Below are positions 1 through 50,657 of a stretch of DNA of 50,657 nucleotides, one piece after another; the first letter of the stretch is position 1; the number at the start of each line of letters is the position of its first letter. Made by a program: the position numbers and the translations under genes. The notes below the pieces were generated by a model. That model saw nothing but the letters and a program-made list of their open reading frames with translations, made no database searches and had not been told where the DNA came from. The DNA lies in IMG/VR virus record IMGVR_UViG_3300012917_000005, positions 1-50,657 of that record. The stretch is one strand, 5' to 3'. Origin of the DNA: a virus (taxonomy: Duplodnaviria; Caudoviricetes).

Positions 1-206
1 AAATGTTGTCTAGCTCTAGTCAAATTATAGAAATCATCGGATCTTCCAAAGGGAGTCGAGCAGTAGTACATAGAATCGAAACAGTGGTGTGCTAGAAGCC
101 CGTACGTAAGCTTTTCCTCATTGAGGTATAGTTGGGTACCTTTCCATGAAAATCTCTCTGTAGGAGCCACTGTAGCGTTGTTTTTAACATTTTGAACTTT
201 ATTCAT
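1..206 (-). CDS. Hypothetical protein, runs off the left edge (MNKVQNVKNN...DFYNLTRARQH)
   Basis: ATG at 206 preceded by AAGGAG; frame open to position 1; not in the ORF track. Confidence 0.6.
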   Translation of the reverse strand, partial: MNKVQNVKNNATVAPTERFSWKGTQLYLNEEKLTYGLLAHHCFDSMYYCSTPFGRSDDFYNLTRARQH

Positions 207-234
207 ATATTTCTCCTTTTATTAAAAATAAAAC

Positions 235-263
235 TTGACATTGGTTAAATAGTATGATATAGA
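235..263 (+). promoter_or_regulatory. Sigma70-type promoter for the structural arm
   Basis: TTGACA-N17-TATAGA with a TG extension and an AT-rich upstream tract. Confidence 0.65.
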
Positions 264-335
264 GATAAGACCTGGCCAAGGTAGATTAATTAGTTAATTA
301 AACTTAATATAACATAAAAGGATATATTAATCAAT

Positions 336-557
336 ATGAATTATGATCATAACAAACAAGATAGTTATAATGGAATAATGGGTTCTCCTATGGATGCTAA
401 GAAACATCCTGCCCATAAGATCTCTCATCCTCATGGTAATCATGGAACTCTACCTGACGTAGGTTCTCATGATAACTCCCATGGTAGGTCTTCTATAGGA
501 TCTCCTCTTCTTCAAGGACAAGCAGATAGTGGTAGTCCTTCTGGGATGCCTATGTAA
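336..557 (+). CDS. Small G/S/H/P-rich low-complexity protein
   Basis: First ORF after the promoter; TAATG-coupled to the next ORF. Confidence 0.7.
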   Translation: MNYDHNKQDSYNGIMGSPMDAKKHPAHKISHPHGNHGTLPDVGSHDNSHGRSSIGSPLLQGQADSGSPSGMPM

Positions 558-784
558 TGAAAAAGAGTAGAGGTGCTAAAGTACAACACAGTAACATTCA
601 TCCTTCATTTCCTACTCAAGGACAAGAGTCTTCTCCTCCTCAGTCTATGAGTTCTGCTCCTATGAAGGAAGGTAGAGGAATGACCCCAGCAGTAAATCAA
701 GACCCTAATATGGGTATGTCTAATCCAGGATCCTATTCAGGATATTCTGGAGGTAATTACTCTTCAGCTCAGGATGCCTATTAA
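557..784 (+). CDS. Small S/G/P/Q-rich low-complexity protein
   Basis: TAATG coupling at both ends. Confidence 0.7.
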   Translation: MKKSRGAKVQHSNIHPSFPTQGQESSPPQSMSSAPMKEGRGMTPAVNQDPNMGMSNPGSYSGYSGGNYSSAQDAY

Positions 785-1143
785 TGACATACTCAACAGG
801 ACAACCCTATGGAGATAGTCCTCCTAGTCTAGGTCTATCTAAAGTAGCTGGAGTAAGTATCGATAGTTATAAACTTCCCATTAACGATGTAGACAAAGTC
901 AGAAGGAATTTCCCCTGCTATGAAGTCAACCAATACTTCACGTTACAAGACATTCAGTCCGGAGATACTGAAGGAACTACAGACACAGATGCAGAATCAC
1001 ATGGCTCAGCCTATGGTAAACCCTCAGGAGAGTTCGGACAATCAGGAGGAGGTTATACCAAAACCTACAAAGCCTATAAGAATGCCTCTAGATCCAAAGG
1101 AGGAACCATCGGATCAATCAAAGCTCTTGGACGAGGACGTTAG
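784..1143 (+). CDS. Hypothetical protein
   Basis: TAATG-coupled start. Confidence 0.6.
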   Translation: MTYSTGQPYGDSPPSLGLSKVAGVSIDSYKLPINDVDKVRRNFPCYEVNQYFTLQDIQSGDTEGTTDTDAESHGSAYGKPSGEFGQSGGGYTKTYKAYKNASRSKGGTIGSIKALGRGR

Positions 1144-1237
1144 GACGAATCCAGAGCGAAGCGGGGTAGAGGAAGGTAAATATCCCTATCCAGAAGTATT
1201 TAAGAAAATGCTTAGGGACTTCAGAAATGCGAAGTAA
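920..1237 (+). CDS. Hypothetical protein overlapping 784-1143 in another frame
   Basis: 105-aa ORF that bridges to and overlaps the start of 1227. Confidence 0.5.
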   Translation: MKSTNTSRYKTFSPEILKELQTQMQNHMAQPMVNPQESSDNQEEVIPKPTKPIRMPLDPKEEPSDQSKLLDEDVRTNPERSGVEEGKYPYPEVFKKMLRDFRNAK

Positions 1238-1565
1238 ACAAATACATGAAGGCTATCTAATGGTCGATCATAGAGCTTCTCCTGGGCTAACTCCAGAAGA
1301 AGCTGTAAGACTAGGTTATTCTCCTGGTCTTGTTGGAGAGAACCAACTATTTGAGACTAAAACTAATCACTGTTCTCATTGTGGAACTGTAGTAATTATA
1401 AATCCTCTTCGTACGAGGGAGAGATCCTACTGTTCTAAATGTGATAAATATATCTGTGATAACTGCGGTATCAGTTCAAAACTACCAGATTATGTACATA
1501 AAACTTATATTCAACAACAAGAAGAAGGTCTGACCTTCTACGCTAATCAAGGAAACATTAATTAA
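1227..1565 (+). CDS. Zinc-finger protein
   Basis: Three CxxC pairs (CSHC, CSKC, CDNC). Confidence 0.75.
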   Translation: MRSKQIHEGYLMVDHRASPGLTPEEAVRLGYSPGLVGENQLFETKTNHCSHCGTVVIINPLRTRERSYCSKCDKYICDNCGISSKLPDYVHKTYIQQQEEGLTFYANQGNIN

Positions 1566-2101
1566 TGGCTAAACGAAATTTCAACACCTTTGGTGTTACT
1601 TTCCCTGCTACTGCCTTAGCTACTGCTGCAACTACCAGTGGTTATATGGCTATGGTCGGATCATCTACTACGCAAGTTACAGATATCAATGAAATTCTAA
1701 TTACAGGTACTGCATCCGCATCTACTATAGGTGCATTTGCCTTTATTCCCATCTCTACTGCCCAGACTGGCGGTGCATCTGCTTTAGTCGCTCCTAATTC
1801 AGATGGACCTATGCAGTCTAATGCTACACCTGTAATTAATACAACCTTTATCGCTGCTGTTACAACGCAACCTCAAGCATCTAATGGTATTACTGCACCT
1901 AAGATCAACGTAGGTCTTAATACCTTCGGTGGAATCTTACGATGGAATGCAGCTCCTACTCAACAAATGACTTTAATAGGTAATGCTATCTTCGCTGCTG
2001 GTACTCCAGTTACCTTCGGACAAGCAATGCTTCTGAATATGTCTGCTGGTACTGGTGCGTCTACTACAGCTAACATTCATATTATCTACGAACCCTACTA
2101 A
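1565..2101 (+). CDS. Putative virion accessory beta-strand protein
   Basis: A/T/G/S-rich, few charged residues; coupled within the late operon. Confidence 0.6.
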   Translation: MAKRNFNTFGVTFPATALATAATTSGYMAMVGSSTTQVTDINEILITGTASASTIGAFAFIPISTAQTGGASALVAPNSDGPMQSNATPVINTTFIAAVTTQPQASNGITAPKINVGLNTFGGILRWNAAPTQQMTLIGNAIFAAGTPVTFGQAMLLNMSAGTGASTTANIHIIYEPY

Positions 2102-2481
2102 TGGCTGCTTCTTTCTCCGATTCATATCAACTCGCTCAAGATCCTGTCTTCCAAGGTAGAGTCGGAGCTGGTCTGTTTACCTATTGTCAAGTAGTAGGAA
2201 CAGAAGGTTGGACTGTAGCTTTTCATAGAGAACGTGCACAGTTTGCAGTACAAATCTTTAATGCTACATTAAACGCTCAAGGAATCAATCCTTATCAAGT
2301 AATGTTCTCTCATTCAGTAGCTTCAGATGTTACTGTTTTAGCTGACGCTACTATAAGTGGTACAATTCCTATTACGTCTACTGCTATAGCAGCCACTCAA
2401 GCAGTTTTAGTAACCGATACTCACATTTCTAATGCGATAGCTTCTCAGTTTAATAGTTATATAAGGGTTCCTAACGGATAA
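2101..2481 (+). CDS. Hypothetical, probably virion-associated protein
   Basis: Coupled ORF in the late operon. Confidence 0.65.
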   Translation: MAASFSDSYQLAQDPVFQGRVGAGLFTYCQVVGTEGWTVAFHRERAQFAVQIFNATLNAQGINPYQVMFSHSVASDVTVLADATISGTIPITSTAIAATQAVLVTDTHISNAIASQFNSYIRVPNG

Positions 2482-2487
2482 TAGCCA

Positions 2488-4470
2488 ATGGCTTTAGTCC
2501 GAACTAATGTAAGTACTACTGTTAAAGCCCCTGGTACTGCAACATCAGTTACTACAGCTAGTTTTACACCAGCTGATAATTCATTAGTAGTTGTTTTTGC
2601 TGGTCTTCAATCAAGTAATAACTCTTTAGCAGCTAGTATAAGTGGTGGTAGTCTAACTTGGACTAAACAAGCACAAGCTGGTGTAGATGTATCTAACTTT
2701 GGACATTTCAGTATTTTATGGACAGCACCTGTAACAACAGGTGCATCTATGACTGTAACAGTAGGCAACATGCCTTCAGATGGAACTGCTGAAGGTATAG
2801 TCCATGTTTTCTATTATACAGGACATAATACCAGTACACCTGTAGGAGGAACTGCTTCTGCAACTGCTGCTTTTAACTCGGCAGTTAATTTAACATTAAG
2901 TTCAGCTCCTGCTACGACATCAGAAGTAATAGCAGGTGCATCAGATGATACAGGTTCTGGTGCAGCTAATATTACAACAGGTACTGGTTGGACACAGCAG
3001 ACACATGTTAGTGATACTGCTAATACTGATTCTCAGACTCAGACTAGAACAAGTTCAACATCTACAAACGTATTATGGAATAGTAATGCCGCTGGTACCA
3101 ATGGATGTGCCGTTGCAATAGAAATTGTAGTCGCTACAGCTGCAGGAAATCCATTTGTAAATAATACAGATTTACCCACCAGGGGATTTGTCTATTCTGA
3201 ATGGCAAAGGTGGACAGAGAGTGGACTAACTACTCTTCCTACTCCTACAGTATTAACTCAGACTTTAAGAGTTAAAAGTGATTTTCCTAATCCTTATCCA
3301 GTAACATGGTATAGATCTTGGGAACATAGAGGAAATTCTTTACTTCCAAGACCAACACCATTTCGCCCAATAGATACATATGCGTTTCTACCGATATATT
3401 ACAATGTTAATATTTGGCAGGAAACAGGTAACTCTAGTCTTCCGATACCTCTGACTCCTCAAGGTCAGCCGTTTAATCAAGACTTAAGTCAGAATAATAT
3501 ACCGAATCTTACTTGGTATCAGAGTTGGACATGGTCTGGTAATTCTCTAACAGCAGTCATTAAAAGTCCATTTAGCCAAAATAGTTGGCCTAATCCTCAG
3601 CCAGTAAGTTGGTATCAATCTTGGACACAAAGTTTTCAGCTAGTAATACCATTTAATCAGACGGACTGGCCATTACCAAAGACTTATCAACCATTATTAC
3701 AAACATGGTCTCAAAGTCTAAATCTATTCTATCAATCTGAGGTATTTCCTTTCGTACAGTCGGATTATCCTAATCCACAGAGAATAATTTGGTATCAAGA
3801 TTGGTTTCAGAGTCTATTACAAAGTACTTTAAAACCTGCCTTTCAGGCACCATTTAATCAGTTTGATTGGCCTTTACCTAGAACATATCAGCCTATTGAT
3901 CAATTCTGGTATAATGGTTTACAACTTCTACCTAGACCTACACCATTCTTCCAGAATGTAGATGCACCACTTCCTGTAATTAGTCAGCCTATCGATCAGA
4001 CATGGTTACAAAATCTTCTATTATTCTTTCAGTCAAATACCTTTCCCTTCTCTCAAACAGATTGGAAGAATCCTTATCCAATATATTGGTTTAGAGATTA
4101 TAATCAGAATTTAGTAATCTATCTACCTGTAGGTATAAAACCTTTTAATCAATCTGATTGGCCTCTATCTTATAGTCCACAACCTATTGATCAATATTAC
4201 TATCAAGCTTTAGTTCTCAACTTACCAGAACCTCTCCCACCTCCAGAAATAATATCTTCTGGTCGACAAATAACTGAAGCAGAAGTAATGGCTGAGGTAG
4301 CGCAATGGTGGAAAAGACAAGAAGATTCAAGTTTAATACATCCATCTGAGTTTGCTCGATTAGGGGCCTCCAAAGGTGGTATAGCTAGGGCTAAAGCTCT
4401 AACTCCAACACAAAGATCTAACATTGCTACCATAGGAGCACAAACTAGATGGCCGTCCCCGCGAAGGTAA
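2488..4470 (+). CDS. Multidomain protein: T/S/A/G-rich beta domain, PFxQxDWPxP repeats, basic C-terminal KGG motif
   Basis: 660-aa ORF; repeats visible in the translation. Confidence 0.8.
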   Translation: MALVRTNVSTTVKAPGTATSVTTASFTPADNSLVVVFAGLQSSNNSLAASISGGSLTWTKQAQAGVDVSNFGHFSILWTAPVTTGASMTVTVGNMPSDGTAEGIVHVFYYTGHNTSTPVGGTASATAAFNSAVNLTLSSAPATTSEVIAGASDDTGSGAANITTGTGWTQQTHVSDTANTDSQTQTRTSSTSTNVLWNSNAAGTNGCAVAIEIVVATAAGNPFVNNTDLPTRGFVYSEWQRWTESGLTTLPTPTVLTQTLRVKSDFPNPYPVTWYRSWEHRGNSLLPRPTPFRPIDTYAFLPIYYNVNIWQETGNSSLPIPLTPQGQPFNQDLSQNNIPNLTWYQSWTWSGNSLTAVIKSPFSQNSWPNPQPVSWYQSWTQSFQLVIPFNQTDWPLPKTYQPLLQTWSQSLNLFYQSEVFPFVQSDYPNPQRIIWYQDWFQSLLQSTLKPAFQAPFNQFDWPLPRTYQPIDQFWYNGLQLLPRPTPFFQNVDAPLPVISQPIDQTWLQNLLLFFQSNTFPFSQTDWKNPYPIYWFRDYNQNLVIYLPVGIKPFNQSDWPLSYSPQPIDQYYYQALVLNLPEPLPPPEIISSGRQITEAEVMAEVAQWWKRQEDSSLIHPSEFARLGASKGGIARAKALTPTQRSNIATIGAQTRWPSPRR

Positions 4471-4586
4471 GTAAATACGCACAGAAGATTGGTAAGCTAG
4501 GGGGTAGACCTAAAAAGGAAAACCTGGCAAGCATAGGTGATAATACTATTAAAACCAGGCAAGCATCCAGTGGTCGTAGTAGGTAA
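4449..4586 (+). CDS. Small basic protein with GGRPK (AT-hook-like) motif, 45 aa
   Basis: Manual translation MAVPAKVSKYAQKIGKLGGRPKK...; AGGAG upstream. Confidence 0.55.
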   Translation: MAVPAKVSKYAQKIGKLGGRPKKENLASIGDNTIKTRQASSGRSR

Positions 4587-4599
4587 ACCAGGCAAGCAT
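4520..4599 (+). repeat. Three 15-bp direct repeats AAACCWGGCAAGCAT
   Basis: Copies start at 4520, 4552 and 4585. Confidence 0.85.
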
Positions 4600-4732
4600 G
4601 CCCGTAGGATATGAAAAAATAAGAGATTCCTTTATTCGTAAAGGTATGTCTCGTAAGGCTGCTCAAGGTAAAGCAGCTAGAATATGGAATTCAAAACATA
4701 AAGGCTCACAAGCCGTAGGAAGAGGAAAATAA
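4598..4732 (+). CDS. Small basic protein, 44 aa
   Basis: Manual translation MPVGYEKIRDSFIRKGMSRKAAQGKAARIWN...; TAATG-coupled to 4732. Confidence 0.6.
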   Translation: MPVGYEKIRDSFIRKGMSRKAAQGKAARIWNSKHKGSQAVGRGK

Positions 4733-5046
4733 TGGTTCAATATTTAAGTGGTCCTGATATTGCAGGATTTTACAATACAGTCGGAGCTTCGACTACAGGA
4801 ACATTTAGTGCTACTCAAGGTTCAGCTACAGGAGCTAAAGGAGATTATTTAGATAGTCTTACTATAGTCGCTAGTGCTGCTCCTGGAGTATTTACTTTGT
4901 TAGATGGTGGGACTACAGTTATGACATATACTCCTGCCGCTAATTCAGCATCTAATCTATTCATTAGAGCTTATTCTAAAGTAGGAGCATGGAATGTTTC
5001 TACAGGCGCTACTACTAATGTTGTAGCAGTAGGTAAATTTACTTAA
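4732..5046 (+). CDS. Putative virion accessory beta protein
   Basis: T/G/A-rich 104-aa ORF ending AVGKFT. Confidence 0.6.
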   Translation: MVQYLSGPDIAGFYNTVGASTTGTFSATQGSATGAKGDYLDSLTIVASAAPGVFTLLDGGTTVMTYTPAANSASNLFIRAYSKVGAWNVSTGATTNVVAVGKFT

Positions 5047-5052
5047 GTAGTT

Positions 5053-5331
5053 ATGATTGTTTGGGAAATTAGTCTAGGTACAATAGTAACTACAGCTACT
5101 ATTTTGTTTACTGTAGCTGGTTTCTATTGGAAACAAACTATAGATGCGGCACAAATTAAAGAAGATGTACACGATATAAAATCAGAATTAAAAGGTTTAA
5201 ATAAAGTAGTAATTGATATGGCCATACAAACGCAACGCTTAGATAACCAAGCAGAACGTCTTACTTTATTTGAACGTAGATTTGATAAGGTCCTTGAATA
5301 TATTAAAATACATGGTATGTCGGTAGATTAA
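5053..5331 (+). CDS. Membrane-anchored coiled-coil protein
   Basis: N-terminal hydrophobic helix followed by a heptad pattern. Confidence 0.65.
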   Translation: MIVWEISLGTIVTTATILFTVAGFYWKQTIDAAQIKEDVHDIKSELKGLNKVVIDMAIQTQRLDNQAERLTLFERRFDKVLEYIKIHGMSVD

Positions 5332-6917
5332 TGGGCAGACCTAAAGGAAGTCTAAATAAATCTAAGATTAAGTTATCGGATGTAAGAGCAGATCGTAAGT
5401 TCCTTGCTGAGTCTTCTTTAATAGAGTTTATTAATCTAGTTCATCCTAAAAGAGTCTTAGGTAATGTTCATAGAGAAGTAATTAGTTGGTGGTGTAAACA
5501 AGAATCTAAATCTCATCAGCTTCTTCTATTACCTAGAGATCATATGAAATCTACTCTTCTAGCTTATAGATTAGTCTGGGAGTTAACTAAAGATCCTACC
5601 AAGAGAATTCTACTTATATCCAGTACTTCTAATTTAGCTATTAAACAATTAAAGTTTATTAAAGATATTCTTACTAACGATACGTATAGAATCTATTGGC
5701 CAGAGATGGTTGAAAGAGAGGAAGCTAAACGTGAGAAATGGACAGAGAGAGAAATATCAGTTGACCATCCTCTCAGAAAAGCTGAATCTATAAGAGATCC
5801 TTCTATATTTACTGCAGGTCTTACTAGCAATATTGTAGGTCTACATTGTGATATAGCAGCACTTGATGATGTGGTCGTTGAGTCTAATGCTTATTTACAA
5901 GATGGTAGAGAGAAAGTACAAAGTCAATATTCTCTTTTATCATCAATAGAATCAGTAAATGCAAAAGAATGGGTGGTCGGGACTAGATACCATCCTAAAG
6001 ATTTATATTCTAGTCTACAAGATATGGAGATTGAAGATTACGATGAATTGGGCAATGTTTCCAATGCTACCCCTCTATTTGAGGTATTTGAACGACAGGT
6101 CGAATCAGTTGGAGATGGCACAGGAGAATTTCTCTGGCCTAGACAACAAAGAACAGACGGACGATGGTTTGGATTCGACAGTAAAATCTTGGCCACAAAA
6201 AGAGCACAGTACATTAACAAAGTACACTTTAGGGCCCAGTACTATAACGATCCGCACGACATCGATTCGTCCGCAATTAAACGAGATTTGTTCCAGTACT
6301 ACAACCCAGCCTTCCTCGGACAGAAAGATGGAAGATGGTTCTTTAAGAACGAACGTCTCAACGTCGTCGCAGCCGTCGATTTCGCATATTCGTCAGGGAA
6401 AAGGGCGGATCACTCAGCGATAGTAGTCGTAGGCGTAGATGGTAAAGGTAACTACTATATTCTAGATATAGATAGATTCAAAACAGATAAGATATCTGAC
6501 TACTTTAATAGAATATTAAAACTACATGAGAAATGGGCTTTTCATAAACTAAGAGCAGAAGTCTCTGTAGCTCAACAGGTAATAGTCAGAGATCTTAAAG
6601 ATAATTACATCAGACCTTTTGGTTTGTCTCTCTCTGTAGAGGAGTATAGACCTTCTAGATGGCAGGGGTCCAAAGAAGAGCGTATTCAAGCTACTTTAGA
6701 ACCTAAATACTCTAATCTTCAAATGTGGCATTATGCTGGGGGTAATTGTCAAACATTAGAAGAAGAGCTTATATTTACTAATCCTGCTCATGACGATATA
6801 AAAGATGCTTTAGCTGCAGCCGTAGACTTTGCTGTGGTTCCTTTAGATATATTTAGAATGAAGAAAGATGCTCAAATAGTGTTTCAATTTCATAGTAAGT
6901 TCGGTGGAGTTACGTGA
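5331..6917 (+). CDS. terL: Terminase large subunit
   Basis: Walker A variant PRDHMKST, Walker B AALDDVV, coupling motif VGTRYH, nuclease motifs AVDFAY and HDDIKDA. Confidence 0.93.
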   Translation: MGRPKGSLNKSKIKLSDVRADRKFLAESSLIEFINLVHPKRVLGNVHREVISWWCKQESKSHQLLLLPRDHMKSTLLAYRLVWELTKDPTKRILLISSTSNLAIKQLKFIKDILTNDTYRIYWPEMVEREEAKREKWTEREISVDHPLRKAESIRDPSIFTAGLTSNIVGLHCDIAALDDVVVESNAYLQDGREKVQSQYSLLSSIESVNAKEWVVGTRYHPKDLYSSLQDMEIEDYDELGNVSNATPLFEVFERQVESVGDGTGEFLWPRQQRTDGRWFGFDSKILATKRAQYINKVHFRAQYYNDPHDIDSSAIKRDLFQYYNPAFLGQKDGRWFFKNERLNVVAAVDFAYSSGKRADHSAIVVVGVDGKGNYYILDIDRFKTDKISDYFNRILKLHEKWAFHKLRAEVSVAQQVIVRDLKDNYIRPFGLSLSVEEYRPSRWQGSKEERIQATLEPKYSNLQMWHYAGGNCQTLEEELIFTNPAHDDIKDALAAAVDFAVVPLDIFRMKKDAQIVFQFHSKFGGVT

Positions 6918-7159
6918 GCATTGTCACTCGTCTTACTAGACAGTTAGCTTCTAAAGGTGTCAAAGGCTCTAAAAACGTAGCTACAGGTTTATTAAGGAAA
7001 TATGGTGAGCTAAAAGGTAATAAACTTACTAGTAAAGGTAGGAAAAGACAAGCTTTAGGAAAAGCCGGTAGAGCTATATCGCGTGCCGCTAAATACAGTG
7101 GAAATCAAACAGGTGCTTATAAATACAATTCAAAAACTAATAGAGCGGTGAAGAAGTGA
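6914..7159 (+). CDS. Small highly basic protein
   Basis: K/R-rich; GTGA overlaps with both neighbours. Confidence 0.7.
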   Translation: MSIVTRLTRQLASKGVKGSKNVATGLLRKYGELKGNKLTSKGRKRQALGKAGRAISRAAKYSGNQTGAYKYNSKTNRAVKK

Positions 7160-8961
7160 CCGGTAAAGTACTAGAACTTCACAATGTAATCCAACCAGAT
7201 ATGTTAGCTACTCGTATTACTGAAAAGTGGGTACAGTGGGAGACATTACGTCAGGTAAAGAAGAATGACTGGGAAGAAGTACGTAGATATGTCTATGCTA
7301 CCGATACTACTCAAACGACCAATAACCAATTACCTTGGAAAAACAAAACAACTGTCCCAAAACTCTGTCAAATCAGGGACAATCTTTACTCTAACTACAC
7401 AGCAACTCTCTTTCCGCAGCGTAAGTGGCTTACATGGGAAGCAAACGAGCGGGATTCTAACTCCAGAGATAAACGGGATGCTATAACCAACTATATGGCT
7501 TGGGTAGTTTCTCAACCATCTTTTAAACATGAGATGGATAAGATTATCATGGATTATATAGATTTTGGTAATTGCTTCGGTACTGTCGAATGGGTAGACC
7601 AAAGAGTACAACTACCAGATAAGACACAAGTAGGATATGTAGGTCCAGCAGTCAGACGGATCTCTCCTCTTGATATTGTTTTTAATCCTACAGCAGAAAA
7701 CTTCTATCAATCTCCTAAGATTGTACGTTCTATTATTTCAATGGGAGAATTAAGAGATTATCTCCAGAGGGTATCTACTGATGAAAATAGACAACGTTAC
7801 ATGGAGTTATTTGATTATCTTAAGAATATTAGATTCCATGCTAGAACGTTCCAAGGAGATTGGATCCAGAGAGATCATCTCTATGCAATGGACGGATTCA
7901 CCTCGTTTCGGGCGTATTTATTACAAGATTTCGTAGAGATCATAACTTTTTACGGCGATTATTATGATTACATCAATGACATATTCGAGAAGAATAGGGT
8001 AATTACAGTAATAGATCGCCACAAGCTGATCTCCAACGAACCAGGTCCTTCATACTTCGGTTATGCCCCTATATTCCATGTTCCATGGCGTAAGAAGCAA
8101 GATAACCTATGGGGTATGGGACCTCTAGACAATCTAGTCGGTATGCAATATCGAATGGATCATATTGAAAACATGGGAGCAGATGTATGGGATTTAGTTA
8201 CATTCCCAGTACAGAAGGTTAAAGGATTCGTCGAAGACTTCACATGGCAACCAGGTGAAAAGATATTTGTATCAGATGAAGGAGATGTAGAACTATTAGT
8301 ACCCGAAGTCAACGTAATGCAATCCGATATGAAGATAGAACGTCTAGAACAATTGATGGAACAAATGGCAGGCGCCCCTCGAGAAGCAATGGGATTCCGA
8401 AGTCCAGGAGAAAAAACTAAGTATGAAGTTCAACGTTTAGAGAATGCCTCCGCACGTATCTATCAAAACAAGATTAAGCAGTTCGAGGAACAAGAAGAAG
8501 AACCTCTTTTAAATGCCCTCCTAGAGCTAGCTAGACGCAATATGGTAGGTGCTACGACGATTAAGATATTTGATGACGAGTTTAAATTAGCTACTTTCCA
8601 GACCCTTACAGTCGATGATATAACAGGTATAGGTCGTATTAAACCTGTAGCTGCTAGACATTTTGCAGAACAAGCAGAACTCATTCAGAATCTTACTAAT
8701 CTTACTCAATCTAATTTATGGCCTACAGTTCAACCTCACTTTTCAGGAGTTAAACTTGCTAAGATATTAGAGAAGACATTCAATTTAGAAGACTTTGAAG
8801 TAGTGACTCCCTACGTAGCTCTTGCTGAACAAGCAGATGGCCAGAAGCAGGCTCAAGCTCTGGAAGAGCAGATGCATCAATCGACTATGACTGCAACAGG
8901 TTTAGGTAATGACTTCGATATGGGACAGAATCCACCTCAAATTCAACCTCAAGGACAATAA
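7156..8961 (+). CDS. Portal protein (head-tail connector)
   Basis: 601 aa downstream of terL; motifs RISPLDIVFNP, WGMGP and EKTKYEV typical of podoviral portals. Confidence 0.85.
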   Translation: MTGKVLELHNVIQPDMLATRITEKWVQWETLRQVKKNDWEEVRRYVYATDTTQTTNNQLPWKNKTTVPKLCQIRDNLYSNYTATLFPQRKWLTWEANERDSNSRDKRDAITNYMAWVVSQPSFKHEMDKIIMDYIDFGNCFGTVEWVDQRVQLPDKTQVGYVGPAVRRISPLDIVFNPTAENFYQSPKIVRSIISMGELRDYLQRVSTDENRQRYMELFDYLKNIRFHARTFQGDWIQRDHLYAMDGFTSFRAYLLQDFVEIITFYGDYYDYINDIFEKNRVITVIDRHKLISNEPGPSYFGYAPIFHVPWRKKQDNLWGMGPLDNLVGMQYRMDHIENMGADVWDLVTFPVQKVKGFVEDFTWQPGEKIFVSDEGDVELLVPEVNVMQSDMKIERLEQLMEQMAGAPREAMGFRSPGEKTKYEVQRLENASARIYQNKIKQFEEQEEEPLLNALLELARRNMVGATTIKIFDDEFKLATFQTLTVDDITGIGRIKPVAARHFAEQAELIQNLTNLTQSNLWPTVQPHFSGVKLAKILEKTFNLEDFEVVTPYVALAEQADGQKQAQALEEQMHQSTMTATGLGNDFDMGQNPPQIQPQGQ

Positions 8962-9260
8962 TGTACACGGAATGGACTAGTCATCTTCCAGACCCAGAAG
9001 ATAAGAAAGAGTTCGAAAAGGCTGTTCTTAGATCTAGACATGTTTTAGAACGTCTAAGTACTATTTTAAGTATGAAAGAACATTCTATACAGATACATGA
9101 AACAGGTCTTAAACAGTTCGAAAGTCCAGCTTGGGACTATAAACAAGCATTCATTAATGGTCATAAAGCCATTATCCAATATATAAAAACTCTCATAGAC
9201 CAGAAAGAGACTAAGAATAATGACCGATATTCTAGACGAGACAAGCCTGCCAATAATTGA
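8961..9260 (+). CDS. Hypothetical protein between portal and scaffold
   Basis: Coupled ORF; gene position. Confidence 0.7.
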   Translation: MYTEWTSHLPDPEDKKEFEKAVLRSRHVLERLSTILSMKEHSIQIHETGLKQFESPAWDYKQAFINGHKAIIQYIKTLIDQKETKNNDRYSRRDKPANN

Positions 9261-9993
9261 TGAAAGTAAAGATTACTATCAAGAATTAGTAGGAGAGAAC
9301 AGGAAATTCAAGACCAAGGAAGACCTGGCTAAAGGTAAACATGTATCAGATTCGTACATATCTTTATTAGAGAAACGATTAGATGTTTCTAGACAAGAAT
9401 ATATGGATTTGAATCAACAGTATAATGCTAGGGCTAAGATAGAAGAATTGCTAGACCAAGCTAATCTTAGATCTTCTCAGTTAAGTAACGACACACCCAT
9501 AGTGAAAGACGATAAAATACAAGCCCCTCAATTTGATCCTAAACAATTAGATGTTCTCATCTCTAATAAAATACAAGAGAATGAAACGACTAAACGTCAG
9601 CAAGACAATGCTAACTTTGTAAGGGATAAAATTATAAAAGAATATGGTTCTGATTATCAGAACATAGTTAATAGACAGATCAATGAGTTAGGACTTACTA
9701 GAGAGGAATTCAATAGTATGGCTCGTATTCAACCTAAGGTCTTATTAAGATCTTTAGGTCTAGACGAACAGATTAGACAAGATCCTTTTCGTGCTCCTCC
9801 TCAATCTCAACAGAGAACAACTACGACTGGACCTACAGTAGAAAAACGTACTTGGGCTTATTATCAAGATTTGAGAAAGAAAGATCCTAAACTTTGGGAC
9901 TCTAAGAAAATAGCCGTTCAAATGCATAATGATGCTATCGCCTTAGGCGAAGACTTCAGAGATGGAGATTATTACGCATATGGACATACTTAA
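9220..9993 (+). CDS. Capsid scaffolding protein
   Basis: Charged helical protein directly upstream of the capsid gene. Confidence 0.7.
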   Translation: MTDILDETSLPIIDESKDYYQELVGENRKFKTKEDLAKGKHVSDSYISLLEKRLDVSRQEYMDLNQQYNARAKIEELLDQANLRSSQLSNDTPIVKDDKIQAPQFDPKQLDVLISNKIQENETTKRQQDNANFVRDKIIKEYGSDYQNIVNRQINELGLTREEFNSMARIQPKVLLRSLGLDEQIRQDPFRAPPQSQQRTTTTGPTVEKRTWAYYQDLRKKDPKLWDSKKIAVQMHNDAIALGEDFRDGDYYAYGHT

Positions 9994-10018
9994 CTAAAAC
10001 TAAAAGGAACAAACTCAT

Positions 10019-10978
10019 ATGGCAGGTTTTATGGATGCCAATACTCAGTTCCTAGTTAGAACTAATCTTTGGTCTCGTCAGATCAAAGAACTCTTACTAG
10101 ATGAACTGAACGCTATGAAGTTTGTCCGTATTTTATCTGACTTCCCTGATGGCTATACGTTAAATATTCCATCGATTGGTGAAGCTACTGAACAAGACTT
10201 TACTGAAGGTCAAGCAATTAAATACTCTGCGATGGATACTGGTAATTTTACCTTTTCCTTCGATCAGTATAAATATTCTGCTAATGCCATCTCAGAGAAG
10301 TTCAAGAGAGACAGCTACTATGCTGCTGATGTTATCGCTGCTTTCGTGCCTCGACAACATCGAGTCTTAATGGAAGGCGTGGAAACACGTATTCTCGCTC
10401 AGGCTAATAACGGACAGACTGCTTCTAACCCCAACATCATCAACTTGGCTGACCATCGTTTCGTCGCCACAGGTGTCAATACTGGTCTGGCTCTACCAGA
10501 CTTCGCTCGTGCACAGTATGCCTTAACAAAGGCTAACGTGCCACTTACTAACTTAGTAGGTGTTATTGATCCTAGTGTCGCTTATACGATTCAGACTCAA
10601 GCCAATCTTGTTAACTTACTCTCCCCGATGCCTATGTGGGAAGGTGTAGTGAAAGAAGGTGCAGTTAGTGGATTTAAGTTTAGGTTTAATCTTTATGGAT
10701 TCGATCTCTACGTATCTAACTATCTTCCTTCTATTGCTTCAGAAACAATTAGTGGTACTGCTGTAACCAGTGGTGTTGCTAATTACTTCTTCTCAGCAGC
10801 TCCTGGTGATACGTTACCATGGGTTGGAGGTTTCAGACAGATGCCTACCGTCTACTCGGAGTTCAATAAAGATCTCCAGCAAGAAGAATATCTGACTATC
10901 ACCGAGTATGGATTCAAGCTCTACCGGCCTGAAAACATGGTCACCATCTTAACCGCTACCGGCGTCGTGCCGAGCTAA
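10019..10978 (+). CDS. Major capsid protein
   Basis: 319 aa; LWS..IKELL N-arm, GYTLNIPSIG, C-terminal YGFKLYRPEN; strong RBS; gene position. Confidence 0.88.
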   Translation: MAGFMDANTQFLVRTNLWSRQIKELLLDELNAMKFVRILSDFPDGYTLNIPSIGEATEQDFTEGQAIKYSAMDTGNFTFSFDQYKYSANAISEKFKRDSYYAADVIAAFVPRQHRVLMEGVETRILAQANNGQTASNPNIINLADHRFVATGVNTGLALPDFARAQYALTKANVPLTNLVGVIDPSVAYTIQTQANLVNLLSPMPMWEGVVKEGAVSGFKFRFNLYGFDLYVSNYLPSIASETISGTAVTSGVANYFFSAAPGDTLPWVGGFRQMPTVYSEFNKDLQQEEYLTITEYGFKLYRPENMVTILTATGVVPS

Positions 10979-10993
10979 CAAGGAGGTAACATC

Positions 10994-11707
10994 ATGGTTG
11001 CTGGCTTTTGGTATAATCAGGATGGTCTCCCCATCCAATACGGCACTCAGAAGGCCGTATCTGACACTGGAGGCGATTATCTCGTCTATGGTGAAACTAG
11101 AGAAGTTGAACAATTAATTCCCTTAGTCCCTATGCAACAGGGCTCTGGTAATACTCCTCTCATTGCAGCTCCACCTACTTCGTTCGTAGGAACAGGTACA
11201 TTTGCTGCAGCGGGAATCACTTCTCCCAACGTTCAAATTCCTTTACAAATCACTGCTCCGATTGTTACTACTACGGGTGGTAATTTAGTCTTCACAAACA
11301 CTAACATCTTCTTCGAGGAAGTTACTGTTGAAAACTTAATTACATCTACAGGTGGTACTAGCATTGCAGTCGGATTAGCTGTAACCTCTCCAGGTTCTCC
11401 TAATTCTACGTTTGTACAGGCTACCCCTAATGCAGGTGCTCATTTAATCACCACCCTAGCTCTCGCAAATATGGTCGCTGGTCAGAGGGTTACATTTACT
11501 GTACCTTCTACTACCGGTCTGCGATGGGATACTGCAACTGCAGTAGGTACTAGCGGTGCTTGGTTAGGCAACGTTCCCCTTATCACTAATGCTATTACTC
11601 CACTGCCTAATTCGGCATGGATTAGCACTATTGCTACAGGTGCGTTTACTAACGGATTGCTTAAGCTTCGTCTTAGGTACACAATCTACGGTAATATTAG
11701 CTTCTAA
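10994..11707 (+). CDS. Capsid decoration / minor capsid protein
   Basis: Follows the MCP; AGGAGG RBS; T/G/A-rich. Confidence 0.65.
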   Translation: MVAGFWYNQDGLPIQYGTQKAVSDTGGDYLVYGETREVEQLIPLVPMQQGSGNTPLIAAPPTSFVGTGTFAAAGITSPNVQIPLQITAPIVTTTGGNLVFTNTNIFFEEVTVENLITSTGGTSIAVGLAVTSPGSPNSTFVQATPNAGAHLITTLALANMVAGQRVTFTVPSTTGLRWDTATAVGTSGAWLGNVPLITNAITPLPNSAWISTIATGAFTNGLLKLRLRYTIYGNISF

Positions 11708-11724
11708 TTGGAGCTATTACATAT

Positions 11725-11756
11725 CTGGTCTGGGTCCCTTCGGGGACCTAGACTGG
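11725..11756 (+). terminator. UUCG-capped hairpin after the capsid genes (attenuator or processing site)
   Basis: CTGGTCTGGGTCCC-TTCG-GGGACCTAGACTGG; no U-tract. Confidence 0.55.
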
Positions 11757-11778
11757 TACAAATAAAGGATAAATAAAT

Positions 11779-12282
11779 ATGGCTGTTGTTGATCAAGGTC
11801 GACTTATTGATATGGCAGGATTGGACGATAGTATCAACAATACTAGAGTTCGTGCCACAAAGACTCCTATTACAGTAGGAGCAATCACTTTCCCTTCTAA
11901 TCCTATGGGAACTAATTATATTGAAGGTGCAGGTACGCCCATCAGTATTACGTCCAATGCTGCTCAAACACTTACAGCAGAACGACTTCTAACGGGAATA
12001 ATCACTATAAGCACTTCTACTGGTCTTACGGCTACATTTGATACTGCTGCTAATATAGTAGCAGGTGTAAATTTAGTAACTGCTGGAGCTGTTGTAGGTG
12101 ATTATATTACCACTCTTATTTGCAGTGGGGGAGCTAGCACAGTTACTTTAGCTGCTGGTTCAGGTGGTAGTTTTGATACTGCACAAGCAAGTAGAACAAT
12201 TACTACAGGTACTTCTAAATATGTTTGGGTCAGGTTAACTAACGTTACTCCTGGTTCTGAAGCTTATGTGATATACTTCTAA
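11779..12282 (+). CDS. Virion structural protein
   Basis: T/G/A-rich; late operon. Confidence 0.65.
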   Translation: MAVVDQGRLIDMAGLDDSINNTRVRATKTPITVGAITFPSNPMGTNYIEGAGTPISITSNAAQTLTAERLLTGIITISTSTGLTATFDTAANIVAGVNLVTAGAVVGDYITTLICSGGASTVTLAAGSGGSFDTAQASRTITTGTSKYVWVRLTNVTPGSEAYVIYF

Positions 12283-13811
12283 TGGCAGATAAGGTCACTC
12301 TAGGTAGCGTAGCTAATATAGATAATAGTCTACTTACTACTATAAATAATAATAATGCTCTAACTACTTCTGCTATTAATAATACATTATCTAGAGATGG
12401 CACTACTCCTAATCAGATGTTAGCTACTCTGGATATGAATAACTTTCAGATAGTTAATCTTCCTTTCCCAAGTACAATCAATTCTCCAGCTAGGTTAGTT
12501 GATGTTACCACTCCAGGATCAATAACTATAGTTACTGCTCTTACAGGTACATCTGGTCATACAGTAGGATTCTTAGATGGAACTAATACTTGGTCAGGGG
12601 TACAGAATTTTAATGCAGGTGTTTTAGGAACTCTTACAAATCCTTCAGGATTTACTACAACGAATGTTTTCAATTCTTTCTCAGTTGGCGTGGATAATCT
12701 AGATGCCAGTGGAGTAGGAAATGTAGCAACTGCTTTAAACGTATACCATAATTTTGGAGGTTCTTCTACCAAAGGGGCTAGACAAGCTTTCACAGTATTA
12801 GCTCAACTTACAAGTCCGACTTCAGCGACTAATACGAATAGAAACTATGTAGGAGCTACATTCACAGGTCAAGCTGTTTCCGGTGATGGAGGTGGTATTG
12901 GAACTGAAAAGGGTGCTATATTTGGTATAAATCCTATAGCATTGTTAAATGCTGCTGCTACCAACATGGCTGCTCTTGTAGGCGGTGAAGTTAATATATC
13001 TGTTGCTTCAGGAGCTACAGTCTTAGATAAATACGGTTGGGCGATAGTTCAACTAAATAGTGATGTTGTTTCTGGTTCTAGAAATGACGGAGGTCTTTAT
13101 CTTGCTAATCAAGCAGGTGCTGTTGGTTGGAAATATGGAATTCAATTTGGAGATACTACTAATCAATTTCCTGTGAAAACTGCAGGTACGCTTATTAAGA
13201 CAGTAGGTGGAGCTACAGTTGTAAATGGTATTGATTTTAGTGCTACTACATTTAGTGGAAGTGCATTTGTATCCCCAGGATTTTCTGTAGGAGGCGGTGG
13301 TGCTTTAAGTTTAGGAACAACAGGTACTTCTAGCGGTATTCTTCAATTTAATGGAATTACTAGTGGTCAGATTCAAGTTCAAACAAATGCTGCTTCAAAT
13401 CTGTTAACCATTTCTCAACCAGTTCAAATAGGTATAATTGGGACTACAGCAGGTACTTTAAATCTTGCAGGACTCACTAGTGGTTCAGCTCAACTGAGTT
13501 GTTCCGCAACAGGTGGAACTCTTCAAGCAGGTGCTGGTAATCTTACTATAGACGCAAGTGGTAATCTAACAACTTCAGGTAAATCTAAGATTGGTAGTAC
13601 TACAGCTCCAGTATCTGGAGGAGATATAAATAATCCTTACTTATATGGAAGTGGTTCAAACTTTGGTATATACTTTGGTGCAGGTGCTCCTACGATATCT
13701 GCTGCTCAGGGATCTATTTATTTAAATACCACAGGAAGTACTACGGCTACTAGGTTATATGTCAATACAACTGGTTCTACTACTTGGACTAACTTTACGA
13801 GTGCTGCTTAA
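12282..13811 (+). CDS. Tail fibre / spike
   Basis: N-terminal LSRDGTTPNQM..LDMN fibre motif; G/T-rich body; C-terminal GAPTISAAQGSIYL motif. Confidence 0.8.
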   Translation: MADKVTLGSVANIDNSLLTTINNNNALTTSAINNTLSRDGTTPNQMLATLDMNNFQIVNLPFPSTINSPARLVDVTTPGSITIVTALTGTSGHTVGFLDGTNTWSGVQNFNAGVLGTLTNPSGFTTTNVFNSFSVGVDNLDASGVGNVATALNVYHNFGGSSTKGARQAFTVLAQLTSPTSATNTNRNYVGATFTGQAVSGDGGGIGTEKGAIFGINPIALLNAAATNMAALVGGEVNISVASGATVLDKYGWAIVQLNSDVVSGSRNDGGLYLANQAGAVGWKYGIQFGDTTNQFPVKTAGTLIKTVGGATVVNGIDFSATTFSGSAFVSPGFSVGGGGALSLGTTGTSSGILQFNGITSGQIQVQTNAASNLLTISQPVQIGIIGTTAGTLNLAGLTSGSAQLSCSATGGTLQAGAGNLTIDASGNLTTSGKSKIGSTTAPVSGGDINNPYLYGSGSNFGIYFGAGAPTISAAQGSIYLNTTGSTTATRLYVNTTGSTTWTNFTSAA

Positions 13812-13945
13812 TGGAACAGAAAGTTAAAGCTTTATTAGGTGAATATGCATTTCAAATAGCAGCTCTTATGGCTCAAGTAGAGAAATTACAAGAGGAAATA
13901 AAGAAACTCAATGAAGACAAGCCCCAACGGTCGAAAGCTAATTGA
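13811..13945 (+). CDS. Small coiled-coil protein (fibre chaperone-like), 44 aa
   Basis: Manual translation MEQKVKALLGEYAFQIAALMAQVEKLQEEIKK...; TAATG-coupled. Confidence 0.6.
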   Translation: MEQKVKALLGEYAFQIAALMAQVEKLQEEIKKLNEDKPQRSKAN

Positions 13946-14405
13946 ATCTTTTGAAGGTCTTATTCTTCAATCATATGATGATTATAACGATCATATAGTT
14001 CATCAAGGAGACACAGTCCATGGAACTCTTACTATTGGTTATGGGCATACCAGTGCTGCTGGCGATCCTAGCGTATTTCTTGGGCAAGAGATTACACAGT
14101 CTGACGCGGATAGAATCCTCGGATCAGACCTCGGACGAGTCGAACAAGAAGTAAATACTCTTGTTAAGGTTCCTCTAAATCAGAATCAGTTCGATGCTCT
14201 TGTTTCTTTCCATTTTAATACAGGAGCTCTAGGACATTCGTCTACTCTTATTCTTCTTAACGAAGGTAAGTATTCAGAAGCTGCAGATCATCTGTTATTA
14301 TATAACAAAGCCGGTGGGAAAATCTTAGCAGGTCTAATCCGTCGTAGGAAGGCCGAGCAGGAGCTTTTCCTGTCTAAGGCTACTACCCCTACCTGGCACC
14401 TCTAA
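13911..14405 (+). CDS. Endolysin, GH24 lysozyme
   Basis: FEGL..YDD, TIGYGHT, NQFDALVSF.FN.G and GLIRRR.AE motifs. Confidence 0.93.
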   Translation: MKTSPNGRKLIESFEGLILQSYDDYNDHIVHQGDTVHGTLTIGYGHTSAAGDPSVFLGQEITQSDADRILGSDLGRVEQEVNTLVKVPLNQNQFDALVSFHFNTGALGHSSTLILLNEGKYSEAADHLLLYNKAGGKILAGLIRRRKAEQELFLSKATTPTWHL

Positions 14406-14487
14406 AAAACCTACCAGTGACGCTCCTACGAGCTTCTGGAGTACTTTTATTAGCATACTAACAAGAATATTTAGAAAAGGAAAATAA

Positions 14488-14721
14488 ATGAACAATGTAC
14501 TTAACGTTTTATCTAGTCTAGTCGGACCTACTCAGCTTGGTGGTTGGGTACGTGCTGCTATTGCTGCTGCAGGGGGCTTTCTAGTCGCTCATTATGGAAT
14601 GCAGTATTGGAATGGTGACGCTGTAATCAGTGGCATCGGTACTGCTGCTTCTGCCGTAGTTGTCGGCTTATGGTCATCTCTGTCTAAGGTAGCGGTTACC
14701 ACCGCTCCTGCTTCAACCTAA
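14488..14721 (+). CDS. Holin-like membrane protein
   Basis: Two hydrophobic segments; next to the endolysin. Confidence 0.6.
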   Translation: MNNVLNVLSSLVGPTQLGGWVRAAIAAAGGFLVAHYGMQYWNGDAVISGIGTAASAVVVGLWSSLSKVAVTTAPAST

Positions 14722-15110
14722 TGTTGAGCTTACTCGGTTTAATCCTTCCTGGCTTATTTACTACGATTAGTAGTATAACTAATGCTATTGCCAATGAGAA
14801 GATAATTCTTCTTAAATCTCAGACTGAAGAAGATAAAATAGCTTCTCAGGAAAGAATAAACACTCTCGAAGCTAAGAAAGCAGCTCTATTAGCTGATAGT
14901 CAACATAGTAGTTTAGATATGTGGGTTAGAGCAGGTCTAGCAGTAGGTCCTGCTGCCTACATAACTAAGATCTTTCTCTGGGATAAAGTATTAAAGATGG
15001 GAGTTACAGATCCTGTCACTCCAGATCAATGGCAAGTCTTAATGGCTGTAGTAGGATTCTACTTCATTTATTCAGGTGCAGTATCTGTAGCAAGGATATT
15101 TAAATCATAA
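14721..15110 (+). CDS. Membrane protein (holin family candidate)
   Basis: Hydrophobic N-terminus plus two TM segments ending VVGFYF. Confidence 0.6.
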   Translation: MLSLLGLILPGLFTTISSITNAIANEKIILLKSQTEEDKIASQERINTLEAKKAALLADSQHSSLDMWVRAGLAVGPAAYITKIFLWDKVLKMGVTDPVTPDQWQVLMAVVGFYFIYSGAVSVARIFKS

Positions 15111-16255
15111 TGCAAAAGATGACTCTACTGCAGTTAGTGCAGAATATATTAAGTGCTATGTCTTCTGATGAGGTAAACTCTATAGGAGATACTACTGAAG
15201 CTATGCAAGTAGCTACTATAGTTGAGACTACTTACTTCAATGTAATTAATAGAGCTGGTCTACCTGATCAATGTGAACTGTTTCAGTTAAATCCGTTTAC
15301 TGATGCTACTCAACCAGTCATGATGACTAGACCTGATAATATTGCTAAAATGGAATGGATTAAATATTTCAATACTAATCCTTTTCAAGGTACTCAGTTT
15401 ACAAGTCAATTCGGTGCTTTTAGTCATGGTCTTAATACAGATCTAATTACTAATGTTTGGAAGACTACATCTACAACTTCTAATACTGTCGGTACAGGTT
15501 TAAAGACTTTTACAGTCGCTTCCAGTACGTTACCAGCGTTCGCAGGACAACAAGTAGGTATAGCTAATGGAGGTGTCAATGTAATGGCTGGTACTGTATT
15601 TAGTTATATAGGAACTACTTTGATTGTTAATGTAACTACCATAGGTGGTTCAGGTACATTCAGTGCATGGAATATACAATCTACAGCAGGTCTAGGAGCT
15701 ATTCCTGGTTATCAATATGTAAGTATAGTTCCTGTTAAACAGTTCTTAGATATGACTAGTAGTTTTAATCCTACAGATACTAATGTTAATTCTTTTGATT
15801 TTAGAGTTAACGAACAGAACTTCTTATTCTACTATAGAAACGACCATCAACCTCAATATTGTACTATTCTAGAGAATTTCTATGTAGTCTTCGATTCCTT
15901 TGATGATTCACAAGATAGTACTTTACAAGCATCTAAAACCCAAGCATATGGTCAACTAGTTCCTACTTTCTTAATGGAAGATAACTTTACTCCTGTGATG
16001 GATGGTAAACAATTCCAACTATTATTAAATGAAGCTAAGTCTCTAGCTTTTTATGAACTCAAACAGATGCCTCATCAAAAGGCTGAACAAGAGTCTAAGC
16101 GTCAATGGGTTAATGTCGAGAAGACTAAATCTTTAACAGGTAAACCTACGTATTTTAATCAACTGCCTAACTTCGGTAGACGTGCTGGAACAGGTGGATA
16201 TTCAGGAATGAGGGATACAAATGATCGCTTCCTTGGCGGCTATCTCGCCGGATAG
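15110..16255 (+). CDS. Tail tubular protein A (adaptor/gatekeeper) with an inserted beta domain
   Basis: N-terminus TLLQLVQNILSAMSSDEVNSI resembles T7 gp11-type adaptors. Confidence 0.75.
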   Translation: MQKMTLLQLVQNILSAMSSDEVNSIGDTTEAMQVATIVETTYFNVINRAGLPDQCELFQLNPFTDATQPVMMTRPDNIAKMEWIKYFNTNPFQGTQFTSQFGAFSHGLNTDLITNVWKTTSTTSNTVGTGLKTFTVASSTLPAFAGQQVGIANGGVNVMAGTVFSYIGTTLIVNVTTIGGSGTFSAWNIQSTAGLGAIPGYQYVSIVPVKQFLDMTSSFNPTDTNVNSFDFRVNEQNFLFYYRNDHQPQYCTILENFYVVFDSFDDSQDSTLQASKTQAYGQLVPTFLMEDNFTPVMDGKQFQLLLNEAKSLAFYELKQMPHQKAEQESKRQWVNVEKTKSLTGKPTYFNQLPNFGRRAGTGGYSGMRDTNDRFLGGYLAG

Positions 16256-16523
16256 AACTAAGATGACATCAGATGATAGAATTCTGGTGTTAGAAATAAC
16301 AGATGGAAAGAAAGCTAATGATAGTCTAGTAGATGCTAATAACAATCTTCATGCTATCTTACTTCAGAATAATCTATGGACTTTAAAGTATGAACATGGC
16401 TTCTTACCTGGTCCTCTTAAAGGTCTATCTTTTACTAATTTTAATCTTCTTCTAAAGCATGTTAAAGAATATATTGAACGAAGAGGTATGAAAGTTAAAG
16501 AAATTGTTGATGTATGGCAATAA
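16221..16523 (+). CDS. Hypothetical protein
   Basis: Overlaps both flanking tail genes. Confidence 0.6.
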   Translation: MIASLAAISPDRTKMTSDDRILVLEITDGKKANDSLVDANNNLHAILLQNNLWTLKYEHGFLPGPLKGLSFTNFNLLLKHVKEYIERRGMKVKEIVDVWQ

Positions 16524-18967
16524 ATCCTAGCGTACAGAATAACTTTACTGGCGGTCTTAAGACTGAATTTACTGGTTTGAATTTTCCTGAAAACGCATGT
16601 ACTCAAACCGAGAACTGCGTTTTTACTATTATTGGAGATGTCTTACGTAGAGAAGGTTTTGATTTTGAAGCAAATGCTATTGGTTCAGGTATCGATAGAA
16701 CTAATGCTGCTGTTAATACTTATAAGTGGAATAATGTAGGTGGAGATGGTCTTACTCAGATAATAGTTCTACAAGTAGGTGTTAATATATTCTTCTTTAG
16801 ATCTACTAGTGCTACTTTAACTAATCCATTATCTTCAACTAAATTGGCGTCTACTTTTAGTATATATCCTTTTCTATCTGCAGGAAATACATTAACTACT
16901 ACCCAAGTAGGTCAAGTAGAATGTCAGTTTACAGATGGTAATGGTTATTTATTTATATTTCATCCTGCAATAGATACTGTTTATTGTACTTATAATTCAA
17001 TCAATTCCTCAATTACTCCTATTGTGATAAATTTACAGATTAGAGATGTATTTGGTATTCCTGAAGTTGGTGTTGCAGATAATCTTAGACCAACAGTATT
17101 AAATCCTGAACATCAATATAATCTTACAAATCAAGGATGGACTACAGGTTCTCTTTGGACTGCTAATGGTAAGTTAAATAATAATAGTACTATATGCGTA
17201 GGTGATAAAATAGTTTTAGCTATCACTTCTCAAGTCAATACGACAACAGTCACAAATGGAAGTGTAATTCAATTCTCTTATCAAGCAGCTATAGTAGGTG
17301 ATAATAATGGAAATGTTAATATTACTGCTACTGTACAAGGGACTGTCAGTTCTTATGTGACTCCATTTACCACTGTAACTATTCAAGTTGGACATATAGA
17401 TTATGATTGTCATAGAGTAAATGCAGGATCCTGGTCCGGAGGCAACTTCTTTCCTGCTCCCAATCAAAATATTTCTATGTCTGTAGTTAATGTTGGTTTT
17501 ATAAATACTTGGTTTACTGCCTTAGGTAATTATCCATCTAATTCAGACATATGGTGGTTATATAAAGATATTAATAATGCTTTCACTCCCGCTTCTACAT
17601 TTCAGAATGTTCAACAGAATGTTGGTACAGCTCCAAAAGGTACATATATATTAAATGCATTTAGACAGCTACGTGCTCAAGTATCTAGTGTTCCTAGTTT
17701 AACAGACGTAATAACAACTGTTAGACCCTCTACTGGAGCATGGTTTCAAGGTAGAATCTTTTACACAGGAATTAATGCTTCTCAGCAAGCTATAGGAGAT
17801 GAACCTTATTATACTTGGACAGAGAATATATATTTCTCTCAAACAATAATCTCAGGAACTACTCAGTTTGGTAAATGTTATCAAGTTAATGATCCTACTT
17901 CTCAAACATTATTTGATATATTACCTACCGATGGTGGAGTCATAACAATCCAAGGAGCTGGGACTATTTATGAGTTATTCCCTATTCAAACTGGTCTTAT
18001 TGTTAGGGCTGCTAATGGTGTATATTTTATATCCGGGGGATCTGGAGTAGCTTTCCAAGCTAATGATTATTCAGTAAGTAAGATATCTAATATTCAGAGT
18101 ATATCTTTTACTAAGGCTGTTAATGTTCAAGGTTGGCCTATGTTCTGGAATGAAGAAGGTATTTATTATGTTACAGTCAGACAGAACTCCAGTTCTATTC
18201 GTAGTCCCGATATTAATTTAGATGTTAAAAATCTATGTCTAGGAACTATTCTGTCTTTCTACGCAAACATACCTCTTCAAAGCAAGAAGTTTGCAAGAGG
18301 AGATTACAATCCTTTAGATTACATAGTTCAATTCTGTTTCAGAAGTACAAACGAATCTAGTGTGACTGATAGATATCAGTTTGATAGTATTATTAATTTC
18401 AATATAGCTACTCAAGCTTTCTATCCGTATCAGATAGCTACGTCTTCTACTTCACCGTATATACATGGTATAAACTATGTGGCTGGTCCAGGAGGTAGTA
18501 CGTCTCCTATTCCTATATTTAAGTATATAACTTCGCAAGCTAATCCCAGTCAGAATAATTACTTTTTTACTTTCTCAGAAGAAAGAGATACTACATTTGT
18601 AGATTGGAATACTTCGGGATTTCCTTTGAATTATGTAAGTAATTTTATTACAGGATATAAATTATCAGGAAAAGGATTAGTTAAGTTTCAGCCTACATAC
18701 GTTTATGTTTATTCTAACAATGTTAATAATACTGCCTATAAGATACAAGGCATATGGGATTATGCTATAAATAGAGATTCACATAGATGGGGTGTTCCTC
18801 AAACAATTAATAATTTCCTTAATACTCTTAATTTTAGTAAATTGTTTCGTAAACATAAGATAAGAGGTAAAGGATTAATTCTACAGTTTCAAGTTCTATC
18901 CGTAGATGGTAAACCATTTGATATAATGGGTTGGACTGTAATGGATAACACACAGGAAAGAATGTAA
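16514..18967 (+). CDS. Tail tubular protein B (nozzle)
   Basis: 817 aa; N-terminal NFTGGL..E and RREG motifs; beta-rich; gene position. Confidence 0.75.
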   Translation: MAINPSVQNNFTGGLKTEFTGLNFPENACTQTENCVFTIIGDVLRREGFDFEANAIGSGIDRTNAAVNTYKWNNVGGDGLTQIIVLQVGVNIFFFRSTSATLTNPLSSTKLASTFSIYPFLSAGNTLTTTQVGQVECQFTDGNGYLFIFHPAIDTVYCTYNSINSSITPIVINLQIRDVFGIPEVGVADNLRPTVLNPEHQYNLTNQGWTTGSLWTANGKLNNNSTICVGDKIVLAITSQVNTTTVTNGSVIQFSYQAAIVGDNNGNVNITATVQGTVSSYVTPFTTVTIQVGHIDYDCHRVNAGSWSGGNFFPAPNQNISMSVVNVGFINTWFTALGNYPSNSDIWWLYKDINNAFTPASTFQNVQQNVGTAPKGTYILNAFRQLRAQVSSVPSLTDVITTVRPSTGAWFQGRIFYTGINASQQAIGDEPYYTWTENIYFSQTIISGTTQFGKCYQVNDPTSQTLFDILPTDGGVITIQGAGTIYELFPIQTGLIVRAANGVYFISGGSGVAFQANDYSVSKISNIQSISFTKAVNVQGWPMFWNEEGIYYVTVRQNSSSIRSPDINLDVKNLCLGTILSFYANIPLQSKKFARGDYNPLDYIVQFCFRSTNESSVTDRYQFDSIINFNIATQAFYPYQIATSSTSPYIHGINYVAGPGGSTSPIPIFKYITSQANPSQNNYFFTFSEERDTTFVDWNTSGFPLNYVSNFITGYKLSGKGLVKFQPTYVYVYSNNVNNTAYKIQGIWDYAINRDSHRWGVPQTINNFLNTLNFSKLFRKHKIRGKGLILQFQVLSVDGKPFDIMGWTVMDNTQERM

Positions 18968-19456
18968 ATGTTAATGGCAGCGTTTGGTGCGCAAGCAATA
19001 GGAACAGGATTACAGATAGTTGGTGGTTTGAATGCTATGCATGCTCAGAAGGAAGAAGCTGAAGCATCCAAAGGTATAACTATGCTTGAAATGAAAGCTG
19101 ATCAACAGCGTAGACAAGCTATGGAATTAAGTGCTCAGAGGTCTTCTTTAGAAGTAACTCGTAATGCTCAGAGAGCTAGGTCTATGGGTACATTGAATGC
19201 TGAGGTAGGAGGTGCTCAATTAGGTTCAGGCCTTCAAGGAGGGTTAGCTCAAGTACAAGGACAAGCTACGACTAACCAATTAGGTATTAGTCAGAATCTT
19301 CAGATAGGTAGAAATATATTTGATATTAATATGGATATAAGTGCTGCTAGAATTGCTGAATCTAATGCTAAAGGTAAAGAAGCTACTGCCCTAGGTATCT
19401 CCAGCATGGGTTCAGATATTTCTAAATTAGGTAGTTCGTTTGGTCGTGGTCAATAA
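18968..19456 (+). CDS. Internal virion protein (T7 gp14-like)
   Basis: A/G/Q-rich helical protein with a hydrophobic N-terminus, after the nozzle. Confidence 0.65.
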   Translation: MLMAAFGAQAIGTGLQIVGGLNAMHAQKEEAEASKGITMLEMKADQQRRQAMELSAQRSSLEVTRNAQRARSMGTLNAEVGGAQLGSGLQGGLAQVQGQATTNQLGISQNLQIGRNIFDINMDISAARIAESNAKGKEATALGISSMGSDISKLGSSFGRGQ

Positions 19457-22400
19457 TGGCTGAAACAGCTCCTATCTCTCTACAAGATACTAATCAGGAT
19501 CAACAGGCTCCTTTAATTGATTTATCTTTAGCTAGAGATCCTCAACCTAATCTTCCTGATGATGTAGTAACTAAAAGAGCTTCTAAGGCTACATTTGGTT
19601 TATTAGATCAAGTTCCTAATAAGCCTTATGATACCTATTATCGTTCAATACTTAATGGTCAAGAGAATCAAACTCGTAGAGAGATTGCAAGTACTTTAGA
19701 TTATCAACGTACTATGCAAAAGTACGATCGTATTCAAGACTTAGCTAAATCTAAAGGTAGTGCTTTAACTTCTGAAGATTTAGATAATTTACAGAACTTC
19801 ATTAATGTTCCTCCTGCAGATCCTAGATCTGTCTTCGAAGACAACTATTCTAAGAAATATATGAATACTCTACGTCAAGCTCCAGGATTTCCTGGTTCAT
19901 GGTATGATACTGTCTATCAACAACAACCAGAGTTAGTAGAGGCTACAGAAGCAGTAGGTAGTGAATATTTAGCTAAGAAAGAATATGCTAGGACTGGCAG
20001 AGAGAATGCTGAAGGTAGATCTAAAGCTCAGTCTTACTTTGGAGATGTAATAGATAGAGCTAAGGAATTCATACCTGGCTATGTTGAATACAATATGCGT
20101 ATGGCTACACCTTCAGGTGAGTCTATGCTTCAAGGATTACTTGGAACACAGTTAAATAACTTAGCTACCGAAGGATTAAGATTACCTTTACCACAGTTCA
20201 AAGAATGGTTTGATTCCAATATGGATAGATTAGGTAATAAAGATCCTGGTCTTGCTGTACAGTTTGCTCATGCCGTAGAAGGGCAATCTTTAACGGATAC
20301 TGTTCTTGGTAATGCTTTTACTCTAGGAGATATTACTGGTCTTTATGGAGCAGGTAAAGGAACTGTAAAGATTGTACGAGGTCTAGCTACTAAAGAATTA
20401 GATCGTAGAGAATTACAAGATATAACTAAGAAATTAGCTCAATCTTCTATAGGAACTGAGAAAGCTCCTCCTCAAGTAGTAGCTAATGCTGCTGCAGGTG
20501 ATCTAGGAGAAGCAGCAGTACATCAAGCTACTGCAGATGTAATGGCTGCTAGGACTGGAGCAGGAGCTCCAGAAGCTCAAGCATTAGATGAGTTAACATC
20601 TCATCTTAAAGCTCAAGAAGATAATATGAGAGCTACTCATGGTCGTTATGGTCAAGAGATAGTTAATCGTGTCTTAGAGAGAGCTCAAACATTCAGAGCT
20701 AATCTTTCAGAAGCTATACGTAACCGTATGAAAGTAGAACGTATTCCTGAGGTAGTAGCTACTCAAGATGCTATTAGAGCCATTAAACAAGAGTTCTTAA
20801 ACGATTACCCAGGAATAGATAGTTCTATTATAAATATTAATTCTTTCTTGAATTTAGAAGGTTTAAGATATAATGAAATAACAGGTACTAGAGAGATAGT
20901 AACTCAACTAGGAAGACAAGTACCTAACGTACATGATATTGTTTTACAAGTAGGTAGACATACAGCAGAGTATTTCGTTAGTAAAGAGGAAGCTGAAGGC
21001 TTTGCTAAGATGTACGGGCTTATCAATCCTCAAATTAAACAGCAAGGATTTGGTTATTATATTGAATTAAGTAAACCTCTTAATGAGACATCTCAAGTAT
21101 CTAGAGATTTCTTAATGGCGACTACAGCATCTAAAGCTCCAGATAGTTATGTTAATGCTTTCTTAGGTTTCTTAAGAACTCCAGACGAGACTTTATCTTT
21201 AGAACAGAGACTTAATCGTAAAGTAGCTGCTTATGGTGGTGCTAATTTGATGGCAGTTGCTAAAGAAGAGATGAAAAGTATTAGAGCTTTAGCTAAATGG
21301 ACTATCCCAGGAACTCCTAAGAGACAACAGTTTGATCAATGGGCAAGTGTTGTTAATTACAGTCGACGCGCTATTGATCCTTTAACAACTGAAAGAGGAT
21401 ATTTCTATCAATCTCCTGCTGAGGTAGGAGATCATTACCAGACTTTCTTTGGTAGACCTCCGTCGGATGGAGAGATACAAGCTTATTTCTCATTCGTACG
21501 TCTAGTAGAAATGGATGCTGTCTTACGTGACATAGGTCTATATAGAAATATGTCTCGTCTAGGTACTGAACATTGGCAATTCTCTATGTTAAATCAAGGT
21601 GGAGAAGAGATTAAATCAGGTTTCTTTCCAGCTATTAAACAGAATATATTTCCTATAGGTTCTGATCCTATTCTTATATTAGGTACTGCCTTGGGTGAAG
21701 AGAAGCTGGGTGTTGTAGGTGGAAGAGGTTTTAATCCTAAGTTCGTCAATCAAGTCAGAGATGATATTGCTGCAGGTACTAGATCTGTTTTTAGAATCTA
21801 TGATCCTGAGACTAGACCTCTGAAAGGATTTCTTAATGGAGATGACTCCCGTATTAGATATGTAATTACTTCTAACGTAAGAGGGGCTGAAAATAAACCT
21901 TTACCATTCAGTAATCTATCACGTCGTGGAGGCGGTCATTTTGATTATGATTATGATCACTATATTAAACAGGCTAGAGTAGGTTGGGATAACGCTTATA
22001 AGAAGTTTATCTATGAAGGTGATTCTACCATCATGCCTATGCTTAACAGAGCAATGGGTAGGGATGTAGCTCAAGCTTTAGATGAAGTTAGAATAGCTTT
22101 ACTTAATAGAGATTCTACAGCAGCTAAAACTGTAGCTGAGTCTCGTATACCTGCTATACCATGGAAAGAAATACAAAGTTGGTTTAATCCTACACGTACT
22201 CCAGCAGGTGAATTAATTCCCGCTCGTCTTAATAAAAGAGAACCTATTCAAGTAATACCTAAAGGAAGTACTATAGCTAGTCAAGATCCTGGTCTGTATA
22301 AAAGAGACTATTACGGTCAGACTAAAACAGGTGGTCCTAGATTTAAGGATGGTACTAGGGAAGGTTCAGACGCTAGAGTAAATCAAATTAAATATACTCA

Positions 22401-24444
22401 ACAACGAGATGCTTATGATTTATACACTATGCGTGATGAAGGAACTCATGGTAATCCTATATGGAAATATGAACCTGCTCAGTTAATCGATCCTATTCCT
22501 ACTCTTAATAGAGGTATTAAGGATATAGTTAATTCTACATTTATGGATGATTATAAGATCTTCTCTGTAGAGCATTGGCTTAAGCAAGCTGAGTCTTTAC
22601 TTAAATTAGATAATCCAGATTCCTGGAAGTCTTCTCCTATGTGGCATTTCAATCACGCTGAGTTTAAGAATGATGCAGATATTCTTCAAGTAAGACAATT
22701 AGAGGATGCTCGATATAAGATTAAACAGTTCATAGGTACTCCGTCTAAAGTACAGAATATGTTAGATCGAATGTCTCAAGATTTAGCAGATGCTATGTAT
22801 AAGAAGTTTGGTCCAGGTGGTAATCAATTAACTAGAGGTCTGATATTAGCTCCATCTTGGACTGTATCTAATCTAACTAAGCCTATAGATCTTATGCATT
22901 ATGTAACTTATAATGCAGTGATTGGTCTATTCTCTCCTGCTCAGATACTTGTTCAATCTATGAACTATGTGACTATGGCTGGTATTGCTGGCTGGAGTAG
23001 AGCTGCTCAAGGAGGTGTTGCAGCTTTATTACATCAGTTTGGAAGACTTAATGAACATCCTGATTGGATAGCTAAGCTTGATGATATAGCTTCTAAGTTC
23101 GGATTTAAACCTGGTGAGTTTACAGAAGCTAGGATGTTAGGCAACCAGTCTGGTATGTTTAATGTCGGTTCTTCTCATATCTTATATGATAATCATTATG
23201 CTCCTAAGTTAATATCTAATGGGGCTCAACAGTTCTTAGATTTAGGAACTATGTTCTTTAGAGGAGCTGAACAACACTCTAGATTTGGAGCTCATTATAT
23301 AGCTTATAAAGAGTTTAGAGATTTACACCCTACTGGACGTATTACAAATGCGGATAGGGCAGCCATTCTGGACAGAGCTGACTTACTATCGGGTAATATG
23401 TCCAGAGCTTCTAAGTCTAGAATTCAATATGGTATAGGTTCTTTCCCATCTCAATTTATGGGGTACCAATTAAGATTAGCAGAATTATTTACTGGTAGTC
23501 GAATGGGAGGTACAGGTACTGAAGCTGCTATTAATAGAGCTAGATTGTTTGGTACATTCGCTCTTGCCTTCGGTGTTCCTACAGCTACAGGTATAGCAAC
23601 TATTCCATTTGATCAGTACTTCAGAAAGACAGCTCTAGAGAATGGTTATGTTGTAGGAGACAGATGGTGGCAGACTACCTTCATGGAAGGATTACCTGCA
23701 GCACTAGGACAGATGGCTACAGGTAACGTTTATGACGTAGGTCAGAGATATGGCGCTCCTGGAATGGATGTCTTTAGAGATGTCTTTACAGGCGATAAGC
23801 CATGGTGGAATATGTTAGGTGGTGCATCCTTCTCTACATTAGCAGGAGCATTCCAATATTCTAATGGTTTTAGAACTGCTATGATGTCCATGATTAGACA
23901 AGATAATGAAGCATTCCCTATGACTATGGAAACATTTACAGAACCTCTTAAGATCATATCTTCTTACAGTGCTGCTTGGAAGACAATGGCAGCTATTAAT
24001 ACAGGAAGATGGATGTCTCGTAATGAAACTTACATAGATAGAACTTCTCCGGCTAATGCTGTATTTATGGGTCTATCTGGATTGCAATCTCAGCAAGCTG
24101 CAGATATTCAAAGACAAACCTGGTCTTTAAAAGATAGAAAAGCATTAGAAGATACTGGTAAGAAAGAGTTTATTAGATACTTTCATAGAGCTTTAAGAGA
24201 TCAAGAAATGAATCCTGAATTAGCTAGATCAGAGTTTGCTCAGGCTAATGCTTATTTAGTTATCTCTGGATATCCGGAAGAGAAATATCATGAAGCTATA
24301 GCCGAAGCTGCTAAAGATAACGAAACATTAATAGAACGTCTTAATTGGGATTTTTATCTCAAAGATATTCCCTACTCTCAGAAAGAGAACTATATGCGTG
24401 CATACAATTCTACTACTCAATTATATCAAGGAAGAGGTAGGTAA
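19456..24444 (+). CDS. Large internal virion (ejection) protein
   Basis: 1662 aa, helical; gene position. Confidence 0.7.
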   Translation: MAETAPISLQDTNQDQQAPLIDLSLARDPQPNLPDDVVTKRASKATFGLLDQVPNKPYDTYYRSILNGQENQTRREIASTLDYQRTMQKYDRIQDLAKSKGSALTSEDLDNLQNFINVPPADPRSVFEDNYSKKYMNTLRQAPGFPGSWYDTVYQQQPELVEATEAVGSEYLAKKEYARTGRENAEGRSKAQSYFGDVIDRAKEFIPGYVEYNMRMATPSGESMLQGLLGTQLNNLATEGLRLPLPQFKEWFDSNMDRLGNKDPGLAVQFAHAVEGQSLTDTVLGNAFTLGDITGLYGAGKGTVKIVRGLATKELDRRELQDITKKLAQSSIGTEKAPPQVVANAAAGDLGEAAVHQATADVMAARTGAGAPEAQALDELTSHLKAQEDNMRATHGRYGQEIVNRVLERAQTFRANLSEAIRNRMKVERIPEVVATQDAIRAIKQEFLNDYPGIDSSIININSFLNLEGLRYNEITGTREIVTQLGRQVPNVHDIVLQVGRHTAEYFVSKEEAEGFAKMYGLINPQIKQQGFGYYIELSKPLNETSQVSRDFLMATTASKAPDSYVNAFLGFLRTPDETLSLEQRLNRKVAAYGGANLMAVAKEEMKSIRALAKWTIPGTPKRQQFDQWASVVNYSRRAIDPLTTERGYFYQSPAEVGDHYQTFFGRPPSDGEIQAYFSFVRLVEMDAVLRDIGLYRNMSRLGTEHWQFSMLNQGGEEIKSGFFPAIKQNIFPIGSDPILILGTALGEEKLGVVGGRGFNPKFVNQVRDDIAAGTRSVFRIYDPETRPLKGFLNGDDSRIRYVITSNVRGAENKPLPFSNLSRRGGGHFDYDYDHYIKQARVGWDNAYKKFIYEGDSTIMPMLNRAMGRDVAQALDEVRIALLNRDSTAAKTVAESRIPAIPWKEIQSWFNPTRTPAGELIPARLNKREPIQVIPKGSTIASQDPGLYKRDYYGQTKTGGPRFKDGTREGSDARVNQIKYTQQRDAYDLYTMRDEGTHGNPIWKYEPAQLIDPIPTLNRGIKDIVNSTFMDDYKIFSVEHWLKQAESLLKLDNPDSWKSSPMWHFNHAEFKNDADILQVRQLEDARYKIKQFIGTPSKVQNMLDRMSQDLADAMYKKFGPGGNQLTRGLILAPSWTVSNLTKPIDLMHYVTYNAVIGLFSPAQILVQSMNYVTMAGIAGWSRAAQGGVAALLHQFGRLNEHPDWIAKLDDIASKFGFKPGEFTEARMLGNQSGMFNVGSSHILYDNHYAPKLISNGAQQFLDLGTMFFRGAEQHSRFGAHYIAYKEFRDLHPTGRITNADRAAILDRADLLSGNMSRASKSRIQYGIGSFPSQFMGYQLRLAELFTGSRMGGTGTEAAINRARLFGTFALAFGVPTATGIATIPFDQYFRKTALENGYVVGDRWWQTTFMEGLPAALGQMATGNVYDVGQRYGAPGMDVFRDVFTGDKPWWNMLGGASFSTLAGAFQYSNGFRTAMMSMIRQDNEAFPMTMETFTEPLKIISSYSAAWKTMAAINTGRWMSRNETYIDRTSPANAVFMGLSGLQSQQAADIQRQTWSLKDRKALEDTGKKEFIRYFHRALRDQEMNPELARSEFAQANAYLVISGYPEEKYHEAIAEAAKDNETLIERLNWDFYLKDIPYSQKENYMRAYNSTTQLYQGRGR

Positions 24445-26747
24445 TGGCTCCTGTTAATCCACAAGTACCTCAGGTTTCAGATCCTTTCTACCTACATTTA
24501 TCTAGACCTGCTCAAGAACCTACTCCTGATAAATCTGGAGGTACTCTTTTTAAAACAATAGGAACTGCTTTAGAAGATACTGGTAAGTTAGTTGATACCG
24601 GTATCAAAGGATATATTAAAGATGACATAACTAAACAGATGACTTCTATAGATGAAGAGAATATCTCAGGTTTAGAATCTACTAAGGCAGCTATTGAAGG
24701 TGGTACTCAAGTAGCTCAGAACACTCAAGGTAATCAACCTAATGATGTTTTAACAGCACAAGGTAGTGCTGCAGTTCCTTCTGATATTCATCAAGGTATT
24801 AATGCTGTTCAAATGCTTCAAGATGTAAGAAATAATGGTAAGATAACTGAATCCTATAAATTAGGAAGGCAGTATCAGATTCTTAAAGATACTAGAGCTC
24901 AATGGCCTATGTATAGAGATTATATTGATAAAGAATCAGAAAAGATTACGGGTAAAAACATAGCTAATGCTTATGCTAATTCTCTTATAGGAGATCTTAA
25001 TGCAGCTAATGCAGGTAAGCAAAAACAACATGATGAATTACTTTCTACTCTAGAACAAGAAATTAGATCTGGTAATGAACAGGCAGCTTTTCTTAAAAAT
25101 AGATTAATCAGAGGTGAAATATCTGATGATGAAGGGAGAGTATCGGCAGCTAGATTAAATGCTTATAAGTATAATTACACAGTAGACCAACAGCAGAATC
25201 AACGTAAAGAATGGACTATAAAAGATGAGAAAGAAGCTGCTCCTGATTTAGCAGATAAACTTCTACATAAATCATCAGATACTTATGCACATTCTATTTC
25301 TCAACCTGAAGCTTCAGATACAGTTCTTAAGTCTCTTCAGAATGCAACTCTTACTCCTGAACAAGCTCAAGTAGCTTTACAAAAGATACAGTTGCTTAAG
25401 AATGCTGCTAAGACATCTATGGAAAGAGATATAAACGATCCTAAATCAGGGATTAATGGGAAGTCTTTATTTACTATATTAGGTCCAACAGATGCTAAAG
25501 CAAGAATAGATTCTAAATTAGAATACTTTGATCGTATATCAGATCTCTTGTCTAATGGTCAATATGGTCAAATACATTCAGCTACTAATGCTTATAATGC
25601 TATTACATCTACGTCTAAGCTTAGTCTTATGAATGATGCTACTATGGGAGGATTCTTCAGAACTCAATCTGCCCTTGTAGCTGTAGGTGGAGATCCTTTT
25701 GCTAAAGAAGTATCTCAATATTTTATAAATAAAAACTTAGGAGGTTCTCCTGGAGTTAAGACTTGGTTAGAGGATTTCGCTGGTAAACAGATGACTGGAA
25801 CTTCTACCACTAATATGAAAGGTGGTGTAGACCAAGTTAATGCTGCTAAAGATATTCCTGCAGCTACTAAAGCTAAGACTATAGATGAAATGATTCATAA
25901 TGTAGAACGTATATCTGATCCTAAGACTCCAGATAATGTTAAAGTAAATCTTATTAGAGATGCTTATAGTTCTCAAAACTTAGGTTTAGTATCTAAATTT
26001 GAGAAAGAGAATGGATCTAATTTATCTGTCTTCGGTAGAATGACTTCTCCAGATATGGCTAAAGAGATATGGAGATTAGGAGGACAGTCTATTAATAATC
26101 CTCTATGGCAGAACTACAGGTCTTGGGCTACCCAATCCTTCGGTCAAGAGATATTTGCTGGAGAGCTTAGGCAATTATCTGCTGCTCAAGCAGGATTAGC
26201 AGGAACTCCTCATTTTGAACGAGGAGGTATAGGCGGAACAGGACAAGGATCTATTGGTTGGGATACTGTCAATCATAGACTTGTAGCTGATTTTCCTAAT
26301 ATAAGTGCATTCGATAGTATTAGAAAGAATGTTAATAGAATTAACTATGGTCTTCATAATATTAAATCTATAGCTGAGACTGAAGGTACAGATATTAATT
26401 CTTATATGTTAGGTGAATTACAGAGGTTTGGAGCTGTTAATCCTGAAGTTATGAAGGGATTACCTCAACAGATGTACGATTCTATAGCTAAACAGAAACA
26501 GAATGAAGATGCTTTCAAAGCAGCAGTCAAAGAAAAGTATAAGAAGAGAGAGGATACAGGAGAAACTCCATCTCCTAAACCTTCAACACCTACTAGAAAG
26601 TTAGATTCAAATCCAACTCCAACTTCTTCAGATTTAAAACGACATGCAGATGAAGATGTAGAAGAGATTGCAAATAAATATAAGTTAACTCCTGAATTGA
26701 AAGAAGCTCTTCGTCAAAGAGCTTATGATGCCAGAGGTATTAAATAG
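24444..26747 (+). CDS. Internal virion protein
   Basis: 767 aa, helical; coupled to the previous gene. Confidence 0.65.
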   Translation: MAPVNPQVPQVSDPFYLHLSRPAQEPTPDKSGGTLFKTIGTALEDTGKLVDTGIKGYIKDDITKQMTSIDEENISGLESTKAAIEGGTQVAQNTQGNQPNDVLTAQGSAAVPSDIHQGINAVQMLQDVRNNGKITESYKLGRQYQILKDTRAQWPMYRDYIDKESEKITGKNIANAYANSLIGDLNAANAGKQKQHDELLSTLEQEIRSGNEQAAFLKNRLIRGEISDDEGRVSAARLNAYKYNYTVDQQQNQRKEWTIKDEKEAAPDLADKLLHKSSDTYAHSISQPEASDTVLKSLQNATLTPEQAQVALQKIQLLKNAAKTSMERDINDPKSGINGKSLFTILGPTDAKARIDSKLEYFDRISDLLSNGQYGQIHSATNAYNAITSTSKLSLMNDATMGGFFRTQSALVAVGGDPFAKEVSQYFINKNLGGSPGVKTWLEDFAGKQMTGTSTTNMKGGVDQVNAAKDIPAATKAKTIDEMIHNVERISDPKTPDNVKVNLIRDAYSSQNLGLVSKFEKENGSNLSVFGRMTSPDMAKEIWRLGGQSINNPLWQNYRSWATQSFGQEIFAGELRQLSAAQAGLAGTPHFERGGIGGTGQGSIGWDTVNHRLVADFPNISAFDSIRKNVNRINYGLHNIKSIAETEGTDINSYMLGELQRFGAVNPEVMKGLPQQMYDSIAKQKQNEDAFKAAVKEKYKKREDTGETPSPKPSTPTRKLDSNPTPTSSDLKRHADEDVEEIANKYKLTPELKEALRQRAYDARGIK

Positions 26748-28954
26748 TGGGTATCTCCTATGGTGATGGTCGTTGGTTTGATAATGAATATGAAGCTGTA
26801 GCTGATTCTCATAGAGTAGCCTCAGATTTTCATGAACTATATAGTCCTCAAACATCAACTCCTTTATCTGACATCAATCCTGATAAGAACAAACCCATTA
26901 GTTCTAAGGACCAAAGATGGATTATAGATCAGAGTAGAGATTATCAAGATATACCTGGGCGTAAACTTCAACCAGATGCTCCTTTAGGTCCAGAGAATGA
27001 GATAACTCCTCACGGTAATCAGATTGTCTCCAGTGATCCTAATTACCCAATCAAGTATGGACCTATTCAATCAGAACGAGAGCCACTACGTCTTACGGTT
27101 ACTCCTAATATAGATGAGACTCAACCTGCTTTAACTGAGCCTAAAGATATTCACATTATCAGACATGGTACTACAGAAGAGAATGAAGAAGATAAGATTC
27201 GTGGAACTAATGATGATGTTAAGTTAAGTGACGAGGGTCGTAAACATGCCCTAGACGCCGCTGAGGAGCTCCGTGGTAAAGGTATAGAGGCTCTAGTGAC
27301 CTCACCCTTAGCTAGAGCAAAAGAGACATCCCAGATCATTGGTAAAGAGTTGGGAATACCTATCACGGTAAGTGATAAACTAAAGACTTGGAATGTAGGT
27401 GACTTCGAAGGTAAACCCTGTGAAGGTAATAACGATACGTTACAGAATTATGCAGAGAAGAAACCAGATGAAGTAGTACCTGGTGGAGAATCTTATAATC
27501 AATTTAAAGATAGAGCATTCGAAGGTATTAGAAAAGCTATCCTAGCTAACAAAGATAAGAAATTAGGTATAGTCACTCATCATATGGTCGAGAGTTCTTT
27601 AGAAGGTTGGGAGAAGACTGGACAAGATAATCCTAGTCTAGATCTATCTAAGTTATTTGAAGATACAAATCAACCAGGTTCTGTACGTAAGATGACTATG
27701 CAACCTGATAGTACCATTATGCAGCCAGATGATGATGATCGTGATCCATTTGAGATGGCTGCTATGCGTCAAAGGGAAACAGTTAAACCTGGTGGAATGT
27801 CATTAGCTGATTATTCTGAACATACGGGACATAATGTACGTAATTATGCAGGTTATCGTAAAAAGGGTAAAGCAACAGTATACGGCGAAGCTATTGCAAC
27901 TTCGCCATTTAGAGTAATTGGTAATGCCTTATTACGTGGTTCTCAAAACTTAATGGAAGCTCTTAAAACGATCTCAGATAGAGGACATGAAGGTTCTTTA
28001 ACTGATGAAGAAATCGAATCAATATCTCCTAAACTCTTTGAATTTATTAATCTGTTGAATGGACCTGCCCGTCCTATTCCTAATACTTTAGGAATGTTTG
28101 TTGCTCCATCTCTAGGTAAGAAACTATATGCAGAAGGATTGCGTAAATCTGGGAGGTCTCCTGAAGAAGTTAAAGCTCTGACTGGAGTAGAACACGGTGC
28201 AGAAGGAATGCTTCGGGAAGAAATCTCTGATTTACCTTCTAAAGTAGTTAATACAGAACTTTTAAAAAGTCTTACACTTCCTTTAGAATGGGTATTTGAT
28301 CATCCTGAATTATACAAAGTGTACCCTGAACTCAAAGATGTAAAGATATTTTATAATCCTAAACTACCTGAAACTACAGATGCAAGATTTATGTCAGTTG
28401 ATAATGAAATACAATTAAATCCTTCATTAACAGATCCTATGGATATTCATGATGCTATTCTTCATGAAGTACAGCACTGGATTCAAAATAAAGAAGGATT
28501 TGCATTCAATGTTCCTTCTGATGCTCCTGAATCATTTGTAAAAGCATTTGGAACTAGAATGCGTAAGGAAGGAGTTACAGAATCTCCTAAAGAAAGAATA
28601 TATAGACAATTAGCATCTGAAGTAGAAGCTAGGAATACTCAGAAGAGAGCAGGTATGACTGAGTTAGAAAGACGAACATCTCTTGCTAAAGAGACCGAAG
28701 ATATTAAGAGATCTTATCAACTTATCTTTGATGAGAAAGGTAATAGAATAGATGCTTCTATGTCTAAAAATCCCTCTATGGCTAAAGACACAGATTTCAC
28801 AATAAAGAAACGAAAAGAATTAGAATCTGATGCTGCTTTTGAAGCTATGGCTGCTAAGACTAAAGCAAGTCTAACAAAGAAGAGAAAAGAGAATCCTCGT
28901 TTTAGATTTAGAGGAGAAGCTCCAGATTGGTTTAAAGAAGAAATGAAACAATAA
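26747..28954 (+). CDS. Polyvalent protein: histidine phosphatase domain plus HExxH (LPD23-like) domain
   Basis: IIRHG, TSPLARAKET, PGGES and IVTH phosphatase motifs; LHEVQHWIQ..EGF and EVEARNTQKR. Confidence 0.8.
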   Translation: MGISYGDGRWFDNEYEAVADSHRVASDFHELYSPQTSTPLSDINPDKNKPISSKDQRWIIDQSRDYQDIPGRKLQPDAPLGPENEITPHGNQIVSSDPNYPIKYGPIQSEREPLRLTVTPNIDETQPALTEPKDIHIIRHGTTEENEEDKIRGTNDDVKLSDEGRKHALDAAEELRGKGIEALVTSPLARAKETSQIIGKELGIPITVSDKLKTWNVGDFEGKPCEGNNDTLQNYAEKKPDEVVPGGESYNQFKDRAFEGIRKAILANKDKKLGIVTHHMVESSLEGWEKTGQDNPSLDLSKLFEDTNQPGSVRKMTMQPDSTIMQPDDDDRDPFEMAAMRQRETVKPGGMSLADYSEHTGHNVRNYAGYRKKGKATVYGEAIATSPFRVIGNALLRGSQNLMEALKTISDRGHEGSLTDEEIESISPKLFEFINLLNGPARPIPNTLGMFVAPSLGKKLYAEGLRKSGRSPEEVKALTGVEHGAEGMLREEISDLPSKVVNTELLKSLTLPLEWVFDHPELYKVYPELKDVKIFYNPKLPETTDARFMSVDNEIQLNPSLTDPMDIHDAILHEVQHWIQNKEGFAFNVPSDAPESFVKAFGTRMRKEGVTESPKERIYRQLASEVEARNTQKRAGMTELERRTSLAKETEDIKRSYQLIFDEKGNRIDASMSKNPSMAKDTDFTIKKRKELESDAAFEAMAAKTKASLTKKRKENPRFRFRGEAPDWFKEEMKQ

Positions 28955-28977
28955 AGAGTTAAAATATCATCTAGACA

Positions 28978-29014
28978 TAAAAATAGCCTCGGTAAGCGAA
29001 AGCCTACCGAGGCT
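28978..29014 (-). terminator. Intrinsic terminator where the two arms converge
   Basis: AGCCTCGGTA...TACCGAGGCT stem followed by ATTTTT on the - strand. Confidence 0.8.
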
Positions 29015-29105
29015 TAGTCATGTGTGGGGTATGTGGCTTGTATAACCCCTTGTACGTTTCTTACATCAGGGGCCTGGCCTGATGATCTACTCTCTTCGTA
29101 GATTG

Positions 29106-29639
29106 TTATGCTGCTTCAGATAACCTAATCGCTGGAGGTTCTGTCGTATTAGCAGTAGTTTCGGAAAGAGGAATCACCTTAGCCGGTGGTGTCCAGTCCC
29201 ATGCTTCCAGATCCTCAATTGCATCGATGATGACATTGTAATCAGCACCATTATCTCTGGTGTAATCATAACCTTCTTCGTCTAGACGACAGGCTACAAC
29301 GATACGTTCAATCCTCTTAATCTCTTCACTAAGCTTAGCTACGTACTGATTGTAACCATCCTCATCTCGGACTACAGTAGGATCGACCCAACGTAACCAG
29401 TCAGTTAACTGGTAAACACTCTGGTAATGAAAATCATTCAGGTCGTGATCTTCATCTCCAATACGAAACTTACCAGTCTTCAACCATTCTACAGCTTCAG
29501 CCAGAGTCTTAGGTCTGGGATCTACCAGGCCAAAACGCTTAGCAGCCTCTTCCTGCTTCTTTGTAACAATATTGTTGATCTCTCGGAGGAAGTAGTTCTT
29601 GCTCTGAGCAGTGACATCTTCTTCGTTATTGTACCACAT
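29106..29639 (-). CDS. Hypothetical protein (start revised to MWYNNEED)
   Basis: AAGGAGACTACCATG RBS; the longer ORF start overlaps the HNH-like gene. Confidence 0.7.
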   Translation of the reverse strand: MWYNNEEDVTAQSKNYFLREINNIVTKKQEEAAKRFGLVDPRPKTLAEAVEWLKTGKFRIGDEDHDLNDFHYQSVYQLTDWLRWVDPTVVRDEDGYNQYVAKLSEEIKRIERIVVACRLDEEGYDYTRDNGADYNVIIDAIEDLEAWDWTPPAKVIPLSETTANTTEPPAIRLSEAA

Positions 29640-29667
29640 GGTAGTCTCCTTAGTTAAAGGAACTAAT

Positions 29668-29901
29668 TTAATGTCTAGGGGGTTGTCTTGATAAGTTGGC
29701 GTGAGCAGACGTAACAACTGTTGGGACCTTATCCAGAGATCCTGTTCTATGGAATCCAATGTGGTCCAACTGTTTGTGGTCGCCTTTAGTGACCTTTCCA
29801 AGTCGTTCAGCATGCGCTCTAGCTGAATTACGAGCTTCCCGACGTCTAACTTGAGCGGGAGTATCTTCCCATTTTGTTTCTTTTGCATAGTTTCTACTCA
29901 T
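29668..29901 (-). CDS. Small HNH-like protein
   Basis: RNYAKE...ARN.AR...KGD.KQLDH...N pattern of small phage HNH proteins. Confidence 0.6.
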   Translation of the reverse strand: MSRNYAKETKWEDTPAQVRRREARNSARAHAERLGKVTKGDHKQLDHIGFHRTGSLDKVPTVVTSAHANLSRQPPRH

Positions 29902-30065
29902 ATTTATGTTTCCATGTATTATAAAATGTTTTCTTAAATAGGTCAGTATGTTCAGGCCATTTCATACAAGCTACTATACAAAGTACTGCATATGCTCTAA
30001 TATCACCATCAAATTCTTTTCTTGTAAACTCTATTATTTCTAACTGTTCTTTAGTAAGAGTATTT

Positions 30066-30401
30066 TTATTCATATACTCTAACCTTAATTTCCGATTGTT
30101 TACGTTCTTGTTTATTTAAGGCAATTGTAAGAGGTATCTCCAAGTTTAAATATCCATTAAGAGATTTAGCATTCTCCCACATAGGAGCTATCTTTCCAAA
30201 TACAAAATGAACTACTTCTTCATCATCTGTGACCCAATTGTGTCTTCTTAGTTCTTCTTCAATCAAATCCTTAATATGACCTATACTAATACTTGTTTCT
30301 ATTGTTCTAGAATTTTTATCTAGTTTTATAACTTGTTTATCTTTGAAACGTTGTTGGTCGTATACAACGGCATCCTCTTTAATCTTCGTTACGATGTTCA
30401 T
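30066..30401 (-). CDS. Hypothetical protein (start revised to MNIVTK)
   Basis: AGGAG upstream of the ATG at 30401. Confidence 0.6.
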   Translation of the reverse strand: MNIVTKIKEDAVVYDQQRFKDKQVIKLDKNSRTIETSISIGHIKDLIEEELRRHNWVTDDEEVVHFVFGKIAPMWENAKSLNGYLNLEIPLTIALNKQERKQSEIKVRVYE

Positions 30402-30685
30402 CTTCTTCTCCTGTCGAGGGTCGCCGTTTAGAGGCGCTCTGCTCTCGCCTGGCTTTCTTCTTCTGCTCAATTTTCAATCTTTCTAATCTGTTGGTTGGAT
30501 GTTTATTCTTGCTCATGGTAATAACTTATGGATATCGAATGGAGTCGAATACATTAAGATACAGGCTCTACCTAGACATGTAGACATACTATTAATGTAT
30601 ATTAACGCTGTAAGGATTCCTAAAATAAACCATATAAGTCTATGTAGTAGTTTATCTACGATATCGATTATAGCCATAATGTACC

Positions 30686-31018
30686 TCATAAACTTAATTT
30701 AGCCTTTTTCATTACTTCATCTGGAACCCATTTACCTAGAAGGTAAGACCATTTCATCTCTAAAGCATTATATATTCTGTGATAACCATCTATGCAACAT
30801 GGACGTTCTTGCCACATGACAACTAATATAGGTCTTAACATATTAGGAGATCTTCTCTCCATATCTGGATCCCAAACAGCTTCTTTAATTAACCATTTTA
30901 AATCATCTAATTTAAATAGAATTGGTTGAAGGTTTTCAGTTTCTTTCCACACAATATCTAAATCGTATTCGATACCATCATGTGTGAAAGTATTAGTTCT
31001 CATAATCCTAACAGCCAT
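30686..31018 (-). CDS. ParB/sulfiredoxin N-terminal-like domain protein
   Basis: PILV...IDGYHR motif. Confidence 0.65.
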   Translation of the reverse strand: MAVRIMRTNTFTHDGIEYDLDIVWKETENLQPILFKLDDLKWLIKEAVWDPDMERRSPNMLRPILVVMWQERPCCIDGYHRIYNALEMKWSYLLGKWVPDEVMKKAKLSL

Positions 31019-31341
31019 TCTTCTGGAATGTTCCCTATGGCGTATTTAAATCCATTCTTCATAGCCCATTTAATCTGTTTCTCTTTATATTCATAAAAGA
31101 CTATTCTTAGATCCATATTAGGATGTTGTTTCTTAACTGCTATTAACTTGCATTTATCCTCTGGTCTTAGATAGCCTTTGTATTCAATGTATATTTTTCC
31201 CAGAGGGGTATATAGTTTAAAATCTATAAGATAGTGTCGAGCTAAGACGTAAGGAATCTTTTCAGTTTCGTATTCAAATGTAATCTTAGCTCGACGTAAC
31301 TGATTGACTATATTCTCTTCAGATTTATTCCTCGTCTTCAT
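31000..31341 (-). CDS. Endonuclease I / Holliday junction resolvase (T7 gp3-like)
   Basis: FEYE.EKIPY, Y..DF, IEYKG, HP.MDLRIVF, WA.KNGF and IPEEWL motifs. Confidence 0.85.
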   Translation of the reverse strand: MKTRNKSEENIVNQLRRAKITFEYETEKIPYVLARHYLIDFKLYTPLGKIYIEYKGYLRPEDKCKLIAVKKQHPNMDLRIVFYEYKEKQIKWAMKNGFKYAIGNIPEEWLLGL

Positions 31342-31439
31342 CGTTTAAATATTTACAATCTCTAATAGGTTTCTCACATTCACACCAACCATTTAATAAT
31401 TTACAGTCAGAAGGTTGGCTGTTAACGTTGAATAAGAAA

Positions 31440-32297
31440 TCAGTGTATGATTTGTCCAGTTCTGTTAATCTCGATGACATCAGGTTTCCTTTCTACGTGA
31501 CTAAGGTATCTTGGTCCATCTGAGTAGAGGAAAGTTCGTAGTCTTGGGAAGCAACAGTGTTTGTACTGACTGTAGCTAGCTTTAACATCGAGTTTATAAT
31601 TGCCTGACTTTCCCTCAGGTAATACTCTACATGTACAAGCTGGCGCTCTGCTAAGTCCAACTGTTTCTTTGCACGATCTAATCCTTTGATGGATATGCTC
31701 TTTTCTAAATGAATGTTCATATAGTACCATATGTCCTAGTTGTTTGTCAATAGCTAATATGTATGCAGTGTCTTTTACCAGTACCAGATCGTCGTTAATA
31801 CTAGCGCCCATATAAGCGTCAAGTTGAGATAGATAGCCCCAATCGTCAATCGTGCTTTGATCTTTCCTTTTGAATTTGTCCATCCCACGGCTAGAGGAAG
31901 ATTTAACATCAACAATGTAGCCGTCGATAATGCAGTCTCTATGACCGCAGATATCATCGAGAACAAGTTCATCCTGCTCTCCCGTAACTGTATGTCCTGA
32001 AGCTTTGGCTAGAGTTATAGCTTGAGCCTCTATTATATGCCCAAAGGAGTATTTGAATTCTGCCCATGGTGGTAGAGGCTCGGCTAACTCTGGTGTATGT
32101 ATCGAATGCCATAAAGCTTTAGGACAGACAGGTCCTAGTTTAGACATTCTTAAAGATGGTCTATAGATATCGTTATATTGAGATTGTAATCTTTTGGTTA
32201 TGTTATTGGACAAATCCAGGGCTAGTTCATCCGTGAACCAGCCTCTGGTCGTCAATAGATGTTGTATATCGGTAACCAGAGTATCGATGTTTTTCAA
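31440..32297 (-). CDS. PD-(D/E)XK (Cas4-like) exonuclease
   Basis: GHIIE, GHRD..IDG.IVDVKS and GYLSQL.AY motifs. Confidence 0.8.
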   Translation of the reverse strand: MKNIDTLVTDIQHLLTTRGWFTDELALDLSNNITKRLQSQYNDIYRPSLRMSKLGPVCPKALWHSIHTPELAEPLPPWAEFKYSFGHIIEAQAITLAKASGHTVTGEQDELVLDDICGHRDCIIDGYIVDVKSSSSRGMDKFKRKDQSTIDDWGYLSQLDAYMGASINDDLVLVKDTAYILAIDKQLGHMVLYEHSFRKEHIHQRIRSCKETVGLSRAPACTCRVLPEGKSGNYKLDVKASYSQYKHCCFPRLRTFLYSDGPRYLSHVERKPDVIEINRTGQIIH

Positions 32298-32555
32298 TTA
32301 TATTTGTATTCCTTTTATGTAGTGAAATAAGAGTAGGTATAATGCTAATTGACCTAAACCTGCTATTGGTGCAAATGCAGACATGACTACAAATGTCTGT
32401 GCTATTTCCAACCATTTATCCTTCTTCTTAGATGGTTCTGGTTTCTTGGCAGAATCTTTTATTTCCTTTTCAACAGTCTTCCAAAAGTCTATTGTTTCTT
32501 TCATCTGTTGAAGAGGACTTTGTTGAGGACCGAAAGGACTTCCGTATCCATACAT
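32298..32555 (-). CDS. Small membrane protein (start revised to MYGYGS)
   Basis: GGAGG RBS; C-terminal hydrophobic segment. Confidence 0.6.
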   Translation of the reverse strand: MYGYGSPFGPQQSPLQQMKETIDFWKTVEKEIKDSAKKPEPSKKKDKWLEIAQTFVVMSAFAPIAGLGQLALYLLLFHYIKGIQI

Positions 32556-32669
32556 TGTATCCTCCATTCTAAATGGATTAACGGGGGGATGTGTCCCCCC
32601 AAACTTAAGGTGGTTGTTTGATTTGTCCAGAGTGCACATCATGTAACACGATTGCATCTCCATTAGTTA

Positions 32670-33680
32670 AAGTCCCGGACATGAGACTCTAGAAGTCTCC
32701 CTACGGTAGACAACCGTCGAGACCTTGGCTCTTGTCGCGTAGGCCGGTATAGCTTTCCAACCTCGTAAGGGGATCGTCTTCCTGGCGATACGCTTCTCTA
32801 CATCGAGAGGTCTGATGTGTTTGTTCCAGGTTTACTCCCACCGAGTAGTTTTATGATGGGCGTTCCGGCTGGTTCGTTTCCCAGTCCCCGGTTATACCAG
32901 TGTACTTAACCACTGCGTCTCTTTAGATCATTCATCTGTTCATCACAGATCGGCGATCTCTGTAGAGTCTTCGATACTGAGACATCATTCCAGATGACAT
33001 TTTCACGCCTAATGGAAGCGCTAGTCAAACAGTCAAGATCAACTCTTCAGAAGAGTGTCTACTTGCTAATGATGTTACTGCTCAGTCTTTTCAGATCAAC
33101 ATCCTTGTTGAATACAGACCACAGGTTGTTCGGTCTTACAACATCTCTGGAGTTGCAATCCAGCGCATCCGATCACATGGTACTCGCTCTAAACCAATTC
33201 CGAGTTCGACACTTATCTGGTGTCCTCATGAGCGTACCGTTGCTTGTCTGCCACCGTGGCCATATCAAGGTTTAGATCTTACTTGTCCTAATACTAGATC
33301 GTACTTTCACTCAAGAAGGATTTGAACCTTCTATTTATACCAGTTAAGTCTGAGTTACTGTAAGGAGCTACACATCTCCTTAGGATACTAATATTAGTCC
33401 TGCTTATGCTTCTCTGTCAGTTAGACAGTGACTACGGTATCTCCACTAGTCCTTTGCCGTCTCACAGTTTGGACCCTGTGTTCTAGACTAAGCTGACTGA
33501 TCACGTCTGTCACCGGAGGTCTAGATTTGGATACGGTTCAGTCCTACTTCCTTATATTTTAACCTCCATGTAAGGATACACGGGCCTACTTAGCGCTCTC
33601 CTACTGTATAGCCCTCAAAAGCTAGTACGTTACTCACGTAAACGAACCGTGCCTTCCGTACATTTGTTTACAGGAGCGCT
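32670..33680 (-). ncRNA. Putative ~1 kb highly structured non-coding RNA
   Basis: No credible ORF; about 20 stems seen by eye; most G-U pairs favour the - strand; embedded T-arm GAAGGTTCAAATCCTTC. Confidence 0.75.
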
Positions 33681-33697
33681 TATCGAGAGAGAGGTCA

Positions 33698-34006
33698 TCA
33701 CTCCTCTGTTGGTCTCTTCCAAGGAAGAGCTGTGGATGTTTCTCCACTACTCTCGGATCTGTCTGCTGGCCACTCTCTGCCAGTATTATCTGAAGCTCGT
33801 TCGATTGGAGATCTTCTTGAGATCGGAGGACTTGCTTTCTCGACAATCTCAACAACCTCACAGATTGCACATTTCGAAGTAGTTGTATCGTTTAATTGTT
33901 TGGTAGCATATTCAATTGCCTCAGACAGTGTTGCTTTGCAACCAGGAGGTAAACCATTTTTTGATACATGTTTGATAACAACCACAGCATAGAATTTCTC
34001 GTTCAT
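33698..34006 (-). CDS. Hypothetical protein
   Basis: 102-aa ORF with AAGGTG RBS. Confidence 0.65.
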   Translation of the reverse strand: MNEKFYAVVVIKHVSKNGLPPGCKATLSEAIEYATKQLNDTTTSKCAICEVVEIVEKASPPISRRSPIERASDNTGREWPADRSESSGETSTALPWKRPTEE

Positions 34007-34120
34007 AGATCACCTTTGGGTATGACGTATTTATTACGTCTGTTAGTTCGTTTGATCGTAAGATCTAAGAAATGATATTTAGTCTTCCATCTATTTTCAT
34101 AGATACCTGGATGTTTAATC

Positions 34121-34306
34121 TCACATGCTGTGGAAACCATCTAATCTATCCTTTCTCCGTTGAGCATAGAACTCTTGTAAATTAGCATATTCAAGTCTAC
34201 GTTGAATATTTAATTTAGTTTGACGTTCAAATACTCTTTGAAGCTGAGTCCTTGGTAAAGGACCATCAGATTTCTTTATCTTATGTTTAATGGGAGGTCT
34301 TTTCAT
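34121..34306 (-). CDS. Small basic hypothetical protein
   Basis: AAGGAGGA RBS. Confidence 0.65.
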   Translation of the reverse strand: MKRPPIKHKIKKSDGPLPRTQLQRVFERQTKLNIQRRLEYANLQEFYAQRRKDRLDGFHSM

Positions 34307-34369
34307 ATTATCCTCCTTAGTAGGAATAGGGAACTCCCACGGAGATAAGAGTTCCCTTTCCTTCGTTAT

Positions 34370-34648
34370 TTAGGCAGCTAACTCAACCGAAGTGTTCTCA
34401 GTTGTGGTAGCCGGAATGTTATCATTCGCAACAACCAAGTCGGTAACCAACATGTCTGTCGGAAACGGAAAGGAGACTACCTTAGTCGCCTCTAGAACGA
34501 AGACATCGCTACGATGCTTAGAAGAATGCTTCTTAGCAGATTCTACGACTGCATCTAATGTCTTCCAACCATTCAGGTCATCGGTGACCTTTTCACCACC
34601 ACGGATATAACCATAGCTAGGATCGTAAGCTAACCAGAACTTATTCAT
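34370..34648 (-). CDS. Hypothetical protein
   Basis: GGAG RBS; followed by a hairpin. Confidence 0.7.
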   Translation of the reverse strand: MNKFWLAYDPSYGYIRGGEKVTDDLNGWKTLDAVVESAKKHSSKHRSDVFVLEATKVVSFPFPTDMLVTDLVVANDNIPATTTENTSVELAA

Positions 34649-34657
34649 CTTTAACTC

Positions 34658-35173
34658 CTAGAATAAAGGGTTATCAGCAGGCACCTTATTGAAGCCTCTG
34701 ATTTCCTTAGGGTCTCTCATATTATCCGATATCTTCGGATCGTAAGGGACTAATTTATCCACTCTAACAGAAACTAGTCTAGCTGCTGTTCCTCCCATCT
34801 TATTACCAGGAGGATTGTAACTATATGTCTCTAATTTAATAGTAACTTCAGAACCGTTACCTACGCCAGTACTTATCGGTAGATTGTTTTCGTCAAGTAT
34901 CATAGGTGCAGCATATAATCTACGTACACCTTTTACCATCTTCTCTGAAGGACAAGAGAAAGACATACTATCTCCATCTTCATCTCGTCTTAGTCTATTC
35001 TTAATACCTTCATATTGTTTTCCGTTTACAGTCTTAATCTCTTTCAATTTCTTAATCTTATTTAAAGACTCTTCATTAGGATAAAGTACCATAGCATACT
35101 TACCGTACATGTCTGGTACAGATACCCTAACCCATTTAGCTTTACCCTGTAGGTAAACGTTATCCGTAGCCAT
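34658..35173 (-). CDS. Single-stranded DNA-binding protein (T7 gp2.5-like)
   Basis: GKAKW, P.ILD...VGNGSEV..K and RL.SVRV..LV.Y motifs; C-terminal F. Confidence 0.75.
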   Translation of the reverse strand: MATDNVYLQGKAKWVRVSVPDMYGKYAMVLYPNEESLNKIKKLKEIKTVNGKQYEGIKNRLRRDEDGDSMSFSCPSEKMVKGVRRLYAAPMILDENNLPISTGVGNGSEVTIKLETYSYNPPGNKMGGTAARLVSVRVDKLVPYDPKISDNMRDPKEIRGFNKVPADNPLF

Positions 35174-35334
35174 TAGATAAGTTCTACTCTGACTACGGAT
35201 GCATCTAAAGCCTCTGGATTATTTTCATCAAATTGTTCTAAAGCAAATATCCTTGCTTCTGCTTCTGTCTTAGCATCTACATCTACTTCAGCAAACATAG
35301 GTACTTCATATTCAATATGTACTCTGTACTTCAT
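35173..35334 (-). CDS. Small acidic hypothetical protein, 53 aa
   Basis: Manual translation MKYRVHIEYEVPMFAEVDVDA...; AGGAG RBS; coupled to SSB. Confidence 0.6.
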   Translation of the reverse strand: MKYRVHIEYEVPMFAEVDVDAKTEAEARIFALEQFDENNPEALDASVVRVELI

Positions 35335-35482
35335 TATTTATTCTCCTGAATAAAGTTCCAAATATCTAATGCTTCTTTTTTAGCATCGTCTAAAGAAATC
35401 TTATCTACTCTTTGAGTTATGTAATCTATTAGATAGAATTCTTTCTTAAGTAAACGTCTACCCCAAAAGTCGTAATGATACA

Positions 35483-37474
35483 TTAATGTGTTACCTTCCA
35501 ATTTGTTCCTATTGTTTCTTTACCATCATTCATATAACTACCTGCTAGAGGACACTTAAGTCCGAACATTTCACCTACCTCTCTCAGCGAATCTGATGCT
35601 GTTTCAGCCATCCAACGAGCTTCTTCTAGATCATTGGATGGCATTTCTATTTGCCATTCATCATGGACTAAATTAACTAGGATCGGTTTATCAGACCGGA
35701 TAAATAATTCAGCAGAAGGATAATAGCCACCGCGAATATTACTTTCGATACTCCTTGCCACATCATTAGGGAGTGGTATGTGTCCATATCTCTTCTCCAT
35801 CTTCTCTAACCACAGAATTGTGGCATGTTTCATTACTACAGATTCACCGTTCTGAAGATAGCCAGACATTGCAAGATGCTTGCGTTCACTAAACGTATCT
35901 CCAGGTATCTTAACTCGTCTTCCATCAAGCCCAAAGAAGTAGCCTCTTTTAGCATCCTTGGGGATAATATATCTTTTAAGGTAAGCGAAGCCTTGGTAGC
36001 GCTGCAACAATCTTTCAAGAGCTTCTTCCGTTTCTCTCGCGGAACTCCCAAGGACTTCAGACAGTTTTCCAATGCCTGCTCCGAGCAACAAGGCGTAGAT
36101 GAACCGCTTAGCGGCGGCACGAGATTTACAAACAGGACCGAGTATTCGTTGATTGAGCGAATGAGGGTCCGTTTTTGTTTCTTTACTACCTTTGACGAGA
36201 GCATCTGTGAACTCCACATCATCTATGTAATGAGCAAATATTCTGAGTTGAATGCCTTCCGCGTCAACGCCAACGAGAAGCTTACCTTTAGGGACTCCGA
36301 AACACGAACGCATCTCCCCACCAAGTAACTTGATCTTACCTTGAGTATCAAGTTCATTGGGAATATTGGCCATATTGGGTCGTTGATGGGCCATCCGATG
36401 CGTCCATGCACCGATAGCAATAAATTTACCGTGGATCCTATTGGTCTGTGGATTATATAAGTCAGACCATTCGGTGAGAGTTCTACGTCTAGCTTCGAAG
36501 AGTATCCTTCTGGCAAGAGTACGAGCTGACTTCGGGGCGGTCTCGGGAAGGGTAGATATATTAGTCTCATTTATCTTCCACCCATATTTATCAAAATCTG
36601 CTTTCATTATTCCTTGTCTGTTGGCTTCGATGTGTGTCTTGGTCTTGTCGCTTGGTCGCCAGCCAGCCTTAGAAAGAACATCCACAATTTGTCTATGTGA
36701 GGATGGATTAAACTCTTGGTAGATACATCTACAAAAAGATCCCCCATTGTATTCCGAAAGATCGTTACTCTGTACCCAGCGGAAGTCTTTTCTATGAAGA
36801 GTCCCATGTTTGGTTAACTCTGGATTAATCTCTCTAATTAAAGTGAGATGCGGAGGAAAGGATTTAAGTATATCTTCATCTAAATTCTTTAATTCTAATG
36901 TTACTTTCTCAAGTAGTTTATTACACTTCTTAATATCAAAATAGAACCCATTACCGTGAAGAGAATTAACAATGATTTGGAACTTGTGTTCACAAGTAAT
37001 AGCATTCCTATACTTAGGATTATCGATGTCACTAAGATAGCTAAGGTAAATACACTCACAGATATCGACGTCTCTAATACAATACGTAACCATTTCTTCA
37101 GTAAGTCTAGACCAATCATTGAATTCTCCTTTAAGTAAGTTAAATTCAATACCATAGTCTTCTATTCCATGTCCTTTGCGCGAATAGTTACATAACTTAG
37201 AAATAATAAGGGTATCAATAATATTGATAACATCAATGCAATCATAAAACTGAATAAGATTACACAAGACAGGGTAATCATAACCAAGAATGTTGTGACC
37301 GACCAATCTTTTACATTTTTTAACCAAGGCTTTAAACTTCTCCACTTCTGTTTGATCTTCGTGGAGATTTCTAAATACATAATATTCTCCCGTAGCTATG
37401 TCTTTTAGAACGACACACCATATCTTGGTTGGATTATCTAATTTATCACATTCAGTATCAATTATTAATTGCAT
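35483..37474 (-). CDS. Family A DNA polymerase with 3'-5' exonuclease (T7 gp5-like)
   Basis: Exo motifs DTE, GHN..GYD and YC.RD; motif A DAEGIQLR; motif B R.AAKRFIY; motif C VHDEWQ. Confidence 0.95.
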   Translation of the reverse strand: MQLIIDTECDKLDNPTKIWCVVLKDIATGEYYVFRNLHEDQTEVEKFKALVKKCKRLVGHNILGYDYPVLCNLIQFYDCIDVINIIDTLIISKLCNYSRKGHGIEDYGIEFNLLKGEFNDWSRLTEEMVTYCIRDVDICECIYLSYLSDIDNPKYRNAITCEHKFQIIVNSLHGNGFYFDIKKCNKLLEKVTLELKNLDEDILKSFPPHLTLIREINPELTKHGTLHRKDFRWVQSNDLSEYNGGSFCRCIYQEFNPSSHRQIVDVLSKAGWRPSDKTKTHIEANRQGIMKADFDKYGWKINETNISTLPETAPKSARTLARRILFEARRRTLTEWSDLYNPQTNRIHGKFIAIGAWTHRMAHQRPNMANIPNELDTQGKIKLLGGEMRSCFGVPKGKLLVGVDAEGIQLRIFAHYIDDVEFTDALVKGSKETKTDPHSLNQRILGPVCKSRAAAKRFIYALLLGAGIGKLSEVLGSSARETEEALERLLQRYQGFAYLKRYIIPKDAKRGYFFGLDGRRVKIPGDTFSERKHLAMSGYLQNGESVVMKHATILWLEKMEKRYGHIPLPNDVARSIESNIRGGYYPSAELFIRSDKPILVNLVHDEWQIEMPSNDLEEARWMAETASDSLREVGEMFGLKCPLAGSYMNDGKETIGTNWKVTH

Positions 37475-37620
37475 ATTGAGATTTTAATTTATTATAATAG
37501 TTACTCTCCTTGTCTATTGCAGACTTAAACTTATTAGAATCTCTATTCTTCATCCACTTAACATCACTAAGTAATTGTCTCATAGTATACCAATCATTTA
37601 AATTAATAGGTCCGATAATG

Positions 37621-37968
37621 TTACTCATCCTTCTCCTCTACTGGTATTTGGATAATCTCATGTAATATAAATCTCTTACAAAAATCTTTAGGGTCTACCC
37701 AACGTATTATCTGTCCTTCATTGACAGCTAGTTTAATTGATTTCTTAGTCTTAACTATAACATGATACTCTAATAAGTCAAGACCTAACTTAGGAGAAGA
37801 AGCTAAGAATATAGTAAATCTCTTCATAGGAGATAGCCAATCTTCTACTTTAGGTTCTCCATTATCAGGGGGTTCTTTACCTCCTGTGACTACTCTTAAA
37901 GATTTACGTCTCTTACGTACTTCCTCTTCCTTATCGAGTCTTTCATCTTCAGTATCAGTTATTGACAA
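37621..37968 (-). CDS. Hypothetical protein
   Basis: TTG start with AAAGGAG RBS. Confidence 0.65.
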   Translation of the reverse strand: MSITDTEDERLDKEEEVRKRRKSLRVVTGGKEPPDNGEPKVEDWLSPMKRFTIFLASSPKLGLDLLEYHVIVKTKKSIKLAVNEGQIIRWVDPKDFCKRFILHEIIQIPVEEKDE

Positions 37969-38256
37969 TGCTTGTCTCCTTTTAGAATGCCTCTAGGACT
38001 GCGTAGGAAGCTCACTGGTGAGTTATTTTACATAGGGTGCTACCCTAGTAGCCAAGAGAAAAAGTCTTCTGTGCGACCTTCCTACGTGCTTGTTATAAAT
38101 AGTGAAACAATTCAGGGGATGGTATTATGCGATACATGTAAGCACATGTTCCTGAAGGTAGACAGACAGATTTAACTGCAACTCCCGTTGCAACAATCAT
38201 AGCACCTGCAATGAAACCTAAGATAAAGGTCATTGTATATAGGAGAAATTTCTTCA

Positions 38257-38970
38257 TCACAGTTTCCAATCTATAGGATCTAACTTATCTTTAGCTAAAT
38301 AGGCATTAACTCTACTAAAGACTCTACTTCCAGAGAATGGATGTTCTCCAGAACAGAAACCTCTAGGACTCGGATGACTTACTTCTATCAAGTCTGAGTA
38401 ATCCTCGTTCACATACTCTGTCAATTCTCTTGCTATACCTCCGCATAGTACGAAGCAGATGCCTTTTTTGTTCAGGCGAGAAATTACCTCTATCGTAAGA
38501 GACCGCCATTCCTGCCAGTGAAGATGTGAGAGTGATAAGAATTGTAGACACGTCGGTATCGCGTTCCACAATAAGACTCCCTGTTCAGCCCATGGCTCTA
38601 GACAACCAGACTTAGGAAAGATAGACCTCTTTCCTTTTTTATCAAAATATTCATAGTGAAGATCGTTATGTAACTCTTTGAAAATATTAACTAATGTAGG
38701 GGGGAATGGATATTCCTTCCTATTTATACAATCCTTAGGAGTACTAAAGGCTAATCCTGTGGCATATTGAGGATTAGGATATGGATCTTGTCCTATGATT
38801 GCTACTTTGACTTGCTCAAACGGAGTAAGATCCAGGCTTGCAAACAGATTAGAACGTCTTGGGCAATAGAATGTACGTTCCACATCAAATCTATCCAATC
38901 TGGTTTGAACATCTTCCCACTCCTTTGATCTCCAAAAGTCTAGATCTTCCCAACTATCTATGTCATTCAC
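38257..38970 (-). CDS. ung: Uracil-DNA glycosylase, family 1
   Basis: GQDPY, A.GLAF, P.L.NI.KE, W..QGVLL.N and HPSP motifs. Confidence 0.92.
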   Translation of the reverse strand: MNDIDSWEDLDFWRSKEWEDVQTRLDRFDVERTFYCPRRSNLFASLDLTPFEQVKVAIIGQDPYPNPQYATGLAFSTPKDCINRKEYPFPPTLVNIFKELHNDLHYEYFDKKGKRSIFPKSGCLEPWAEQGVLLWNAIPTCLQFLSLSHLHWQEWRSLTIEVISRLNKKGICFVLCGGIARELTEYVNEDYSDLIEVSHPSPRGFCSGEHPFSGSRVFSRVNAYLAKDKLDPIDWKL

Positions 38971-40462
38971 CTGTTCCCCCTAGTTCTGAAAGAGTATATG
39001 TTTCGGGATCAAAGACAAGTATGCCCGCAGATCCCGTCTTAGAACAGTATCTATTTTTAGATATGCTAACGAAGGTTTCTCTGCTTCCTTGTATAACATC
39101 TCTAGAAAGGTCAATTCTAATATCGGCAACTTTACCGATGGCTCGGCTACTTCTTGTTTGTCCAAAATCATTGACATGACTCACTACTATTAATCCAAAA
39201 TCTAATTCCTTGACCATCATTTCTAATCTTGTTGAGATTTGGTCGAGAGCTTGTCTTTCATTTTCTCCCGCCAAGAGAGGAATGGCCATGCAAATGTTAC
39301 CGAAAAGAATAAAACGACAGCCACAGGCAGAAACGAGAAACCTAATAGTGTCGCAGAGTGTCTCTGCAGAGTCGCCCCCAAAGCTAGAATGAAGGTACAA
39401 CCGCTCATCCATGCGAATAACCTTGGAGACAGCAGAAAAGATTTCATCTTCTTCGAGACCGCTGTTGGGAAGGTGCGCGGGTCTTTGGAGCTCAAGTCCA
39501 GCAATAGCCTGGAGGTGCCTTCTAGGGCTCTCTTCATGGAGAATACATCCTATGTTATCATCTGTTACCTTTAACAAATGATGTTCGAGGTTGTACATTA
39601 ATTCAGTCTTACCTACTCCTTCAGGAGCAGTAATTAGAACGATCTCCCCTGTTCGTATTCCATACGTCTTTTCGGTTAAGGTAGGAAACGGATAGGGGAT
39701 ACCGTATTGTACTTTACCTTTCAGAATAGTCTTGAAGTCGTCGAAGGAAGAGACGATGGTCTCGGGCAAATATTTGCGGGAATTAAACCATGTGTTCCTG
39801 AGTACTTCACCTTCACCATTCTGAAGGTATTCATTGGCATCTTTCCTTGATGTTAGTTTTACATCAAAGACTTTGCCATAGTCGAAAAGCTTAGAAACTG
39901 CTGCTGTAGCTTCTCGCCCCACTGCATCGCTGTCGAAACAGAGGTAGATTCGATCGAAGCTACTAAGCCAGGATCTACATGCTGTGCAGTCACGTACGCT
40001 GCTAGAAGCAGACTGGACAGAAACCACAGGTTGATGTAGTACTTGGTAAAGGGAACACGCATCTTGTTCTCCTTCGGTAATGGTCACATATTTATGTTGA
40101 CCAGCGTTGAACTTATCTGATCCGAATAGACCTGCTTTGCTAATCTCTCCTATGCTGGAGAAATCTTTGTTGCTAAGCTGTCTAACTTTGTAGCTACCGT
40201 TCGGATAGCGATAGCCAATCGAGACCGGCTTACCGTCGGAATCGATCTTAGTTTTGACGTCATAGAAGCGGAAAGTTTCCGCACTGACGCCACGCCATGG
40301 ACAATACTCATAGGTAAACTCCTTGGTTGAAGGAGAGGTTAATGGCGGAAAATAATGATTACATGAAAAACAAAACCCATGTCCATCATCAAAGGTAGAC
40401 TTAGCATCAGAACTACCACAGACTTCACATGGAATATGAACTTCAACTAGATGGGAAGTAAT
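38963..40462 (-). CDS. T7 gp4-like primase/helicase (start extended to ATT at 40462)
   Basis: Frame open upstream of the tracked ORF through the zinc finger CEVCGSSDA...CFSC; TOPRIM TEGEQD, FDSD and KDANEYL; Walker A GVGKT; KNR finger. Confidence 0.9.
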   Translation of the reverse strand: MTSHLVEVHIPCEVCGSSDAKSTFDDGHGFCFSCNHYFPPLTSPSTKEFTYEYCPWRGVSAETFRFYDVKTKIDSDGKPVSIGYRYPNGSYKVRQLSNKDFSSIGEISKAGLFGSDKFNAGQHKYVTITEGEQDACSLYQVLHQPVVSVQSASSSVRDCTACRSWLSSFDRIYLCFDSDAVGREATAAVSKLFDYGKVFDVKLTSRKDANEYLQNGEGEVLRNTWFNSRKYLPETIVSSFDDFKTILKGKVQYGIPYPFPTLTEKTYGIRTGEIVLITAPEGVGKTELMYNLEHHLLKVTDDNIGCILHEESPRRHLQAIAGLELQRPAHLPNSGLEEDEIFSAVSKVIRMDERLYLHSSFGGDSAETLCDTIRFLVSACGCRFILFGNICMAIPLLAGENERQALDQISTRLEMMVKELDFGLIVVSHVNDFGQTRSSRAIGKVADIRIDLSRDVIQGSRETFVSISKNRYCSKTGSAGILVFDPETYTLSELGGTGE

Positions 40463-41156
40463 AATATGGCTCCTTCATCATTGCTTTTGATTTATAAATC
40501 GTGACAGGTTTACATCTAAATCCAATATCAATTATATCAGACCAATAGGCAGGTATTCCAACATACATCCATACCCACAGACCCATGTCACACATCTTAA
40601 TATCTGTCTTATCATTTTCCAGATAATGTATTTGTCTATTAGGTATATGTATGTGTACTTTCTTACGTTCATATATTATAGTATTTGAATAGTCTTTGTC
40701 AAGAGAAATTAAAGTATTTCCTCTGATTGCTAACAATTGTCCTTTGATCTTAGCAGGTTGAGCTAATCTACTGGTATTAAGATCAGCCCATTCTTCGAAG
40801 GTAGCTTTCTTGTCTGTTTCCAAGGGAATAGGAAATGTTTCAGTCCCTAAATCCTTAGCCCAGAACTCGAAATTGTTCACTGTGAAACAATTAGCGACTA
40901 AGATACAATTGTCTTCTATCTGTTTAAATTTCTTTTCTCCTTGTATTAAAGTATCACATACAAATAGAAGATTATACATGTTATCTTCAATTGTACTAAT
41001 GTCAGGAGTACAGTACATGCCTTCAATTCGCCATTCTCTTTCTGCAAGTTTCCACCATGCAGTGGATGGCTTAGCTCCTAGCTTATGCCAATTAATCTCA
41101 GCAGGAGAACGTAAGTCTAGGTTATCTACAGTGGGGGTCTTCTTGAAGAGTTGCAT
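40443..41156 (-). CDS. Gamma-glutamylcyclotransferase (AIG2)-like protein, degenerate
   Basis: LFVCDTL..G, IKGQL, L.SLD, YERKKV and WMY match the GGCT/AIG2 motif order. Confidence 0.6.
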   Translation of the reverse strand: MQLFKKTPTVDNLDLRSPAEINWHKLGAKPSTAWWKLAEREWRIEGMYCTPDISTIEDNMYNLLFVCDTLIQGEKKFKQIEDNCILVANCFTVNNFEFWAKDLGTETFPIPLETDKKATFEEWADLNTSRLAQPAKIKGQLLAIRGNTLISLDKDYSNTIIYERKKVHIHIPNRQIHYLENDKTDIKMCDMGLWVWMYVGIPAYWSDIIDIGFRCKPVTIYKSKAMMKEPYYYFPSS

Positions 41157-41249
41157 GTTGTGCTCCTGCTAAAATAAGTCGGAGAGTGTATTCAACATTT
41201 CTGAAGATACACTCTCCTATAGGTAGGGCCAGGGTCGAAAGAATACGTC

Positions 41250-42665
41250 CTACCTAATACCGAACTTCTTATTTCCTCCTGTAGCAGGAACAGAAGTAGT
41301 ACCGTGACCTGCACTTGCAGGTTTATTGAGTAATTCTTCAGCAGCTTTAAGATCTGCAGTAGCCTTGTTGTAAGCTGCCAATAATCGAATATGATGATTA
41401 ACTAAGTTTTGCCAACCGACAGCAGCAATCTTAGGATACGTATCTGCAAGATCACACTTCTTTGCAAATGACATCCTCAGACCATTAGCTAATTCTTCAG
41501 CAATACCCATCTGTTGAGACAGACTAGGCCAGTTTTTCTCGAAGTCAGCTACTTGCTGAGTATCCATGATCTCTAGATTGTTGACATCGATGGTTTTCAT
41601 GAAGTTATCCAAGAAGTCTGTACGTTGTTCTGCGTCTATGGTCGGGATGATTGCCGGAGAATCTTTGAGTAAGGTCTCTCCTTCTGTCTTGGTTTCAGTA
41701 GCTCTAGGGATAAGAGATGAAGGTCCGACAGGTTTCTTATCTTGAAACATCCTCGCAGCATCTTCGAAAGTCTTAGCTGTCTGTTTACCTGCAATCTTCT
41801 TAGCTCTGACCTTAGGTCTATCTCTGAAGTTAGCAGGGACTGCAGCTATTCTACCTTCTCTGACTAATTTCTCATAGAAGTTTTTGATAGAGTTCTTACC
41901 TTGAATATTGATTCCAGGTTCAACTAACTCAAACTCCTCGTTTTCTACCTTTTCTTCTGGTTTAGGAGGTACGATTGAAGAGTTGTTACCCAACATATCT
42001 GCTAATTTATTCTTAGCATTAGCTGGGGTAAGGTGACTTCTGTCTTCTCCTTCTTTGTAATCAAAGGTATTAGAACAATAACCCCATTGAAAATCATCAC
42101 CTAATTCATTATCTTTAGCAAAGGAAATAGCATTACCTGTAGAAAGAAATAAGCCAATAGCACCACGATGTCCAATAAGACCAGAGACAATCTCTTCATG
42201 CGTGGAAGGATCTTTAATATTCTCCCACATCTTAGTCATGTCTCCTTCGAAGAGTTTATACTCTTTCTTGAATCTGAGCATGAGTTTCTGTGCTGCTCGA
42301 TATTCTGGAGTATGAGCAGAACTGTCGTTAGAAGAAGGAAATTCTCCTTCTAATACTCCTACAATAAGTGGATTATTTTCAGTATCCGATAACAACACAA
42401 TGGGCTGTTTATCTTCCTCTGGAATAGTATTGGTAATATTAGATAAGTAGAAGATAGCCTTCTGATCCTTCAGTTTGTCCTGGAGACTCATCCACTTATC
42501 TGTAGTAAGATGATCAGCACTGACCAGTTGAAGTTCAGTTCCAGTATGGATGATGGCCCCAGCACCACCTTTGTTTTTCTCTACTTGGATCTTCATCATA
42601 GCCTCTGGTATGATCCATGTAGCTTCTTTAACAAGTAACGTACCTCTGTGTAGATCCGTATCCAT
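41250..42665 (-). CDS. Protein with a degenerate class II glutamine amidotransferase-like N-terminal domain (start revised to MDTDLH)
   Basis: GGAG RBS; N.GGAG segment and motif spacing resemble Ntn GATases. Confidence 0.5.
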   Translation of the reverse strand: MDTDLHRGTLLVKEATWIIPEAMMKIQVEKNKGGAGAIIHTGTELQLVSADHLTTDKWMSLQDKLKDQKAIFYLSNITNTIPEEDKQPIVLLSDTENNPLIVGVLEGEFPSSNDSSAHTPEYRAAQKLMLRFKKEYKLFEGDMTKMWENIKDPSTHEEIVSGLIGHRGAIGLFLSTGNAISFAKDNELGDDFQWGYCSNTFDYKEGEDRSHLTPANAKNKLADMLGNNSSIVPPKPEEKVENEEFELVEPGINIQGKNSIKNFYEKLVREGRIAAVPANFRDRPKVRAKKIAGKQTAKTFEDAARMFQDKKPVGPSSLIPRATETKTEGETLLKDSPAIIPTIDAEQRTDFLDNFMKTIDVNNLEIMDTQQVADFEKNWPSLSQQMGIAEELANGLRMSFAKKCDLADTYPKIAAVGWQNLVNHHIRLLAAYNKATADLKAAEELLNKPASAGHGTTSVPATGGNKKFGIR

Positions 42666-42714
42666 GGTATTCTCCGTGATAAGATTTGACCTGTCGAGAG
42701 TGTCGTCTTCAAGT

Positions 42715-43095
42715 CTAAGAGTTGAATAGTTCCTGTAGAGACTTTCTCTTTGGTTCTTCAGGAACAGATATCTCATCCCAGGGTGGTTTATCTTTTGTAC
42801 GTGGTACAAGGTCATCGATAGACCACACCTTAGCATACTTCTCATATAGATAGTATCGTTCGTCGTTGGTTATCTTCCCTTCTAGGTAAGTCTTATCTAC
42901 CTGTTCGAGGAATAGATCAGCTACGATAGTCTCTAATTCTTTATCTCTTTCCGGAGTCATATTGTATTTCCTCTTAAGTCTCTTCCTGTAAAAGTAAGGA
43001 ATGAATTGATAATAAGAAACAATGTTTCTAATCATATAGTATATAAGTACAGCTAACATGCCGAAGGCTACTATTAGTCCATACTCTTCACGCAT
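42715..43095 (-). CDS. Membrane-anchored hypothetical protein (start revised to MREEYG)
   Basis: GGAG RBS; the longer ORF would overlap the tRNA. Confidence 0.7.
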   Translation of the reverse strand: MREEYGLIVAFGMLAVLIYYMIRNIVSYYQFIPYFYRKRLKRKYNMTPERDKELETIVADLFLEQVDKTYLEGKITNDERYYLYEKYAKVWSIDDLVPRTKDKPPWDEISVPEEPKRKSLQELFNS

Positions 43096-43109
43096 GTTAG
43101 TTCTCCGTA

Positions 43110-43216
43110 TATAGGTGGACCGCTGGGTGTTTACCTTTCTATTGCCACGTATCTGATACAAGCCAACACCAAATAGCTCGTATAAGCTAGCAAGAGGGTA
43201 CAGCGGTCCGCTTATA
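43110..43216. ncRNA. Structured RNA-like element with a possible pseudoknot
   Basis: 16-bp closing stem, internal hairpins, GGTGTT/AACACC complement. Confidence 0.5.
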
Positions 43217-43223
43217 GTCGGTG

Positions 43224-43310
43224 TGGTGCTCTCAGCCAGACTTGAACTGGCACGGTCATACGACCATCGGATTTTAAGTCCGATGCGTCTACCTATTTCG
43301 CCATGAGAGC
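43224..43310 (-). tRNA. trnL: tRNA-Leu (anticodon UAA)
   Basis: GCTCTCATGGCGAAATAGGTAGACGCATCGGAC-TTAAAA-TCCGATGGTCGTATGACCGTGCCAGTTCAAGTCTGGCTGAGAGCACCA; cloverleaf with long variable arm and encoded CCA. Confidence 0.96.
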
Positions 43311-43498
43311 TAGATAAGAAACCAGGTTGCACGAGAAGCTTGGCAACTCTCATACGATCAGTCCGTATGGCAACCTGGAATAAGAACTCCGGTGGGAGTC
43401 ACAGACGCCGCTATTGCTCGTACCTGTTTCTCAACCACCGGAGTCTGCTCCGTAATGTGGGTTCTACGGAGACTAACATAGTGCACGGTATCTGAGGA

Positions 43499-43696
43499 TC
43501 ATGCACTACGTTTCAGAACTGAATTGAATATATCTCTTAAATGTTCACGTCGTATAGGATTTAATTCTGTTCTAATCCAAACTCTAGATTGTTGAAATAT
43601 CTCTTCACGACAAGACTCACATAACCATTTGAAGGTATATGCACAGTTGTCGTGTTTGACGGTTCTACGCCCGCACTTACAAATGCCAATAGCCAT
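43499..43696 (-). CDS. Small Cys-rich (zinc-binding) protein
   Basis: CKC...C...CESC. Confidence 0.6.
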   Translation of the reverse strand: MAIGICKCGRRTVKHDNCAYTFKWLCESCREEIFQQSRVWIRTELNPIRREHLRDIFNSVLKRSA

Positions 43697-44088
43697 TAGG
43701 AATTCTCCGTAGTTTCACCCTCCAGCCAGTGTATAGTATTAGTATTGTACCTTAACATAGCCATATCTCTACTCGGATAGACTAGACTAACTCTTTTCAT
43801 CAGACCATAACTAGATTTATAGGTCTGCTCAAAAAAGAATCTAAGACCCGAGAACTTCATAATCAGTTTATTGTATCTACCCTCTACTAAAACGACTGAA
43901 TACCATTCATCAATACCTTGAGCAAAATCAGACTTCCATGTCGTCTCATTCTCTCTAATGTTGAGAGAAATAGGGTCGAATGGGACATCGTTAGCTATCT
44001 TCCTCCATATAGGATTGAACCTAGTCGAATGCTTCTTAAGATAAGACCTCCTACTTGCTTGTTTTACTGGTCTCCTTCTTTTGGACAT
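43696..44088 (-). CDS. Hypothetical protein
   Basis: GAGGA RBS; coupled to the next gene. Confidence 0.65.
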   Translation of the reverse strand: MSKRRRPVKQASRRSYLKKHSTRFNPIWRKIANDVPFDPISLNIRENETTWKSDFAQGIDEWYSVVLVEGRYNKLIMKFSGLRFFFEQTYKSSYGLMKRVSLVYPSRDMAMLRYNTNTIHWLEGETTENS

Positions 44089-44629
44089 TGGAGTTCCTCA
44101 CAGGGTTTTGTTTAAGCCATTCTTTTTCAGGAGAAGTTGTTCCTAAGATTAAACCTTTAGTTCCCTCCGGAGGAACCAACGTCCACCATTCCTTACAGAT
44201 AGCACATGTGCAGCTATAAGGATGGTTACTTGCTTTGTGAAATCTTTCTAACTTCTTCTTGTTCATAGAGTGAGAACCTCTCTGGATGAACATATTCAAC
44301 AGTACTTCCACCAGGGTCCATACATTGGAATCCTGATGGTGAGGAACATCTAGGACAAGCAACAATAAGCATGTCTCTCCATTTCAGTCTGCTCTTCTCA
44401 CCCATGTTACTCTCTCCGTATTATTAGAAAATGTGGACCATACCTATTGGTATAGTAGTCACGAAACCAACGAGCATTGGCTAAGTTCATCCAACAAATA
44501 CACATCGTTTGTTCGCTACGAATGTCTTCGACATTGTAGTTTCCGAATGCATACTTTGGCCTAGGTCTTTCTACCCAACGTTCTAATCTGTCCACTGGTT
44601 TTCTCCTCAGTTGAATTCCCAGTGTCATA

Positions 44630-44657
44630 ATTATAACATAGTAGATAGTTAAGTCAA
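44630..44657 (-). promoter_or_regulatory. Sigma70-type promoter
   Basis: TTGACT-N16-TATAAT with TG extension. Confidence 0.7.
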
Positions 44658-44999
44658 GGACTCAAGTCTCTTATCTTAGCTTTTAATACAATATTCTCAT
44701 GTTCTAGTCTTTTAACTTCTTCAGTTAATTGTTTTAACAATCTTCCTACTTCTATGAAATCTATACGTTGAGCGATACTCATTATACGATGAGAGATAAG
44801 CTCAGCTTTCTGAACTAATGTGTTCATGTAAAGTCTCCTTTTACTGAATCAATCATACCACGATTTTCTGCAATTTTTCTAGGACTGCCTCCTTCAATAC
44901 CTATTATTTCTAATAATTCTATTGCTTGATCTGGTGTTATTTCTTCACCTTTAAACATGAATAATATCTCTAAAAATTGTTCTTCAGAGAAGGTTATGT

Positions 45000-45233
45000 T
45001 CATACATAGTCTCCATCGACTAACCAACCACCTTCAGGCCAGAACTTCCTAGTTCTTTCCATTATGTCAGCAGATATCCTACGATATCGCTCTGGTTCTA
45101 TCTCATCCGGAGAACACATGTTCTCTATGACACATATCTGTTCTCCTTCATCCCAGAAGACTCTAGTAATGGTATAGTTACCTTTACCAGATATGTTTAC
45201 GTAGTGTCCTCTTTGAGGAGTAGACCTAGGCAT
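45000..45233 (-). CDS. Hypothetical early protein
   Basis: GGAG RBS. Confidence 0.6.
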   Translation of the reverse strand: MPRSTPQRGHYVNISGKGNYTITRVFWDEGEQICVIENMCSPDEIEPERYRRISADIMERTRKFWPEGGWLVDGDYV

Positions 45234-45836
45234 TGAAGTCGCTCCAATTCCTCTTCTAGAGATAGAACTTCACTTTTCAGTGCGTTGATTTTATGTATGA
45301 GAACGCGTTCACGCAGTCTTAGATATTCTCTAAGAACTGTATCGCTTACTCGTTTCTGTGATCTGGATCTAGCCATTTATATTGGTTACTCCCATATGAT
45401 TTAGGATATTCCTCTTCAATCTTTTGGCTCGTCTGACTGACCCAAACCATCAAACCTATAGTTAGTGTTGGCAATATTATTGCCGCTACTAATAGCGTTA
45501 TTGTTATCCATCCCATAATCTTGACTCCATAAGTGAATGGTCTTAGCCATATCACCTTCTTTGAATTGAAGATGTCCCTGAGCGAACTTATTCATAAGTT
45601 CCTCAAGTTCCATCATTTCGCCATAGGTCAATGATCTGCATATATCGGCTATTGTCTCCAATGGATCTGTTTCCATTGAGATGGGAAAATTCTTCTTAGC
45701 ATATACTTTAGCCTTTTCAGCAGCCTCCTCACGCTCATAGCCATGACAGGTATCGCACTGTACTCTATCCTTCGGATCTTCATTAAGGGAACAGTGTCTA
45801 CTATTCTTAGTCTGCATACAATAGTATGGAGCTTGA

Positions 45837-46073
45837 CTACTCATAGTTCCATCCTCCAATGGGTTCCACACGATATGCACGCCACGGTGTCTTAACAACA
45901 TGGAATGCTTTAGAATTAGGGATTAAGTAGTCTTCCAGTTCTATTTGGAAACTATTGATAACTGAACATAGTCGTTCAGCTTCTTCCTTCCCCATATGTC
46001 TATGGACTTCTGCCCAATGACATAACATGCCATGAGCAAATAGAAGGTCAACTACGGGCATATTAAATGTCAT
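45837..46073 (-). CDS. Hypothetical early protein
   Basis: ATGA-coupled to the upstream gene. Confidence 0.6.
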   Translation of the reverse strand: MTFNMPVVDLLFAHGMLCHWAEVHRHMGKEEAERLCSVINSFQIELEDYLIPNSKAFHVVKTPWRAYRVEPIGGWNYE

Positions 46074-46495
46074 GGTTCTATGTTCCTCTGTTGAATCTCA
46101 ATCATTTTATGGATCAGATAATCTTTCAACATCTGATCATGTGACAGTCCTTGCATTAGAAGAAAGTCATTGATTGCTTTCAGCGTAGCTGGTCTTAATA
46201 CAGGTTTGGCTAAGATCGTAAGAGCAGCATTGGAGGACTGCTTATAGGATGGCTCTTCATGCCCGTAGGAAGCTCGCTGGTAAGTTATTTTAGTATGCCC
46301 GCTACTAGGGTGCCAGCATAATTTACCTTCATGGGTGGGCATCCTACGTGTATATTTATCTGTTGCTGAATGCGGTGTCTCCCAACATACAGTACGAGCG
46401 TTGGCACATGAATATGTAATAGAAAATATAAGAGCTACAGCTAGAGTAAGAAATATCCAGTAAGATACCTCAGATAGATTATCTTTCCAAGACAT
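46070..46495 (-). CDS. Exported or membrane protein (start revised to MSWKD)
   Basis: GGAG RBS; hydrophobic stretch followed by an ANA-R cleavage-like site. Confidence 0.6.
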   Translation of the reverse strand: MSWKDNLSEVSYWIFLTLAVALIFSITYSCANARTVCWETPHSATDKYTRRMPTHEGKLCWHPSSGHTKITYQRASYGHEEPSYKQSSNAALTILAKPVLRPATLKAINDFLLMQGLSHDQMLKDYLIHKMIEIQQRNIEP

Positions 46496-46672
46496 GTTCA
46501 TCTCCGTGATGTTGTACAGGTGGAGAGTACGCACAGAGGCAGCATTCCAGAGTAGCTCTGATCTCTCCTTATGGCGGCCCGTACAGCCAATAACCTACGA
46601 CTCTACTGACTGGGGTCTCTGGGGAAATTGTCAGTAGAATGTAGGTTATTCTATATAACCTGTTAGGCTATT

Positions 46673-47065
46673 CTAATTGTACATCTCTACCTCAAACCAT
46701 TCAGGTTTGATCCATTTTAATGGAGGAGCTTTGAGCTTATGTTGTTTTAGATGATGTTCTTCTCTATTACTAAATGCTGATCTACCTCCTGGTTGTTTAC
46801 TACCTTGAGGTAGGATTGCACATTCATAGATACATTCAGGATATGTATCTTCTCTACCAGTTAAATCAGTATTGGTTACAGTTACAAAACCTTTAATAAA
46901 ACAACCTAAGGTGAACAGACGCTTACACTGTTGCTTAGCAGCTTTAGTAGTCTTAGCTCTAAGCTTATGTCCTCCTTCCTTAAGGAATCCTTCCCATGCT
47001 CTAGCTAAGTGATACTCTTGCATATCCTTAGCTCTTGCTCGTCTCTGTTTAAGCCTTTCGTTCAT
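46673..47065 (-). CDS. Basic hypothetical early protein
   Basis: GGAGGT RBS. Confidence 0.7.
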   Translation of the reverse strand: MNERLKQRRARAKDMQEYHLARAWEGFLKEGGHKLRAKTTKAAKQQCKRLFTLGCFIKGFVTVTNTDLTGREDTYPECIYECAILPQGSKQPGGRSAFSNREEHHLKQHKLKAPPLKWIKPEWFEVEMYN

Positions 47066-47221
47066 GCTTACCTCCCAACAGACCGATATAACGATACCAA
47101 GAACGAGATATTTCTCCAGATTTGATACCTTTCTTAATTTTAGTGAGGGTGACGTTAATTATTCTACGTTCATCGCCAGGGCTATAAGTCCTATAGATCT
47201 TAGGTTTCTTTATTCTCATGT

Positions 47222-47374
47222 TCATCTCCCAGGAGGAGGATACTGAGGAGGATACCTAGGTGCATCTGGTTCACAGTACCAATACCAACCAGAGGCAGTT
47301 CTAGTCCAGTAACACCTAGCATCTGCTATGCTGGGCATTAACATAGTAAGAATTATCAACCATATAAGTTTCAT
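47222..47374 (-). CDS. Small secreted Cys/Pro-rich protein (start revised to MKLIW)
   Basis: GGAG RBS; signal-peptide-like N-terminus ending ADA. Confidence 0.65.
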   Translation of the reverse strand: MKLIWLIILTMLMPSIADARCYWTRTASGWYWYCEPDAPRYPPQYPPPGR

Positions 47375-47435
47375 CTTTTTCTCCGTGATTAGCCCCGTAC
47401 TGTGCACCATATAGATGCACAGTGTCGAGAACAAC

Positions 47436-47756
47436 CTAAGAGATTGGTCTGATTAAACCTATATTATCTCTCTTACGTTTGAACTGATCATAACTCAGAG
47501 CAGTAGGTTTCTGAGTTATGTAATGTCTAGTTATCTCTGTATATTGATCAAAGTAGAAGTCCGTATCGTAATCACCATTCGATAACTTAGGCCATTGTTT
47601 AAGATTGTGTTCCTCTAAGAATGTCTTCTGATACTCTGGTTTAATACAACCAGGTATTACTCCACGTGATCTAGTTACTACACGTGACGTAGGATGAAGA
47701 ATGATGAAGTTAAATCTTCTAGGTCTACGACCTACCTCAGATACGTATGCTAACAT
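47436..47756 (-). CDS. Hypothetical early protein
   Basis: First gene after the leftward promoter; GGGAG RBS. Confidence 0.7.
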   Translation of the reverse strand: MLAYVSEVGRRPRRFNFIILHPTSRVVTRSRGVIPGCIKPEYQKTFLEEHNLKQWPKLSNGDYDTDFYFDQYTEITRHYITQKPTALSYDQFKRKRDNIGLIRPIS

Positions 47757-47805
47757 GTTCTAGTCTCCCACATTCCTGGTCAGCAATTGCTTTCCCAGTA
47801 TCCCC

Positions 47806-47833
47806 AGTATAAAGGAAGGAATAATTAAGTCAA
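47806..47833 (-). promoter_or_regulatory. Sigma70-type leftward early promoter
   Basis: TTGACT-N16-TATACT; shares CCTTGACTTAA with the promoter at 44657. Confidence 0.65.
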
Positions 47834-47884
47834 GGTCTAGACAAGACTATCTTAACTTTTATTACATAATATGTAAAATAAAGC

Positions 47885-47913
47885 TTGACAAGGCTTATTC
47901 TCTTATATATATT
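47885..47913 (+). promoter_or_regulatory. Sigma70-type rightward promoter
   Basis: TTGACA-N17-TATATT. Confidence 0.7.
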
Positions 47914-47986
47914 AAGAAGACCAGTCCGATAGATAATAGATATATAGATAGCGCGTATAATACGGCGCGTATTAATAGGAGATTAT

Positions 47987-48247
47987 ATGAAGAGACCAGA
48001 GTTATTACCTACTACATTTAAAGGTAGTTTATATAAACTAACAGAAGAGTGTGGAGAGGTCTTACAAGCAATAGGTAAGCTACAAAGACATGGTATAGTT
48101 ACTAAAGATCCTAAATATGATAAGATCTATGATAATGGTTTAGATTTAATGAATGAATTAAATGATCTTAAACACTCGATTGCTGAGACAGAGAGACTAT
48201 ACCAGACAGCGGATAGAACAATTGTTAATGGACAGCCTACTGAGTAG
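47987..48247 (+). CDS. MazG-like nucleotide pyrophosphohydrolase
   Basis: EECGEVLQAIGK...ELND motif; AGGAG RBS. Confidence 0.75.
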   Translation: MKRPELLPTTFKGSLYKLTEECGEVLQAIGKLQRHGIVTKDPKYDKIYDNGLDLMNELNDLKHSIAETERLYQTADRTIVNGQPTE

Positions 48248-48357
48248 AGTCTGACCATGACGTGCGAACCAATGCGACCTATCACGATAGTGACCTGCGA
48301 AGCAGGACTACGATAGTCCTATTATAGGACTCTCAACCTATGGTTGTCACAACCTCT

Positions 48358-48391
48358 GTTCATGGTTTGAACTCTTGTTCATGTTTTGTAC
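48358..48391. promoter_or_regulatory. Tandem alphaproteobacterial LexA-box-like sites
   Basis: GTTC-ATGGTTT-GAAC and GTTC-ATGTTTT-GTAC compared with the GTTC-N7-GTTC consensus. Confidence 0.5.
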
Positions 48392-48503
48392 GTTACAGCG
48401 GTAACGCTCAAACAGAGAACAGATGAATGAGTAGGATATAAGTCTTATGTGCGACAGAACAGCACAGTCTGCTAAATCATTGGTAGATAAGGACTATTTG
48501 CAC

Positions 48504-48531
48504 TTGACACAGTAATTGATGGGTCTATGAT
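48504..48531 (+). promoter_or_regulatory. Sigma70-type promoter
   Basis: TTGACA-N16-TATGAT. Confidence 0.6.
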
Positions 48532-48637
48532 GAGGACAATAAGAAAAGGCTATGACTAGATCATAGAGTTGTTTGTCATCGTTAATCGGATCGAAGGCAT
48601 TGCCGCCACCTTGCCCGTTCAGGCAAAGGAGAAAGCA

Positions 48638-48844
48638 ATGAAAGAATACAATGAGGCTATAGGTACTCATAACGTAGTATTGCGTATTGAGTATCTATTT
48701 GTGCGTTGTTACCCCAAACATAAACTAAACCTTACCTATGTCGCGCAGTTATGGGATGAAGCTAGATCGCATGGTGCAAGATACCTCACTCAAGAGTTAG
48801 AGAATTACATCATGCAAGTAGTTAATCCGCATAGGAAAGGATAA
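48638..48844 (+). CDS. Hypothetical protein (start revised to MKEYNE)
   Basis: AAAGGAG RBS before the ATG at 48638. Confidence 0.6.
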   Translation: MKEYNEAIGTHNVVLRIEYLFVRCYPKHKLNLTYVAQLWDEARSHGARYLTQELENYIMQVVNPHRKG

Positions 48845-48848
48845 GGCA

Positions 48849-49055
48849 ATGACAGTCATATTTACTACAATCAAAGAGATAGAGGACAGTGTTCTTAGCT
48901 GTCGCCCTACTGGGAAATCTCTGTCATATGTAGAGGGTAAGTTACCTCCTCACTATCCCGTTCCTGTTATTCGTTATGTCGCAGTGCATCACGTAGATAG
49001 CATTGCTTTATTTCGTTTAACAGGTGAAGGAGCGATCTTCGAATACATGTTCTAA
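48849..49055 (+). CDS. Hypothetical protein
   Basis: AAGGA RBS. Confidence 0.6.
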   Translation: MTVIFTTIKEIEDSVLSCRPTGKSLSYVEGKLPPHYPVPVIRYVAVHHVDSIALFRLTGEGAIFEYMF

Positions 49056-49116
49056 CAACATACGACGGGCAAGATGAAGGCAATGCTTACGATCCAAAAC
49101 AGACGGAGTTACTACT

Positions 49117-50439
49117 ATGTTTACAGTAGAACAGGTTAAGACTGAGTTTCAGGCTAATCGGGGACGTCTACTCAATCTGTCGGATGTTGAGATATCCGAA
49201 CAGCTTGATTTGATGGAACCAGGGTCTGACTTAGATGATGTCTTTGCCGCTCTTATGGATATGGAACCATCAAGCGGCGACACGACAGACGTGATAGGTA
49301 GCATACACATTGCTTCTCTTGCCTCTACACTGGCAAGAGAACTCGACGCAGATGTGGAGTTTGATAAGCATACTCGTGCTGCTCTCGAAGCATACGAGGT
49401 TATCAAGCGTGCTCCAGTCGTCATGTTGTGGGATTTCAAGCGTGTCTTTGGTGATGAGAAGGTATCCCAGTTCCCGATACCGGGATCATTCATCAAAGAC
49501 GGAGTATTGCTCGATGCTGATGAAAGACCCATCAGTCAAGGCAATGTTCAACGTAAGCCTGATAAGTATAAGGTTAGTGTTAAGGTGAACGACGCTGAAA
49601 CTAAAGACCAGCCTCGGTCATTCTATAAAGAACTAGCCTTGGATACTAAGCAGGGTCGGCAGATAGTAGAGATACTAGATCAGCTTACCTTAGCTAACGA
49701 TAAGACTACTCGCACTAATGCGAAAGAACCTTATCGTTCTATGTCTGCTACTAAGAGACTGAGCGAGACCAACAAATGGAAGGTTCGTAAGTCTCGGTTA
49801 CCTAATCTAGCTAAGCAAGCAATGCAATGTTATTTCCAATATGAGACCATATCTAATATGGATAAGGTTCTCGTTGGTTATAACTCGACTACTCATATGG
49901 TCGATAACGTAGAACACGTCGATCTAGATGAGGTTAATACCCCGTATTGGATACAGGATAAGAACAACCCTGCTAACGTGGATACTTATACGGTATCAGA
50001 GTTCTTAAGACTTGATCCATTACAGGCTAATCTCAATGGTGGTACATACGATGCACTGATAGCCACCATTGCTCGTGCTCCTAAGAAACCAACGACTACT
50101 CTGCCTGAGATCAAGACACCCGAGGAGCTTACTACTCACTGGGCAGTCGAGGCAGCATTCATGGATCAGCGCCACTCAGATTGGCGTAAGCGTGAGACAG
50201 CCATCATTGCTGCCTTACGTGCTGATCCTCATGCAATACGATCCTTCGGTAATGTCCAGATGGCTACTGATGGCGTTTGGAAAGTAATACAGCCTCTCTA
50301 TGATGCACTTATTCAAGAGGACATCCGAGCAGAGGCTAACGAGCGTAAGGAGAAGGCTAAGAAGCTAGCAGAGAAGCACAACGAACAAGTCAAGGCTAAC
50401 CAACAGCCTAAGACTAACCTAGCCAATCTAATGAAGTAA
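49117..50439 (+). CDS. Hypothetical 440-aa protein
   Basis: GGAG RBS; long ORF followed by a terminator. Confidence 0.8.
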   Translation: MFTVEQVKTEFQANRGRLLNLSDVEISEQLDLMEPGSDLDDVFAALMDMEPSSGDTTDVIGSIHIASLASTLARELDADVEFDKHTRAALEAYEVIKRAPVVMLWDFKRVFGDEKVSQFPIPGSFIKDGVLLDADERPISQGNVQRKPDKYKVSVKVNDAETKDQPRSFYKELALDTKQGRQIVEILDQLTLANDKTTRTNAKEPYRSMSATKRLSETNKWKVRKSRLPNLAKQAMQCYFQYETISNMDKVLVGYNSTTHMVDNVEHVDLDEVNTPYWIQDKNNPANVDTYTVSEFLRLDPLQANLNGGTYDALIATIARAPKKPTTTLPEIKTPEELTTHWAVEAAFMDQRHSDWRKRETAIIAALRADPHAIRSFGNVQMATDGVWKVIQPLYDALIQEDIRAEANERKEKAKKLAEKHNEQVKANQQPKTNLANLMK

Positions 50440-50487
50440 ATATAAATTGAGGTAGCTAGACGATCCCATTAACTAGCCTAAACTAAT

Positions 50488-50520
50488 AACCCCTAGGTTT
50501 AACCGCCTAGGGGTTTTTTA
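50488..50520 (+). terminator. Intrinsic terminator
   Basis: AACCCCTAGG...CCTAGGGGTT followed by TTTT. Confidence 0.85.
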
Positions 50521-50657
50521 TTGTCTAGCGTAATATCTAATCATATACTACGCGTATTACATAATATTACTTAATCTATGACATTAAGATATTAATAGTA
50601 TACATTATAATTCATAGTATTCTTATACATTATAGTTATTATTAATAGATACTAATG

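Follow-up and report, generated by a model that had tools for sequence, protein, structure and literature searches.

To our knowledge, only a few classes of bacterial or phage RNA exceed 500 nt, namely rRNA, RNase P, tmRNA, introns, OLE, GOLLD, ROOL and HEARO. ROOL, which we take to be Rfam family RF03087, has a size of roughly 580 nt. In the available portions of two papers, GOLLD is described as a large structured RNA of >800 nt encoded by phages and prophages (PMC12286853, PMC12990946), and both GOLLD and ROOL are placed near tRNA islands in phages or prophages (PMC12286853; PMC12990946 agrees). The same portion of the first source states that the GOLLD linker sometimes contains tRNAs, that ribosomes bind GOLLD in pull-downs, that ROOL folds in a complex way with no protein partner known so far, and that both RNAs form nanocages (PMC12286853). 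Each large RNA class has opened new biology or RNA architecture, these nanocages being the latest instance. The accessible part of PMC10690425 reports 8495 short candidate RNAs from IMG/VR with a mean length of 67 nt; its supplementary tables might include fragments of the RNA described here.

The window analysed here is the whole of IMG/VR virus record IMGVR_UViG_3300012917_000005 (50,657 nt). Judged from comparative sequence evidence, the structured RNA that it encodes belongs with GOLLD and ROOL among the large phage RNAs but forms a class of its own, new to the catalogue. A literature search found no description of this RNA or of the micro-ORF that follows it.

A gene-free stretch in the replication arm

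The RNA lies in the replication/recombination arm of ~50-kb soil podovirus-like phages, in which the element is clade-wide. On one side it is bounded by a small gene that comes after those for DNA polymerase I and SSB, and on the other by a small gene of membrane type, beyond which lies a Cas4-like exonuclease; primase/helicase and nuclease genes also belong to the surrounding arm. Each flanking ORF is a complete gene in itself and not an exon. Neither the 102-aa upstream product nor the 85-aa downstream product had a Pfam or PHROG match. In relatives the upstream gene ends at a TAA ~20 nt ahead of the 5' hairpin, and a listed start at 32663 that would extend the downstream ORF to 121 aa is not real, because indels that are not multiples of three occur between hairpin and Shine-Dalgarno (SD) sequence in the relatives L002 and L081. 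The features of the locus are collected in Table 1.

The original prediction had recognized about 1 kb here without a credible ORF, and this reading holds. All six frames of 32664..33697 contain 14-29 stops of mixed types, so recoding cannot open any of them and a hidden or recoded gene was rejected. Minus-strand ORFs within the stretch are short (30-46 aa). A 93-aa antisense ORF (32994..33275) was likewise rejected as a gene, having no counterpart in the closest relatives, L059 and L002, in which no ORF of at least 70 aa was found at this place on either strand. With an ORF cut-off of 100 aa, the gap ranks only third largest in the genome. The stretch is also GC-richer, as had been claimed (0.462 for 32671..33706 versus 0.386 for the genome and 0.375 and 0.379 for the flanks). 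Nucleotide identity across relatives is 74-94% in the RNA stretch and 76-97% in the neighbouring genes.

No similar DNA was found among GenBank phages, and the 17 sequencing runs listed as containing the sequence are all DNA metagenomes. A promoter and terminator scan of the locus stayed at background level, no repeated phage promoter was found, and a 'GGGAGA' start ahead of the 5' hairpin is present in too few lineages to be of use.

Table 1. Positions in the window of the RNA, its parts and the adjoining features
Feature	Position	Strand	Remarks
Upstream 102-aa gene	33698..34006	-	bounds the RNA; conserved as protein, with an in-frame indel in relatives
RNA body	32671..33706	-	1036 nt, structured; 5' hairpin through the last hairpin ahead of the micro-ORF; ORF-free; no Rfam match
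5' hairpin AGAGG-AGUGAUGA-CCUCU	33689..33706	-	overlaps the stop codon of the upstream gene; stem covaries
Domain 1	33592..33680	-	AGCGCUC...GAGCGCU closing helix, inner helices, variable tip hairpin
Hairpin with loop GGAGGUUAAAA	33548..33577 (loop 33567..33557)	-	GGAGGCUAAAA in most lineages
Core domain	33411..33550	-	motif CCGGTGACAGACGTGATCAG at 33516..33497; CUAAC-loop hairpin 33428..33414
tRNA-like minihelix	33309..33355	-	ACUCAG/UUGAGU stem around T-arm-like GAAGG-UUCAAAU-CCUUC (33331..33315)
Middle domain	33172..33306	-	GAUCU/AGAUC helix; GGUGGCAGAC motif; helix GGUACGCUC/GAGCGAGUACC around GACAC/GUGUC
Chain of helices 18-26	32837..33180	-	includes CUGGA/UCCAG (ATAGG/CCTAT in relatives), ACUGAG..CUCAGU, AUCUGU/ACAGAU and CCCAUC/GGUGGG
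62-nt hairpin module	32733..32794	-	in some relatives only
3' hairpins, helices 28-30	32671..32725	-	ahead of the micro-ORF; 3 pairs with compensatory changes
Micro-ORF VLHDVHSGQIKQPP-stop	32649..32605	-	SD GGAG at 32661..32658; element 32605..32661
G/C hairpin GGGGGG-ACACAU-CCCCCC	32583..32600	-	4 nt past the stop, without U-tract; helix 31, 1 compensatory pair
Small hairpin UCCAUU-UAG-AAUGGA	32577..32563	-	overlaps the SD of the downstream gene; kept in 5 close relatives
Downstream gene and its hairpin	32298..32577	-	ATG at 32555; 85 aa; hydrophobic C-terminus

Covariation, conserved core and variable domains

The covariation expected of a structured RNA was found both in the close group and in the distant core. 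Among seven close relatives, a consensus of 170 pairs in 31 helices was obtained, with 97.4% of cells paired versus 33-39% in slid controls; 31 of the 170 predicted pairs carry compensatory changes (2-7 in the slid controls), and the covariation score of 0.132 (at most 0.041 when slid) was reached by 0 of 500 shuffles. The core, aligned in 26 distinct rows, has compensatory changes in 29 of its 38 pairs and 92.3% of cells paired versus 26-37% when slid, and again 0 of 500 shuffles scored as high. The consensus fold is better on the minus strand, the sense claimed earlier, than on the other strand, both with seven sequences (-87.05 versus -69.80 kcal/mol) and with four full-length sequences (-217.1 versus -187.8); T-arm motifs, found in 42 of 55 loci in this sense and in none on the other strand, agree. 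As judged by these compensatory changes, the stretch is demonstrably conserved as RNA structure on the minus strand.

Single-sequence folding energy gave a different outcome. The minimum free energy of 32712..33710 (minus strand) was -289.3 versus -276.6 +/- 8.2 for 20 shuffles, one of which folded as well as the native sequence (z = -1.55, not significant), so by energy alone a stretch described as filled with stems is no better than chance. Most of the individual stems proposed for it are nevertheless backed by compensatory changes: AGCGCT/AGCGCT with CTGTA/TACAG, CTGTC/GACAG, TAAGGAG/CTCCTTA, GACAC/GTGTC, GGTAC-GCTC/GAGC-GA-GTACC, ACTCTT/AAGAGT, ATCTGT/ACAGAT, GAGACT/AGTCTC, and CTGGA/TCCAG, which is swapped to ATAGG/CCTAT. 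By contrast, TCTAGAC/GTCTAGA and TCAACA/TGTTGA are lost in close relatives. The suggested pseudoknot ACGGTTC/GAACCGT fails as well, its first arm being replaced without compensation in L059, L002 and L081; GAACCGU pairs instead with 33441..33430 in a covarying helix. The original prediction of a gene-free, GC-richer, minus-strand RNA and most of its stems stand, whereas the energy test, the pseudoknot and two stems do not. A strict all-sequence helix scan of alignment A1 returned only 12 helices, because MAFFT misaligns the variable hairpins, and a MAFFT alignment of 11 distant lineages was uninformative beyond the core.

Wide conservation is shown for the 5' part, which comprises the 5' hairpin, the GGAGGCUAAAA loop and the 150-nt core. 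The stem of the 5' hairpin becomes GTAGG/CCTAC in L002 and L094, GATGG/CCATC in L084 and GACGG/CCGT in L010. Domain 1 consists of helices 2-5, with four pairs changed on both sides, and its GCGCTCCTGT was found in L084 too. In the next hairpin, the stem is swapped among close relatives from CCTT/AAGG to CTCCG/CGGAG to CGTT/AACG; its GGAGGCUAAAA-type loop motif, read by eye and not counted by a tool, lies upstream of the core in many lineages. The 150-nt core around CCGGTGRCAGACGNGATCAG recurs in ~17 distant lineages. Its motif has the consensus CCGGUGRCAGACGNGAUCAG, within which one pair changes from A-U in 18 rows to G-C in 6. Model R1, built on the core, matched over its full length in 10 lineages that do not belong to the close group; alignment A3 was fitted to the model and keeps five weak rows (E of at least 1).

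The domains that follow are more variable. In the middle domain, alignment A5 contains compensatory changes in L081 and L107. Model R2 of this domain matched only the five close relatives among 38 sources, so the domain is lineage-specific. As only the 5' core is shown to be common to distant lineages, some of the 1 kb may consist of filler particular to one lineage or of elements distinct from the RNA. Helices 25 and 26 of the chain have four compensatory pairs each. The 62-nt module occurs at the same site in L081 (95% identical) and at a different site in L107, inside a tRNA-like arm (29 aligned bases, 93% identical), and is missing from L059, L002 and L116. Near the 3' hairpins, other lineages have a hairpin with a UCUCAUUAG loop and covarying stems.

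The core pattern was found in 12 stretches of viral and 36 of metagenome sequence, although roughly half of the metagenome matches are due to chance, and model R1 added L026, L010, L054 and L041 as further members. With up to 4 edits, the core motif lies 830-1590 nt upstream of the micro-ORF in 18 of 55 loci, its reverse complement in none of them; such motif counts are the basis for judging how much of the clade has a homologous core. 'Core-minus' relatives retain GGAGGCUAAAA, the T-arms and the UCUCAUUAG hairpin. Searches by nhmmer, queried with either the sequence of the window or a profile of three sequences, reached only close relatives and 20-25 nt of the core. In bacterial and archaeal genomes the core pattern marked 24 stretches, among which R1 gave only two weak matches (L135, 16.2 bits, partial; L144, 15.5 bits), so the search turned up neither a host nor a prophage copy. 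The family is widespread in uncultured soil phages.

T-arm hairpins and a Pro-Pro-stop micro-ORF

The variable later domains carry one to four hairpins of the exact tRNA T-arm type. Such hairpins were found in 15 of 15 lineages and, in the larger set, upstream of the micro-ORF in 42 of 55 loci; the other 13 loci have none. Those 42 loci hold 70 matches, 53 of them with a full 5-bp stem, and 23 different flanking triplets were observed. In the window, the minihelix is an optional module, since it is absent in L002 and L081. ARAGORN predicted no tRNA or tmRNA in the window RNA, nor in 15 RNA regions. A tRNA-Val is embedded at 943-1016 of the L112 RNA (Rfam, 36.1 bits; ARAGORN agrees). The window's own tRNA-Leu is 9.5 kb from the RNA, and hence no tRNA island adjoins it there. 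T-arm hairpins are a hallmark of the family, and one lineage embeds a tRNA.

Past the last hairpin, the micro-ORF and the G/C hairpin (32661..32583) are separate from the RNA body. The micro-ORF ends in [R/Q]-Pro-Pro-stop and is present exactly once in 32 of 32 loci with full flanks (controls: upstream, 2/32; reverse strand, 3/32) and in 59 of 73 loci overall. Arg or Gln stands at position -3 in 26 of the 32 and CCT-TAA in 27. Relatives show wobble changes (CCA/CCG/CCT) and a switch from TAA to TGA; the conserved part is [R/Q]PP-stop only, the N-terminal part not being conserved. Across 55 loci the G/C hairpin starts a median of 6 nt past the stop, with a median dG of -16.7 versus -11.1 for shuffles and a value of -10 or lower in 50. 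The Pro-Pro-stop micro-ORF had not been seen in the original prediction.

Stop codons are slow to release peptidyl-Pro-Pro-tRNA. TnaC-peptidyl-tRNAPro reportedly resists cleavage by release factor (Gong et al. 2001). The micro-ORF has the sequence traits of an arrest leader: it is short, SD-led and conserved in position, with a conserved C-terminal motif. The one indirect hint of stalling is the short distance between stop codon and G/C hairpin. Taken alone, it is a clade-wide candidate arrest peptide in phages; a narrow full-text literature search found no arrest peptide reported in phages.

Interpretation and comparison with known systems

Rfam 15 was scanned with the window and 33 related loci at gathering scores (the window, 12 family loci and 8 further loci) and at permissive thresholds (E up to 10 in 2 kb of the window and in L094; E up to 1 in 13 loci), and no family other than tRNAs matched. 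The nine matches in the 2 kb of the window were at chance level, the best being SNORD78 (22.1 bits versus a gathering score of 38). GOLLD, ROOL, OLE, HEARO, group I and group II introns, RNase P, tmRNA and 6S were ruled out by the lack of a model match. Words reminiscent of RNase P (GAAAGUCCG, GAGCAAA) in L094 and some relatives were also dismissed, as L094 had 0 matches at E up to 10. With covariation in close and distant relatives and no Rfam match, the earlier reading of the stretch as a giant structured non-coding RNA, possibly of a new class, is upheld.

We somewhat favour, at a little better than even, a structured RNA of ~1.04 kb, of a class outside Rfam 15, that works as a folded RNA together with an arrest-leader micro-ORF. 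The RNA probably shares a transcript with the genes on either side, since the upstream stop codon leaves no space behind it for a promoter. By analogy with what is thought for GOLLD and ROOL, it would act in its own right as a folded molecule, perhaps a scaffold or assembly whose tRNA-elbow-like modules would be presented, in the course of infection, to partners that bind tRNA or ribosomes. The micro-ORF may be a translation-arrest leader: because peptidyl-Pro-Pro-tRNA is released slowly, we propose that a ribosome would be parked at Pro-Pro-stop and cover the 5' arm of the hairpin. Such a ribosome could set downstream gene expression or the fate of the RNA 3' end.

That the micro-ORF always accompanies the RNA is equally compatible with a leader acting in cis and with an RNA acting in trans. 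RNA, micro-ORF and hairpin might form one giant regulatory 5' leader that controls transcription read-through into, or translation of, the small membrane protein and nuclease genes that come next, like the mgtA/mgtL or tna (TnaC) leaders but far larger, the RNA having no role of its own. The constant order of RNA and micro-ORF, the lack of a terminator between them, a G/C hairpin that begins within the ribosome footprint of the stop codon and a small hairpin over the downstream SD all agree with this, as does RNAalifold helix 1, which joins the 5' end (33690..33687) to the micro-ORF SD region (32660..32657) with one compensatory change. However, that long-range helix has four pairs and weak support, a length of 1 kb, with T-arm modules and with invariant motifs in loops and junctions, is far beyond what known leaders require, and the variable modules (the L112 tRNA insert, the 62-nt module) resemble the ornamentation of a stand-alone RNA; we know of no leaders as large as ~1 kb, and consider a leader possible, if unlikely. 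A DNA-level element, such as an origin or primer-forming region, instead of a functional RNA is scarcely credible: an ORF-free position among DNA polymerase I, SSB, primase/helicase and nuclease genes would suit it, but the GC content lies above that of the genome and is not AT-rich, no iterons or repeats were found, and the dozens of compensatory changes, the tolerance of G-U on one strand only and the one-stranded motifs point to RNA.

The tRNA likeness invites two further explanations. As a decoy, the T-arm or elbow mimics would soak up or redirect host factors that recognize tRNA, for example anticodon nucleases of anti-phage defence, RNase P, TruB/TrmA or ribosomal sites. Hairpins of exact T-arm consensus, confined to the sense strand, the window minihelix and the tRNA in L112 are in keeping with such a role; yet no anticodon-arm mimic was seen, ARAGORN found nothing in the 15 RNA regions, the core domain, which is the best conserved part, bears no likeness to tRNA, and L002 lacks a T-arm at the window's position while 13 loci lack any, which makes a decoy quite improbable. 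We give very little credence to a very divergent GOLLD or ROOL member, or to a decayed tRNA array without function of its own. The RNA is phage-borne, large and tRNA-associated, with a conserved and a variable part as the available text describes for GOLLD (PMC12286853), and T-arm remnants could derive from tRNA genes; against this, neither family matched even at the permissive thresholds, the conserved part is 5' here and, according to that text, 3' in GOLLD, and conservation and covariation extend outside any tRNA-like part.

A bolder form of our preferred reading, in which a structured RNA works with an arrest leader, is improbable but deserves mention. RNA and micro-ORF may be one machine that builds an RNA-ribosome particle, or the core may be a new ribozyme acting on tRNA-like modules. 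In the one-machine case, the micro-ORF would park a host ribosome at the 3' end of an RNA that bears tRNA-elbow mimics, and the particle would serve ribosome capture, sequestration or reprogramming, or the protection or localisation of RNA. Through its fixed pairing with the micro-ORF, the connection of a giant RNA to the ribosome becomes open to direct testing, and the sharply conserved core and modular tRNA-like parts suit structural work. If it is one transcript, the family would be larger than typical GOLLD and ROOL sizes.

ROOL differs from this RNA in its motifs and its Rfam model, which does not match here, and is about half as long. Both are large RNAs encoded by phages, and ROOL also by prophages, as far as the available part of the source describes it (PMC12286853). 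GOLLD (RF01998) is the closer comparison. According to the available parts of the sources, it is large, phage-borne, associated with or embedding tRNAs, and built of a conserved and a variable part (PMC12286853, PMC12990946), with which one may compare, here, a phage-borne RNA of ~1 kb, the tRNA-Val embedded in the single lineage L112, the T-arm hairpins of most loci and the core with its variable domains. Apart from the opposite end at which the conserved part lies, GOLLD differs in that its Rfam model has no match here and no tRNA island adjoins the RNA in the window. A Pro-Pro-stop micro-ORF follows the RNA here, a feature that the available parts of PMC12286853 and PMC12990946 do not describe for GOLLD.

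With tRNA, tmRNA and viral tRNA-like structures, the RNA shares the T-arm consensus GGUUCRAnYCC and covarying 5-bp stems, and the window's minihelix stacks a T-arm on an acceptor-like stem; unlike tRNA, it has no anticodon arm and no 3' CCA context. Unlike the tag frame of tmRNA, the micro-ORF comes with an SD and a start codon of its own. Like the TnaC, mgtL and RAPP-motif arrest leaders, it is a short SD-led ORF with a terminal Pro before the stop, upstream of genes that in those systems are regulated; in contrast to them, the micro-ORF here belongs to a phage and adjoins a structured RNA of 1 kb.

Genomic setting and coding capacity

The phage is represented by a whole IMG/VR virus record of 50,657 bp (99% completeness, CheckV) and PHROG matches show that it is podovirus-like. 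By the same matches, the + strand carries the structural genes (terminase, portal/adaptor, major head protein, tail appendage and internal virion protein) and the - strand a replication arm (primase/helicase, DNA polymerase I, gp2.5-like SSB, endonuclease VII-like protein and Cas4-domain exonuclease). The RNA stretch is present once in the record, in the replication arm. On one side it is bordered by a 102-aa gene (33698..34006), on the other by a small gene, for which the ATG at 32555 is the true start.

The original prediction of a region without a credible ORF was borne out. In 32664..33697 every one of the six frames is interrupted 14-29 times, by all three stop codons, and, therefore, no alternative code opens a frame. 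The sole sizeable ORF, a 93-aa antisense frame (32994..33275), is missing in the two closest relatives, where no ORF of at least 70 aa exists on either strand. The stretch is also GC-richer, as had been noticed (0.462 in 32671..33706 versus 0.386 for the genome and 0.375 and 0.379 for the flanks). Its description as filled with stems, made on one sequence, did not exceed chance: the minimum free energy of 32712..33710 (-) was -289.3 kcal/mol versus -276.6 ± 8.2 for 20 dinucleotide shuffles (z = -1.55), one of which folds as well, and the two strands folded singly were about equal (-305.6 versus -298.8). The case for structure thus rests on comparison with relatives.

Rfam 15 at gathering score matched only the distant tRNA-Leu in the window, nothing in 12 family loci and, in 8 more loci of the clade, no more than an unrelated tRNA. 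The suspicion that the RNA belongs to no known class held at E up to 10, where the window's 2 kb gave nine chance-level matches, none of them to GOLLD, ROOL, OLE, HEARO or introns. RNase P, suggested by the words GAAAGUCCG and GAGCAAA in some relatives, was ruled out by the search of one such locus, L094, which had no match at all at E up to 10. Across 13 loci, E up to 1 returned only a tRNA in locus L112. A full-text literature search found no description of the RNA; fragments might be listed in the supplementary tables of PMC10690425, a large IMG/VR RNA survey whose candidates, according to excerpts of the paper, average 67 nt.

Elsewhere in the genome, tRNA-Leu(UAA) (43224-43310, -; 61.9 bits) is the sole tRNA of the phage and is separated from the RNA by 9.5 kb; because it lies inside a 212-aa ORF that was listed mechanically (42715..43353), that ORF is probably no gene. 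The stretches 44366-45415 (1050 nt) and 47757-49116 (1360 nt) also lack ORFs of at least 100 aa, have smaller ORFs inside and gave no Rfam match at gathering score. Two adjacent 30-nt near-repeats, 77% identical (4537-4566 and 4570-4599, +; repeat family D14), occupy a 260-bp gene-free gap from an ORF end at 4470 to an ORF start at 4732 and might serve as a binding or regulatory site. A 29-nt repeat, 93% identical (38002-38030 and 46264-46292; repeat family D13), lies within the - strand gene arm and, on the + strand, contains a short hairpin (CTCAC..GTGAG) and then TTATTTTA; its copies are possibly terminators or a shared regulatory site.

Relatives and covariation

Nothing similar to the stretch was found in GenBank phages. 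Through the DNA polymerase, 76 related IMG/VR loci were recovered, mostly from genomes of ~50 kb, and among them nhmmer with the window RNA gave full-length matches only to L059 and L002 (91% and 78% identical to the window in a three-way alignment). The profile of these three sequences picked one short, nearly invariant block in farther loci. The corresponding pattern, CCGGTGRCAGACGNGATCAG, occurred in 12 stretches of viral contigs and 36 of metagenome contigs; inspection of the flanks showed about half of the latter to be chance matches in GC-rich coding DNA. True members form ~17 lineages with little further similarity to one another by BLAST. The pattern also matched 24 stretches of bacterial and archaeal genomes, none convincing by covariance model, and no prophage copy or host was found by these two means.

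Seven close sequences (the window, L059, L116, L002, L081 and partial L107 and L111) were aligned. The alignment shows invariant blocks, hairpins whose two arms are exchanged in concert, and insertions or losses of entire hairpins, a pattern which is classic for structured RNA. RNAalifold predicted 170 pairs in 31 helices. Paired cells amounted to 97.4% versus 33-39% when partners were slid by 1-3 columns, a comparison that favours a structure predicted from the same alignment; the safer measure, pairs changed on both sides, gave 31 versus 2-7. The covariation score was 0.132 versus at most 0.041 for slid partners, and none of 500 shuffles scored as high. RNAalifold missed the helix GGUACGCUC/GAGCGAGUACC, for which L081 and L107 show four compensatory changes; this helix is the paired structure used in R2, the covariance model of the middle domain. 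Nucleotide identity of the RNA (L002, 75.7%; L059, 93.9%; L081, 73.7%) is about that of neighbouring genes (76-97%), which argues that the stretch is under selection without coding.

The 150-nt core domain was modelled separately (covariance model R1). Beyond the close group, full-length matches were obtained in L123 (73.9 bits), L113 (51.2), L084 (42.8), L049 (36.3) and L080 (32.2) and, with lower scores, in L094 (22.2), L112 (21.4), L100 (20.4), L083 (19.9) and L119 (16.3); later searches added L026, L010, L054 and L041. The resulting alignment has 27 rows, 26 of them distinct and 5 weak, and, being fitted to the model, leans towards structure in its figures: 92.3% of cells paired versus 26-37% slid, 29 of 38 pairs changed on both sides versus 8-14, and a covariation score of 0.255 versus at most 0.039 (0/500 shuffles as high). 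Even inside the 'invariant' motif one pair is A-U in 18 rows and G-C in 6. Given the effect size and helices with five or six pair types, a real structure seems the only reasonable reading of the alignment. Consensus folding favours the - strand (-87.05 versus -69.80 for seven sequences; -217.1 versus -187.8 for four full-length ones) and the recurrent motifs are all one-stranded. The stretch is a conserved, structured, non-coding - strand element, and its family is absent from Rfam.

Anatomy and tRNA-like modules

Parts of the RNA in 5' to 3' order (window coordinates)
Feature	Position	Strand	Remarks
5' hairpin	33706..33689	-	overlaps the stop codon of the 102-aa gene 5' of the RNA
Closed domain	33680..33592	-	after the 5' hairpin
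Hairpin showing GGAGGUUAAAA		-	after the closed domain; GGAGGCUAAAA instead in most lineages
Core domain	33411..33550	-	after the GGAGGUUAAAA hairpin
Hairpin with CUAAC loop		-	after the core domain
tRNA-like minihelix	33355..33309	-	tip is a perfect T-arm, GAAGG-UUCAAAU-CCUUC
Middle domain	33306..33172	-	after the minihelix
Chain of further helices		-	after the middle domain
62-nt module	32794..32733	-	after the helix chain
Three 3' hairpins	end at 32671	-	last part of the RNA

In relatives, the counterpart of the 102-aa gene ends ~20 nt earlier than in the window. Because there is no promoter room between the gene's stop codon and the 5' hairpin, the RNA would be transcribed together with the replication genes; a search for sequencing runs bearing the stretch listed DNA runs only. 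The later parts of the molecule are less widely shared than the 5' part: the R2 model found only the five close relatives among 38 sources, the minihelix is absent from L002 and L081, L116 lacks ~250 nt, and the 62-nt module occupies the same site in L081 and another, inside the tRNA-like arm, in L107. Distant lineages repeat, in the same order, GAAAGUACGA, UGGCAGAC and a hairpin with loop UCUCAUUAG and covarying stems.

The family carries tRNA-like modules. Exact T-arm hairpins (GGUUCRAnYCC) were found in 15/15 lineage representatives, 1-3 per RNA; ARAGORN called no tRNA in the RNA regions of those 15. Within 1.7 kb upstream of the micro-ORF described below, such hairpins occur in 42/55 polymerase-related loci versus 0/55 on the reverse strand. 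All three further base pairs are present in 53 of 70 matches, with 23 different flanking triplets. The RNA would present tRNA-elbow-like surfaces. In L112, a tRNA-Val(CAC) of 74 nt (943-1016, +; Rfam tRNA, 36.1 bits; also called by ARAGORN) sits within the RNA's 3' part, ~800 nt after the core motif; this RNA also carries three T-arm-only hairpins.

With at most four edits, the core motif was detected 830-1590 nt upstream of the micro-ORF in 18/55 loci and in 0/55 reverse complements. The 36 loci classed as lacking it contain, in the corresponding region, T-arms (26/36), GGYTAAAA (9), the UCUCAUUAG loop (7) and AAAGTAC (8), with counts of 0-2 on their reverse strands; in L025 and L069 the central hairpin after GGAGGCUAAAA is a different one, and the words on its two sides, UCC...CAGCAA...GAGCAAA, are the same. 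We read these features as signs of putative divergent homologues of the RNA throughout the clade. Still longer ORF-free stretches (1.3-2.0 kb) end at the micro-ORF in L056 (8246-10279), L025 (12092-13520) and L033 (5214-6551). The window's core motif is missing from them and Rfam matched nothing there; larger versions of the RNA, or different ones, may lie in these stretches.

The Pro-Pro-stop micro-ORF and the proposed role

A micro-ORF ending in Pro-Pro-stop is linked to the family. At the 3' boundary, CCNCCTTAA is conserved apart from wobble at the third base and is the end of a Shine-Dalgarno-led micro-ORF, which in the window reads VLHDVHSGQIKQPP-stop (32649..32605, -) and in close relatives differs by synonymous and conservative substitutions and, once, by TGA in place of TAA. 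It lies 670-1290 nt after the core motif in 18/22 family loci (three of the other four have too little sequence) and was found in 59/73 polymerase-related loci (12 of the other 14 extend <2 kb after the polymerase gene). In 32/32 full-flank loci exactly one is present within 6.5 kb downstream of the polymerase, versus 2/32 in the 6.5 kb upstream and 3/32 on the reverse strand. In these 32 loci, R or Q precedes the two prolines in 26 and the end is CCT-TAA in 27, the peptide being otherwise unconserved. A G/C hairpin follows, its first paired base a median of 6 nt past the stop (55 loci), with a median ΔG of -16.7 versus -11.1 kcal/mol for shuffles (-10 or lower in 50/55); that of the window has no U-tract. 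A Shine-Dalgarno sequence and the start of the small gene with its G/P/Q-rich N-terminus come 20-60 nt further on.

The small gene (32298-32555, -) and its homologues, conserved across lineages, encode a small protein whose N-terminus is rich in Gly/Pro/Gln/Tyr and whose C-terminus is hydrophobic; the window product has no Pfam or PHROG family match.

Peptidyl-prolyl-tRNA, as exemplified by TnaC, serves poorly as a substrate for both release and peptide-bond formation, so a ribosome should pause on the Pro-Pro stop codon, covering the 5' arm of the hairpin. The micro-ORF would serve as an arrest leader, and the link of the small gene to such a putative leader recalls those that monitor membrane insertion. 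The main rival explanation extends the leader to the whole 1.1 kb, which would all be cis-acting. On the reading that we prefer, the RNA would work in its folded form, as GOLLD and ROOL are thought to; the data are compatible with both readings. In the excerpts of PMC12286853, GOLLD consists of a conserved part and a variable, ornamented part; the RNA described here resembles it in also combining a conserved part, in this case the 5' one, with an ornamented variable part.

Follow-up and report, generated by a model that had tools for sequence, protein, structure and literature searches.

A structured RNA with a three-way junction

The window (the whole 50,657-nt, or 50.7-kb, stretch of viral DNA that was analysed) contains a region of ~1.1 kb whose minus strand holds no open reading frame over 46 aa. 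Across five phages this region has 73% mean column identity and shows compensatory changes. We interpret it as a putative ~1.1-kb non-coding RNA of a T7-like soil phage, presumably transcribed, and we assigned it to the minus strand because of its many G.U pairs. Over 58 tested pairs, 95.4% of alignment cells pair, compared with 88.6% in shuffles, and 15 pairs show compensatory changes, compared with 7.2 in shuffles; none of 500 shuffles reached either value. In slid alignment controls, 28–49% paired. The features of the RNA are listed in Table 1.

Table 1 Features of the large RNA and of its tRNA-like branch, in window coordinates
Feature	Position	Strand	Basis or remark
Large structured non-coding RNA holding the module (putative)	32583..33690, approximate	-	ends inferred from conservation
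Helix P-x, 5' strand, closing the three-way junction	33384..33400	-	14 pairs, 6 with compensatory changes
Hairpin Hx, GUGUA-type loop, second branch of the junction	33361..33382	-	compensatory changes in 6 of 7 pairs
Junction strand CAGUA, 5' of the module	33356..33360	-	conservation
tRNA-like module (closing stem, GG linker and T arm)	33309..33355	-	third branch of the three-way junction
Closing (acceptor-like) stem, 5' strand ACUCAG	33350..33355	-	pairs with 33309-33314
Variable "D-site" ACUUAACU	33342..33349	-	sequence comparison; ~55-nt hairpin inserted here in L003 and L107
Conserved single-stranded linker GGUAUAAAUA, holding GG at 33341-33340	33332..33341	-	8 of 10 columns invariant (n = 4 sequences)
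T arm, 5-bp stem GAAGG/CCUUC with 7-nt loop UUCAAAU	33315..33331	-	sequence
Closing stem, 3' strand UUGAGU, abutting the T stem without a spacer	33309..33314	-	sequence
Junction strand GAAAGUAC, 3' of the module	33301..33308	-	conservation
Helix P-x, 3' strand	33285..33300	-	covariation

The two strands that frame the module in the junction are invariant at 12 of 13 columns and recur in the related loci L032, L055, and L061. Promoter and terminator scans gave nothing above shuffles, and a DNA search with the 1.1-kb region against 50,697 phage records gave no match. Among cultured relatives, none has a DNA polymerase of more than 38% identity. The 17 sequencing runs listed for this stretch are all soil or freshwater DNA contigs, with no RNA runs among them; the four that we examined contain only the window itself and a variant of the L005 type, and so yield no new variation and no RNA ends. 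A scan of genomes with the core pattern returned 35 matches, about the number expected by chance, and none of them extends under an nhmmer profile at E values up to 1. In the literature searched, apparently no paper describes the large RNA, though the 10,006 viral RNA candidates from IMG/VR in PMC10690425 may include parts of it.

The tRNA-like branch

The module is plugged into the large RNA as the third branch of the three-way junction. The string given for it in the original prediction reads back exactly on the minus strand, from 33355 to 33309, and most of the anatomy proposed there is borne out. The acceptor-like stem, ACTCAG (33355-33350) with TTGAGT (33314-33309), has 6 bp, five of them Watson-Crick and one G.U. 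Only 18 nt separate this stem from the T stem, leaving no anticodon arm, and the nucleotides directly after it are GAAAG, not CCA. The T arm is canonical, with a 5-bp stem (GAAGG 33331-33327, CCTTC 33319-33315), a G53-C61 closing pair, and a loop of the form U54 U55 C56 R57 A58 N N. In this loop (TTCAAAT, 33326-33320), U54 corresponds to 33326, U55 to 33325, C56 to 33324, A57 to 33323, and A58 to 33322. At the sequence level it also matches the general T-loop motif pattern (U-N-N-R-A with a Watson-Crick closure and two further bases), as UUCAA plus AU closed by G-C; the same pattern holds in 61 analogous hairpins of related phages.

A T arm of this kind is rare by chance. Searching both strands of the 50.7-kb window for strict T arms (GGTTCRANNCC and 5 bp or more in the stem) returned this one alone. 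In 200 shuffles of the window, each preserving dinucleotides within 500-nt chunks, the mean was 0.01, two shuffles contained one or more, and none contained a strict T arm with an abutting 6-bp closure. The T-arm motif at 33315-33331 is thus real, beyond chance. The folding energy is unremarkable: a 66-nt piece has a z-score of -0.47 (62 of 200 shuffles fold as well), and a 49-nt piece one of -1.56 (13 of 200 as good), which is not significant.

Comparison with tRNA and catalogued RNA families

Standard detectors did not recognise the module as a tRNA. The sole ARAGORN call in the window is a tRNA-Leu at 43224-43310, which encodes its own CCA; the module was not called, and neither was any tmRNA. 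Rfam at gathering scores likewise returned only the tRNA-Leu in the window, and over 32300-34100, with E values up to 10, it returned no match of any kind, tRNA included. The module also departs from tRNA in its architecture. A tRNA acceptor comprises 7 bp at the ends of the molecule, a discriminator, and CCA; here the stem has 6 bp, one of them G.U, and is an internal branch. There is no cloverleaf, and the insert in the longer forms of the module is an unrelated 55-nt hairpin. We conclude that the module is not itself a tRNA (RF00005) but a building block that resembles one.

Several catalogued families were considered and rejected. Neither tmRNA (RF00023 and relatives) nor YrlA and other bacterial Y RNAs had an Rfam match, the latter at the gathering score or at E values up to 10. 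The Ro60/TROVE domain (PF05731) had no match in the 50.7-kb record, while control genomes do match. GOLLD and ROOL had no Rfam match in the window, and their models were found neither in 19 related loci at the gathering score nor in eight loci at E values up to 1.

One relative, L089, has no large gap. Its T arm was first taken for a module without the other arms, but Rfam showed it to be part of a borderline full-length tRNA (30.4 bits against a cut-off of 29), which ARAGORN did not call. This borderline tRNA sits at the equivalent place.

The module in close relatives

Four of the six members of the immediate clade have the module, and two of the six cleanly lack it. The window and L005 carry a short form, and L003 and L107 a form of ~100 nt. 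L107, which is partial, was the one new stretch among four that a metagenome scan found with the junction-flank pattern; the other three were contigs already known. The GG of the linker is kept in all four copies. The T loop is identical in three and has C56U in the fourth (L003), which keeps the GG; C56 is otherwise nearly invariant. Of the D-like loop with GG that had been proposed, the GG is conserved. The 3-bp D stem (TTA/TAA) is not: it is possible in the two short forms only and has no counterpart in L003 and L107, where the ~55-nt hairpin takes its place.

Invariant ungapped columns among the four sequences number 37 of 41 in the module, 18 of 33 in helix P-x, and 11 of 23 in hairpin Hx. 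Where it is present, the module is under stronger primary-sequence constraint than its scaffold. All five T-stem pairs are invariant within the clade, as are five of the six closing-stem pairs; the sixth is G.U in the window and G-C in the three relatives. Because these stems do not vary within the clade, the window copy shows no covariation, and support for its pairing comes from analogous copies in other phages.

The place that the module occupies is variable. At the same junction L032 has a 12-nt hairpin, L037 and L055 have other branches, and L061 has a T-loop-like branch; branch lengths at the site are 12, 49, 61, 101, and 101 nt, or there is no branch. A model built from the four sequences (R1) found the full junction in three of 66 further loci; the T arm of L075 is homologous by nhmmer alignment only, R1 not having reported it. 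Absent from two of the six close relatives and replaced in distant ones, the module is dispensable for the large RNA. On inspection of the six sequences, none of the other segments comes and goes with the branch as a receptor might. A ~45-nt hairpin lies inside the T branch in L003 and L107; in the window this hairpin lies at 32737-32793, and L004 has it at the corresponding 3' site.

T arms in related phages

The homologous 1–2 kb upstream gaps of related phages contain 88 occurrences of GGTTCRANNCC on the sense strand, compared with two on the antisense strand of the gap and, elsewhere in the loci, three on one strand and one on the other. Three further outer pairs complete a 5-bp stem in 61 of the 88, when about 5% would be expected, and the outer stems of these 61 exist in 32 versions. 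Counted over 76 loci, the upstream gap has 63 strict T arms on its sense strand and none on the antisense strand, and the rest of the loci have three and none, respectively. Over 65 loci, 58 were observed; 100 dinucleotide shuffles gave a mean of 0.02 and a maximum of 1. Of 975 hairpins with a 5-bp stem and a 7-nt loop, 56 carry TTCGA, more than any other loop word.

The copies resemble the T arm of tRNA closely. Only 13 of the 61 could form a sixth pair, so that 48 have a stem of exactly 5 bp, as in tRNA; the base 5' of the stem is U in 45, and the base 3' of it is C in 37. The window copy is off this family norm: its flanks are A (-1) and U (+1), so that a sixth T-stem pair (A33332-T33314) is possible. 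Among 51 loci in which ORF285 has at least 48% identity, 13 have no T arm, 20 have one, 14 have two, three have three, and one has four. L054 and L075 are examples of relatives with three or four. The closing stem of the window copy is less typical. An abutting stem of at least 6 bp occurs in 22 of the 61 T arms, within the range of offset controls (14–33), so that there is no overall enrichment. Closures of 7+5 bp with a 47-52-nt insert occur in seven cases, compared with 0–3 in offset controls. Since most T arms of the family have no abutting closing stem, the shape of the top half of a tRNA is a feature of a subset only.

Possible functions of the module

The reading that we favour, with a probability of about one half, is that the module is an accessory, probably tRNA-derived T-loop "elbow" that serves for docking. 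Among the three functions put forward in the original prediction (a processing signal, a decoy, and a tertiary T-loop/D-loop module), the last fits the comparative data best. The 5-bp T stem would stack on the 6-bp closing stem, and the T loop would take up the T-loop fold through a U54.A58 reverse Hoogsteen pair. The GG of the linker may then lock the T loop, as G18 and G19 do with psi55 and C56 in tRNA. The outcome would be a tRNA-like elbow whose flat, exposed face could act as a docking knob, its partner being perhaps another part of the RNA, another copy of it, or a host factor able to recognise the T arm or elbow of tRNAs. Because homologous RNAs carry from zero to four T arms, the module is better seen as a dispensable decoration than as part of the core of the RNA.

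Alternatively, the large RNA could be a bait or sponge, showing several uncleavable tRNA look-alikes to host factors that read T arms or elbows. A generic T-loop motif needs less than the full T-arm consensus of tRNA, and it is the full consensus that recurs across many copies here (exactly 5 bp, G53-C61, UUCRA, a pyrimidine 5' of the stem). The shifting positions and the copy number of 0 to 4 are what add-on valency predicts, and the stems of the window copy are invariant in sequence while the scaffold helices covary. T loops of YrlA bear tRNA modifications, according to the part of the YrlA report drawn on here (PMC4201824). Candidate targets for such a sponge are tRNA-targeting defence nucleases, TruB/TrmA, EF-Tu, and the ribosome. 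Against it, a module with no anticodon arm offers anticodon nucleases no likeness of their cut site, T arms are missing altogether from 13 of 51 related RNAs, and conserved hairpins directly follow several T arms, as would be expected of integrated structural parts. Nor did a Pfam scan of 20 window proteins return a tRNA-related enzyme, and the record has no Ro60/TROVE match. On this evidence we regard a sponge as unlikely.

We think it improbable that the module is a functionless segment, whether it is what remains of a decaying tRNA gene or a neutral expansion segment at a variable site. The site is hypervariable, as the range of branch lengths shows, the borderline tRNA of L089 lies at the equivalent place, and modules shift position, the ~45-nt hairpin occupying different sites in L003 and L107 than in the window and L004. 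Decay, however, would not selectively spare the T arm in 61 copies with 32 stem versions, nor leave 37 of 41 module columns invariant while 15 of 33 and 12 of 23 columns changed in the two adjoining helices. In addition, the identical 23-mer spanning the T arm and the 3' strand is absent from the genomes of 185,579 species.

A role in processing, in which host RNase P would cut near 33356/33355 and a 3' nuclease, RNase Z or another, after 33309 to split the transcript or release a 47-nt mini-RNA, is quite improbable; as an RNase P/Z signal the module is poor. Its two stems are contiguous, as in a tRNA minihelix, and the subset of T arms with 7+5-bp closures does have tRNA-like spacing. Yet the stack here is 6+5, or 11 bp rather than 12, RCCA is absent even though the phage encodes CCA in its own tRNA-Leu, and the stem is not a terminus. 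In the part of Chen et al. 2014 used here (PMC4201824), the tRNA-like domain of M. smegmatis YrlA is an RNase P substrate, while two other YrlA/Yrn1 RNAs were uncut, which was ascribed to acceptor stems of less than 7 bp; cleavage is described there only for YrlA with a 7-bp acceptor stem. The position of the stem is a further objection: it is a branch within a covarying three-way junction, where a cut would sever the domain enclosed by helix P-x. Two of the six close relatives have no module and an RNA that is otherwise intact, and for most T arms of the family an acceptor-like closure is not above control level.

The reading as a DNA-level feature, an attP core used in integration and bearing a host tRNA gene's 3' end, is close to refuted: phage attachment sites are often copies of the tRNA 3' end from the T arm onward, but the T arm with its 3' strand has no exact match in one genome each of the 185,579 species, the 5' strand of the stem is present as well, relatives carry up to four copies on the sense strand only, and the 20 window proteins scanned against Pfam include no integrase, the replication module being T7-like.

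Returning to the docking elbow, we can place it, with the odds against us, in a wider scheme. The RNAs may form an undescribed class of ornate molecules of 1–2 kb in T7-like soil phages. The tRNA T arm, in zero to four copies, would be the signature building block of this class, whose T arms would be exapted from tRNA genes for multivalent display of uncleavable elbows, either capturing host factors that read tRNA or assembling copies of the RNA in the manner of GOLLD/ROOL cages. If this were true, defence nucleases, modification enzymes, and the ribosome would be candidates for capture. tRNA mimicry and T loops are already known, usually as single domains; here a family of large phage RNAs that is absent from the catalogues uses one canonical tRNA arm again and again as a plug-in module, which suggests that tRNA genes can be raw material for building large RNAs. 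As an optional branch of 47 nt, the module gives a testable handle, by deletion or mutation, on the job of a large phage RNA, and the natural series of zero to four T arms offers a probe of RNA architecture as opposed to oligomerisation or capture of the host tRNA machinery.

Comparison with known systems

T-loop motifs are tertiary modules in raiA, RNase P, riboswitches, and rRNA. The motif is a U-N-N-R-A pentaloop, a sequence pattern that the module shares, and it accommodates an intercalated base or forms a pair with a G some distance away; its usage in raiA parallels the optional branch described here. The difference from a generic T-loop motif is that the phage RNAs copy not a 5-nt motif but the whole T arm of tRNA, with its 5-bp stem, G-C closure, and UUCRANN loop.

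The tRNA-like domain of tmRNA has an acceptor stem and a T arm, a GG analogue of the D loop, and no D stem or anticodon arm, and in tmRNA an insert that varies separates the 5' acceptor strand from the T arm. The module shares with it the acceptor-like stem and T arm, the GG, the missing anticodon arm, and the variable insert. In tmRNA, however, the acceptor is made from the two ends of the RNA and comes with CCA and a tag reading frame, whereas the stem of the module is an internal branch.

YrlA, in the account of PMC4201824 drawn on above, is likewise a tRNA mimic that lacks an anticodon and keeps a conserved T arm; tRNA enzymes modify it, and RNase P cleaves it in one case. YrlA has a D arm, and it adjoins and binds Ro60, while the phage has no TROVE gene.

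GOLLD is similar in being a large structured phage RNA with optional, covalently linked units of tRNA type, phage tRNAs being embedded in the GOLLD linker in the portion of the preprint cited here (bioRxiv 10.1101/2024.12.08.627333). Those units are described as tRNAs, whereas the module has no anticodon arm and fails tRNA detectors. In the phage RNA family described here, many of the units are no more than a T arm built into the fold of the RNA.

Results

Genomic setting of the element

The 50,657-bp record has a completeness rating of about 99% and carries a T7-like replication module, with Pfam matches to a primase-helicase, a uracil-DNA glycosylase and phage endonuclease I and weak matches to PD-(D/E)XK and a T7-type terminase. 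A 663-aa protein (35483-37474) matches phage family A DNA polymerases, with no cultured phage above 38% identity. The element (33355-33309, - strand) lies in a ~1.1-kb gap flanked by a pair of small - strand genes. The gap contains no - strand ORF longer than 46 aa, and a DNA search of it against phage records gave no match. The 121-aa ORF listed from 32663 (- strand) probably starts at ATG 32555-32553, which is preceded by GGAGG at 32565-32561; in L002, a related viral locus, its upstream portion is not open. Between this ORF and the structured RNA described below is a G6/C6 hairpin (32600-32583), which may be the end of that RNA. ARAGORN called one tRNA in the window, a tRNA-Leu(UAA) with an encoded CCA end (43224-43310, - strand); the 212-aa ORF listed over it at 42715-43353 is probably spurious.

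The gap as a structured RNA

We reached four related viral contigs via the neighbouring 285-aa gene. The gap could be aligned end to end with these, with 73% mean column identity and many visible compensatory changes. A metagenome scan added a further, partial relative, L107. Pairs were counted in a 294-column piece around the element, using the RNAalifold consensus plus the closing stem of the element (58 pairs). In this piece 95.4% of cells were paired, compared to 88.6% in shuffles, and 15 pairs had changed on both sides, compared to 7.2; neither value was reached in any of 500 shuffles. Slid controls were 28-49% paired, with 0-3 pairs changed on both sides. The frequent G.U pairs identify the - strand as sense. 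Going by these pair counts, the gap is predicted to be a large structured RNA. This host RNA (32583-33690, - strand), non-coding and covariation-supported, sits inside a DNA-metabolism gene block of a T7-like phage. No RNA run was among the sequencing runs containing the stretch. Its most conserved word, CCUCCGGUGACAGACG followed by GAUCAG (33504-33519, - strand), is kept with small changes in distant relatives (L009/L039, L011/L037, L012, L022/L030, L052, L058, L075 and L093), which makes it well suited to anchor searches for the family.

Anatomy and constraint

The string read for the element in the original prediction matches the window exactly. Two absences that it reported also hold: the 18 nt between closing stem and T arm are too few to hold an anticodon arm, and a CCA is lacking on the 3' side. 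ARAGORN, suggested there as a check, calls no tRNA at the element. At gathering score the sole Rfam match in the whole window is the tRNA-Leu, leaving the element unmatched, and a permissive scan of 32300-34100 gave nine matches, each far under cut-off and none to the tRNA, tmRNA, Y RNA, GOLLD or ROOL models.

Features of the element and of the junction that holds it
Feature	Position or sequence	Strand	Remark
Closing stem	ACUCAG 33355-33350 / UUGAGU 33314-33309	-	paired, one G.U
T arm	GAAGG-UUCAAAU-CCUUC, 33331-33315	-	abuts 3' strand of closing stem
Linker between closing stem and T arm	18 nt including GG 33341-33340	-	
Helix P-x	33400-33384 / 33300-33285	-	compensatory changes in 6 of 14 pairs
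Hairpin Hx	33382-33361	-	loop of GUGUA type; compensatory changes in 6 of 7 pairs
Junction strands	CAGUA and GAAAGUAC	-	almost invariant

The motif of the element is out of the ordinary, unlike its folding energy (z -0.47 for 66 nt, z -1.56 for 49 nt). Counting both strands, the window has a single strict T arm (GGTTCRANNCC, stem of at least 5 bp); shuffled windows had a mean of 0.01, with any in only 2 of 200, and none of the 200 had one with an abutting 6-bp closure.

In a three-way junction with helix P-x and hairpin Hx, the element makes up the third branch. The stems of the element do not vary within the six-member clade, except for the innermost closing pair (G.U or G-C), so within-clade covariation speaks neither for nor against them. 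Sequence constancy is far higher in this module (37 of 41 columns invariant) than in P-x (18 of 33) or Hx (11 of 23).

Forms and replacements in relatives

Within the clade, the branch has a short form of 47-49 nt in the window and L005, and a long form in L003 and L107, where the site of the D-like stem originally proposed carries an inserted hairpin of ~55 nt; the branch is cleanly missing from L002 and L004. The GG is kept in all four members bearing the branch. The T loop fared less uniformly, reading UUCAAAU in three of the four and UUUAAAU in L003. Nothing in the long forms corresponds to the proposed 3-bp D stem itself, the conserved part being a single-stranded GGUAUAAAUA linker. Further afield, the junction strands enclose a 12-nt hairpin (L032), a different branch of 101 nt (L055) or a 61-nt branch with a T-loop-like GGGGUUCAAAACC (L061), and L037 has another structure in place of the T-arm branch. 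An nhmmer profile aligned a T arm of L075 with that of the window; a covariance model did not report it. Hypervariable expansion marks the branch site, and the RNA can do without the T-arm branch.

A hairpin module of ~45-57 nt, CCAGGAAGAC ... GCUAYACCGG, occurs in the window (32737-32793, - strand), L003 (850-910), L107 (3698-3756) and L004 (about 2000-2041). It lies near the RNA 3' end in the window and L004 and within the T-arm branch in L003 and L107. Its closing stems differ from site to site, and RNA modules have therefore moved within the host RNA. L005-type contigs skip 32734-32793 exactly.

T arms across the phage family

Aligning the 285-aa protein yielded 79 loci of related ~50-kb phages. 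In most loci with at least 48% identity, the corresponding position holds 0.5-2.1 kb of ORF-poor DNA, and homologous 1-2 kb gaps, matching no Rfam family, are found in most of the 79. The Rfam searches of related gaps covered 19 loci at gathering score and 8 loci at E up to 1; ARAGORN found no tRNA in the gaps of 75 loci.

Canonical T arms are abundant in these gaps, on the sense strand only. Across 76 loci, near-duplicates included, the gaps contain 63 strict T arms in sense and 0 in antisense, and the rest of the loci 3 and 0. We then removed the 4 loci of the close clade, 10 that were near-duplicate or short, and any with less than 1.5 kb upstream; the remaining 65 loci held 58, whereas 100 dinucleotide shuffles averaged 0.02 and never exceeded 1. 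A motif-free test of 975 hairpins (5-bp stem, 7-nt loop) returned TTCGA as the commonest loop word (56), with TGCGA (13), TTCAA (10) and TGCAA (10) also ranking high. The bare 11-mer GGTTCRANNCC has 88 distinct sense sites upstream, compared to 2, 3 and 1 in the three remaining compartments. Three further outer pairs are complete in 61 of the 88, where about 5% would be expected, and these 61 use 32 versions of the outer stem, which is covariation across T-arm copies. The base directly 5' of the stem is U in 45 of the 61 strict T arms, and the one directly 3' is C in 37. A sixth pair is possible in only 13, so that 48 have exactly the 5-bp T stem of tRNA. The window copy is an outlier at its flanks (A and U, sixth pair possible).

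With a slightly looser motif, 51 loci with at least 48% identity and full upstream sequence had no T arm in 13 cases, one in 20, two in 14, three in 3 and four in 1; eight of nine more distant loci had none. UGCAA-type hairpins with 7-nt loops also recur, in the window (33147-33163, - strand) and many related loci. In several relatives one stands just upstream of a T arm, e.g. GGGUUGCAACC ... AAU - T arm; the next hairpin of the window ends in another loop, AAGACCGA. Such hairpins may be loop-loop partners of the T loops.

Resemblance to tRNA and possible origin

An acceptor-like stem of at least 6 bp abuts the T stem in 22 of 61 copies, within the 14-33 of offset controls and hence not enriched overall. 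Seven of these 22 have an insert of 47-52 nt, compared to 0-3 in controls, and a subset is therefore cloverleaf-sized. No T-arm copy scored as an Rfam tRNA at E up to 1 (8 loci) except L089 2818-2889, a borderline full-length tRNA-like match (30.4 bits, cut-off 29) that ARAGORN does not call; L089 is a distant relative without the large gap, and this gene lies at the equivalent place upstream of its 285-aa gene homologue. Directly after many other T arms come a further hairpin and a conserved word resembling GGUGGCGAAA, and these arms are thus integrated parts of the fold. Copies therefore range from near-tRNA to bare T hairpin, which points to an origin from tRNA genes without proving it. The window's T arm was not copied from the tRNA-Leu of the phage, nor from any tRNA 3' end in the genomes of 185,579 species, in which its 23-mer had no exact match; an attP reading was rejected on this and because no integrase was found among 20 window proteins scanned. 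In L052, a 96-nt Rfam tRNA match (7082-7177, 41.3 bits) that ARAGORN did not call lies downstream of the 285-aa gene homologue and may be a long-arm or intron-bearing tRNA.

Discussion

We favour the element as an accessory T-loop 'elbow' module, giving this about an even chance (roughly 0.5). The T stem would stack on the closing stem, the T loop would adopt its tRNA fold, probably locked by the conserved GG, and the exposed platform would dock on a partner. That partner could be RNA, within the same molecule or between copies, as the integration of T arms beside conserved hairpins and the replacement of the branch by simple hairpins in relatives would favour. It could also be a protein that reads tRNA T arms, to which the complete tRNA consensus, the exact 5-bp stem, the variable valency and the invariant stems of this copy point. 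That the branch is instead a neutral remnant is unlikely given its strong sequence constraint. An RNase P/Z processing signal, raised in the original prediction, is quite improbable: the stack is 11 bp, there is no RCCA whereas the phage's true tRNA encodes CCA, the element is internal to a junction and missing in 2 of 6 relatives, and in PMC4201824 the only YrlA RNA reported to be cut by RNase P is one with a 7-bp acceptor stem.

A full-text literature search brought up no apparent paper describing the host RNA; the supplementary tables of PMC10690425, an IMG/VR survey with 10,006 candidates, may overlap with it. By itself the element is modest; what surprises is that an uncatalogued phage RNA of 1-2 kb uses tRNA T arms across the family, and this RNA deserves its own study. 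The element is similar in look to the tRNA-like domains of tmRNA and YrlA and would work like a T-loop module, but it fails the defining features of each of these families. Its nearest analogue is the tRNA that the GOLLD linker optionally carries, although the host RNA is not GOLLD and the unit here is not a tRNA.
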